Of a stretch of 64,000 bases of DNA, positions 1-64,000 are shown one piece after another (position 1 is the stretch's first letter; each line of letters opens with the position of its first letter). The stretch covers positions 62,001 through 126,000 of the forward strand of contig JBLDXI010000024.1 in assembly GCA_047495785.1 (NCBI GenBank), written 5' to 3'. The notes beneath the pieces were generated by a model, which saw only the letters and a program-made list of their open reading frames with translations, made no database searches and was not told the DNA's origin. This DNA comes from Lepidodermella squamata. Its lineage: Eukaryota; Animalia; Gastrotricha. Made by a program: the position numbers and the translations under genes.

Positions 1-419
1 AAATCCCGAATCTGCTGCGAAGTTTGCCGGCGGCGATCAGGTTTCTGTGTCACAACCGGCGGCATTTACACAATATCGAAAAAGCGTACGAAAATTTAGT
101 CATAATATTGAGATTAGGATGAGCGAAATAATAAATACTTTTGGTCTGACGCGCTTCAAAAAATGATCACACGGCGGTGACAGCAGCAGCACTAAGGTTT
201 TATGGTTATAGGCTAGTCAGCAAATCAATTTAGAATCGATTCGACTACCTCATCGAGTTAGCATCGATACAGTCCCAACGCCGACATTAAATGAGTTGGA
301 ACATTTTGAGGACTCGCTATATAGTCCTTAACGGCGGGCCAAAAACAAAATGTAGGATGCGATTATTGGAAGTCCTTCTTTTATTGCAAGCAAATCACAG
401 CACAGAAAATCGACTTTTA

Positions 420-3400
420 TCAGATACTTTCTATCTTGCCTAACATGCGATTGTAGTCAGGATAATACAAGAACAAGTACAAGGGTGTTGTCACAAAGAA
501 AGCCAGTAGGAACAGCGATACCAACTGCAAATAAAACAAAAATTTAGCATAAAAGAACCAGTGTATTATAGTTCATACCCTATCGAAAGCAGTTATGAAA
601 GTAGTCCAAATTCCAAGGCACTCTCGCTTCAAGCCAGTCGATACGAGTCCGGCGCTGATTGACTGCAAGTCTCTTAAAATAACATCCTGCGTCGCCCGTT
701 GCTTTTCCAACGCTGCAACAATTTTACTGCTGTGGCATCTTGGCCCAAGGTCGGCTGTTCGAGGCCTGCTGGGATGCTTCGGCTGCACTCGATTGGCAGC
801 ATGGTTTCTAACCGCATAATCGCTACTACTTCGCGGTAGCACGTAATACTGGTTTGACTGAAGGTATCGATGATAGTCAGCGTCGTCAACGACAGCAACT
901 GGCTGCGGTTCAACATTGAGAGGCCGGCCGAACTCGAAGAATCGAACCGACTCAGCCTGGTGCCGTCGCGACAACGTGTTAGCATCGCTATCAAGAACCG
1001 GCGGTTTCTGGCATGAAACCGGGTCGTAGAGGCAGTAGCTCTCAGCTGAGCTCTCTGTTTCGTTCGAAACGAAACCATTCGGCGTGGATTCTTCAATCGT
1101 AGCGTATTCACTGGCGAACATGACGCGCTGACGGTTACTGGAGGCATAAACCGGGCTACTAACGCCTGGCTGTTGCGGCGCCTCGGCGAACCGCGTCGTA
1201 TAAATTGCCGCAGTCTCGTTATCCCCAGGCACTAACGGCGGCATTTCACTAGCTATTACTCTTAGCCTTGGCGAGCATGATCGGTGATCGCGATGACGAT
1301 TTGAAGCAGGTGGCGGCGCTACGTCATTCGGCCGGCGACGGAGAGTATTGGAAACTGACCCAGATCCCGCCGGGAAAGTCGCACTGGTTTTCATTACCTG
1401 CGCCGTCGCCGCCGCAACCGGGATGGTTTGTTGAACCAGTTGCGACACAGCTTCGCCCGTCTTACTGTCTATTTGCACCAGCAAATCCGACGCCAAGTCG
1501 CCCCATATGTCTATGATAGTCGCCAAAGCCTTTAAATCGCGTTTCGCAAAGCCGGGAAAAATCAGAGCGCATGATCCAATTTTGCGCGCCTTTTCGCGCC
1601 GGTTCTTCAATTTAGCATTCGCTAGTTTTTTCAACTCGCGCTCTTTTCGCTTATTGAACTCATTTTTCGCGTTCAGTTTGAGGACAACTCTCAGGTAGTT
1701 CCTGCGCCAGTGTTCGCCATTTGCGCCAAGCATCAAATAAGGACCGCACTTTTCAACGAGAATGTACCACCAGAATGGCGAGGGCACTGTTTGGCCGACG
1801 CGGGTTATCCAGCTCATGATGAAGAAGCATTCGATGAGCGATAGACCGATTAGACACATCAGCGAGTCGACATACAGAGCTAACAAAGGGCTAGGAAATC
1901 GAAACTTGAATGCATCCATGTTATAGCCATTGAAATTTTCTTACATGAATTCGCTGCTTTTTGGCACTTGCTCGACGACCGAGATATGAAAAACCGAAAA
2001 AGCTATCAGCTGGAAGTTAAATCCAGTAAAATTTTGCATATTTTTATGGAAAATAGTTACCGTTGTCGTGCCGAAATTAATCCGTTCAGACTCGCAGAAT
2101 GGTAAAAGATGGGACATGATTTGAAGCGAAGAAATCACAACACTCGGAAATACGGTGTAAGTAATGAAAAAGAGCGATTTCCTGCGCAGCAAGACGTAAA
2201 AATCGACTTGGGAGAAGTTGTAGACTTCGTACTGAAATGCATTTTTGTTTAGGAGGCTTCGATATAGCGAAAATACGGAACTTACACCGACTATACGGGA
2301 GCGAACAAAAGTTTCGACGATGCTCCATTGAGGGTTCTGGACGAAATGATTCGTATCGACAGAGAAATTCACACCGTTAATTAGCACCAAATCGGAGGTG
2401 TAGACCCAAGATTCGAAGCGGTACTTGCATAGCTGCTCGTCAACTAAGTAATCATGCGATATTTTACTGCCCCAGAATATCGAAAAAATACGAAAACTCA
2501 CATGGAAAGTAGCTATAATTAAAGAATGGAGTCATCCTTTTTTTTAATTTTAAGGAATTTATTACCTGAGATCAAGTTCACATCTCGCACTGATTTTACC
2601 AGCTGGGACAAAGAGTAGTTGGCCGTTTGAGCTGAGCCGTATCGGAAATCGATTATCCCGAGTAATTGCATACACATCGTCTGAGTTGATGAGGGCCAGG
2701 TCAGGCAGCCAAATGTAACCAATATCGGATACAAGCCACTCGATGCCACCGAATTCCTCTGGCCTCCATGTCAGACGCTGATCAATCCAGGACTGTTTTG
2801 GAAAAAAATGAGAAAACATAAAATATCCCAGGACAAAACTTACCACTTTTATAAAGCCTGATATGACAATTTCTTGATCGATTTCAATCTAAGTAAATAA
2901 ATTATGGACCCATTTTTCAATTATTTTCAAAATTACCAGTTCGTTGATTTTTAAAAGAACCATTTCAAGTGATACATTTACAGGCTTGTTATGTTCCAAC
3001 GCTAATAAAAGTCGAATTTATAGGAAAGAAAACGAAGTAATTCCTTGCCAAACCTGGCCTGGCTTTGTTAGAATATTCACGATCTTCGAATAGACTTCGT
3101 AATAGTGCTGCTTCCATGGTATCTAAAACAATCGAAGAGAATTAAGAGTGCTCTGACCATTTTTTCAGTACTTACATAGGGCCGTAACATTTTTATCCAA
3201 TTGATTTTCCACCGTGTCAGCTGGTTCTTCTGCGTCACTAATCTCGACTTCTTCGGTCTCCTCTTCGTCCTCATTATTAGTAGGAGGTTCAGTGGTTGTC
3301 GTTGTAGTAGTAGTAGTAGTAGTAGTAGCCTCGGTTGTTGTTGTTGTTGAAGTTGTTGGATCGGGCGTGGTTGAGGTTGTTGATTGCCTATTTTTGCTGG

Positions 3401-3620
3401 TCTTCTTCCTGCCGAAACCCTGACTCGGCGAGGACGTCGACGGGCTGCCGTTGCCCACCATTTTCTTGTAATTCGACGGCACGTAAGATGCATGGTTAAA
3501 ACTGCCGCCTGTGCGCACTTTCGGCGCCGGTTTCGAACCGTTCAATTTTCGAGTCGTCAATGGCCGGCATAATACCGGTATAACAACAAGAACTGCAAGC
3601 AGCAAAACGTGGACTTGCAT
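420..3620 (-). CDS. Cys-loop ligand-gated ion channel subunit, divergent nAChR/5-HT3-like cation channel (paralog A); about 11 exons
   Basis: Signal peptide MQVHVLLLAVLVVIPVLC and Thr-rich linker. Loop A WLPDLALINS. Cys-loop CELDLSYFPFDEQLC (uses the 11-nt exon 2502-2512). RFESWVY, LRRKSLFF, M1, M2 ERINFGTTTLIAFSVFHISVVEQ, M3 PLLALYVD, long cytoplasmic loop, M4 after FDR. TGA at 420-422. Confidence 0.93.
3294..3383 (-). repeat. Degenerate (ACT/ACA)n trinucleotide tract encoding a poly-Thr mucin-like segment of paralog A
   Basis: gtagtagtagtagt and gttgttgttg runs on the + strand; protein STTSTTPDPTTSTTTTTEATTTTTTTTTTTT. Confidence 0.85.
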
Positions 3621-4195
3621 GTTTCTACTCGCGCGGTTGTGAATGAGCGCGCGAGATATCAGCGGCGATGACTACCAGCAACAGCAGGCGGTGGCGTCGC
3701 GATTGATTGAGTTAGTTCACGCCTGTGTTGTGACATTCGATCCGCGCCAATCGAATTTTATTATCGAAGTGCGATATTAGCTAAGCCGCCTTAAAACCGC
3801 TCCAAGTTAATAAATAGCGCTGATGCCGAATTAGCATGCTAATAACAGCTATGATTCGCGTGATCAAAACTTGTGAAAAATGCCTCCGGGCGCCGATAGA
3901 TGCTGAACTTTGCTGAAACGCTCTAAAAAACGCCATTGGCGAAATGAGGTGTGTTATGATATAATAATGAAAGCGGTGTTTTAATGAGATGCTGTTTTTA
4001 AGGGTCTTCACCTGTGGCGCGACAATGATGATTGATCAGTCTCACCCGATTATGTCGCACCTCACACGATACATTATATTACCGTGCGTGTGATTAATTT
4101 CCGGCTATCATTTTAATATCGCGCTTGAATGAATGGTTCTTAGTTTCAGAGCATGTACTAAAAATCAAGTCCGAAGTTGAAGTCACAGCTCAGCG
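3621..4195. promoter_or_regulatory. Putative bidirectional promoter between divergent Cys-loop paralogs A and B
   Basis: The two start codons face away from each other 575 nt apart; no specific element was identified. Confidence 0.4.
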
Positions 4196-6774
4196 ATGAT
4201 TCAGGCCGCAGATATCTATAAATTGTTTGTATTAATGGTTCTATGCTGCGACTGTTATAGCCGCGAAATTGTCGCGCCGCGTCAACGGGACAACCTTGAG
4301 GAGGGAAATTTTGCTGGCAAACAGTCTTTAGGGCTGCCAGCAAGCGCGCCGCGCAAGCCCGTGCGTTCAAGAAACATCACCAAACTTTGTAGGTTAAGCT
4401 AATTATACCTATCAGCCTTTTATAATTCGATTTTTTTGCAGATTTGTGGGAATCACTGCTTTTGCGAAGATTATTTCCGCAGAACAAGTCTTATAATCCG
4501 GAAATAAGGCCCGCAAAGCGCAAGCACGAGCCGGTCATTGTCACCGTAGAATTCGTCATGCGTCAAATAAATGATTTGGTAATTTCGCAAATTAGGCTCC
4601 ATCATAATAATGCCGCTCTTTTAAATTTCAGGTTGAAAAAAGTCAGCAAATTGTGATCAGTGGCTTCCTTAAAATAGTGAGCCATTATCTAATCATCAAC
4701 TTATCTTATTTATAGCCTTCTGTTTTTATAGACCTGGATCGACGAAAGGCTGATGTGGGATCCTGACGATTATGGCGGAATTGAGTGGGTTGTAGTTGGC
4801 ACGGATACTGTTTGGCTGCCCGACATAGCCCTAGTTAACAGCGAAAACCTGTATGGTGTCACCAAGGATGAACGATTTCCAGGTATAGAAATAGTATAAT
4901 TCTGCCACGCGAATTCCGAACTTCCGAATTTCCAGTGACCTTGACTGCCTCTGGAGAAGTATTCTATGTCCCGGCCGGAAAAATCATTGCTCGATGTAAC
5001 TTCGATCTTCGCTTTTTCCCGTTCGACTACCAGCTTTGCAAATACCGCTTCGAATCATGGGTTTACGAAGCTTCAACAGTTACCGTTGTTGGGACAAATT
5101 TCACCATCGACTACGATCACTACATCGACAACCACCAGGTTTATCTGAATTGATATATCGACCTTGGTTTTGAACTATTAATTTTAGTGGGAAATCGTTC
5201 TTAAATTTGTTAAAACGTCCATCGTCAAATATGAAGAGTACAGCTTCTCTCGAGTTGAATTCTATCTGCTACTACGCCGTAAATCTATCTACTTCGTCGC
5301 TTACACAATTTTCCCGTGTCTGGCGTTGTCATGGCTACAAATCATCTCCCACATGTTGCCGTTCACCGACAAGGAGCGCATCAACTTTGCGACTACAACA
5401 CTGGTATAATGTATCCTCAAATAGTTTTTAAACATTTTATTTTTGTGATTTTAGATCGCGTTTTCGGTGTTTCATGTCTCGATAGTCGAACAGATGCCGA
5501 AAACTTCACATGCCATACCGCTTCTGGCCGTCTACATCGATGGACTTATGTGCCTGATTGGTTCCAGTCTCGTGGAGTGCTTTTGCCTAATGAATTGGCT
5601 TTCAAAGGTTGGATGCAGCGTTCCATCGCCATTCCTTTGGTGCCATCTCGTTGAGCGATTAGGCGACTATTTATTCCTTGGGTCAAATGGGAGATATTGG
5701 CGACGTCAATATCTTCGTGTCTATTGCGCCATTAACGAGAAAGACCAGGAGAATGAGGAAATTCGTCAAGCAGAAGCCGAACAATTCGCGCCAGCTGACC
5801 GTAGTGGCCGCAAACGGCGGGGTAGTTTCACTCGAAAATTTAGCCGATTGGTCAAGTTAGTTTGGGATGTGCAATTATTAACCCGGTTTTTTATCGGGAC
5901 ATTGTATAGGTCAGGCCGGATCATAAAAAACCACGGAGAAGATGATGAAGCGGACGACTTGACGGAGGAAGATGTGCAGCGTCGAATCAAAATGGATGGG
6001 TCTGACATTCAAATGGTCATATCCATGGCTAAGCGATGGGGCTGGAAAACGCGCCGAACAAGCTTCCCGATGGACCTGTCCCTGTTCGGCGTTCGTCACG
6101 ACAGTGAACTTGATCCAGCTCAGATGGACGATATGACTGAACTCGACGCTATTGCCGGTGTTTGCCTGGGCGATCTTAAATCCGGCATTCCGTTCAATCT
6201 GATGCGTAACTTGCCAAGCGACATAGCAGAAGCCTCGGATTCGATTGATACAACTTCAGAAGGCAGTGTCATGTTCATGAACCGCCTGTCCGGCTCTTCG
6301 ACCGGGGTTCCGGTCGATCGCGTGCCGACAATAGGAATTATTTCTAAACTATGCCGGGCGATGTCAGACGCGACAACGGCCGGGAATTCGGGTCGAAAAT
6401 CAAGCCGCGATGCCGACTGGATGCAGACCGAGCGGCAACTGTCGACGGCGATCGCATATCTACGCGAGCTGAGCAAGGTGGTTCAAACGGGACTGGATGC
6501 GCACAATCTACGTCGCGAGTGCATCTCGATTTGGACACTGTTCATCACGGTTATCGACCGGGTTAGTGCAATTCTTTTTCGAAATGAAATGTATTTTTCA
6601 GATATATTTTTCGATTAACTAGTTGCTGTCACTGATACTTCTCATGTTCACTGCCTCTATGCCTATTGTGCTTTTTATTCTCTTTCCTCTGGTAATTTTA
6701 ACCGATTGGAAGATTCCCTTTACCTTAGTGTCATTTTACAGGTTGTTCCGATACCTGAATTGCCAGAATTTTGA
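4196..6774 (+). CDS. Cys-loop ligand-gated ion channel subunit (paralog B); about 9 exons
   Basis: Hydrophobic N-terminus; YNPEIRP; WLPDIALVNS; CNFDLRFFPFDYQLC; RFESWVY; M2 ERINFATTTLIAFSVFHVSIVEQMP; M3 PLLAVYIDGLM; RRECISIWTLFITVIDR then M4; TGA 6772-6774. Confidence 0.93.
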
Positions 6775-7172
6775 CACCTGGACATGAGCGAATTCGACTA
6801 CAACAAAATAATATGGGATAAATTGTGTTGGAGCAATAAAAAATTTTGATTAAATTATTGACCTTTATAATAGGTTATAGCAATAAAACATGACCTATTT
6901 AATTGATTTGTTCATCTCATCTATAAAAAGTGTGGTCAAAGGTATAAAATAGTTCATCTAAAATGGCGGGAGCGGTCGCTTGACAAATTCATTCCCGATG
7001 TGAAAGGTTGCGAGCTTATTATACCGACTTCATTCCAATGCTGATATTTTCCTAATTTCATCATATAAACTTGATCGAAATTCAATTTATTAAAATCTAT
7101 TGTCGCTATATAAAGTTCAACAAAAATAGCGCCAACAAAAGGCTCGAAATGTAAGAAGATCCTGATAAAATA

Positions 7173-9289
7173 TCAAAGCTTAAAAAGAGCTCGGAAGGCT
7201 GTTCTAAATTCGGCACTGCTGAGGCAAAAAATGATCGGATTTATGAGAGAATTCGCGTAGCCGAGCCAGTTGATGCTCATCCTTATGATAGGATGCGACG
7301 GCAGGTAGTCGTAACACCGGCACAACGGCACGCCTAGCTCCAAGACGAAGTACGGCAGCCAGCAAATGATGAACGCCAGCGTTATGCTCATCGAAATGGC
7401 CGCCATTTTACGCTCCCGCTGCTTCCACACCGTCGGCCGTTCGATGAGGCCCGGCACTGACATAGTATCCGCCCGCCCACCGTCCTCCAGCGACGCCCCA
7501 TCCGGAGTGATAGCTTCCCCATTTTCGCCCGAACTTGGCTTGCTGATAATCAGAGCTGGTATGATAGAAATTCTTTGATTAACTCGAACCGCCTGCTGTT
7601 TAACGAGTGCCTCTGTTGCGCTTCGGTTGTTACTGCTCTTGCTATTATCATGATCGGCAGCCGATACCTTTTCACTGTCCATCCAGCTGTCACTAGCCAT
7701 TGTACCGGCGTGGTTGTAGGGTGCGGCGCAGCAGGTTGAATCTAGCGATTTTCCGCCGAAAATCCGACAACGCGCTGCTTGAGCTGTTGCTATCGGCCCG
7801 GTCGACAGCGCCAGCTTTCGACTTGTCCTGGTCGCTGCCAGGCAACGTCGCCTGCTCCACCACTGGCGACTGCATGTTGTTCGAAGAATCCTCAGCCCAG
7901 TCGTCCTCCGCCAGCGTCGACAGCGGGGTACTGCGCTCGAGCGTCGGCGCGCGTTTCCGCGGCGGCCCAAGTCGGGGATCGTCCGCCGCCAGTTTGAGCA
8001 AGTCCTTGAGCTCGACGGGCGATGCCGGGCCATGGCTTTTGCCGTTAAGGACAGGGCTTTTCGCAGCGAGTAGGTCGTCGTAATCTTGCGCTGATGAACT
8101 GCGGCGAACTTTACTTTCCCGTTTTGACGACCGCCGTTTCGCGAAGTATCCTTGACCGGGAATTGTTTGCGAGTTTGTCATCGACGACTTGCGCCGCTGC
8201 TGGGTAATCAATATTGACCGCCTCAGCTCCCTAAAAAATAACAGGTAGTCACTAAAATTAATGAGTGATTTTGGAAACTTACGCTAGAGGGGCGGCTAAG
8301 TTAACTCGCTGGCGGATTCTTCGGCGAACTTCTACGTAAATTCGAATGTAAATAGCGATTATGCAGCAAGTAGGAATGTAGAAAGCGACTGTTGTTCCGA
8401 AAATAGCGAACCACGGGTCGCCGGATACTAGGCATTGACCGGTTTTCGACGACGCGAGTTCAGGATCTCGCCAACCCATTACCGGAAGCAGTGAAAGACA
8501 GGCAGCTCCGACCCAAGAGGCAACTGTAATTAATCAAATAATTCACTTTCGAGGTCACAAAGCCAATAATGTACCTAGCATTGAAGTGACCCATTTTTTG
8601 CGTGAATGAAAGTACTGCACCCTAGTGGCTGACAGGTATCTGTCGATGGCGATGGCGACAAGGTGGAAAATGGAAGCCGTACAAAAGTTGACATCGGTAA
8701 TGACGAATACCGTGCACATGAAATCGCCGAGAAACCACAGCTCCGAAATTTCGTTCAGCAGCGCAATAGGCATAACAAATATGGAAACTAGCACACCGGT
8801 GACGCCCATCGAAACTATTGTCCTGTTGAAGACGGCTCGCCGCATTGACCTTTGCGACAATATTACGACTATCAGCAGCAGGTTTCCGATCAAAGTCAAC
8901 AATATCAGCGTACCTATAAAATTTAAAGAAACCGATTAATCCTAAATTTGGAGGAGATACTAGAAAATTTGCATACCCAAAAAGGCAACAATAGGAATAA
9001 CAGTCGAAGCAGGAAGAAATTTGGGTCTTGTTCCGAGAAACTCTTCAACTACCGAAGTTGTCGATTCGTTGCTGTAGTTGAATGAAGGCGAAAATGTAGC
9101 AGCTGCACTTCTGTTCACCGGAGCAGCTAGTGAGTCGAGGGTAGAAGGCGAAACAAAAATGAAGGCTTCATCATCGCCGATCAAAGTTGTGCCGTCGCCG
9201 TAGCCGGACGAAACCGGCCACATGGTCATGTCATGCTGGAAGGTAACGTTGAGCCCGCTGCCTTCATAGTCATAGACAGCTATCACCAT
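7173..9289 (-). CDS. Rhodopsin-family biogenic amine GPCR, serotonin 5-HT1-like, long third intracellular loop
   Basis: TM1 GN; TM3 TDVNFCTASIFHLVAIAIDRY (D3.32, DRY); TM5 FGTTVAFYIP; TM6 RERK...FIICWLPYF; TM7 WLGYANSLINPIIF. GT-AG introns near 8976-8914, 8575-8524 and 8282-8231. A frame change near 7700 needs a further intron or an indel. Confidence 0.88.
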
Positions 9290-10718
9290 CGCTTACAGAC
9301 AGGGACATGCGAATCGTTCAGCTTCCTTAAATCGACTCATATTTGACTTTTAATAATTCATCCTTGATATAAATGATAATTTAAAAAATGAAAGAGGACT
9401 GGATTTAAACGTAAAAAAAATTCAATAAAACAAATAGAATGAAAAATTGGAATTTCAAAATCGATAATTAATCTGAATAAATTTTGCGGCTAAGGAATTA
9501 TTTGGCTTCCCAGGACAGAGTAAATTTGCTGAAGCTATTTCGCATAATTAGAGCTGTTTTACCTCAGGCAGCATATTAGGACGAAAGGTGTGTGCGCAGA
9601 TAAAAATTGCGCATCTTTTTTTTTTATATATCGTGTCCCTGCGCTCCATTTTTTACTAGGGCGTCGCAAAAGCGGAGTTGCCACGAAGTAAATATTTAAG
9701 CCGTGCTATTTTCTTTCTTATTACGCAGCCGCCGAAGTTTTTTTGCCGGAAAACAAGCCAATTGATATTATTACTACGGCTATTACAACGAAGGCAAAGC
9801 CAGGTATTAACGCGATGCTGAGCCGCGCTATGATTACGCGCGAAGATGACGGCGATGGCGAAAAATTAAAAAGCAATACAGATGCTGAACGCCCAAGTGG
9901 AAGCAAATTAACAAGTCCATTGTAGCGAATCACTCGAGCGAGGCGTGGCCTGTTTTACACCTTTTGGCGCAGCAGCAGCAACCGATCGATTTTGCTTAAG
10001 CTCACGTTATAACAACGCCGCATTTTTATAGCCGCCGAGAAGGAAGCGCGTCAAGTATATAGCGCGCAGAATCACGGCGACAACTTTGTGCTTACCATCG
10101 TGTCACTAAATCCGCTGACGCTGCGCCGCGATGACAACAGCGATTTGTCGGAAATAATAAAAAAAATGGCCATCAGCAGCAGTATCACGTGTTTCGTCGC
10201 CTCGAAGTGCTATTCATGTTGTTTTACTACTCAGCTGACGATCGAGGCGGCGATAACGACTCGCCACAAAAACAGCATTCCATCAAGGCAGCAGATGTTA
10301 TATATGCGGCAAGACACTTCTCGATACTCTTATTAGCAAGTTGGGTGATTAATGCAATAGATGCGGATGCCCATAATTCTTTCAGGCACACCAGAAATGT
10401 GCACTACACTTTTTTTTATCGGCAGTTGCGCGCGCCGCTTGAGACGCCGGCCGAGATTTTTTTTCGGTTTTCATTATTCCTAATCTCATCAGCGCAATAT
10501 CGCGATGGTATGCTGATGCGTGACGATATCGCTCGCTACAAATTAGTGTCATGACCGTTAAGTTGAAAAAAAGCATGTGTCCGATATGGATGGTGTCTTT
10601 CTTTGCTTTATTTCGTCATTTCATATAACTACGCCACGCTCACGCAGTCTGGGATAAATTACAAATTCAGCCGAATTTTATCTAGCCTCATGTTTATGAT
10701 TTGCTAAAATTATATTAT

Positions 10719-12218
10719 TCAATTACTGCCATCGAACATCGAGGGTAAAACGAGTGCACGGGCATCGACAGCTCCTAGGGTGCAGTGGATAGAGTCAAAA
10801 AATGATGATGCCCCGCCACAGCCGTAATTCTCAGCGTAGACTGACCTAACAGGATACATCTTTGAACGTTAAACAACTCAAAGCTGATCAAAAATGACTC
10901 GAAACTTGCATGTAAAGAGATGGAAGATTCAGCTGCTTTGCTTTCCTTGCGCACATCGTGAAAATCTGCGAAAAAAATTGGAGATAAATCAATTTGAAAA
11001 ATTAAATGTTCTGTACCTTTTGGCAAGCATCCGGTACTCCATCCGGTTCAAACATCCCACAAGCGAAATCGACTGCCACACCGTAGCGATGTAAAATCGA
11101 AGGGCTGCCTCCAGAAGCAAGAACCGGAAAAATTCCTCCAACTAACGATTTGACAGTTAATGGTAGGCTTTAACAGCAATAATTTAAGGTGAATTGAAGG
11201 TGGGAACAATTATTTATTACCTAGTCTGGCCGTAGTAAGTTATCGAAAATGTCCCGATGCTATTAAGGAGGTTTGCGTCAATGCACATGGCGCCAGAATT
11301 GAGGGTGCGGGCAGCTCGACCCGAGCACATATCCAGAACATTGGCAAACGCGCTCGATTGGGAACTCTGCTGGACATTATTAGCCTCCGGAATTGTCGGC
11401 AACAGAAACAACGTCCCAGCTTTGACTAGCTCCAGCAATCGGCAGGCTTCAGTTTGCTGCGATAAATCTTTGGTAAAGGATGACAAGTTAACTAGAATAT
11501 TCTGTAATAATATTCATACTGCACTGGGCCGGAGTAGCTTGTCGCTTATTTCGGTTATTAGCCGAGGACGTACTGTTGATTGGCATTAGAAGGTCTTGTT
11601 GCTGCTTGAACAAGTTTAGCAGAGACTTGGCCAGACGCTTCTGTTCACTGACATTCATGCTCAAGCGATCTGGAACCGGGCTGCCTGGACCCAGGACTGT
11701 CGCAGTTTCTGTCTTTTGTGAGGAAAATGTTGATAAGGCGGCTTGGGCGATAGCCACAAATCGATCGACCGAGTCTGGCTCGAGAGCAGCTCGACTGTTA
11801 GCGATGGATTCACTGCCGAAGTGATAGGTCTTCGGTTCTGAAGGAGGTGGAATGTAAACGGGGCGTCGGGTGGTCGTCTTTGGATCTGCGTCATTTATGA
11901 ATATTTGTGACTGGATAACCAAAAAATCGAATTATATCGAATTCTAATTATTCAAATATTTTATTTGTATACCCGTCCATCGATCACTTTTGCGAGCTCG
12001 CTTCGATCAAAGTCGATCGCACATTCACGACGCGCCACTGATGAAGAGCCGACAGCCTGTCGCGTCGGGTTTAGCGAAGTTACGTACGTGGTCTCTTGCG
12101 CCCACCACGAACAGCGACAAGAGCAGTTTAAAGCTGGTGGCGCAACGGTCGGTCCTGCGGAAAAGCCGAACCGAACTTGCAACAACCCAAGCAGTAGCAC
12201 CGATGTGAATCGAAGCAT
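10719..12218 (-). CDS. Secreted LAS/peptidase M15-like zinc metallopeptidase (D-Ala-D-Ala carboxypeptidase / Hedgehog-N fold), paralog 1; 5 exons up to the last intron plus a terminal exon
   Basis: Signal peptide MLRFTSVLLLGLLQVRFGFS. Spliced C-terminal domain ACRLL...SAFANVLDMCSG...MCIDANLL...SILHRYGVAVDF...FDSIHCTLG. H-x6-D at 11091-11068, third His at 10785-10787. TGA 10719-10721. Confidence 0.68.
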
Positions 12219-12631
12219 CAAAATTCAAAGGCGGTGGAAAAAGTGTTTATACACCAATGAGTAACACAGGTTGTTCAACTTTATTGCTGAATCAATGTTT
12301 ACCTTGAGTGGGCTTCTACTATACCTACTGCAACACCGCCTTCTTCGTTTACAAAATGGAAGTGAAGACATTCCTTCAGATGCTCGGGATAGAACTGCGT
12401 GGGTTCAAAGCATCGCAGTTCAGGTTATTTTTCATAAAATTAATGCTTTATTGAAGTGAAACCGGATTCTATTTCACCGAGGTGGTGCGAAGCATATATA
12501 ATGGATCTCTTATTTTCTTACAAAAAATATTTTTAAATTTGCAATGATTGCAAATAAATTATATATAAAATAAGGGTGAGATGTAGGTATCTTAGCCAAG
12601 GTCAAATATTTCGCTTGTTATTCAATCGAAA

Positions 12632-14070
12632 TTATTCATCGTTTTCTTCCGTTTCAAGATTATTCGTTGCACCTGCTGGTGATTTCTTCACGTTGGTTAG
12701 GCGAACTAGTGATTCAGCACTGACAGTGTCGCTTTCCTCATCTTCGCTGCCTAGAATTTCCTTCGGCACACTGCCGAATCCCAGAGTGCAGTGGACCGAA
12801 TCGGTAATTCTAGCTGCGTTTTTGTCGCAGCCATGCTCTTCGGCAGGAAAATTGATAGGGAAGAAATTAAGCTTAGATTTACGGACAGATTTTACGCACA
12901 GCTCAGAAATCTATTTCAAGTGAAATATAATCGAGGTTTTTAATTTATTGGATTTATTACCTTGCTGCACAGTTCAGCTTCGTTGTTTGTACCATCACTT
13001 CGGAATCCGACGCACATGAAATCAACAGCACCACCGAATCCATGCATCACGGATACCCCTTGGGTATTAGTCTTGTTGCCCGAAGCTAGTGATTTAACGA
13101 ATAACGGCTGGGAAGAGAAAGCGAAGTACTCGTTCGCAATCTCGCCGATGTTGTCTAACATACCAGCGTCTAAGCAAACCTCGTTACCCGAGGAGGCCTG
13201 AGCCTTTCGGCCATTGCAAAGGTCAAAGATGTTGCTGTACGCGCTGGCAGTACCAACTCGGCTGCCGATGGATGTACGGCTGGTAGCATTCGCCTCGCGC
13301 ACGTAATCTACCAGGACTGGCATCAAAAACAGCGGCGAACCATGTTTTGCGAGCAGATCACATGCGGCCTTCTTAACTGCCTCCCCACAGCCCGAGTCTG
13401 CCGCTAGCCCCATAGTCCTCGTAGTTGATGGACGAGGCCGAGGCGTAGTAGTTGATGAAGTCGCCGCGCTGACGATCGGTCGGTTGTCGTAAATACTTTT
13501 GAATGCACGTTGGACGTTCCTCTTTTGCTCCTCAGTTAGAGGACTTCGAGGAGGCGGCAGGACAGAGTAGATCTGCTGCTGAAGTAGAATGCCGCTGCGT
13601 TCCGATAGGCCATTTTTCTCAGCCAAAGGGGCGAGGGCGCTCTGCAGGGCTTCGATAGCGAATACTGCATAAGGATCCGTGACGGCATCAGGCGAGGGCA
13701 ACACGGGGCCGGGGAATGTCCGAGAGCATAGGCCACATTTCGGCGTCAAAGTCGATGTGGATGTGGATGTGGATGTTGGCCACGTACGCACAGGCTCTCG
13801 GATTCGCGGTCGCGAAGTGCTAGCCGCCGTTGCAACAGTTTGTGGCGTAGTCGGCTCAGTTGGTGGCTGTGTCGAGGCTGATGTGGATGTTGGCAACGTA
13901 CGCGCAGATTCGCGGCGTCGTGTGCGCGAAGTGCTACCCGCCGTTGCAACAGTTTGCGGCGTAGTCGGCTCAGTTTCTGCTGCGAGAGGTCGCTTCGCCC
14001 GTGACTGCGGCTGGCAGCTGCAGACAATTGCGACGGCGAGTAGAATTCCAGCTATTTCCCAAAAATTCAT
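12632..14070 (-). CDS. Secreted LAS/peptidase M15-like zinc metallopeptidase, paralog 2; 2 exons (intron 12911-12960)
   Basis: Signal peptide MNFWEIAGILLAVAIVCSC and S/T/P-rich repeats. ACDLL...SAYSNIFDLCNG...VCLDAGML...VMHGFGGAVDF...TDSVHCTLG aligns with paralog 1, which has an intron at the same position. TAA 12632-12634. Confidence 0.7.
13762..13974 (-). repeat. Two-copy 114-nt intragenic tandem repeat (TEPTTPQTVATA.STSR.R.RE..RT.PTSTS)
   Basis: Near-identical units ending at 13860 and 13974 on the + strand (gccgttgcaacagtttg..gcgtagtcggctcagt). Confidence 0.85.
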
Positions 14071-14624
14071 TTTAATATCTGAACCTATTCGGTTTTTATA
14101 AAGTTGAATTGATCTGTCGAATCTTTGTTAAAAAATTGTCTAAAAAATTGGAATTAATTTTCCTAATCGCGGCCATGCCACTACGCCGACTTCAGTGGGA
14201 GTATTATTAAGCGCCCACATGAATCATTTTGAGTAAAAAAATTAATTTAAATAAGTAATAAAACACCGGACGAATTACATACTTGATTCTAGGTAAGTAA
14301 TACTACTGGGAATTCCACTCATGGTTCGTTAATTATTTAATGAGGAGCTATTTTTAATTGCACCGTCGAGTCGTATTACCTGTCACGAAAAGAAACAGTT
14401 TGATAGAATCGGTCGCTCTTTATTGCCTTTATTTTAATACACCTTGGGGACATGCCCAAAGCCAGACGCATTTTTATAGCTTATACGTCATATCATACAT
14501 CTGTTTTTTAACAACCAAACAGTGAGCCAACGAAAAAAAAACGAAACAATAGCTGCATCATTTATAAATTGGAAAGATACTCGGACGTTTATATTGCTCC
14601 AGGTAAAAAAGGTAGGTCTCGCAA

Positions 14625-16557
14625 TCAATCCCCCTCGGCATACTCGAATTCTGCCCCGCTTTCTTGCTCCGCTAATAGCCGTGTAAATCGGTTCGGCCCA
14701 ATCTTGTCTCCACTTCGCAAAAATTTATGCGTTTGCGGGTTGTCGTTGGCCGTTTTTCGATCGTCCCAATTACTGGCGGGTAGTTGATCTGTCGCAATCG
14801 CCTCCTTAATCATTGCTTCGAGGCCACGAATTCGAACGAGAACTGCCGTATGATCGTTAATATGAACTCCCAAAACAGCGGTGTCGCGATTTTCCAATAT
14901 CAAACCAACGCTAAATATAAGAAAAATTTAAGAAAAATGAATAAAGGAAAACTCGAAATTTCTTACGGGAATATGAAAGGATCTTCGATGTACATGTAGC
15001 GAACAATTGGAACCGAGTTGAGCAAGTCTTTGGCGATGTGAAGAGGATCACTGACGTAGACGACGCGATAAGGCGGGTTAGCACTCGGGTCTGCTTTCAA
15101 GAGAACGACGTTGGTCGTGTAATACCGCCGCGTATCCGACGTCCGCTTCTTGAACAAAGTCACGTGTCCAAAACCGATGTAGTAGCTGCCCTGGTAATGC
15201 ACGAAGGGCGTACCACCGCGTAAGTGATGCTTCAAATCGTCGAAAATATTCTCCTGTGCAGTACCAGCTGCGTAAACTATCTGGCACTGGAAACGGTCGT
15301 CACATTCCAACACGCGTAATGGGTCCAAGTTGTGGACGAAGTGGATGGTTTGAGGTGGGGTGAGCTTCGAGCCCGGCCGCGGCTTTCTCGGCGGCAAATT
15401 GAAGGCCGACCAGTGTTTGTCCCGCGGGAATGACTCGTTAGGATTGTCGAGCATTGGCGAAAAGCCGCGGATGACGGGGTAATTGATCCTATTCTTGCGA
15501 TAATCCCATATCAACGTGTAATCCATCGCCTTGTAATCAAGCCCATTCATGCCGGTGTTGAAACTAACAAACAGGTTCGAGCGGTTGAAAGCCGGGAAAA
15601 GTCGAGGCTCGATTGGCCCATCGCCTATTGTAGAACCACCATTCGTTGGAATACCCTATATACATTATTTAGATGCTGAATTCAGCTGACAGTCAAGTTC
15701 ATTACCATCAAGTGCCCTGGGTCGATGGGTTGGAATTTATTATCGTAACTTTGAGCGTAAAAATAATTGTCGAGAAAAGCGTTTTTCGGCCAATTATTCT
15801 TGTCCTCGTAACGCTCCCGATCGAGCCAAATCCGCATAATGACGACCAGCCGACCTTCGCCACCGTTGTAGTCGCGATCCCAATATAAAGCAGGACTAAA
15901 AAATTTATAAAATTAATTTATAAAATTATAATTAATATTAATATTATATAAATTATTATAATTATAAAAAATCTAGCTAATTTCTTACCTGTTTGCATAA
16001 AACACATTTTCTTCCATCGGATCAGGAAACATGGTTTTGACGCGCCGTTCGACCATTGGCGAGAAGCTGTACATCATGCTTGTTGTAACCATGTGAGCAC
16101 TGAGCATTTTCGCGAGTCGGGTCAATGTCGGTGCCACACCGTCTGCGGTGGCATTTTTTAGCAGAAGTGTTCCATCATGAGGAGGCGTGTAGAAGAACCC
16201 GCCCGACATGCGAGTTTTGACTTTGAACTTTTCATGAACGTTGAACACGAGTTGCGTCGACGAGTTAGGATAAATTGGCCCGTCGACAGCAAAAGCGGAT
16301 ATGTCCTGTTTAGCGGGAGCTCGGCGGCCGCGAGTGTGCTCGCTGTCCAGGTCGATGAGTGGCGCCATGCCAACTTTTACCAGCTTATCCGCATTGCCCG
16401 TAACTTCTGAGGCGTAGTCGCTGTGTTGCGACCGTGATGCGGCTCGCACTTGGTCGGACGAAAATTGCACGCCGGCATTGAATGAGAAAATGGCGACTAG
16501 GGTGCAAACGATGAGGAAGACAAAAATGCGCAGGATCGGGTTGCTTTTCATCAGCAT
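14625..16557 (-). CDS. Type II membrane protein, putative five-bladed beta-propeller glycosyltransferase/glycoside phosphorylase (fungal beta-mannosyltransferase GT91 / GH130-like), paralog 1; 4 exons
   Basis: N-terminal signal anchor LRIFVFLIVCTLVAIFSF. Motifs YANSPAL, MRIW, DNYFY, GDGPIEPRLF, RDKHW, HLRGGTP, GFGH, RRYYT, FIFPVGL recall GPEDPR/EKNW/LRGGT motifs. Start codon uncertain because the frame is open upstream. Confidence 0.55.
15897..15988 (-). repeat. Nearly pure A/T low-complexity intron with degenerate TTATA/AATT repeats
   Basis: aaatttataaaattaatttta...ttataattataaaaa between GT and AG sites of the GT-like gene. Confidence 0.6.
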
Positions 16558-17510
16558 TTGGCATGCGTTCGAGTTGCCGCCATCGAAGAAGCGCACCGAG
16601 GTGCCACCGACGTGATACACGGCACCGCCGGCGTCGACGCCCGTTTTGCGCGGCTTTATGGCTCCGGCGTAGAGCGTAATTAGGCGGCAGAGGCTGGGGG
16701 CTCGTCCGGGGGTTCGATGACAACTGAGATAGCGTCCGAAATCGCCCCTGTCGTCGTCTTTCCGGCGGTTGAAAAGTTGAGAGGCGACGTCGCTGGTATC
16801 ACGACGCTAATTTAAACATAAAAATTGACAATGGCGGGCCTAGATGAAAGGTAAAATTGTTCGTGAAAATTTGTTAGTTTTGCGAGAGGCGAGAGAACTG
16901 GCGCCCCTAATAACTACTATAGTTTCGTGAGTAGTAGTTTCTGTGCTACGTGATGCGCCGATTGGCGAGTGTTTGTAGCGAGCGCACAACCTGTTACCTG
17001 TCTGCCGCCATGTTTGCACGCACCATTACTACGTTGTCGTCGTAGTACTACGACTACTACGGCGAGCTCACTTGAGTTTGCGCATTACGGGCGCTATGCT
17101 AAAGTGTAGTGAGGCCGAATAATGAATTCGCGCCATTGTGTTTTGTGGGGTCGCGCAGGTTACGACTGTCTGAGCTCGCCTGCTCGAGAGGCGACCCATG
17201 GTGCGCTCGCATGCCTGTCAGATGACGCCAGCACATAACAGTACTCCACCACGTTGCGTGCGCACGCCGACTGCCGCCGCCGACAGTAGAGCAACCCGAT
17301 GGTATCACTTCATGCAGTATCAACCTTACACCCACAGCTACATAGTCTTCACGTTGCAACAATTTTTTGGATTTGTTAAAAGTATTGTTATAAGCAACAC
17401 ATTCAAGTACCGTTATTTATTCACTCTCACACTGTCAAAAATATAGTTGGCAAAGCAAATAACTTTTTTGAAGATCTATGTCTCCTTGAACAACAGCTGG
17501 GTCGACTTTT

Positions 17511-19319
17511 TTAAGGCGAAAATGTCGAACTAACAAGGGTCTCTAATTTGACACCTTGGTAAGACTCGTCATCACTGCCGCTGCGGAAAAGTAGACCCGA
17601 CTCATCACTCGCTGCTAGCCTTACGAAATGATTAGGCCCGATGGTCAGTTCTTTACGCCCAGCGACAGGTGGCTGCTCGTTTTCACTTGCATCGATAACG
17701 TCACGCATGATCATTTCAAGGCCGCGAATTCGAATTATATGAGCCGTGTTATCGTTGATATGCAGGCCAACTAGAGCAGTATCGCGATTCTCAACTATTA
17801 AACCGACTCTGTAAAAATAGCAAAAAATTAAAGAAAAAAATGTCTCACAAATATTACGGGAAAATGAAGGGATGTTTGATGTAAAGGAAGCGGACAATAT
17901 CTATCGACTTCATCAATGTCTCATCCAGGTGAATAGGATAGCTGATGTAGACGATTTCGAACGGTGGCGAGCGGCTGGGATCGGCTCGAAGCACAACAAT
18001 GTTGCCGGTGTAATACCGGGTCCAATTTTCGGAAAATAAAGTCACGTGAGCGATGCCGACGTAGTACGGCCATTGGTACAAAACGAATCTATAAGAGATG
18101 AAATCGAGTTGAAAAAATTCATAAAAAAATTTGCAAGCTAACGGTGTTCCGCCTCGAAGATGATGTTTGTCGTCACGGAAAATATTCTGGTCGAGCGTAC
18201 CAGCTTGGAAAATGATCCTGCAGCGAAAACCAGGCGTGCATTCTAAGATTCGAAGCGGCTCCAGACTGTGGACGAAATGAACAAGAGGCTGGTCGGAATA
18301 GGTTGTGTTCGATCGAGGCATGGTGAACGCCATCCAGTGCTTATCCCGAGGCAAACTGCTTTCAGAACCTTGAAACATCGGGCTGTTCGAAGGTTCAGAG
18401 GTCAATTCTAGCGGGTCAATAAAAAAGAATAACCATACTTGGGTGGGTTAATCTTGGGAAAATGCAGCCTGCTTTGCCGATAGTCCCATATCATTGTGTA
18501 GTCGATGAACCGCCGTTGCTGATCGTAAGTGCCAGTATTGAAGGAAACATAGAGACTAGAGCGATTGAATGCTGGAAATAGGCGAGGTTCGATTAGACCA
18601 TCCCCCAGAGTTGCCCCAGCCGAAGTAGGAATAGCCTGGGAAAATAGCGGAAAATTCAACTAAACTTTACCGCAAAAATAATAAAAATAACTTTCAACCA
18701 TTAGTTGGCCAGGATCAAGCGGTTGCATGTCGCGGTCGAACGTTTGCGTGTAAAAATAATTGTCGAGAAAATGGTTCAGCGGCCAGTCGATTTTATTTAT
18801 CTCGTACCGCTCTCGAGCCAACCAGATTCGCATGATAACTATCAAACGACTGCTATCCGCGTCCCAAAACAACGCAGGGCTGTTCGCGTAGAAGACATTT
18901 TCATTCGGCTCGTCTGGAAACATCGTTTTCACGCGCTGTTCAACTTGCGGCGAAAAGTTGTGGACGAAGCTGGTTTCAATTTTATGCCGGTGCCAGTACA
19001 GCTTCTCGATTCGCGTCGATGCGTTCAACCACATGGCTGCTCCATATTTAGGAGGTATCGCTTTCGTCTTGAAGACAGCGCCTTTAAGGCTAGCCTTTAC
19101 ACGAAATCGCTCGTTGACATTTTGCAGTAGAAGAAGTGTCGATGAATGGGGGAAAATAATCCCTGAAGCCGATAGAGCATCGGTATCCCTCGCGCTACCT
19201 TTTCGATGAAGGCTAACATTTTTCTCAATCTGTTTATCCAAGCTCAGAATCAGTATGATGGAGCATAGGGAAAACGCCACTAGAACAGTGATCCAATAAT
19301 ATGGAAATCGAGGTTTCAT
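17511..19319 (-). CDS. Type II membrane GT91/GH130-like protein, paralog 2; about 5 exons
   Basis: MKPRFPYYWITVLVAFSLCSIILIL anchor. Closely similar to paralog 1 (RVKTMFPD, ENVFYANSPAL, GDGLIEPRLFPAFNRS, RDKHW, HHLRGGTP, FIFP|VGL). Shares intron positions at LM|xIPT and FP|V. Confidence 0.55.
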
Positions 19320-19873
19320 TTTTTTAACGAAATAAAATTTTATAGAGCAAGTATTTCGCCGATTAAACACGCGATCAATATATAGGTCACGCGTCGCTTT
19401 TTTGCGTAATTTTATTTCGATTTGAGTTCGACGAAATGATTTGGCGGTGATCATTCATTAAAGAGAACCGCCGCGACCGATCAATGTATTCATTAATTTC
19501 GTTTCGTATTATGATTTTGGATTTATTCCATCGGTTTTTTCGAACATTTACCGCTTTTCGACAGATTGTACTGGTTTTGCTAATTCTCATAATATGCAAC
19601 AGACGTGATTTGAACCGCGAACTTCGAAGTTCGATAGAGCCGAAAATTAAAGAAAAAAGTATATTGCGAGTGCTGGGTACCGAAAAAGATCCGTTAAGGA
19701 CAGCAATTATCTTATCTGGGTGCGGTTGTAGCAAGGTCAGAAATTCCCAAAACTACACCCGATATCAGCGAGTTTGATATTGAGCTTATCTGCTCCAGTT
19801 TCAACCCAGCAGAATATTTTTATATCGGCGGTTGTGAAATATTGGCCAATAGACTTTTTCCAAATTTAGTAAA
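19320..19873. promoter_or_regulatory. Putative bidirectional promoter between GT-like paralog 2 and the NEK-like gene
   Basis: Divergent ATGs 554 nt apart; inferred from gene arrangement only. Confidence 0.3.
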
Positions 19874-21114
19874 ATGGCGATTACTTCGAGGAAACAGTAC
19901 ACCGAGATGCAAGCCGTAGGAAAGGGAGGTAACATTTCAAGCTTCATTCGTTTTTTCATCGAGTTTAATCAAACCAGCTTTCGGCCGTTGTATTCTGGCT
20001 GAGATTGCCTCTGAAGATGGCAGAACAAGGAATAAGATAGTGGTGAAAGAGATCAAACTCGACATTTTCGCGAAACGAACGCAGCCAGAAGACAAAGCCA
20101 ACGATTCTGCCGACGAGGAAGAAAATGCCGAGATGTTGCAAATGATTCGTGATCAAGGCGAGTTGCTGCGCCAGCTCAATCACGTGAACGTTGTCAAAGG
20201 CCTCGGTTCATTTGAAGGTCAATCACCACACAGCTTCAACGAAAATTCATAAAAATTCTATTATTATAGAAAATGGGATATTTTATGTTGCGACAGAGTA
20301 TTGCGATTCTGAAGACTTGGGGCGCAAAGTTTTGATACAGAGACTTAAATTGAACGGCTCGAGTTATTTCTCCGAGAATAAGGTCATGAATTGGGCTTCA
20401 CAGCTAGTGCTGGCTGTTGATTATTTGCATCGCAACAGCATTCTTCACCGCGACATCAAGCCAAGCGTTTGTTCGATATCAATTTAAAAATATTGGCCAT
20501 ACAGTCCAAGTCGCTTTTTAGAACATATTTCTCCACAACAATGGGCGAACGGTAAAGCTCGGCAGTTTCGGCATCGCCAAGAAGCTGGAAAGGTTCGGGG
20601 TTAATACAATCTCCTTCTCAAGTTCGAATTTTTATCTTAATTTAGCCAAGAGGGATACTCGTTGGGGCAAATTGGAACTATGACACACATGAGCCCTGAG
20701 ATGATCGAGGGCAAAGCAGTTACGTTGAAGCATGACATTTGGGCACTTGGAGTCACGTTGTACGAAGTCATGAGTCTCAGCTTACCCGTATGTGTTTTCA
20801 AATGAATCTGATACAAATTTAATTTTAATTTTTTTTCAGTTTGAGAATCCAAGTCCAACGCTTCTTTGCCGAGATATCTGCAAGTAAGTTTTGTTTTAAT
20901 CATTTTTATTCTCAAAAGCTTTATCATTCTCAGGAAAACGCCGAAGCCTCTTGCGACTCAACAATTTTCCGAACAGCTTCGAACATTCGTAGAGCAAGAC
21001 CTCTTGAACAAAGAAGCTGGGAAACGTCCGAGTGCTAGGTCAGTGTTGATGAGTGGGGTCATTTTGACCGCCATATCGCATCTCATTGCAGATGAATTTT
21101 GGGTCAATAAATAA
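19874..21114 (+). CDS. NEK/NIMA-related Ser/Thr kinase domain protein, probable pseudokinase; about 7 exons
   Basis: GKG|AFG glycine loop, VVKEI, LHRDIKPS|NIFL, VKLGSFGIAK (DFG replaced by SFG), MSPE, DIWALGVTLYE, KRPSA. Confidence 0.85.
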
Positions 21115-23087
21115 TGAACTTTCAGCGACAATATTAACATTTATCGCATTGCGCAGTTCCGATCGCCATTTCCGCCGCACGGATATCAAAATAAGCCGGA
21201 CCTTTTGGCCGCAATTCCTTTGGGCCACTTTTTGAATAAAAGTACTAGGTAGTGAGTGTGAAGCTATTATAGCTCGAGTACTAGCGAGTCCATCAATGTA
21301 AAGTGAGGCATCGCAATAATGATGCTTAGAGGCATGGTTGAAAAGCGATCGTGAAGAGATCATCGCCTGCCAATAAAAAAATCTTGAACGTAGTATATGA
21401 TATCTATGCGATGAGCTGGCCGCGGCGTCGAATTCTGGCGCCGCGGCTATCACACACGTTTGTGTAAAATAATATACAGCGTTGTTGCAGCAGTTAGTTG
21501 GTATTAGCGTAGCACAACTCGATGTTTGACTTATTGTATATTTGTACATTCAACGCACATATTGTGTTTGTATTATTATTAAGTTTTGGCGCAAAATCGA
21601 AGCGCATGCTTTGATGGGCGTAGCGCTGACTCGCTCGGGTATTGATGCATAAAAAATAAACATTTTCAATCCCAAATTTTTCGCGTTGATCCAAAAAAGC
21701 TCGATTTTAATATTACCATCAACCCCAGAAAATCGCCGCTTGCTAATTTCGCTTTCATCGTTATAGTCCATTGGTACAACAGCCAAATTGTGGCATTATA
21801 TTTGAAGGAAGGATCCATCGAGCATTGTCTCATTATCAGGACACGTATTATATAATATATAATTAATTCGTATACAAAATCATCGCATTTTTTTTTAGCA
21901 AATAAGATAACTGAAATGCGTCTGGATCGCATCCTGTCAAAAATTAGCCGATAAGAGTCCCTTTCAGCGATCAATAGCTAATACTTTTAGATGTTGCCTC
22001 CAAACCTAAATCGCAGATTTTTCCTGTCAGATTTTAGCGCGGCAATCTGGAGCCGGAAGCCTCGTGGCCGGCGTCGCAATGCGAGCCGTCGTTATTCAAG
22101 TTTTCATGATCCGGGCATGGTAGTACTCGCTAATAAGAACCACTTTTCCAGCTATTTTTTGTTATGAATCTGTGTACTCGAGACATGTAGAATACATCAG
22201 GATTAATTAATGCCCTTCCCCATATTTTATAGATGCGATGAAGGTGCCTCGAAGAGTCAAAATTATAGATGTTCTCATGCCCATTTAAATTGATTTTTGT
22301 TCCGGTTGGTAAGCCTAAACGGCACGGAGTTTGTTTATTATTTACAGCGATTTATCGGGGCTGTTCATATTTTGTTATTATCGCTGCGCTGATCGAATAA
22401 AGTCGGGCCACAGCTGGCGTGATGTACCATTTTGCGTGATTTAATTTGGCGCATCGATTTCATATTGCAATAGGCTATCTGGCTCTTCTCATTGCGATTG
22501 AGTAACCTCAGCGCATTTTTTTGTCAAAGGAAATTGAGGCGCGGCATGTCATCGTCGCGATGCCGGGCGCTGGCTACCAAGTCGTTTGTTGAAAATAAAT
22601 CGCAGCTCTCGAATCGATCGGTGCGTTTGTTTTAAACCGACGCGCCCGGTCAGGCGTGTTAAAAGCAATAATGATGACACACTGGTGCCGTTTTCCAGCT
22701 ACTATCATTGTCAGCCGATCGGCGCCTATTATGCCGCGCTGTAGTCGAGCCACGCGCGATCGCATCGCCGGCCCCGTTTATTACATTTTTGTGAGCAAAA
22801 AAATAAGTAAATATTATTTTAGAGTGTTAACATCAACGAGACGCCGCGCCAATAATTATACTCATAAGCTGAGCGCACCGCCTGCGATTGCAGTAGAACG
22901 AATATTTAGCACAGTCGACTCTAAAAAAATTTCAATCTACTATTAGGATTTATTAGCGTTGTGATTTCAACGTAAGGCATGAATTTCGGATAGCAGCAAC
23001 AGCGCAAACTCTTCAACAACGCAGATGACGCGTTGGAGCCTCCCGCCACGGTTGATTGCAATAAGCACTGGTTCTTCGTGATTGCAA

Positions 23088-26000
23088 ATGCTGGCGATGT
23101 CACCGACAACCGCCTGTCAAGTGGTCCTATTCGTGCTATTTCAGTTAACCTGGCTCTGCAGTGGATCTGCGCCTCAGGTCAAGCATCAACCTCAGAATCA
23201 AGGTCACGCCCGTTCCGGTTCATCGGTGACACGCCGCGTCTACTCCGGCTCAAATCAGGGCAGACAGTCGGATCAGGATTCAGATCAGGAATGGAGCGGT
23301 AGGCCTATTTTTTCACCTGCTCATCGCGACAATCAGCTGATGTCTTACAAAGCCCAATTACAAGCAATTAATGCAACTATGTGTAAGCAAGGAAATTTTA
23401 ATGTAAGAATAATTTGAAGTCCCAATTTCGTTTTATACTTAGACCAATGGGAAACAGTACTGCTGCAATATTTGTTCTCTGATAGCAATTACAACTGCGA
23501 AGCTCGTCCTGCTATTGTCCAAACAAGGCCAGTAAATGTCAGATTAGATATGGTTCTTCTGAAAATCAACGAATTGGTAAAATTTGCCAGCCTAGAAATT
23601 TCGAAGACTTATTTTATTTTGCTTTTTAGGTCGAGAAAGATCAAGAAATTATCGTATCCGGGTTTCTAAAAATTGTAAGTCTCTCAACCCATTTTGCTGT
23701 GGTTATTTCAAATTTCATTCAATAGAATTGGACTGACGATCGGTTGCAATGGAATAAGGATGATTTCGGTGGAATTGAGTGGATGGTGACACAAGCGGCT
23801 AACGTGTGGATACCCGACATAGGTATTTATTTCGCTTTGAAATCACTAATTTGATCTATCATCCGTTTTTTTTGCAGCTCTGATTAATAGGTAATTGTTC
23901 CGAGTCATCGAATTCCAATTAAACACATCAAACTTTAATATTACAGCAATGATGTTTACGCCGTGACGCGTGACAGCCGTTTTCCGGTTACAGTCACCAG
24001 TAACGGACAGGTGAAAAAATCTCCACCTTAATAGCTACCTCAAAAAATGTTTACATTATTCGGATTCAGGTGTTATTCGTTCCTGCTGGTAAAATTCATG
24101 CGCGATGCGAGCTAGACTTGAGGTTTTTCCCGTTCGATTGGCAGGTGAGATTCCAACCAGCTTCGCAGCCAAATTCATTAAAATGTTTTTTATTTACAGG
24201 CATGTTATTATAGGTAAATGGCAATTTTCAAAGAGTCAAGGCTCGAGTTACAAAAATATGGACTTCAAAAAAATGTTAAAAATTATCGGCTGGTTTGCCA
24301 CGAGCCGGAGCTCGAAATTGTTGTCGAAGATGAGTGCTGCTGTTGCACGGTTATTTTAAACTCCTTTTGCTGCTGCGCCGTACCTTCTGTACTGCTTTGA
24401 GGCATTGAAAACGCCGTCGTATGCTGCAATTGCGTCGGGGGCGGCGACGCAGCGTCGACAATCACCGACGGTATAACCGTGGCCGACCGGAGAAACTCGG
24501 CCGGTCCGTCGAGGTACCAATGATGCCCGGGCGGGCTTTGCAGCCAGTCGTCGCGTTTCAGCGGCGGCCTTGTTACAACACCCGTCGGCGAGACCAATTT
24601 TCGCATCGGGGGCAGCTCGATAGTTGGCGAAAATGTTGGCTGATAATTACCCGGCGGAGGGGGTGATTCATGACTCGGCGCCGTAGCGAACTTGGCCAGG
24701 CTGTACGCGATAGTTTTCGCGTGAGCCGGCGGGCCGCCGGGCGATAGGCCCAACCCGGCGGTACTAGCCCGGGATGTTGTTAACAACGCCGCGGCCAGGC
24801 TGCTGTTGTCGCTGGCAAGGCGCGTCGGCTCGCTGTAGTGCGCGCGAAGCTGTTGCGCTCGTTGATCACGCAGTCGCGCAACTTCCAACATTTTGCGAGT
24901 CGGCTTGATCGTCAACACGCCCTGGTCTTCACTTTTCACAATTTTCACCATAGAAATGCCACTCGGCTTGAGCATAGTCAGCGGGGTGTAGTTTTTCGAT
25001 TTATCAGTGCGTGGCGGCCGTAGCCATTGGTTCCATTCGTTGATAAATCTCGCAACGGCGTAGACTAGGATGAACACCAAAGTTGCGCTTATGATAAGAT
25101 GGTCGGTCCAGGCGACGGGCGGTAGGCCTACGTCATCGCCTGAAATTGACCAGACGATCCTGACAGCGTCATTCCCGCCGCCGATAAGCAGGTCGTTGCA
25201 GCGGCGTTGCGCCTTCTTGGAGCCAGTCGTCAAGCGCTGCTGGCGCTGCATTGCGTTGTTACGCTCGAGCAGTTCCGCGCACTCTTCTAAGCTCATAGTT
25301 GAGTTTTCGTGTTCGTTATCTTGTTGTTCGCTTGCCGATGTCGACCTAGGCTTGGGCGTAGGCGTTGTTGAGCCTAATGCCTTTCGACTGCTCGCTTTCC
25401 TAGGTTTTGCATTCTTGCCGCTTCGCGGTCGCGGCGTCGCGCGGCCTGCTGACATCTACCTACGTGATTGTGATGATGATTAACGTCATTATCGAAACAC
25501 GAATCCGCCCAAGTGCCGCTGCTGCTGCTGAGATTCCCTAATTGTATGCAGGCCTTTTTGCACGCGAATAATCACACGCCGTGTTTTTACTAGCGCATTA
25601 TTATATGGATTTGTTTCATCTATTAGCCGATTTGATCAATAATTCGGCATAAAAATAAGCCAGTGCGCGTTAGTATACAAACAAAAAAATTTGATGCGCC
25701 CTGTTTACCTGGCGACGATAAATTGACTCTCGAGCGTTCACATCATCGGAAACGGCTATCGATTATTTTAACAACATTAGAATGCACGCAATTATCAAAC
25801 GATTAGGCGTGAAATTCTAAATTAGCAGCCTATAAGCGATTAGTCCGAAACGTAAAAGATTGACAAAATCGAAAAAGGGGCCATGAACAAATGGGGAAAA
25901 TAACTCAAATTAGTGATCACTATCTTATTTTCTCTGTTGAGGTTCGAGAGTTGGGTCTACAGCGCTGAGTCTGTGACGATAAATGGCTACAATTTTACGA

Positions 26001-28332
26001 TTGACCCAAATCATTACGTTCAGGTTTGGCGTGAAATGGAAATGAAAAAATCGAGTAAAATTTGACTTAAATAGAACCATCAATGGGAAATTTTGGATTC
26101 ATTCGTGATATCAAAAGAGGTTACGGTGAGTTTCCAATAAAACAAGAAATATTCGAAATAATCCAATTATTATCTAGTACGAGAACTTCAATTTTTCGCG
26201 AGTCGACTTTTATCTATTACTGAGGCGAAAATCGCTGTTTTTTATTACGGTAAATTACAAGCTTTCCCTTGTGAGAAATGAAAAAATAATCTGACGAATT
26301 AACAGTATACAATATTTCCATGCCTTGCCTTGTCGACGTTGCAAATATTTTCGCACATGCTGCCTTTCACCGAGTCGGAACGCATCAACTTCGCGACTAC
26401 AACGCTCATAGCTTTCTCCGTCTTCCATGTCTCAATCGTCGAACAGATGCCTCAGTCCTCAGAATCTATTCCACTGCTAGCTATTTACGTCGATTCGCTG
26501 ATGATACTTATTGGTTTATCGCTTATCGAGTGCTTTGTGATGATGAACTGGTTGTCTAAAGTTGCCTACACTGTGCCATCACCGGTAAGATAAAATTCGA
26601 TATAATTCCGAATCTTCTATCGAAATTTCCTGAACAGATAATGTGGTTCTGGGTAGTGGAGAGATGGGGTGACTACATGTTACTTGGATCTGCCGGAACT
26701 TTATGGCGAAGAAACTACCTTAAAATCGTGAGTTTAATTTTACTAAATATCGATTGAGAAATTACGAAATCGTGTTGTAGTATGAGCGTGTTTCGGCTCG
26801 TCTCGAATTCGTGACAGAACAGCGTCGACTACGGCGGCTCATCCGTGACCTTCGAAAACGCGGCGACAGTGGCTCTGGCTTCGAACATTCACCAGCCGCT
26901 TTACAAGAGCACCTGGCCTTGAATCATAAACGCAGCCGGTTATCTAAGCGAGAACGCTCCATTTTGGACTTCATCGCCCGCCGTTGGGGCTATCCGGCTG
27001 ATTTTCTTGAGACAGGCAAAGTGCCCGAACCACCTCCAACCTCGCCAACTCGGCTTTTCAGCCCGGGTAACCGGAGTAATAGGAGGAGTAAATCGCCTAG
27101 CTCACCTGAACGGCCGCGTCTCGCCAATGCAGTCGATTCCAGTGGGCGGGGAAACTACTACCCACCTTCTCCTTTGGTAATGCATTCTTTCAATGAGCCA
27201 ATGTTGTCGCCGAAAACTACACGGCAGCCCAAAGCTAGCAATTCGACGTGTACATCAACAGATTTTACGACGGCGGCTGCTACCAATTCTCCGAGCGTTT
27301 TCTCGTCCGCAACCAGCGAGCGCGTTCACTACACCACAGTTCCCGAGGACCTGCAACAACTTTCTCAGTACGACAACGTCGATCTGTCGCGTCTTGACCC
27401 TCTGGTTGCACTCGACATCATGGCAAATAGACAGCCGCGCCTTGAGCCAGCGAAACCGCGGCAAAGTGTTTCGAGAATCGGCTCGGAAATGTGCTCGCCC
27501 ATGTCGCGGAAACCTGAGAGATCACCGAGTGACGGCAGTTCGGCAATTGCGGAGACGTGCTTGAACTCGCCTCGCTTCAACAGCCCTCGATTGCGGTCGG
27601 AGGCTCCGAACGACAAACGGCCGAAGAACCAAAAGCAACATCACCATCACCATCACCGCCATCACAAACACCGGAGTCAATCTAACGAGTCTCCGCCTCG
27701 CGTACTTGCGGTTGGCGAGGTTATAGAAGATTTAACATGCCAGAAATCGAGGAGGCGAGGGACATCGTGCGATAAGGTTCATAAACACTGCCTTGGCGAA
27801 ATGATGGTAGCGCTGGCGCAGATTGACGACCACATTCGCGACATTTCGTCCGCGCTAGTGTCGCACGAACTTAAAAGAGAATGCATCGGCATTTGGACAA
27901 CTTTCATCACCGTCGTTGACCGGGTGAGCATTCGAAATTTCCCTTTTATTTGTTCGAGTTAGCTTAAAATTTTATTCTTGAATCTTCTGAAATGTTACCT
28001 TGCCGAATTGGTAATCGATTTTGACCTGCGCCAGTCATTCAAAAATGCTGGAGTTGGAGGTGTGGGGATGACGTGATGTCCGGACTAAAAATCTTTGATC
28101 TATTAAATTTTAATGCTAATTTAGTCAGAAATTATTCAATCATTAAAATCACTCTTTTTTCCAGATTATGTCTACGCTGTTATTACTGCTGTGCATCATG
28201 ATGCCTACGTATTTGTAAGCGTTGAGAATTTCCCAAGTTAAATTTTGGTATTAACATTGATATCATTCTAGATTTTTGTTATTTCCGCGTCCTCTCGACA
28301 TCAGCCATTTGAAAGCCGAACAACAGCAATAG
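23088..28332 (+). CDS. Cys-loop ligand-gated ion channel subunit (paralog C); about 16 exons including 13-nt (23878-23890) and 14-nt (24200-24213) microexons and a 1728-nt intron (24214-25941)
   Basis: Signal peptide; WIPDI|ALIN|S; CELDLRFFPFDWQ|ACYY|RFESWVY; M2 ERINFATTTLIAFSVFHVSIVEQMP; M3 PLLAIYVDSLM; KRECIGIWTTFITVVDR; TAG 28330-28332. Confidence 0.92.
24283..25455 (-). CDS. Uncharacterised single-pass membrane protein (390 aa) nested antisense in an intron of paralog C
   Basis: Uninterrupted GC-rich 1173-nt ORF inside the 24214-25941 intron. One hydrophobic helix (LIISATLVFILVYAVARF), two Cys and an NST sequon before it, Ser/Pro-rich tail. AATAAA on the - strand at 24189-24194. Confidence 0.72.
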   Translation of the reverse strand: MSAGRATPRPRSGKNAKPRKASSRKALGSTTPTPKPRSTSASEQQDNEHENSTMSLEECAELLERNNAMQRQQRLTTGSKKAQRRCNDLLIGGGNDAVRIVWSISGDDVGLPPVAWTDHLIISATLVFILVYAVARFINEWNQWLRPPRTDKSKNYTPLTMLKPSGISMVKIVKSEDQGVLTIKPTRKMLEVARLRDQRAQQLRAHYSEPTRLASDNSSLAAALLTTSRASTAGLGLSPGGPPAHAKTIAYSLAKFATAPSHESPPPPGNYQPTFSPTIELPPMRKLVSPTGVVTRPPLKRDDWLQSPPGHHWYLDGPAEFLRSATVIPSVIVDAASPPPTQLQHTTAFSMPQSSTEGTAQQQKEFKITVQQQHSSSTTISSSGSWQTSR

Positions 28333-30229
28333 CTGTGATGATTCTTTCGCTTCGTTGCTGCTGCGTCGACGGCTGATAAATCCTAGCCTCGAGGCCTACC
28401 GATTCGCGACTGCTTCGTGACAAATTACGCTCGATTCGCAGCCGAGTTACGCCGCTGGGAAGAACGATACAACATACTATCTCTTATTTTCATGGCTATA
28501 TTTGATTGAATCGCACACATGTGTCGATCAGGTGGGCAGCGCACGCCGCAGATAGTGAGCGAGAAAAAAGAAAGAAAAATGTATCATCACTACAACATAG
28601 ACCGATTTAGCGTCGGGCTGAACGATCGCAAAATGATAATAAAACAACAGCCTAAATGACTGATCAACACGTCTTTTTTGTATTACTATTTTGCTTCGTT
28701 GCCGTTAATATAATAATACAATTATTATGTTAATAATTATATTTTTATTGCACGTGTGTGTAGCACATCCGACTCGCGTCGATAGCGCCGTTTGACTCGC
28801 TTGCATCTTTCGCGCGTCGAATAGCAGCAAATTTCCAAGTTCGCTTTTTGGCAGTCTTTATGCGCCTTTGTTGCTATTTTTCTATATTCACACTTGACTG
28901 CTGGCGGGTGATTCGATTGGGGGCGCATCGGGGCGCGAAATCGGCGGGAAGCGGGTGCGACAAACGTAGTAGCATAGTGCGATGCATTTATAGCGAGTGC
29001 GGCTGGCAAATGGGAGCGCGAGCCCGTTATCGCGCGAAAAACAGGGCAGATCGAGCTTCCGCAGTGAACGGCCACTTAGCACAGCAGATAAACCGAGCGC
29101 TTCGAAAGTAAGTCGGCCCGCGGCGGAAGTGTGGACGGCGCCACACGATGTTATCGTTTTATTACGCTCGTCGATTTGCGCCAAGGGTGATAAAGCTCGC
29201 ATTTTAATATCTATCGCTCGTAATTTTCAACTACTACAACAGCAGCTGTAGTGAGCGAGGAGCCGATCGGCAGCCGCAGCAGCAGCATCATTATCTAGCG
29301 ACGATAATGCACGCGCCAGCTATTTTTTTCTGTTTTGTTTCGCTCACTTCTCCACCTACAAACAACAATAAGCGATTTGTTTCGGCGCCGGTCACGGGCT
29401 ACTTCATCGAACGCCGCTAAATACGACTAATAAGCGACGGGCGTGACTGGCCGAGTGGCGCCTCGCGATATCGGTTTAAATTCGGCTGAGGAAAGTGCGA
29501 ACACTATAGTCGATATCAATCGGCGATCGCACACAAGGCGACGTATAGCGGTGATTTCTATATCATCATCTATAGCTATCAATCATTGCTCTTGTTTGAT
29601 GCATACTGTTCGCTCCAATTTTATTATCGCCTATAAAAAAAAATAATAATAATAATCGCAGTGAATACGCATAAATATTTATGACGCCGAGCGTCTTCGC
29701 GGTATAGGCTGGCGCCATTAGACACGCTGGGCGCACCTCGGCCGGATCGAAGGCACCCACACACCCGCAGTCCATGCATGGGTCGATGGCACAGATTAAC
29801 ATACTCCGGCGGCACAAGTCGCCTTATTATTGCTTCTTCACGCCTATCTTCTCGTGCGGCGATACTATTTACCACTCATCGATCGCTGCCCATTGTTGTA
29901 GCCGAGACCACAATCACTTCACATTGCTAGCAAGAACGGACTTTTAATAACTTTTTGTACCTAAATACCGAAGAAATTGATTCGGTAAAAGTATACAGCT
30001 ATAATTTTACCTGACTTCGTCACATCCGCTTAAATCGTTTGTCGATTTTCTAGATCCTTATGCTATTCCTTAGAAATTTATTACTCTTGGCATAGAGTTG
30101 TTAAGAATTCCTACTCCCGCTGCTGATAGTCAGTTCCCATGAGTATTTAGGCCGAGTAGCAGCGACTCCGGCTGCTGGTCGGAATGAATCTCGGCAATGA
30201 CCTGTAGGTGAGTCTTAGGCGCAGTCCTA

Positions 30230-33200
30230 ATGTCGCGCGGCGCCAACATTTTCATCGTCATCGCGGCGCTGTTCGCTGTCGCCTCGCCGCGTGAGGGCGG
30301 TCGCGGCTTCGGCCAGCGCACGACGATAGCGCCAAAGTCGACGCAGGCCGACAGCCCGACCACTTTACTGGCGCTGCTCCTGAGAACCGCCAACACCTCA
30401 GTGCCTCTAGTGCCTGGAAAAGCCGTGACCGCGAATCCGATAGGCCGCGGCTTAACCGTTGCAACAACACCAGTAACAGCACCCGCCGTAGAATCCGAAG
30501 ACAGATATTTATGTAAGTGTGCCGCCTTAAGAATGAAGTGGTCCCAATTCTCTTTTTTTCAGATGATTGGGAGGCAATGTTGCTCAAAAAGCTATTTTCG
30601 AAACAAGCTTATAACAATGACGTGAGGCCGGCGAAAAGTAACACTGAACCTGTTCACGTGACTCTGGAGTTGGTATTGCTACAGATTAACGACTTGGTTG
30701 GTTGTTTTGACCTGATTAAAATTATGGCCTTAATTTTTAATTTTTTTCATAGATCGATAAGGAGCAGCAAATAGTCATATCGGGCTTTCTTAAAATTGTT
30801 CGTTGATGTGCTTATATCACTTTCATTGATATTACATGCATTTTTTAGAATTGGGACGATGAAAGGTTGACATGGAACCCGGACAATTACGGCGACATCG
30901 AGTGGATCGTTACTTCTGCTCGCAATGTGTGGCTGCCCGATATAGCTCTAATAAACAGGTCCCGGATGTTTATTTTCTACGGCGGCTGGTTATTAATATC
31001 ATTTAAAACATTTTATTAGCGATGATGTATACGCTGTGACGCGCGACGGCCGATTTCCCGTCACCATCACTGCGAATGGCCAAATATTGTACGTTCCGGC
31101 CGGAAAGATTCACGCCCGTTGCGAACTCGATCTTCGCTTCTTCCCGTTTGATGACCAGGTGACTTTATATTTTAATTTTGGGACATTACTTATTTAAGGC
31201 CGATTTTATCTAAAGCTATGCACGTACCGCTTCGAATCTTGGGTGTACGCTGCTGAGCTGGTTCAAATAAACGGAATCAACTTTACAATTGATCGAAACC
31301 ACTACGTCGACAATCATCAATGGGAAATACGGGATTCATTTGTTCACACGCGCATTGTCAATGTAACTTGAAAATAGTTTTTTTTTTCAAAAAAGTTTAC
31401 TCGATTTTTCAGTACGAAATGTACAACTTCTCGCGAGTCGAGTTCTTCATGCTGCTGAGGCGGAAATCGCTATTTTTCATCACGTGAGACTTGATATATA
31501 AATTGTCAGTGGAAAACTTAAATTTTCGAATATGCTTCAGCTATACAATTTTTCCCTGTTTGGCGCTATCTACCCTTCAAATTTTTTCGCATATGCTGCC
31601 TTTCACCGAATCTGAGCGAATTAACTTTGCAACGACCACTCTGGTATGATTGCGATAATAAAATCGTCGGGCGTGATCTTAATTAGCAATTATTTGTTTA
31701 CTATTAGATCGCCTTCTCTGTGTTTCATGTGTCAATAGTCGAGCAAATGCCGCAGTCTTCGCATGCCATTCCACTGCTCGCCATCTATATCGACGCTCTC
31801 ATGTGCCTGATAGGCCTGTCGCTGCTAGAGTGCTTCCTGATGATGAACTGGCTTTCGAAGGTCGGCTGCAGCGTGCCCTCGCCACGCATGTGGTACTACG
31901 TCGTCGACCGATGGGGTGATTACATGCTACTTGGCTCAAACGGGACCTACTGGCGGCGGAATTATCTTCGCATTTTAGGTTTGTATCTTATATACCTTTG
32001 ATTTTAGTTCAAAAACTCACGTCTGATTTCACAGAGGAAGTCAATGCGAAAGAGGCAGCGGATGCCAGACGTAAAGCGTACGAGCGAAAGAAGTGGGCGT
32101 CGACGAGCCGCAAGCACCAGGAGAACTATATTCGGAAATGGAGCAACTACGGTGCTCAAACGCGGAATAAGAGCGAAATTGATGCGCTAATTCGGCTGAT
32201 GAACCGCTGGGGCTACTCGTTCGGCAATTTGAACCACATGAGGCGACGTGCTGCGGCGCCGGTTCCGGCTCCGGACGAAACCCCGGATGTTGTTGGCACG
32301 TCGAAACGCCAACGCTCTAAACAAAGCTTTCGACACGCCGATGAATCGCCGGCTAACATCCGGCTAGGTAACATTCACGCAACAGCCTTTGCCGGTGACC
32401 AGCCTTCAAGCAGTGCGAACCGCTCGCCGCCCGGTGCTGAAAAGGCGGAGCTGCATAGGCTGGCGTCGGGCCTTTCGACCGCCAGTCTGAGCCGCCACGC
32501 GTCGCGGCGTAATCGCGGATCGGCTGCCAGTGTGGCTGTTGATGGCGCCGACGATCAGATGATTCATTCCCGGCTTTGCGCCACGACCAGTCGATCGCCT
32601 AATATACCGACTCGGAAAACTGTCCACACAATGCCGCAGGGTAATAATAGGCATGAAGCAAGCAGTGACGAGCAGGACTATACGACAGCATCCGGCACAG
32701 TGAAAGCAACGCCGGTGGTGTCGCCGAAAGGACGCCATCCGAAGCTGGCTTTCAGCGCGACTGCGGCCGGTTCAATTGTAAATTACGACCTCGAAACGAA
32801 TCAGCACGAGACTCGGCTATCAGCAATGGTCGCCGAGCGGCGGCGCGAACGTGCTGGCGGCCGTTCCGAGTCTGTTCGGTCCACTACGGCGGCTGCACCT
32901 GCGCCTAATATCAGTGAAGCTCACTACGGTCAACAGTCTGAGCGGCAGATGCAGTTGTCAGCCCTTGATGACATTCGTCAGTTGATCTGCGACGTGAATT
33001 CAAGCCTTTCCTCTCACACCCTAAGGCGCGAGTGCATCGGCGTCTGGACCACTTTCATCACTGTTATCGATAGGGTATGTATTTGACGAATAAATTTATC
33101 AGCGGAATGTAAATTTTTTATTTAACAGATCATGTCTCTAATTCTAATGCTGCTATGCATCCTAATGCCAACTTATCTGTAAGTTTTTTTTAAATACTGT

Positions 33201-33308
33201 TGAATCTGATAAATGAATTTTGATGACTTCAGGTTTGTAATATTTCCGAAACCAATGGACCTGACGAATTTGAAGAGCAGCCAAACAGGGCCACATGGCG
33301 GAGTATAG
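30230..33308 (+). CDS. Cys-loop ligand-gated ion channel subunit (paralog D); about 12 exons
   Basis: Signal peptide; YNNDVRP; WLPDIALINS; CELDLRFFPFDDQ|LC; RFESWVY; M2 ERINFATTTL|IAFSVFHVSIVEQMP; M3 PLLAIYIDALM; RRECIGVWTTFITVIDR; TAG 33306-33308. Confidence 0.93.
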
Positions 33309-34268
33309 TTTTTCCTCTTTCTGATTGTATCCTGCTCTATTAGCTGCTACTGCCATTTCAAAACTGATTATAATATCCACCTCAATCGCATCTGAGCCTC
33401 GAAATTGAATCAAATAGATACTAATCCTTCAATTATTTATTAATTTTATTGGCATCGTGGTCAAGCTGGTAGCCACGTTTTTCAACCATTTTTCAACTGG
33501 CTTATAGACATTTATGCCGGTGCGATTATCGCTATAATAACAAGTTTGTCATTATAAAGTTGCATCTAGCTATGCTTCTCAACAACGCTAGTTTTTTAAT
33601 CCAATTTTTTTTAACTAAGAATTTTCAGTCACTTTGACCAGCATATATAATTATGAAACGGTATTTTTTTCATTTTTTGAATACTGACATTTCGCTTTAT
33701 ACTGTGTATGATTTGTAAATAACGCTGAAATCGTGGGATGTTATTTTTGTAATCATTTCCTTAAATTTCTGTACGCTGTTCTTCTAATGACCTCTGAATA
33801 AAATGACTTGAAGATACCGCTTCTTTTATATACAAAAGTTTCAATCGGTACGCGGCGATTTTCGGGCAGTTAAGAAATCGGCCAGATTTTCTGAGGTCTC
33901 GGGCTTGTTCACTAATCTCACATTAGGAATCATCGAAATGTGAAATTTGTGCATAAAAATTAAAGTTACGATCATGCATTCAGAGGTAGAAAAGCTTCGT
34001 CCTAATTTTTGCTACGCAACGCATCGCACTGAGGTGTGCAATATAATGCGCGCAGTATACAAGTATTGGGAAATTGCCGCGTATGATTCAGCACTTTAAT
34101 AATAGTAGTACTATGCAAGGTATAGTATATATATAATCACATGCTGGAAATCGCAGAGTAGATTTTTGCTACATTAATTCAAACGGATCGCAATCGCACC
34201 TTTATTTAATATTGCGACTCAAACAACATGAGCTGCATTTATTTTCCACGGAACTCGGACATTATTTA

Positions 34269-35891
34269 ATGGCAAAAGACAATGACGATAACTTGGATGG
34301 GTCCAACAAGCTCGAAGTCGAGCCAATCAAGCGAGGATATTGGTATGGTTTGACGAATAAAGAATGGATTTCGTTGAAAATGCTATACGTATCGAAGAAT
34401 GGAGGTAGAATTCAGTATGTCATCAACCGAATTTGCAATTAATCGAATAATTTTTCAGCTATGGGCTCTCTTGTGCCATTTGTGGTTGCTTATTACAAAT
34501 CCAGAGGTCTAACCTCGTCTCAAATCGGCATAATCGAATGCTTCGTGCCTCTTGTTAATGGTATTGCTCGACCTCTTGCGGGAGCCTTGTCGGACAAAAC
34601 TGGCCACCATCGAATCATTCTCTGTCTTTCCTTCCTTTCTTTGGCTGCCTTATACGGTCCTTTGGTTTTCATCCCCGAGCAATTTGATGCCAGAAACAGC
34701 TCAGCATCTGTTAATAATACTAACTACTCAGTTAGCTTGTCGATCGCTGACTTGAATGACTCGTCAACACTAGCAAACGAAACATCAAGTCCAGGCGCAC
34801 TTGCCAGCGTTTTTGCTCCGATTTTCGTCCTGCGCGTGTTAGGCGCGATCCCATTTGCCCCAACTTTCAGCTTGACAGATTCCATAGCTCACAGTGCACT
34901 GGGTGATAAATCGAACCACAAATATTGGGGTCAGCAACGCATGTTTGGAACAATCGCCAGCTCGATTGTAGGCGGAATTCAAGGCATTGCCGTCGACATT
35001 GCTGGCAACTTCCTTCCAGTATTCATCGTTTTTACTGTGCTCAACATAGCCGCTGCTGGTATCAGCATGTTTTGGATACCGAGTGCGGAAACGATAAAGA
35101 AATCTATCAGCAAACCAATGCTTGGAGACGAATTGGGGCTATGTGATAGCTTGGCAAAAATTACCAAGAGTCCTTTGTTTATTGTCGCGTGTTCCGTTTC
35201 GGTGCTTTCCGGATTCTTAGCCGCAGTTGTTTTCATTGTCTCGCCGCAATGGGTGCTGCACCTGGGTGGCACTAAACGTGTACTCGGTGTTACAGCACTC
35301 GTAGGACGCGGAGTAGAAATTCCTGGTTTCATGTTTTCGGGTAGCATCGTTGCGAAAATCGGCGATGCGGCATGTTTCCTAGTCATGTTCGCTGGCTATT
35401 CAATACGATTTTTCGCGGCTGCATTTCTCACTCCTGAGCTGGTTTGGCTCTCAATTCCGTTGGAAATTTTCAACATTGTAACGTTTGTGACATTCATTGC
35501 TTCACTGATGCATTATGGTGCATCAATTTCAAACTCAAAATCGCTAGCTACAATACATTCAATTCTCCATACGTGTTTCTTCAGCATCGGAATCGGATTC
35601 GGCCACCTGTGCGCTGCCGAAGTTTACCAATACTTGGGTGGCAAATATACCCTACTGATATACTCAGCTGTCTCGGCGGCCTTTGCCATGATCTTTGGTA
35701 TTATTTACGTATTTTGGTTGAGAAAAATACTCCTACCGAAGGAAACAACAACACGGGAACAAGAAGTGGTACAGCAAGGAGATGATCCTTCTAAAGCCCC
35801 GTTGGTATTAGCAGCAGGTGTTCCAACAATAGCCACCACATCAGAATTGGTGGAATCTAATGAAATTTTGGAAGAAGATTCTGAGTTTTAG
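34269..35891 (+). CDS. MFS transporter, MFSD6-like (copy 1); 2 exons
   Basis: About 12 hydrophobic segments; motif A-like GALSDKTG; WGQQRMFG; EIPGFMFSG. Confidence 0.85.
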
Positions 35892-36670
35892 CTAAGCAAT
35901 AAAACTGATCATTTTGGTATAATCGAGCCTCATAAAATGATATTCCAAGGTATCGCATACTAATTTGCAATCTATGAAGTTGGAATCCTAATTCCTTAAA
36001 TGTTCCGGATAATCTCACTCATGTGATTCATGCAACGAAACCATCCAACTCTCGGTGGTGCCGAGATATAATTGTGCTCTCCTCACCCGTCCTATCATGT
36101 GAATACGCGATCGTGCGCTTGGGTATTCTTTCACACTACAGTACAAGCACCCATTTGGACATAAGTAAAAACGGTAAGAGCACGGCGATGAAACGAGCGA
36201 GTATACAAACAAAACAGCAGATTTATAATAATTTTACACTCCGGCCTTCATTGTGTTATATATGTGTACACCACAGTTCAGGTTTTACACCAGTAAAACC
36301 CATGACCGTGTCGCCCGCAACAGCAGCCCGCTTCCATGGACTAGTTTTTCCAACAAGTTCAATTAACACAGCCCACGCAAGAAAACTTTATAGACACCTT
36401 TTGGCTCTACCCATCTTATAATTGCGGCATGAAAATTTTTAGGTTTTTAAGCGTTTCTGGTGTTTTTGCTATTTCGCCTACAGCAGAGCCGCTCCAGGTT
36501 GTTTTCATTTCTATTATATTGAATATGTCGTGACTTGGTTATGGTAATTATTGCCGTGTTTATGGCCTTTTAAAACCCGAAATTTGTATATAAAGGGCGC
36601 TTTTAAGCTACACAAACCTGCTCAACGTGCATTTTGAACTTACAAGCAACAACTGTCTTTTAAAAATCTC

Positions 36671-38873
36671 ATGGTTGAGGGAACTGGAAAAGACACCGCT
36701 GCAGAGGGTGCAACGAAACGGCCGATGTGGTACGGCTTGACAAACACCAAGTGGCTATGCTGGAAGTTTTACTTCCTTTTTAAATATGGAGGTTAGCGAA
36801 TGTGATTGATTTCAATTTTTTAACCTCGGATTTTTTTTTATAAGCCATGGGATGCATCTTGCCATACATGGTTGTTTATCACAAAGCTCGCAATCTTTCT
36901 CCAGCTCAAATCGGTATGATTGAATGCAGCGGCTATCTACTTGGCGTGCTGGCTCGCGGCGTCGTCGGTCGCCTGGCTGACAAAACAAAAAAGCATATAT
37001 TATTGTTATCGCTATGCGTCCTGCTGTTCTCCGTCTTCCATTCGGCTCTTTACTTCGTCCAGGCGCCAAGTGAGCCCATTTTTCCGACCTATTCTATCGA
37101 TTTCGAATGCAAACCGCACACAACCGAAGAAGCTATTGTGAGTTCCTCGTTAAGAATATCCAGATTATAATTAAGACAATTCGAACAGATCAAGACTTGC
37201 AACGCTTCGTCAAGTTCGATTTTGGCAAATATTTCGAAGATAGATTCTTTCCTGCACATCTCCGGAACCTTGAGAAAAGAGCGCGGACTCATACCTCATG
37301 AGCAAAACTGTCATCTATACCAGGACGCCTGTCACATTTCTTGTAGCAACTTTGGTACGCGATAAAAGTGCAATAGTAACACGATCTTTTCGCAAGCAAT
37401 ATTTTCAGATCATCAACCTCAAAAGTTGGACATTAAATCTTTGGTGGCTGATGGCGACTGTACAACAATCGAAGCAACATACAACGCCACGCATTGGAAC
37501 TGCAATGGCACAATGATGACTAGCTGTCGCCTTAATTGCTTATGCTCAAAACATCGAGTTGAAATCGACTCGGAATCTGTTTATATTGACAGCAAAGTGT
37601 GTATAAACGAATTGCCGAAAAATGTTTCCTTAAATTTTCTTTAATAATTTTTCAGAGCTCACTTTCACCGTCGGTAATGTTCGTAGCGATTCTAGTGTTG
37701 CGGCTGCTTGCTTGCTTATGTTTCGCCCCAACATTTGCCTTGGAAGATGCCATCATTTACGATTCATTCGGACCAGAAAATAAGCAGTATTGGGGACAAC
37801 AGAAGATGTTAGGTATGCACCTTTGCTCTTATATAGCAATCTCTGACAAAGCATCACTCTGATAAAGGAACTTTTGGAGTGGGAATCGCCGCAGTCTTGA
37901 CCGGCTTTGCGATAGACTACTTTGACTCGTTCGATGTCGTATTCCAAGGTCTTATACCGTTGAGTGTGGCTGCTGTTTTAATCGCGTTCTTCTGGCTGCC
38001 AAAGGTTATTTATGACAACTAAAGCATGAAATATATCAAGTCTTCAATTCACTCCTCAGGCTGTACCAAAAACGACTGCGAAACACGCACAGGCTACGGA
38101 AATCAGGCTATGTGAAGCTCTTAAAAAAGTGTGCGGTGATCCTCTGTTTCTTGTGGCCTGCATTGTGTCATTCGCATCTGGAGCTTTCACTGGCATAGTT
38201 TTTGTGATATGGCCGCAATGGGTGCTTCACCTAGGCGCTAGCAATGTTTTGATCGGTGTAACTACAGTTTGCGGTAGTGTTTTTGAGTCAATCGGATTCT
38301 TTTTCGCTGGGGTTATTGTCACTCGTTTTGGAGAAATGATCTGCTTCCTTGCTATGTTTGCTACTTACGCTGGACGATTTTTCGCCTACTCTTATCTAAC
38401 CCCGGCAACAGTTTGGTTGAGCTTACCATTGGAAATATGTCAGCTAACCTGTTTTTCGTTCTTTCTCGGAGCTCTCACTCACTACGCCGCACGAATCGCC
38501 CCGCCAGGTATTTACTGCAAAATAGGGATATTTGAATATATACCCAGTTATAACTTTTTAAGGAATGTCAGCTACTGTTCAAGCTATTTTCCATTCCTTG
38601 AACTTTGGCTTTGGAATCGCTGCTGGTGTGTTGAGCTCTGGAGCCATCTATCATAAACTTGGTGGAATGATAACATTCCACATCTACGCAACAATATCTC
38701 TTGCGCTATTTTTGATCACGCTGATTTTTCATTGCATTTACTCTCGCTTGTCTGGGAAGAAATCTCAATCCGTGAAGGCTGAGAAAATAGGACAGCACAA
38801 AGCAGTTGCAGTTGCCCGAGATGTGGAGCATCTCCTACGGCAGCAAAGGGATCTGGAATCCCAATCCAAATAA
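36671..38873 (+). CDS. MFS transporter, MFSD6-like (copy 2) with Cys-rich extracellular insertion
   Basis: WYGLTN..W..LK N-terminus shared with copy 1; GRLADKT; WGQQKML; PQWVLHLG; Cys-rich loop at about 37110-37600. Confidence 0.82.
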
Positions 38874-40099
38874 TCAACTTGCGCTTTGAACCTATTGACT
38901 CTAATGAACTATTATGACTATGCTGTCGATGCGTTAAAGAATATGAAATTATTGATAAAAAGTTTTTCCCAGGCAGCTGACACCTTGATTGGGATTGTTT
39001 GATAGGTTGGGCTTTGAGAGTCTCGTGGACATCCTACGTCACAATAGCAAGCCATAGCTCACAATTTTCAGCGGAAAAGCCGTAGTACCACCTAAAACTG
39101 TGAGCCGGTCAACAACTCAAGAGCTCTCAAATATGCCAATATGCTGGAAAATCTTTGCCGCTCGCTTGACTTTGGCTTGTTTCAAGAACGCTCTAGCACT
39201 CGAAGCATCAAAATGTACGACACATGAATGTATTCATTTTGGTCGCTTTAAGAAACGGCTTTCCATCCGAGGCGGATCCATTTGGGGTGGATTTCAGCCG
39301 ACGCAAGTGGGCCCGTCGATCACTGAGAAAAGATAGTGACAACAAATGAAAAGCTACTAAAACGCAATTATTATGCGTCTAAATTTTTATTACTATTTCA
39401 AAAAAGTAGAAATTTTGATTAATCGATTTTATTTATTTTTGAGGGACGACCTTCACAGGGAACGCGTCGTTACCGATCGCGGTGATTTCTTGGGAGACGA
39501 TCTTTTCTGCAGTGTTAGTTGCGTTGCGGGTTGCCGGTTACGGTCTCTGAAATCCAGCGGTATAAGACGCGCGGTAGAAAGAAATTAACTTTTACTATGG
39601 AATGACCTCAAGCGATTCGGCTTCTTGAACTTATTGCATCATAGTGAGATGACAAGAGTCTAAACTGTAAACTGATACCGTTACATTCATCCGTCCAAAG
39701 TATTATTGTCTTGGTAAGGCATTAGTCAGCAAAGCATTAGCTTTTTGTCACTTTTTTGCACCAAACCAGATTTCTGTGATTTTTTGCTGGAAATATGGGT
39801 GCTGGTAGAACTTTAAACCCAAGATGAACGTTAAACTTAAGATATGTCTGATTTAAGTATACCAAATCAGTTACTTATGTTTCCGAAACCTGCCAAGGTG
39901 ACCTCATTGCTCATCTTGGTGTATCGACTTCTATTTCTGACTATTTTTTTAAATTCCGGAGTGGATAATTGACATTGCTTCACGCGACCAGCGCCTAGCC
40001 CGTTAGTATCATCTGGTCATCCACAATGAAGAATTTACAGTTTATTTTCTTCTGCTCTATTAGTTAAATCTTAGTGCTTAGCTGGATGTTTTCGCTGAG

Positions 40100-41941
40100 A
40101 TGCCATCGGAGAAAGTCGAGAGAAATTCTATGTGCAAGTTCGAAAAGCGCTTGCTACCTTTGAAGTTCGTATATTTTTGGACCTATGCTGGTAACTTTGC
40201 ATTTATACCGACAGTTCACGTTGTTCTTATACCGTGTTTCGTTAACAGGTGCCGCCGCGCTTTTCCCTTTCTTTGTGACATGTTAGTTTTAATAGCGTTT
40301 GGAATATCAGGGATGTCATATAAATTTCTGTTTATTCCTATTCAGACTATAATGAGATCGGCCTTACAGCAACCGAGTTGTCGATCATTCAAGCCGCAGT
40401 CACCTTCGTATCCTTGTTCGTGCGTCTAATAATTGGTAGAATCGCTGATATATCCACCTACTATCGATCGTGTCTCGCTGTTGCTTTGATATGGTGTGCT
40501 GTGTTACATCTTCCTCATATGCTGATACCGAAAATTCCACCCGCTTCTGGAAATGCCTCGTCAGTAGAAAATTTTACTATTTCGACCAATTCTGTCGTTG
40601 TGGAATCTGCTTACAATGCCGGGGACTATACATTTGTTTGGCTCTCTGAATGGATATCACCCACGCGGGCAAATATATTCATGGCGCTGATGCTTATTCG
40701 TGTAATAGCTTCTAGTGCCGTGTCCCCAGCCATGTCGCTCACTGATACTTTTGGTTTGTATTAGAAATACTGCTTGTGAAGTTATATATTTCATATTGTC
40801 AGGATACGGCCTTTCAAATGGCGACCAGAAACTGTGGGGCCGGCAACGCTGTTTCACTACTTTTGGATGGGCTTTCTCTACCGTTTGCATTGGATACTAT
40901 TTGCGCGTTGCCCAAACGCATTACTACCTGTTTGTTATAACTGGCTCTTTCTTTGTTATCGCCGCTTTCTCGACAGCGTTTTTGTCACCATTACACCATC
41001 ATAGCTCTGACATAGGAGATCCCACTACCGGCAACAAGTTGCTATGGAAAGTTTTATCTCGGCCCCAAGTCGTTGTTTATCTGATCTTCACCACGATCAA
41101 TGGCATGTTATTGGCGATGGAGTACAATTTTCTATTCCTCTTTCTAACGGAACATGGCGCTGACGAGTTATTGATAGGAATGCACCAAGCAGTCGATTCT
41201 CTTGTCGAATTGCCGATGTTCTTTTTCTCAGGCTATATTGTCAAATCTCTCGGCTACGTCCCATGCTTTTGCATATCCTTTGTGGCCTATATCGTTCGGC
41301 TGATGGGATATTCCTTCCTCGCGAATCCGCTTTACTTCGTCCTCCTGATTGAAGTAAGATTTCTGCATGTCCATATGTGTGACATTAAAAAACTATATTT
41401 TCAGCTGACCCATGGATTTTCGTTTACGCTGTTTCTTGCTGCTGGCTCTGGTTATGCAGATGCGTTAACACCTCCTGGTTGTCCTGCTACTTTACAAGCG
41501 ATTTTCAATAGCTTCTATTTTAATTTGGGTAAATTTTTATGAAAATTCGAGGTGAAAATTGTAAAATATTAATTAATTTTAGGGGTTGGCATCGGAGAAC
41601 TAGGCGGTGGCTATTTATATCCATACATCGGCGCGAGATGGTTCTTTCGAGTGGGTGCGATTGTCGCGCTTCTCAGCGCTGCTTTTTATTCCATATTATG
41701 GTATACATGGATCAGAAAATTGGACCAACGCGATCTGAGGAGATCTGAATCAGAGAAAGGCATTAAATCAGTCGAAGTGAATGGAATTAAACGAGACGGC
41801 GCGGCGCTGCTTTTCGATAACAACTACAACGATTTAGCGCACATCGACGACGAAACTGGCGAAGTTGACATAAAGCTGAGTCTAATTAATGACCATAAGA
41901 TGCATTATTCTAACAGCAACAACGATAAAATTACTTTCTAG
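40100..41941 (+). CDS. MFS transporter, MFSD6-like (copy 3)
   Basis: LLPLKFVYF; GRIAD; WGRQR; FLFLFLTEHGA; ELPMFFFSG; ATLQAIF..G.G...GG. Confidence 0.85.
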
Positions 41942-43497
41942 GATTTTCTAATTTGATGATAAATCGTATAGTTTCTTCCTTTTCTCGAAATCTCTTCCTT
42001 TAATTTGAGCTGAATGAACGAAAATTTGTGAGTAATATTTTAAAAATTTACCTGTATATTTGAGCATAATATCTGAGGTGATATGAATCTTAATATTTAC
42101 GAAAACTTGTCTAATTTCTCTAGTAATTATAGTGAGATCTCGTGTAAAATTTGCTGAGATCCAGTGTTGATTCTTTACAACGGTTGTTGATGTTTTCCGA
42201 CGGAATTATGACTGTTTCATTTCCGCTGTATTTCTAACGCCAAGATAAAGCTAACCGGTGCTCAATGGCTACTCCCTTACGGTAGCCGACTCCTGCTCTT
42301 GTGGCAATCACTTTACTTACCATTATACTTCTTTATGTGAAATCATCTGCGATCGAATTTGTGCACTCTTCATATTCATGCGCGATGTAAATCGCCCAAT
42401 AAATAGTGGACGGGAACGCGAATGCCGATTGCAGTGTTTTTGTTGTTATTATTATGATTGCCGTTGTATCACCGTGCTAATACGGCGCCAAATGATGATC
42501 CCGAAATGAAGGCGTGTTATTTTTTCCCATGAAAACACAGATACACAGTCAGTATCTGACTGTGCGAGGAAGCAGGTTGTTTTTACAGCGCGGCAGCAGC
42601 AGCCGATGTGTAAAAGGCAGTCCTTAGAGCCGCGGATCCTGTTTCTTGCCGAGAGATAGCCACTGCGTCGCCAAATCCCTTCTGATCGTCCACCGCCTTA
42701 CAGCTCATTTCACATCCACAAACATACACGCTGTATTCCTACAGGGATTTCAGCCGGATCGGATTTAGCAGCGTATTCTCTTTTTTTAATAAAACTGGCG
42801 GCGCCACAACTAATTTGAGGCGATTGCGATTGCAGGTAAGCGCTACCTATACGCCGGCGATAGTTGTATATTTAATCACGATAAAACGCGCTTCATAGCT
42901 TTTTGTGACTTCATCAGCTTGAAAGCGACGTGACACGTGTATAAAAACTAATCGTACCGCTGCTTAACACGCAAAAATTTTAATGCACTGCTTGCGTTGG
43001 TAAAATTTCGCTGTTAACTTTAGAAAAATAGAGGCCTCGATTCAGTTTCAAAAGAAAACTAAATTGGGGGAGTTTTCTGCGCTTCCTGGCGTCCCTTTAC
43101 GTACTGTATTTTCTAAATGCTAAATATCGGCTATTTCCTCTCGAACGAAATTTCCCCATTCCCCACACCTATTACTTAGCAGCATGATTCTTAATTACTT
43201 ATATGGAGCTTGATTTGAAAGAATGTGCACTCCTGTTCCGCCTCCTCGCTATAAGCAGCGCCAGCCAGTATTGCTCTTCAGACCCTTATTTGCCGCTTAT
43301 ATAAATCCGTTTTTTTTGTATTCATTGTGTTATTATCGACTTTGAGGTCAGCACATGCTTTATCGTTCCTTGAAAATCCTGCTTTTGCACATTCACACTG
43401 TCTGCATGCGGCCAATAATTATGAGCACTCGGCACTGAGAGGCAATCGTTTGTCTGACAACTTGAAATAATTGCTGATTGCTGACAAACAATAAAAC

Positions 43498-46270
43498 ATG
43501 GATTTACTTACGACTCCGATTAATAGAATGCCGGTGACGCCGACGCTAAGCCGCGCAAACAGCATCAACTGGCACCTGCACACCATGGCGCCGTCGCCGC
43601 GCGCCTCGCCAAGACCCAGCCGCCAGGCGAGCCGGGTGCAGTCTCGGGCGCCGTCTTGCGGGCCGTCGCGCATGTCGTCGCGTGTGCCATCCCTGGCCGG
43701 CACGCGGACATCGCGCGTTCGAACAACCCGCTCATCGCCTCAATCGAGTCGGCACAGCTTCCGCACGCCCGTGGTGATGGTGCAAGACGTCGACGACGGG
43801 GTGACGCTGATCTCGTCAGCTGGCGACGCTGAGGACCTGCGCCCACCGCCTCAAAAGCGCTGGTACCAACCTGAGCGCCACCTTATCGCAATAAAATTCG
43901 TATATTTATTCGTATATGCGAACACGGCGTGTCTCATCCCATACTTTGTTACTTTCTACCTCGAATGGTTTGTTATTTTTTTGTTTCGACGTAATGACGA
44001 AATGAAGTTTAATTTTTCAGGGGTTTAACTCCGTCGGAGCTTTCGCTTATTCAGGCTGTCGTGCCGTTTTTTGGTTTCATCGTGAGACCTATAATTGGTC
44101 GATTGGCAGACGTAACCAACAGGCATAGAGCTGTATTCGCTGCCTGCTGCTTATGGTGAGTCATTGAAAATATATTACATTAACCAAAGCAACTATGCGT
44201 TTGTCTCTTTCTAGGTGCGCTTTCTTTCACATACCGCACATGTTTGTACCTAAATTGACACCGATTGGCGAATCAGCGGCGATATGCAGTAATCATCATC
44301 ACGCGGCATGTACAACACCGGTTCCAGCTATTAATGACACTTTCACGTATGGCGTCGCCAAAGATTTTAATACCACCTTCACCAGCACTGCCATGCCGAT
44401 CTCAAATTTCACATCTACTACTACTACCACTTCCAATCCTGGCGCTAATGCCGATCAATCATCAGGCGCGCCTTCGGTTGGAATTTTCAGTGACCCAGAC
44501 CGATTGCCAACTTTGACGCTGCTTTTGGGGCTGCGCTTGGTCGCCTATGCTGGACAGGCGCCGACGCAAGATCTCGCTGATGCGTTTTGCTTCGCGGCGA
44601 CTGAACGCGACCCGAGACGTTGGGGCCGTCAAAGGGCATGGTCAACAGTCGGTTGGGCTGGGGCTACTCTTTCTGTCGGCTACATCTTGAACACCATGGG
44701 TAAGGACTTGAAATATTCTTAATGAGATCAGATGTCTTATTTCCCATGAGTATTTTGATGTTTTTAATTACTTGCATTTCGATTTGAAGGTACGCATTAC
44801 TGGCTCTTCGCCATGACGGCTGTATTCAACGTTGCCGCTGCTATAGCTATAATTTTCCTCGAACCTTTGAGCGAAGGAGCACCAACAAATATAGGACATG
44901 GTGGTGTTTCCGGTCATGCGAATGCAGGAACAACCGCGAGTAGCGCTACCCAGAGCAATCACAGTAGTCGAAGATCTCGCTCAATACGTTCCTTCACAAG
45001 CAGTCAGTATCGTCGGCCAACTACAGCTTCTTCGAGTACAACCGGAGCCTTCTCGGCGTCTTCGCGACTATCAATGACAGCGGCTTCCGTTACAACCTTT
45101 GACACAGCCACTTCACTGCTTCGAACATCTTCCCACCGAAGTGACACTTCGCAAGTCACTCAACCCAAAGTGACGCTAACAGCTTTGTTGAAGCAAACTC
45201 ACGTCCAGATTTACTTGCTCTTTTCCATGCTGAGCGGGTCGTTGTTGGCTATCGAATTCAGCTTTTTGCTCATTTTCATCACAAACCTAGGCGGTACCGA
45301 GTTGTTGATCGGCATGCATCAAGTTGTTGACAGCATGTCCGAATTTCCGCTCTTCTTATTTTCCGGCTACATCATCTCCTACGTCGGTTTCGTACCGTGT
45401 TTCTGTATTTCTTTCCTAACCTACATCATTCGCCTGCTCTCTTATTCCTTCCTTGAACCGCCACTCTACTACGTCCTTATAGTCGAGGTTTTTCAGATTT
45501 TCAAGAGATAATCTGTTCTACGAGATTGTTTAAATTTAGATAGTTCATTGCTTTAGCTTCACCCTCTACGTTGCGGCAGGTTAATATTTAAATTTTAATT
45601 AAATTCACGATTCCAAGTTTTTGATAGGAACTGCTTATGCCGACTCGATCACCGCACCGGGTCTGGAGGCGACTCTGCAGTCCCTTTTTCAAGGAGTTTT
45701 CTTTGGCTTAGGTTGGATGGGTTTAAAATTAAAAAGTTCCTGAACTGGTTTTTGTAATTTCCTGTAGGCATGGGGGCTGGAAATCTCGTCGGCGGTATTT
45801 TGTATGAAATAATCGGTCCGAGATGGCTTTTCCGTGGCGGAGCTGTTGCAGCTGCGATCTGTGCCGCCGCGTATGCAACTATCTACTACTCAGGCGTGTT
45901 GAAGATGCGTAAGGCATCCGAATCGAGACGCTCCTCAGTTACGAACCTTTCACGGGTGCTGTTGCAAAACGAAGCGAGTACGGCGACACCTTCGACGGTT
46001 GCCGCCTACGACGGGCCTTGCTCGATGAGCATCAAGACGATTGATAACGACACGTCGACCCTGGCGCCGGAAGACGCGCGCAGTCTGTCTCGGCGCAGCT
46101 GCAGCCTGCAAGTGCCGCCGTCGCCTGTGCCTACGTCGGAGCTGTTCCGAGCTGCCGACGGCCTACACCGGTCGCCCGGGTCAGGCCGCGTGCCCATGGT
46201 AGTTATGATGACGCCGCTGACAGCTCGCATCGTCGCGCGCGACGGTGTGATACGCTTCATTGATGATTAG
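43498..46270 (+). CDS. MFS transporter, MFSD6-like (copy 4) with long Ser/Arg-rich N-terminus, central loop and C-terminus
   Basis: LIAIKFVYLF; GRLAD; WGRQRAW; HQVVDSMSEFPLFLFSG closely matches copy 3; ATLQSLF. Confidence 0.85.
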
Positions 46271-47186
46271 CTGCATTTCAACCTATAGCTACTCATCGAT
46301 TTCGATTTCTTTCGAGGGTGTCCAAGCTGAGAATTTCGTTACTCGAACCAGGCTTTTCCGTGACATTAAATACTGGATAGCCTTGAGTGCTTATCAGACC
46401 TTCATATCTTCGCCAATGTGCTACGGCGAATCGATATTTGAACTAGATAATTAATATAGTTTCTTTCCGGCTAATAAAACTTGATTTCGGAAATCCTGAA
46501 AATTAGTAAAGCCAATCGTGATTCACCAATGTTTCCTGTCAAACGGGTGATTTATAAATATCCCTGTATGTAAACCTTCACAGACATCATCAGTTGAAGA
46601 TCGGCATTCCAATTTTATTAATGAATTTTGACCGTGTTACTTGAAAAAGAAATAGCCGTTAAAAGGACTGTTTGTTCTATTAGATGTCACAACGATACAA
46701 TTATCGCTCAAACACAAAAAAACCGCAACCACAGTACGTTAAGGAAGACTTTTTTGCTAGTGCAGAAACATTAAGTCTCGCCCGATTCCGGAAAACAGTC
46801 TATCAAGTATTGTTATTTGAAGCAGCTCGGTGGACACATGCAACAACTAAAAGAATAAATTGATTGACGCTACGCTGAAGCCAGCGATGAGTCATCGAGG
46901 CATCAAAATGGGGCTCTCTCATGATCACAAGTTCAAGACCGGCAAAAAGCACAAAAAGAAATGGGGTCACCAATGAACGACGAGGAAACACCGGATTTAC
47001 AAACATATAAGTAACACGAGTGAAATTTAGGAACGCCGACAGATCATTGAAAGGCACGGACCAAATGATCATTATTAGTGAAGGAACCCAGCGCAACGGC
47101 GGGGCCAGTAAAAAACGCATGAAAGTAGGTTCTTTTCATTCATATCACGATTCCACTGTTATCATAATATAAGTTATCGCGCAGGC

Positions 47187-48201
47187 TCATTCAGAATGAA
47201 TGTGACTTCTGCTCTGATGATGCTGCTTCAAGAAATTCATCTCCTGCCTTAATCTTTCAGCACCGTTTAAAAATGGTAAGCTGTTTGAGGATCGCGCCAG
47301 TTCATACTAAACGAAGAAATCACAATATATAAAAAAATCAAACATGAGCAAAGCGAAAATTTACCGAGGCTAGTTGTCGTCCAATGTGACCTGTTGTTAC
47401 ACTACCGACGAAGAAAATAAACTAGAAAAAATAGGAGTCGTCAATGCTATCGTGCTTAATCAAACCATCAACTCACCGGAACCCAAAATCTAGCACTTTG
47501 AAATTGCTCCAGCAGTTGCTTTGGGTATTCAGCTTGGGTAATTGAATGTATGTTGAAAATCGAATATTCAACAAGCAAAGCAAGACAAGCCATGCAGAAA
47601 TCCACAACGAGGCCTTGAAGGCTTGAGTCGAATAAGTACCAAAACAAGGCACACAACAACGGAAAAACTGTAGTGAGAATTCGATCTTCCACGAAGAATC
47701 GCTAAAAAATAAATACCAAAATTGCTTTCCCGTTAGCCCCATTATGCCCAACTTACGGCACAAAGATGATTAAGACCGAGAAAAAGAACAACGCATTTCA
47801 ACGAGCTGGCGAAATCGCACGAAGACATGTGTGCCAATTTGCCACTAGCAATATCGATGAAGGGGTAGAGCACACCAATAAAGGCTGCAAATTACGGCAA
47901 ATATATAATTTATCCGAAAGAACATGGTTTATCACAAACCAGAGCAGACGCCGCAAATCGGGACAATCCACCAGCCTAAGAAGAGAATGCGCCTAAATAT
48001 TTCAAACGATATCTTCGTCTCTTCCGGCATCTTGGAGGCTAGAAATATAATGAATAACAAAGTAAACAGAAACTTCTTTAAAAAACCACGAAACTTACTC
48101 TGAAACAAGCCAACCAATATTGTTAATCCTGCGCCGATGTTGAACAATATCGCACCCCGCAGGCACATGCTGCGGCATGTAGTGAGTTGTTTAGTAGACA
48201 T
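47187..48201 (-). CDS. INSIG: Insulin-induced gene protein (INSIG) homolog
   Basis: Spliced product includes GAILFNIG, WWIVPICG, IGVLYPFID, KCVVLFLGLNH, WYLFDSS..GL, ARFWVP, IFFVGSVTTGHIGRQLA and C-terminal HIHSE, matching the INSIG pattern. The start could instead be the ATG at 48243. Confidence 0.85.
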
Positions 48202-49433
48202 CTCCAGGTGATAAGGCAGCTGATGGTTGATGTTAACTTCCATACAACCTCCTAGTATTAAAAATCAATTTTCAAATGAATTTCAGCATACAAAAGTATA
48301 AATATACTTCCAGTAAGCAAATACACGGATAGCTTAACCCAAGTATCAGCGCCTTAAATATCACGATCACGAATTCGATGTGCGCAGCAGGAGCTTCGTC
48401 CCTTTCACTACTGACCAGAGCTGATACGTGATATTGAGTTCCACGCAATTTTCAAGGACTGAGCAGAGGAACAAAGAGGCAGACAAAAGCAATATTACAA
48501 GAGTGGATGATATAGTCAATGCGTGACATCGAGTAGAAATTAAACGCTTGCGATTAAGGGGACCAACGAAACTTGGGAAGTTATCATCCAGCGATAAATG
48601 GCTTAAGCCTCACGCCACTAGCTCGGCAAGCCAAAAAATAGCCAGTGGCTAGCAAGAACAACGCCCACGGCCAGCAGCCCACAGCCCGCAGAATATACGC
48701 AAGCCAGGAGCCATGCCGAAACGGCAAGTTGGGCTAATCATGCTGGGATGGGGTGATCCTTGCGGTTACCAACCTTCACTTTGTAAACGAAAACATAGAG
48801 ACCCGCGCAAACGTCAAGGTCACTTGGTAAAATAAAATGCTTACAATACCTCATATTCCATATTTTTCCTTTGTAAATTCATAAATTAAACAATTTAATG
48901 AAGAAAAAATAGCTGCATGATAATGAGCGATTTTTTATACATTTTCCTAGATGCCGATGGGTCCGAAGTTCGACGGCTCCGGCGCTTTTGAACTCGTGAT
49001 GGTTCAGCTGCAAGGACAAGATCCAAGCCGAACAGACACAGTGACATATTGGCTAGCTGCCCGTCAATCGACAAATGGTGATGACGGATGAAAGGATTTT
49101 GCGGGACAGGAAGCTGAAATGTTGCGCGGGGAAAGCGCAGCAAGTTAGCATTACCAGTATAAAGCTGTGCAATCACTCCTATTTCGATGCCTCAAAATTT
49201 CTTCCTGAAAATCAAATGTCACAATACTTCTTCTGATTCAGCGTCGCGTTACACATAGCTTTCGGTCTCAGTCTCCTGTTCCGATGTCATGCTCCAGCAA
49301 TCTGATTACAAGCCTTCAATAAGAAGAGTTAAAGAGTCAATGCGACATCATTAACATATTTAGATTTATTATACGCGGATATCTGAACGAAATAAACGAA
49401 ATTAACGAAATAAAGCGATGACATATTAGTTCG

Positions 49434-51416
49434 TCACAATCGCGATTGAAGGAGTTTCCATGCTTTTTCAACTTGATATTGGGTAACCGATCGCCTCCAC
49501 AGCGTGGATATAACGACGTGGGATCGAGGCACGCGTTGGAGATTGGACATCTGAGCAGCCATGCGTTGTTTTGCTGCATCTTCAGTCAACTTGTCTCGAA
49601 CCATGACGCGCTTCAACTCCTGCAAAACGAAAGTTACGCTAAATGCGATTAGCTAGTGAAAAGGAGCGTGAACACTGACCGTTTCGGGTGGGACAACACA
49701 CAGCCATATTTCATGGAAATTCATGTCCCAGTTGGCTTCAAGCAGTACAGCCGCATTGACCACAACTACGGATCTTTTAGGTGGTTCGGCGTTTTGCTCG
49801 AGAAAGCGAGCTTCATCCGCCAAGGCAATATCGTCAATAATGCCATTTAGCCGGTCGGCGATTTTCGGCCACGTGATGTTGCAAAGATCAGCTAAAGCAG
49901 CCTTGTCACCAAATACAACTGAGCCCAATTTCCGACGGTCGATTTCGCCGGTTTGTTCATTGACTATTTCTTTGCCAAATCGAAAAATTATCTCATTGAA
50001 AGCGGGGCTCTCCTTCTGGTAGACTTCATGACCTGGAAATTAGATGCAAAAAATTGCGATGGGGCTAAAACCTAGCCAAACGTACCGAGTTTATCACAAT
50101 CAACAATTTTTGCTCCTAGTTTTTCTAACCTAGCGCTGATACTTGTTTTCCCGCTCGCTATTCCACCAGTAAGACCAATGACGTATGGGCGTTTCACGCC
50201 AGGTTTTTCCGGCAATTTTTCGCCAGATCGCGAGGGATTCACAGGGCGTAATAGCTCGCCAAGCATATTGAATCGTTGGGTTGAACTACTGACTTTGCAC
50301 TCCTCTTCAATCGGAGACTTGGGAACGTCGCCATCTATGCCGTCCTCTTCAGCGCGGCCAACAACAGGTACAAAGAAATTTTCAGGAGCTGCCTGGCCAA
50401 CAAGATCAATAACATGAATATGCGCAGGAGGTAAGCCCTGTAGAAAAATGGTCTCAAAGAGATTTGTTAGGTAAAAAAAGAAGGTTGATACTTTTTTGAT
50501 TCGTTCTTCGTTTACGCGCTCGCCGCCGCGCAGAGTTTCTTGGCTAACAACTAGGACATCCAAGTTTTCGATCACAGTGGACGGTCCAAACGGATCGACA
50601 ATAGGAACGACATTCGCATCAATACTAGGATCGATGTCGTTGACAAATTGTTTCACCTCGGAAATTCGCTTTTCGACAGGATCAATCAATTCACACAGCG
50701 TTTTTTCTACGAAACAGCCAAATTTTAATGGCTATTGATTTTTGGCTATTGAAAATCTTACTAGCTATCATCGGCCCGGTTGTCACGCCTATGGTAAGGC
50801 GATGCGAACAGGCTAAACAAGCCGTAGTCAGAAGTTGCTTGTGGCCGGCATGCAGTCGGTCAAAAGTTCCACCCAGGCAAACCTCGGCGTGTTTTCGGAA
50901 GCCAACTTTCGAGGCGACCCCACCATTTTCGCCATCGCTAGTGGTCGGCGTCAATATTCCATCAAACTCGGCCCGTTTGACGGAAAATCGCCGCCCAATC
51001 AGCGATGTTAAGCTGGATTCCGAAAATTGTCTTGGACTGTTTTCGCCAGTTGAGTTGTACAAGTAAACACTCTCAACTTGATCCACCTCAAGGCGACTTG
51101 GTGGTGTCTCGCGTTTTTCAGGGTTTGGCAGAAGAAACCGAGTTTCGTAATTAGCACCGCTAAGCGTTGAATTACTGTATATAGCCCCACTCAAATTTGC
51201 CAAAGTTGCGAACATGTCAGCATTGCCTTTCAAGTGATTGTCATCTGCACATAAATACAACACCTTTTTGGAACCACTGGCAGCGACTGAACTGGTCGGT
51301 ATGAGCTTTTCAACGATAGGCTGAACAACCGTTTCTGAAGCTGTCCGAACAGATTGCAGAGCTTTGGCGCCACATTTAATATAGACGAGCCAAGATGAGC
51401 CTACTCCGACTACCAT
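49434..51416 (-). CDS. COASY: Bifunctional coenzyme A synthase (phosphopantetheine adenylyltransferase + dephospho-CoA kinase)
   Basis: LGGTFDRLHAGHK (HxGH), DPFGP, VVSQET.RGG, KVSSS, then IGLTGGIASGKT P-loop, DCDKLG, A..R...Q.SN. Confidence 0.95.
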
Positions 51417-52488
51417 GTCACAGAAATGTAAAATTGGCTCTACTATGTTAAACAAAACAAAAAGCGGCCGTGAAATTGCATCTTTATTATAATAATTATT
51501 ATTTTATAAAACATTTTCCATGTTCCATTGTGCCGATATGCGAAAAATCGGACCAAGATAAACGCGTTTCTTCATTACATTTAGTCATCAAGGTATAAAT
51601 AGCGATAATTCTCACATTTACAAGGCGTATTTTACAAGAGAAAAGAATGAAATCTTCGCCTTCAGGACGAATTAAGCAAGCTGGCAAGACAAAAATAAGG
51701 ATGATTTTTTATTGCTGTATTTATCCGATTTCCATTAGGACAGGGCAATATTTTACAAGTTAAAACACTCACTTAGATGATCTCTTTCGTTGCTGCATTT
51801 TACAAACAATAAAATTTTATCCGCATCTGATAACAAGGTACGCATAAATAACACATTTTTCATTCAATATTGCATGACCGATATGCAAATGCATTCGGTA
51901 ACGGTCGGCGCTGAAAATAAGCGAGGTCGGTAAGTCGGATGAAGAAAATTCGCGTAAGTAAATAAAAATAATGAGACATTTCTAGGTTCTTGAAGGCATT
52001 GCGTGCAATTCAGCTACAAGACAGTAAAAGAAAATCTTGACGCGAATGTAGCTTCCATCAAGTCGATTGCACCATGGGCAAAAAAGGGGCAAAGTCAAAG
52101 TTCGATAAAAGCATCGAAACTTGATGATATCAGTAGCAAGTAGATATCTCAAAATTGAGCCCGTAGTTTTCGAAGGAATACGATTGTACCTGAATTGATT
52201 GACAATTCATTAAACAGATACAGTAGATGAATTTGCGAAAAAATAACTGGAATATTGGATTAAAAACGAAGATCGAACTGGAATGTGGACAGAGCCACGA
52301 TTGCATTTTATGGAAAAAAATCACAATTATGATAAATATTAAATAAATCGGAATCCAACGTTGCACAAAGGCGATCCGATCACATTTTACACGCTATGGT
52401 TGAGCCTGACCACGCATCGTTTTGTTCATTTGAAGGCATTTAGATCACGTCGAGATGAAGCAACAAAGATCGAACATGTGGATTGTCG

Positions 52489-55400
52489 TTATTCACGCAC
52501 TTGGTTCAGAGGTCTGCAGGCCTGTCTCCCCCACGCTGACGTAGCGCTTCTCTTCAGGCGGAACTTTCTTGAGCCGAGCAACAGTTCCGCCATCCCTGAT
52601 AGCGTTCAAAATCTGGTCACGCGGGCTTTCGAGTTTCGCCGCCGCCGAGACAGGGCGAGGCTTTGAGCCGCTGTTGACCGATCTCGACGAATTGGATGAG
52701 GCGCTTGAAACCGGAGGGCTCCTCGCGGTCGCGGATGAGTTTGAAACAGATGGCGACGTAAATTCGATGGTTCCAGAGTCCGCAGCTGAAGATGACGAAG
52801 GCGATTCAACCGAGACGCCAGGAAGAGGCCGCGCGCCATTCGCCTTCTTAATTTCTATAAAAAAAACAGTAAATGGTCGCAGGGAGTTGAAATCGCCAAT
52901 TACCTGATGGTTTCAACATTCCTGCACCGGGAGGAAGAGGTGGTGGTGGCGGCGGCGCGGGCGGAGCAGGCGCGTTCGTTTTATTCTGATTGGTTACTTC
53001 AGTTTTCTCGGCAATGGGTGGCTTCGAAAACGATGAAGTCCTATCCGGAGATGAAAGAGCCGAACCGTCTGCTATGCCTGATATTGAATTCGACCCAAAC
53101 GACGGGACAAACGGTCGAGGTGTAAAAAGGCTCGCGCGTTTTGTCTATTTTTGAGAGATAGAAAATTAAATTCTCATCACGTGCTTCATATTAAGTTTTT
53201 AAAAGGCTTGAAATAATAATAAACATGCTCAAGTTGTTAAAATAAAATGAAGCTTATTAAAATTGTTAAGTAATCCTGGAAATTAAGTGCGTTAAATGAC
53301 GTTAATGAAGCGTTTGTTTGTTTGGAAAAAGCGCGGCGAAACAATTAAACAGCAATTGAAGAGGAAAATAATGAATAAAATTATCGCCGGAAAGAAGGGC
53401 ATACCAAAGCAAGACGAATTTCAGCACTGTTCTGATTCTGAGCGCTATTCTCCGCCTGTTTTAATCACACATCACATCAAAATAGATGCAGGGTTTGAAA
53501 ACAACAACTAAAAGCCACTATTAGGAGTTGACTATCAGAAATCATACAAATTATTATATACGGTTGACTAACCTTGCCAACTTGCGGTTCGAAATTCTCC
53601 TCGGCGTTTTCATTCGATAAGGCTGCGGAAAAAGGTGTTGATGTTTTAGGTGCAGGCATGATCTGGGAAGTGTTCGGAGTGAAAGCTTCATTCTTTTGTG
53701 TAGCAGTTCGCTGCACACTAAAGATAAGATGCGAAGAAAATATATTAATAAGCTTGAAAAACTTGTAATTTTATACTTTTCAGATTTATCAACCGACGGC
53801 TTGGCAGGAAGGTCTGGTTTGTTAACGTTTAGCGAAGCCATTGGTAACGTATTACAGTTCCGTTCAGCCGGAGACGGCTTTCCAGTCGCAGCAGATGACG
53901 CCACAGCGACAGAGGAGGAAGATCCGACGTTGGCCGTGAAGCTCTGTTGACGAAGGCCAGCTAGAATAGTAGACTCGCTTAATAGACTGGCTGTGTCTTT
54001 CACTTTTCCACCGCCAATAACCTTGGTCCGCTTAGCAACACTTGAAATATCATATCCGCTTCTGATTCGAATAACATTTCGCGAAGCTGGATCTCCGTCA
54101 ATGGAGTTAATTTGAACTTCCGTACAAGATAACACCCTCGATGATTTAGATTTCAATGAAATTTCGCCGAATTTCGGCGACTCATCACGCTGTGTAACTG
54201 AGCTTTGCGAATCGGTCGTTTCAAGAATATCGTCGGAGGCTAAAGAATTGGTGCCACTTGGAGGCATAGGGGAGTTAACCGATGAGGAATGGGACGCTAT
54301 ATCCATATCACTATGATCTTTGGTTGTTGATGGCGGTGGGGATTCAACGACAGGTACGTTACTTATCATCGGCGCGGAGATTGACTTATCACGTACTTCA
54401 TCGGTACCAAGTGAAGCGGTATATACTCTCTCTTCGGCAACAGCAACAGTTACAACATGGCATGGTTGCGATGGGATGTAAGATGAAGCTACAGCGTATT
54501 CGCATTGAGAGACTGATTGAACAGAACAAGCGGCATCTTCATAAACTTCATTAGCAACTGTTTCGAATCCAGCCTTGACGTAAACTGGATTTTCTATAAT
54601 TCGCGCAGTTTTCGGGGTCGGAACCAATGCACCAACAGGAGCTTTCGGCTCAGCAATGCTACCATGAGTAGCCTCGCGTATGCTAGATAACTCAAGGGCC
54701 GCAACAGTGGAACCAGATAAATTTTGAATAGTAGATTCTGATGTAGAGTCAGATGAGGGAACTGACACCTTGGTGACAAGCCCAGGCTTCGGAGCGAGTC
54801 TCTTCTTAGTTCCAGTATTGCTGGCACTGTCGTTCGGTGAAGCAGCAGAAGAAGATTTCTCCATCGTTCCTTCACTGGGAACTGAGCTACCACTGCGGTC
54901 TGGTGGCGTCGGCGCGCGATACTTTTTGTTGAAGTTAACTCGTGGAAGAGGCGTGTTCCCATCTTTAATTTCTTGAAGGGTTCCTGGTGGCGCAGTTTGC
55001 TGCTTAAGCCTGGAAGATTCGTTTCCCATTCTTAATTGATCAAGATTGTTTTCTTGATCAAGAGACAGGTCATGGTGACTTCTAAAAAGAGACGGCTGAG
55101 GTTGATAGGTTGCCGGGCGCGTGTCACTGATGTCGAAGGTTGATATAGCTCGAGTTGGCTTCCTTTTCCGATTTTTACCCTAAATAAAACCAACAAGGCT
55201 AGAGAAGAACCTCGAGGATAGAATCAAACAACTTACGAAGCGAAATATTCTTGAGAAAAAACGCCGAATTTTCCCAGATTTCATCTTTTTCTGAGGATCG
55301 CTGACAAGAGCATCAGCCATCTCTTCAACTCGGCGCGAAGAAATTCCTAAAATAAAACATTGATTAACGCAACCAAAATAAAACTGATCTGGGCAAGCAT

Positions 55401-58082
55401 TAATTGCACAATGAGATTCAATAATATCAAATACAAGATTGTAGTATTCATAGCATGGGGGTGGATATTGGTAATAGTAGGCCGGCTTCCTACAGTGACC
55501 TATTTGACCATCTCTCATCGCAAGTAATGAAGTTATAAACATGAGAGCGTCCGTAAGCCAAAAAAGCTATCTTTGATAAAGCGAAAAATTAATACATCAT
55601 CAAGTGCAGCTGATGACGCTTAGGCATTAGGCACCCAATTGCCGAGGGCAGACCACGGCAGATGGGCTAAACTTCAAAGGTTTTAAGATTTGAAAAGTTA
55701 CCGCGCAAACGCGGGCTAAACATTTTTCTGCCAAAAATGTAATTTAATTTTATATAGCAGCAATATTTATTAATGAGATGAAAATCCTGATACAATTTTA
55801 GCCGAATGTTTTCGTGAAGAAAATTTTCATTTTTGTTGGATGGAAGGTGCGGCGCCTAGAGTGGTCAGGGACCAGGAAGAAAACTATCCGGCTTTTACGC
55901 TGCAAGTTTTTCCTGTATAAGCTTTAAATAAGCTATAGATCAACACAACTGCGATGTACGCTGCGGTTTTGCAGAAAGAATAAAGCAAGACATTTTAAAG
56001 GAATGCAAGCGGCAAATCGTTCAACTTGGAGACTAGTCGATTAGAGGGCATGTGAGCGAAACATACGGCAGTGAATTAAACGAGCAGAAATCACATCCCA
56101 AGAGTCATCTCCTAAAATGATATACCAATAAGTTACTAATAAGAATCATGGCTCCGCTTTCGAATAAAACTTCGATGACGTCCAATGCTCGCCCTGGTAT
56201 CGCACCTTAGCTTCAATCTAATGCTGAAATGATTATGCTAAAGTTTAATCCGAAGGGGCCCGAACCCCACCAAATGGTTTGCTTATGCTAAACATTACAA
56301 GTCTCCGGTCTTCAATGTTTAGAAAAGCACTATGGCATAGTTAAGAGTTAAGATGTAATTTTATGACGGCTACATATAGGCTACTCATTATCGCTTTGTT
56401 AACATGGTCTGAAGGCAAGGAGGGGGTACAATTTTCCTTGGGAAGTCAGGAGAAAACAATGCATTCGCAATGACGCTGTGGAAAAAGCAGAAAACAATCT
56501 AATTCTCGGCGATATGCTTGTTTAACGGTAAAACAACCATGTATACCCTAAGCAGTTCTTATTTATTATTTTTAAGTAGATTTGCGCGCATTTTCGCGCA
56601 ATATTGACGGAAAGATTGGAGTTCTCTTACATTGTAGTTACTTCTAAGACTTGTTGTAAAAAATGGCGCAAACCGCAATGAGGTATCAATATAAACACCA
56701 ACTCTTCAGTAAACAAAATAAGGACTGCTAAAGGACCAATAATAGCAACCAAAAGAGTGCGCAACTTACCTCTGGGTAGCACAACGATCGTCATGCTATT
56801 GACCACGCTACTGCGGCCGTGCGATGAAGAAAGCGCAGTAAGTGGCTGGCCTTGCTTCGCGAAATCGTTATAAGAAAGCAGTTTGTTGAGATTTTTCAGT
56901 TGAACCATTTGTGGCCCAGTATTCATAGACTTGAGTGCTGAACTTCTCGGCCGTGTCCACAGCCACAATTCCCAATCGCGCCAGTTGAGACCATGCCGGT
57001 CGCAAATAAAAAACAGTAATTCGATAACAGCTATGGTTTCAGGCACCCAGAATTTGCGGCTGATGCAGTCATACAACGTAAAATCTTCTTCATTATAATG
57101 ATTAGGTGACATGATAGGCAAACGAGCGTTCAAGTAAATGTGATGTTCCTATAAAAACAAAAGTTATTGAAAAGCAAGACCCATAAAATTCATCTGAAAA
57201 AACGTACCCTGTTTCCTGTAGCTTGGTCGAGAACGGAGGCTGAGTTCCGAACAAACAGATGCACGCAGTTGTGGCGCAGCTGGTCCATGGTCACGTTCGC
57301 TTTAAGGAGACGGTAGCATAAAGTGTCGAAGTCGAATTGATAAGATTTGTAGTCGGAAACTACGAATCGCTTGCTGGCAGCAACACGTACCATCATATCC
57401 ATGACGGTCAGACTTTAAAATAACAAGCAAAAGCAAAATTAGCAATTGATTCGAGCTAGGAAAAACGGATGCAATCGCGCCTTTCTTATCAGCCCTAAAG
57501 GTGGCTTAAAGGTGGGTGAATTTACCTGTCTTCGAAAGGCAACGTCAGCTTGTCAAGAATAGACGGATCTTGGGGATGTTCGACGAAGATGAATAGTAAG
57601 CAAGACGATCCGGAGGAAGACGGTGGGGTCATAGGTATACCGGAGTGGGCTGGCGTGTGCTCCTCGTCACGCGCCGGCTTTTTCGCAGTGGAAAACGCCG
57701 CTGAACAAGCTGCCTTTGACATATCCGCAGTGTAGTGCTGTTTTTCGCGGTAGTTGGACGCTAGATAGCAATTACCGTTGCGCATTAGCGACGGCACAAG
57801 GTAGTCTTCCTCAATTATTTCATCCTCTTCGTCGGGCGGAGTCAAGTGCGATGCATCCTCGTCGCCGTCCTCGCCGCCGTAGAACTCGTCGGCGTAGAAC
57901 TGGTGCAGATGCCGCCGGCTGTCGTAGTCGACCGCATCGTCATAGGCAACTGGCTCTTCGGCTGTCACGCCCGCCGCCCCAGCGTAATAGCGCGGCTCAG
58001 GCGGTGCGTTTTTTCGGTAGGAATGATGGCCAACATCGGTATAAGCCCCTCGACTGTCACCCCTTCGAACTTGCTGTAACAT
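52489..58082 (-). CDS. Cordon-bleu-like actin regulator: putative ubiquitin-like/RBD region, KRAP-type motifs, poly-Pro, C-terminal WH2; includes a 1423-nt intron (55347-56769)
   Basis: Phase-compatible splices join ORFs 57522-58082, 57190-57402, 56627-57133, 55237-55346 and 53554-55179. Motifs KKYRAPTPP and KKRLAPKP, PAPPPPPPLPP, and WH2 RDQILNAIRDGGTVARLKKV. TAA 52489-52491. Confidence 0.65.
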
Positions 58083-61000
58083 GGTTCGAAGGTTACAACA
58101 GCCACGGTTACAATTTTTTAAACGATAACGAAGGCAGCCGAAGTCAAATTTATTTCAATTAAAGTCTATAATAAATTAGTAAAAAAAAAATTTGATGGGG
58201 AAAAGGATTGCATTCGGGAAACAGGCCGAATTAATATCAAAGATTTGATGATGCTTATATTAAGATGGACAAGACGATTGTAAAAGAGTATAAATAAATA
58301 CTTGACGAGGCGCGAACCGGCAGGCGGTCGCGGTCGTCGGCGATATTTACGCGCGCTAAATGTAGCTAAAAACAACATCTTTAGAATAAGGTGGAACGGG
58401 GCGATGCAGTGATGTTCATCTCGGAGACAATTTATCACACTTGAATATTAATAAACAGAACAATGTTTTCACGCGCTCGAATTGTGAAGTATTTATTGAG
58501 TTTTGTTTTTCGTTCGTACAAACGCAGCGGCGTTCAAGTCGTTGCAAAAACACAGTCGCCGCGCATTCAATAGCCGAGAGCAGAAAATGCCGAAGCTGTT
58601 ATAGGCGTGCTTATTTTGCGGCGGAATTTCCAAGAAAATAATGCGTCGCCTAAGTTCAGGCTAAGAAAAGATGGCTATTTTTGTTGCAACAACGCAAAAA
58701 TTGTGAGGCATCGCAAAAACATGCAACCGCAACAACAACAGCTGAGTAAGTGATATATCAAGTAGGTGGACTGTATGTTATTTTTACGACGGTTTAACTG
58801 TGCCTTCACCGCGCAGTGATTTAATGCAGCGAAAAGCGAAGGTACACGTGAATAATTGCTTATATAGGTATATCACGCCGCTATTACCACCAACTTGAAA
58901 ACTGAAAACATATTACATTACGGCGTACAATTTTCAAGTAAACAAGTCAGCCGTTGGGTGTTTTGGGCCCGTTAAAGGTATTTCGTATGGTAGAAATATA
59001 AGACGACGCCAACGAGACAGCCGAGAAATATCAAACCAGTTAGTGAGTACTAGACTCAATCTTGTAATATAAGCAATAAAATAGTAATATAAGGGCCAAA
59101 GAGATCAAGTGAGAGAGGAGTGGATGTGGTTATTATATTCGCGCTGACCATGTTTGCGCGGCACTTTGTCGTTACCGCAAGAGCGGGTAAAAACCAGAGC
59201 GTCGCGCACTACTATTTTCGACCCTCGACAACTTTTTGCGACGCTATCGAGAGGCTATTTCTACTCGGTGTTTTACAATAAGATTCTTCGTACTCCTAGG
59301 TTATACAGGTGTGTGTAAGTATAATATGGAATGGCAAGAAGTCGCCGCTTGCGCTTGTACACACGGCGGACGGCGGATTTTTGGCCGCCATCAGAATTGT
59401 TGTTTTTAGTGGTTTTATTTGCCAACACATCCCATTCCTATTGCGGATATCTTAAACGCGAGGCAGTAGGGAAGATACGCGCTGGTGGCGGAGGCGAAAA
59501 GTGAGACCCGAACGCGACTGTCATATTATATAGCCACGGCGCGTGGCACACCGATACCATATGTCGGCAAAAATGGGAAAAAATAAGTTCTGAATAATAA
59601 TCATAATAACGCATCTCTCTCTGCGCGGACTGTAAGGACATCAACGATATTTAAATTGTACCCGTAGATATTTTCACGCGCTGCCGAACAAAATAATAAA
59701 AAATACGCTACATCACCACATCACCATGGTTTATGGCTGCGTGTGAAATTAATATCACCTGCCTTAATGAAATTTGCCAAAAACTGGTTTAAAAACATTC
59801 ACGTGTTGGGCTGAGGAAACACTCGCGAAAAAAAGTTTTCCTAGATCAAGCAGATTTTATGCCAAGGCACACGCTCAAGTCGAACGCGTGTTCAATTTGA
59901 GAAAAACACGTGTCGTTGCGTAATTCTAAAATTTATGACAAGTGCTTTTGTGCTGTCACCTAAACAAAATTGCGAGCAAAAGGGAAGGTTTCACCGCCAT
60001 GAGGTGCAGTCATGTCGTAATTATAAGCAGTAAATACAAACACAATATTTTTCACCTGATGTCCATACTTGTTTCCAATGGATGTAATACAACAGTTATA
60101 TCGCCATCTTGGGTGAGGAAAATAAATGAGAGGAGCAAGGTTAAGTTGGAAAGGTATGCATGCGCTTGACTCGTTTAGGGTGTGATGCCAGGCTAGTATG
60201 TCGCCGGTCATATTTGAATGTAAGTAATAGGCGTCTAATACTTGATAATATACAACCGAGGAGCAAATAAACGCAAGGCCGGCTGCTGATGTTTACAAAT
60301 AATAAACATGCGGCATTAAAATCTATAATAACGCGACTCGACTCGAACAATATCCTTCCCGTTTTTCTGAAAGAAAGGTAAAACGCATCCGTTCAGCGCC
60401 CGCCATTCAGCCTTCAAGTCTTTGTTTACTTATACATTTAGCGGCTATAAAATGAAAATAATGAGGTAAAAAAGAGAAGGCGGGATCTCGTGAATTCCGC
60501 TTTCTTCACGTTGACCTCCTTAAATAGATGTTATTGTTTTTCGACAAAAATTTAAATGAAAATTGAGCAATGTCTACAGGATGTGAGAGACGTATAAAAA
60601 GGGTAGAAATGAGAAACTGGCGAGGAATTATTATTAAAAAAAAGTTAGTACATCGCCCACGCAAAATATGCTTGTCACGCATGAACTATACCGAGTTGCG
60701 CAGTTACTTTAACCTGATTGCAATGATGCGCAGGTATCTCTGGGATGTATCTCTGCGAAAGCATGCGGCGGGCCGGGAAGTCGCGCAGTAATGCTGGCGC
60801 TAAACGGGAAGCTCGATGTTTTATTGACGGTATCATGAGCCGTGTTTGCAGAGGCGTATATTAATAACATTATGCTACTGTATTAATTACAACATTGTCA
60901 ACTGCTGTAATGGTGGCGTCTTTGTTTTGGCCATACGTTTGTTGTCGATGCGGCGCATTATTGGGTGCATAAAAACGTGCGTCAAACATGTCAAACAGCG

Positions 61001-64000
61001 TGTTCGGCGATCATGATACGCCTGTCTTTCACTGACCGGCTTCCCGCGGCGCCGTCTCGCTTTTGTTGATGTTATTTTTATAGTCATAACTATAGCTTTA
61101 TAATAGCCGCATTCCCTCTGTAATTTATTATACATAAATGCGGGGCGCAAACGTGGGCGCGTCGTGCTTTGGAAGCAGTAGCAGGTACGAGAAGTACTGG
61201 CCTCCAGTTTGCGCAGTGCGAGAAAAGAGGCGGAGACGCGCGCACGGAGCCGGAGCAAAAGCCAGGTCAGCAGACGCTCTGTGAAGTTGAATATGTCCGC
61301 GCCTGCAACCGCCCAAGATCATTTACAACTAAGCACAAATATTGGAGCCCGGCGTATCTCCATAGTTGCGATCAAGAATAAAATAAAAATGTGTAAGACG
61401 CGTCCTTAACGGTTTAGTCAACACCCGAGCTGGAGTCGCGCTAGCACCTGCGTATTTATTGTTATTACTACACTTTTAATAGCCGGGCTTGATCAAATAC
61501 CGGCTTCGAGCAGCGGTGTCGTAGTAAATTAATTGTTGGGGATGGGCATCATCGCTGCTGCTGCGCTTGTACTATTTGTCCAAGTATTTTATCACATGGC
61601 GTTTCGCACTGGCATCTCGCTTTCGCGATCCGAAGCCACGCCAGAAAAGAATTCGGCCAACACACATCGTACAAACAATGTGGTCTAATTATCGCGCGTG
61701 TAAATACCCAACGCTGGCAATCGATAACCACAAAGCACCTCCACCTCGGATATCACTTTGCTGCCATTCATGAATTTTTCACGCAGAACCAGTAATTTTG
61801 CTCATTATTAAATTAATAAGCCAACATGTGACGGCGCAGGTGAGACGACGCTCTCTGCGACGAAAACCTATAGCGTTATATTACCTAGTCAAAGTTTCAT
61901 ACAACCACGTGTTATTTCGAGCGATAAATGGGGCCCTGTTTCCTGGACACCCTCTGCTGCCACGCGTCTGTTTACCCAGCAAAAATTCATGTACAATTAG
62001 GCCGTGCGGCCGAAAAATGGCGACCGATTAAACTGTGAAATGGTTCGATGTTTCATGTTGTTAGCCTTGTGACTTTACCGGAATGCAGCCTCTCGCTTTT
62101 AATGTAAACGAAAAATGTAAATGCCCACAAGTCGATGTACTCAATTACCCAATGCAGGGGATGTATTGCATACGCCTTGGGGAATGGATTAATGAGTAGT
62201 AATAAAAAATATCCCAGTATTCACCATGCGTAGTCAGCATGCCTAACAGGCTTGGCTTACTACTGCAGGATGTTCCTCTTTTTTCGGAGCGCCAATGAAC
62301 AAGTGTTAACAACATGTTAACAAGTGAAAAGTGGGGTTTGGTCAATTTTCCGATATTCCCATGGAACCGCGAAAATTGCGTTAACTTGGAAACGAACGAT
62401 TCTTAGGCTTTACTGAACCTTAAAAAGAGGGCAGGGCTAGACCTATCCTGTTTTGCATAGTTCTTGGGCAGGCGAGCAATTTCATTTTCTGGAAATACCC
62501 TTCGAAACTTTTTGAATAACTCGGAAATACAGTCATTTATATTTCCAAGTTTTAGAAATCCAGGATGCTACTACTCCCCTCATCGTGGAGATTCATCGTT
62601 TCAGGTATTTGTGGAGACGATACAATAAAATGCAATAAACTAATCTCTGATATCAAGTGAGATTCCCAACTTCGATATCGATTGAGCGTGTGAGAAGTGA
62701 AACGAAATTTTGAAGAAGATGGTGCATAATTTAAACTGCTTTTAGCGCGGATTTCGTAAAATTTTACCCATGACGGTGAACTTCACGGTGAAGTCCATTT
62801 TCACGGCAAGCCTAATGGTTATTAATTAGTATGGTTTTGCCACCGTTCGACTCGTCGTTCTTCGATCTTATAAGCGGCATCAAGCTCTCAATTTTCTTGT
62901 TCAACGGTCATGTGTAAAAAAAACTCGCATGGACTATAAAAATTCGAATGATTTATTTCATCGTCATCATCATCATTATTTTCATTTTCTACTTATAATA
63001 TTTCGACGCCCTCATCGCGCATGGCGACTGACTGCCACGCGAGGCATGGGCGAAAGATCACCAAGAATAGCTGCAAGACAAGTCCAGGCTGCCTGGTATC
63101 AATTAATAGGCGGCCAGCCGGACACGTTTCATCACCATCGAGTTGGATTTTTCAACAATAATTAAGATAACAAGATTACTAATAAAGTTACTGCAAAAGG
63201 GTCGATGGACGTGGGTCAGTTCGGCCAGTCTCTATAGCAAAAAACTGCTAATAGTACTTGTTTTTGTGTACACAATACGAACTCGCAAGTTTCACTCAGA
63301 GCTCATTCGATTCGATTGCAAACCACATGATGAGAATAACTAAAGTCTGAACCTTGGTATGAAATATATTTTCCCCAGCGACGATACATCTTCATCAGTT
63401 CAAGAGGTGTAGAAAAAAGCGGGAAAAACAGAGCGAGTAGGAATAATTATTATAATAATATGATGAATAAGAACGGAAACAGCTGTATAAACATATTAAT
63501 AAACCTTAAGTAGAGAGAGTGCGCGAACAAAATAATTCAACGTAGAGCTGGCATACCGTGTTAAAGCCGATTTTTGGAGCATTATAGCATAGCAATTTGT
63601 GCATTCATAAAAGCATTCACGATTTGTCAAAGTTAATGTACCCAATAGCGACCATGATATAACGCGATAATATAATAACAGAGTTCGGAAAAAGTTTTTT
63701 TCAATGAAGACCTTGCATAATACAATTTTCGCAGGCGGCGGCGTTGTTGTTGTTGTTATAGTTGTTTCTGTCTTAGCATCTCTAGAAATCCATCGACATG
63801 CACCGAATAGTAGCAAAGAGAGCGAAAAAATTCGAACTGAACTTGCGAATTAATCGAAAGCGGCGCGGCTGACAACAAAGACAAAAATAGCGACGGTCGT
63901 AATTGCATAAAATGACGAACGCGATCATATAATAGATAACAATGAAATGGCAGAGAACGAGATGAAGAGATAGAGAGGCGATAGCAGTAATTGCATTGTT

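Follow-up and report, generated by a model that had tools for sequence, protein, structure and literature searches.

Two tandem, spliced paralogues encoding a secreted-type nine-cysteine domain with a possible LAS-like zinc site in a gastrotrich

Results

Locus and gene models

Two paralogous genes, here termed A and B, lie as tandem neighbours on the minus strand at positions 10719-14070 of the window, the 64,000-nt stretch of the Lepidodermella squamata genome that was analysed (contig JBLDXI010000024.1, positions 62,001 to 126,000). Gene A has six exons, encodes 405 amino acids and ends in a stop codon at 10719-10721 (-), and gene B has two exons, starts with an ATG at 14070-14068 (-) and encodes 462 amino acids (Table 1). 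Both are transcribed and spliced: all six introns (five in A, one in B) are borne out by splice joints in RNA contigs of the public run X1, the joints are in frame at 6/6 introns, and they define five GT-AG introns and one GC-AG intron of 50-64 nt.

The X1 contigs also revealed two coding stretches, one per gene, that had been lost in motif-guided splicing. Gene A gains a 56-nt exon (10965-10910) encoding IFTMCARKAKQLNLPSLYM, and its frame closes only when this exon is included; exon 2 of gene B starts at 12910, not near 12835, and gains ISELCVKSVRKSKLNFFPINFPAEE. Each added stretch, which supplies the ninth conserved Cys, follows the H-x6-D motif and precedes the last His, and splice models joining the two motifs directly are ruled out by the RNA contigs. 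The corrected models are a prerequisite for folding or expressing either protein, whichever of the readings considered below is true. The initial annotation had described two tandem secreted-type paralogues whose motifs are interrupted by introns, and in this it was right: the positions and the minus strand hold, the N-termini are signal-peptide-like by eye (MLRFTSVLLLGLLQVRFGFSAG in A, MNFWEIAGILLAVAIVCSCQ in B), and H-x6-D and D-S-[IV]-H-C are carried by separate exons in both genes.

Table 1. Coordinates of the features of genes A and B in the window.
Feature	Position	Strand	Basis
B exon 1: signal-peptide-like start, tandem repeat, pro-region, most of nine-Cys domain	12961..14070	-	X1, translation
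B tandem repeat, T/P/S-rich, 38-aa unit	13766-13975	-	exon 1
B H-x6-D motif HGFGGAVD	13044-13021	-	exon 1
B exon 2: ISELCVKSVRKS...EEHGCDKNAARITDSVHCTLG, acidic tail, TAA stop	12632..12910	-	X1 joint 12910/12961; contig covers 12495-12910
B DSVHC	12802-12788	-	exon 2
A exon 1: ATG at 12218, signal-peptide-like start, four Cys	11973..12218	-	X1 joint 11910/11973
A exon 2: pro-region, ends in furin-type RNKR then QATPAQC	11520..11910	-	X1 joints 11910/11973, 11467/11520
A furin-type site RNKR	11553-11542	-	translation of exon 2
A exon 3: nine-Cys domain, first half (EAC, LFLLP, DMCSGR, MCIDANLL)	11221..11467	-	X1 joints, alignment
A exon 4: PLTVKSLVGG ... SILHRYGVAVDFACG	11017..11167	-	X1 contig covers 11017-11167, joints both sides
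A H-x6-D motif HRYGVAVD	11091-11068	-	exon 4; hhalign register
A exon 5: 56 nt, IFTMCARKAKQLNLPSLYM	10910..10965	-	X1 joints 10965/11017, 10844/10909 (latter with 1-nt ambiguity)
A GC-AG intron, after exon 5	10846-10909	-	X1 joint
A exon 6: ...NYGCGGASSFFDSIHCTLG..., TGA stop	10719..10845	-	sequence, X1 joints, translation
A DSIHC	10796-10782	-	exon 6

Protein layout and conservation

From the signal-peptide-like start, both proteins run through a helix-rich pro-region into a C-terminal domain of ~190-200 aa with nine Cys, and both stop 20-60 residues past the last His. The predicted mature domains span about residues 206-405 in A, about 223-415 in B and 105-290 in the outside homologue P0001. 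In A and B this domain carries H-x2-G-x-A-V-D-F-x-C, followed 53-58 residues on by D-S-[IV]-H-C. A furin-type R-x-K-R stands directly before the nine-Cys domain in A (RNKR/QATPAQC) and in an outside homologue, P0001 (RRTKR/QSSS), and a canonical convertase site is absent at this place in B (TTRTMGLAADSGC).

A and B share 29% identity over 247 aa (blastp, E 3e-29), and P0001 matches A with E 5e-24 and B with E 9e-18. The three proteins agree at 35 of the 179 columns without gaps, among them those of the nine Cys, the two His and the AVD Asp; these two His are the only ones in the mature domain of A and in that of P0001. The first motif reads HRYGVAVD in A, HGFGGAVD in B and HFRGLAVD in P0001, with H, G, A, V and D invariant; the last-His block reads SIHC, SVHC and AAHC, respectively, with the His invariant, and both motifs lie within stretches that all three proteins conserve. 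A and B have D-x-x-H where P0001 has TAAH, without the Asp, and none of the three has H-x-H. The H-x6-D motifs, the later D-S-(I/V)-H-C and the conserved Cys spacing reported in the initial annotation are all present, 9/9 Cys of the domain aligning between the paralogues. A and B are under purifying selection: relative to run X2, the differences in A were 10 synonymous to 5 non-synonymous (5:0 within the Cys domain) and those in B 11:5.

Homologue searches

P0001, from ENA metagenome assemblies and on contigs that look eukaryotic, was the sole outside homologue found. An exhaustive phmmer search of 1.84 billion representatives returned P0001 and one low-complexity false match (P0002), and a word-indexed search of 5.8 billion proteins, with the B domain, P0001 and the family profile as queries, gave nothing beyond P0001. 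Motif-seeded scans followed by tblastn confirmation yielded no confirmed relative among 185,579 species genomes of bacteria and archaea or in the JGI metagenomes, and no viral relative in IMG/VR. Among known families, Pfam held no named relative and no relevant match at E <= 10 for any exon translation or for P0001, apart from two chance matches of one exon under the gathering score; no Hint domain was found in any exon translation, as had been claimed from the start. PHROGs contained no match at E <= 10, and the PDB gave just three unrelated chains by phmmer (E 0.4-1.2) and no match by profile search. An ESM Atlas embedding search with B led to a cluster that is partly PF08291 (score 0.85), a weak lead, and the remaining ESM Atlas feature searches gave nothing. 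By these sequence searches, the family could be traced to this animal and to a single further organism, known through ENA metagenome assemblies, and to no other source.

An upstream ORF in L001/L002 was considered as a divergent tandem paralogue and rejected, its blastp E values against A, B and P0001 being at least 0.37. By eye, this ORF shows CIDADL and H..AIDLLC.

Comparison with M15 peptidases

The family was compared with an M15A profile built from relatives of Escherichia coli MepK, Microviridae M15 peptidases and a Rhodobacter phage peptidase. The best local hhalign alignment fell on S..H..G.A.DF, the His and the Asp each pairing with their counterpart in the profile, and was not significant (probability < 1%, P 0.06-0.13); the positive control, MepK against Microviridae, reached 97%. 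Column shuffles attained the observed motif score in 1/150, 6/150 and 3/150 trials, a test that is not independent because A and B were selected for that very motif. The flanking segments alone aligned with M15A at chance level (33/100 shuffles upstream, 12/100 downstream). The unrestricted alignment was nonetheless collinear, pairing the helix, the P-x-x-V-x-S strand and the H-x2-G-x-A-x-D motif and, further on, placing G-C-G on G-V-G and V-H-C-T-x-G on V-H-I-D-T-G.

Like M15A proteins (MepK, Microviridae and phage M15 peptidases, a Streptomyces DD-carboxypeptidase), the family has S-x(1,2)-H-x2-G-x-A-x-D-[FI] in register, a P-x-x-[VL]-x-S strand before the motif, a [VI]-H-x-[TD]-x-G block further on and the predicted order helix, strand, two strands bearing His and Asp. 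It differs from them in a Ser-to-His gap that is one residue longer, in an Asp-to-last-His distance of 53-58 residues vs 33 in MepK, and in lacking H-x-D or H-x-H as well as the Arg of the SGYR strand, where A, B and P0001 have VKSLVGG, VKSLASG and VGSIVGG. Also unlike M15A, A and B have nine disulfide-type Cys, introns, a pro-region and, in A, a furin site. Phage L-alanyl-D-glutamate peptidases (Ply500, PDB 2VO9) combine H-x6-D with D-x-x-H as A and B do, whereas the homologue P0001 is without the Asp of D-x-x-H.

The initial annotation regarded the two proteins as bacterial-type, possibly horizontally acquired, which is unsupported given that the scans of bacterial and viral genomes gave no relative and that the genes contain five plus one spliceosomal introns. 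A bacterial-type M15 peptidoglycan peptidase, acquired horizontally and put to use in digesting or killing bacteria, is disfavoured, and we consider it the least probable of the explanations, and a very improbable one. The motif resemblance by itself speaks for it, and there is an animal precedent in the ascidian rusticalin-like proteins, secreted proteins whose C-terminal Hedgehog/DD-peptidase-fold domain has been attributed to bacterial transfer (PMC6339383). Those domains, however, are recognisable by Pfam clan searches, matching the Peptidase_MD clan with catalytic and substrate-binding residues conserved (PMC6339383), whereas the A/B domains match nothing. Such an import also sits poorly with searches of bacterial and archaeal genomes, IMG/VR and JGI metagenomes that gave no relative, with a 1.84-billion phmmer search whose one true relative is on eukaryotic-looking contigs, with the combination of six spliceosomal introns, a signal peptide (by eye), a pro-region and a furin site, and with the absence of the substrate-binding SGYR Arg. 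A peptidoglycan-hydrolase function of A and B is purely conjectural.

Comparison with Hedgehog

Drosophila Hedgehog has the same H-x6-D together with an I-[HY]-C-S-V block (PMC6027127). Its H-x2-G-R-A-V-D corresponds to H-x2-G-x-A-V-D in A, B and P0001, and I-[HY]-C-S-V to their [IV]-H-C-T-L or A-H-C-S-Y (PMC6027127); Hedgehog is also secreted and proteolytically matured, as is predicted for A and B. These likenesses would suit a Hedgehog-related 'Hedge' domain that descends from an animal Hh/Hedgling-type ancestor, has lost its Hint domain or never had one, and acts as a signalling ligand. We nevertheless hold this origin to be very unlikely, if marginally less so than bacterial import. Neither the A/B exons nor P0001 matched the Pfam HH_signal domain, or any other family, at E <= 10, and no Hedgehog structure was among the fold matches of a low-confidence model. 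Unlike the N-terminal domain of Hedgehog, moreover, the A/B domain is C-terminal behind a pro-region, has many more Cys (nine), and is without Hint/Hog and without H-x-H.

Structure prediction

A single-sequence AlphaFold prediction of P0001:100-290 reached pLDDT 29.5. With a 13-row alignment, which took in one 47-aa row from the unproven L001/L002 ORF, the mean pLDDT was 52 and pTM 0.57; residues 138-191, which include the last His, were below pLDDT 30, so that the C-terminal 54 residues are effectively unmodelled. The modelled order is a long helix, one strand, and strands E125-128 (bearing the His) and E132-137 (bearing the Asp). Searched with this low-confidence model, solved structures in the PDB gave no LAS match (best Z 3.8), and Foldseek against the PDB and BFVD returned noise. 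In an ESM Atlas shape search, Peptidase_M15_2/M15_3 (TM 0.33) and VanY (TM 0.32) were within the first four family sets. A TM of 0.33 is close to the random range.

Discussion

Our results demonstrate that A and B are expressed, spliced and conserved members of a secreted-type family whose nine-Cys domain carries two invariant His and an invariant Asp. A LAS/M15 fold for this domain is neither proved nor excluded.

The domain may be a Cys-rich secreted orphan whose fold has nothing to do with LAS, the resemblance of H-x2-G-x-A-V-D being coincidental; the probability of this comes only slightly short of even. The protein could then be a lineage-specific ligand, a matrix or cuticle component or an antimicrobial factor released from a pro-protein, and the conserved His and Asp may serve another metal site, pH sensing or structure. 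This is consistent with homology and fold searches that were all blank or insignificant, with an M15A likeness that is limited to one block of 8-12 residues, and with the sequence of pro-region, R-x-K-R and Cys-rich tail, which is typical of secreted ligands. We put the probability that a protein of ~190 aa contains such a motif at about 3e-4, so a scan of very many proteins will meet one by chance. Yet the motif lies in the most conserved block with its His and Asp invariant, the sole other invariant His is found at the expected 53-58 residues downstream, and the V/I-H-C-T/S block around it resembles that of Hedgehog. The helix and strand order predicted by the low-confidence model also fits LAS, and the M15 and VanY models are among the nearest shapes.

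The single reading to which we commit as most likely, tentatively and at somewhat less than an even chance, is that the domain is a divergent, animal-evolved LAS-like zinc domain. The protein would enter the secretory pathway, where a proprotein convertase would remove the pro-region, at least in A, and a disulfide-bonded domain would be set free outside the cell. There, a metal, most likely zinc, may be coordinated by the His and Asp that are invariant in S-x2-H-x2-G-x-A-V-D together with the invariant His of [IVA]-H-C-[TS], in a LAS-like (Hedgehog/DD-peptidase-like) geometry. A and B also have a candidate for a general base of the L-Ala-D-Glu peptidase kind, the Asp located three residues ahead of the last His; this Asp is missing in P0001. 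A substrate, if there is one, may be peptidoglycan or matrix. That the family consists of animal-evolved, lineage-restricted, furin-activated and disulfide-stabilised LAS-type zinc enzymes, beyond profile recognition and maintained as two or more expressed tandem copies in a micro-invertebrate that feeds on bacteria, is in our view rather unlikely.

If the domain is not LAS, A and B represent one more lineage-specific secreted Cys-rich family, a useful annotation in a poorly known phylum and otherwise unremarkable. If they are LAS-type enzymes, they would amount to a new animal class of peptidoglycan peptidase or else to a Hedgehog-like zinc domain that stands alone without Hint, and the second case would bear on how the Hedge domain arose. 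With a LAS zinc site, the family would join the Hedgehog/DD-peptidase superfamily as one of its rare animal-borne members, distinct from Hedgehog and not identifiable as a bacterial import, and made as a pro-protein that a convertase processes. Such a site would be relevant to the debate over peptidase activity at Hedgehog-type zinc sites, and to cell-wall digestion in small bacterivorous animals.

Results

The interval at 10719-14070 holds two minus-strand genes, A and B, set within intron-rich eukaryotic sequence (see table). Six joints in contigs of the public sequencing run X1 excise stretches 50-64 nt long, whose minus-strand ends read GT-AG or, once, GC-AG. A second run, X2, gives contigs collinear with the genome, and X1 therefore represents spliced transcripts of both genes. 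The one non-GT donor of the six belongs to intron 5 of A (10846-10909, minus strand; GCAAGT...AG), where the X1 joint has a 1-nt positional ambiguity. Motif-guided splice models that left out a 56-nt exon of A, and in B the opening 25 codons of exon 2, are contradicted by the X1 joints; these two pieces are homologous and contain the ninth conserved cysteine. The X1 contig of A extends at least 200 nt 5' of the ATG, to 12420, which leaves a gap of only 74 nt to the point where coverage of the 3' end of B stops (12495), and B and A may therefore be co-transcribed. An AG acceptor 8 nt ahead of the B ATG (ggttcag/atattaaaATG; 14071-14085) would fit spliced-leader trans-splicing.

Positions of genes A and B and of neighbouring features in the window
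Feature	Position	Strand	Remarks
Gene A	12218-11973, 11910-11520, 11467-11221, 11167-11017, 10965-10910, 10845-10719	-	six exons, 405 aa, RNA-supported
Gene B	14070-12961, 12910-12632	-	two exons, 462 aa, RNA-supported
Cys-loop channel transmembrane exon (PF02932)	5467-6615	+	adjacent to gene A on its 3' side
Rhodopsin-family GPCR over two ORFs (PF00001)	7176-8902	-	adjacent to gene A on its 3' side
ORFs adjoining gene B	14963-18405	-	
ORF in this group	17857-18405	-	fungal-type beta-mannosyltransferases (PF12141), sub-threshold (E 2.9e-5; 23.3 bits, cut-off 28.3)

The paralogues share 29% identity over 247 aa (E 3e-29). By inspection, both start with a hydrophobic, signal-peptide-like segment, followed in B by a T/P/S-rich stretch; their pro-regions have weakly similar helical segments and lead into a domain of about 190-200 aa with nine aligned cysteines. 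R-N-K-R directly precedes this domain in A, and no canonical site precedes it in B. The mucin-like stretch near the N-terminus of B is encoded by 1.8 copies of a 114-nt repeat (13766-13975; 87% matches), and a GATGTG microsatellite on the plus strand (13754-13776) corresponds to TSTSTS in the protein.

Between the window and X2, synonymous differences outnumber non-synonymous ones in A (10 to 5; 5 to 0 in the Cys domain) and in B (11 to 5), indicating that both genes are constrained. Two X2 contig versions cover 11823-11960, spanning intron 1 and the start of exon 2 of A: one is identical to the window, and the other, a divergent haplotype or second strain, differs over the 138 nt by nine substitutions and a deletion of 3 nt.

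An exhaustive phmmer search of 1.84 billion cluster representatives recovered one true relative, the unnamed protein P0001 (E 1.7e-6), which with its near-identical cluster mates comes from three ENA metagenome assemblies. Their contigs are short, look eukaryotic and contain AT-rich spacers. P0001 carries RRTKR ahead of the domain, followed by HFRGLAVDFLCG, and its C-terminus reads ...ITAAHCSY; compared with the spliced proteins it gives E 5e-24 for A and 9e-18 for B. Word-indexed protein searches, including one with the family profile, found no relative beyond P0001, and scans of JGI metagenomes, bacterial and archaeal genomes and IMG/VR yielded no confirmed relatives; public data contain hardly any trace of the family. 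A and B are real, expressed genes under constraint, tandem paralogues within a secreted pro-protein family that is restricted to its lineage.

The initial annotation had read A and B as LAS/M15 zinc peptidases. Pfam and PHROGs gave no match at E <= 10, a PDB sequence search returned only three unrelated chains (E 0.4-1.2), and the family profile matched nothing in the PDB. We then compared the family by hhalign with E. coli MepK plus 80 relatives, a Microviridae M15 peptidase plus 80 relatives, and a Rhodobacter phage peptidase. The top local alignment fell exactly on S..H..G.A.DF, His over His and Asp over Asp, at a probability below 1% (P 0.06-0.13), against 97% for the positive control, MepK versus Microviridae. 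Column-shuffled families matched the observed score in 1/150, 6/150 and 3/150 trials, a result that is not independent evidence because the same motif had led to the selection of the finding. In an independent test, with the motif left out, the flanking segments compared with M15 were at chance level (33/100 shuffles upstream, 12/100 downstream), and the unrestricted alignment, though collinear with V-H-C-T-x-G over V-H-I-D-T-G, has no statistical weight. The family has H-x6-D, but the D-x-x-H form of the second motif occurs in A and B only; the SGYR arginine is absent, and so is H-x-H, a characteristic of DD-peptidases (PMC6027127). Given these partial motifs and the lack of significant similarity, the family should not be filed as M15, although it may still work like a LAS zinc domain.

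As a proxy for the spliced A and B domains we folded P0001:100-290, which reached pLDDT 29.5 alone and mean pLDDT 52 (pTM 0.57) with a hand-checked 13-row alignment including exon-wise fragments of A and B. Model residues 13-137, at moderate confidence, form four helices, a strand and two more strands holding the His and Asp; the final 54 residues, which contain the third candidate ligand, were unmodelled. Foldseek against PDB and BFVD returned noise. In an ESM Atlas shape search a Peptidase_M15_2/M15_3 (DUF882) cluster ranked second (TM 0.33) and a VanY cluster fourth (TM 0.32), and an embedding search with B listed a cluster that is partly PF08291 (score 0.85); these matches amount to hints rather than results.

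Discussion

Across A, B and P0001, invariant residues occupy 35 of the 179 ungapped columns, comprising the nine cysteines, LFL-P, C-x-D, P-x-x-V-x-S, S-x2-H-x2-G-x-A-V-D-F-x-C, G-C and H-C. In A as in P0001 the mature domain has just two histidines, exactly the invariant ones, which is good indirect evidence that both serve a particular function, for example in binding a metal, irrespective of the fold. Our preferred reading, held tentatively, is that a convertase would release the disulfide-rich domain from the pro-protein, and that the domain would carry a LAS-type His/Asp/His metal site. It is about as likely that the domain is an unrelated orphan fold in which the motif is coincidental. 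Peptidoglycan hydrolysis by A or B is speculation.

The family's blocks resemble the Hedgehog H-x2-G-R-A-V-D and I-[HY]-C-S-V (PMC6027127). Unlike Hedgehog, the family has no Hint module, as the initial annotation had stated, and it gave no HH_signal match. The proposed bacterial origin is unsupported: the scans yielded no relative among bacteria or viruses, the two genes together have six spliceosomal introns, and the layout is that of a eukaryotic secretory pro-protein. In ascidian rusticalin-like proteins, the known animal precedent, similarity to the MD clan is still recognisable and the catalytic residues are kept (PMC6339383), which is not the case in the A/B family. The neighbouring Cys-loop channel, rhodopsin-type GPCR and beta-mannosyltransferase-like ORFs offer no functional clue; fungal-type beta-mannosyltransferases are unusual for an animal, and the ORF at 14963-15550 (minus strand) has no Pfam match.

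Directly upstream of the P0001 gene lies an ORF (L002:373-1185, equivalent to L001:3-716, in the metagenome contigs) with C-I-D-A-D-L and E-H-F-A-I-D-L-L-C, resembling the family's C-x-D-A-x-x-L and H...A-V-D-F-x-C. Despite this likeness by eye, it has no significant similarity to A, B or P0001 (blastp E >= 0.37). A genuine paralogue at this place would imply an old tandem arrangement.
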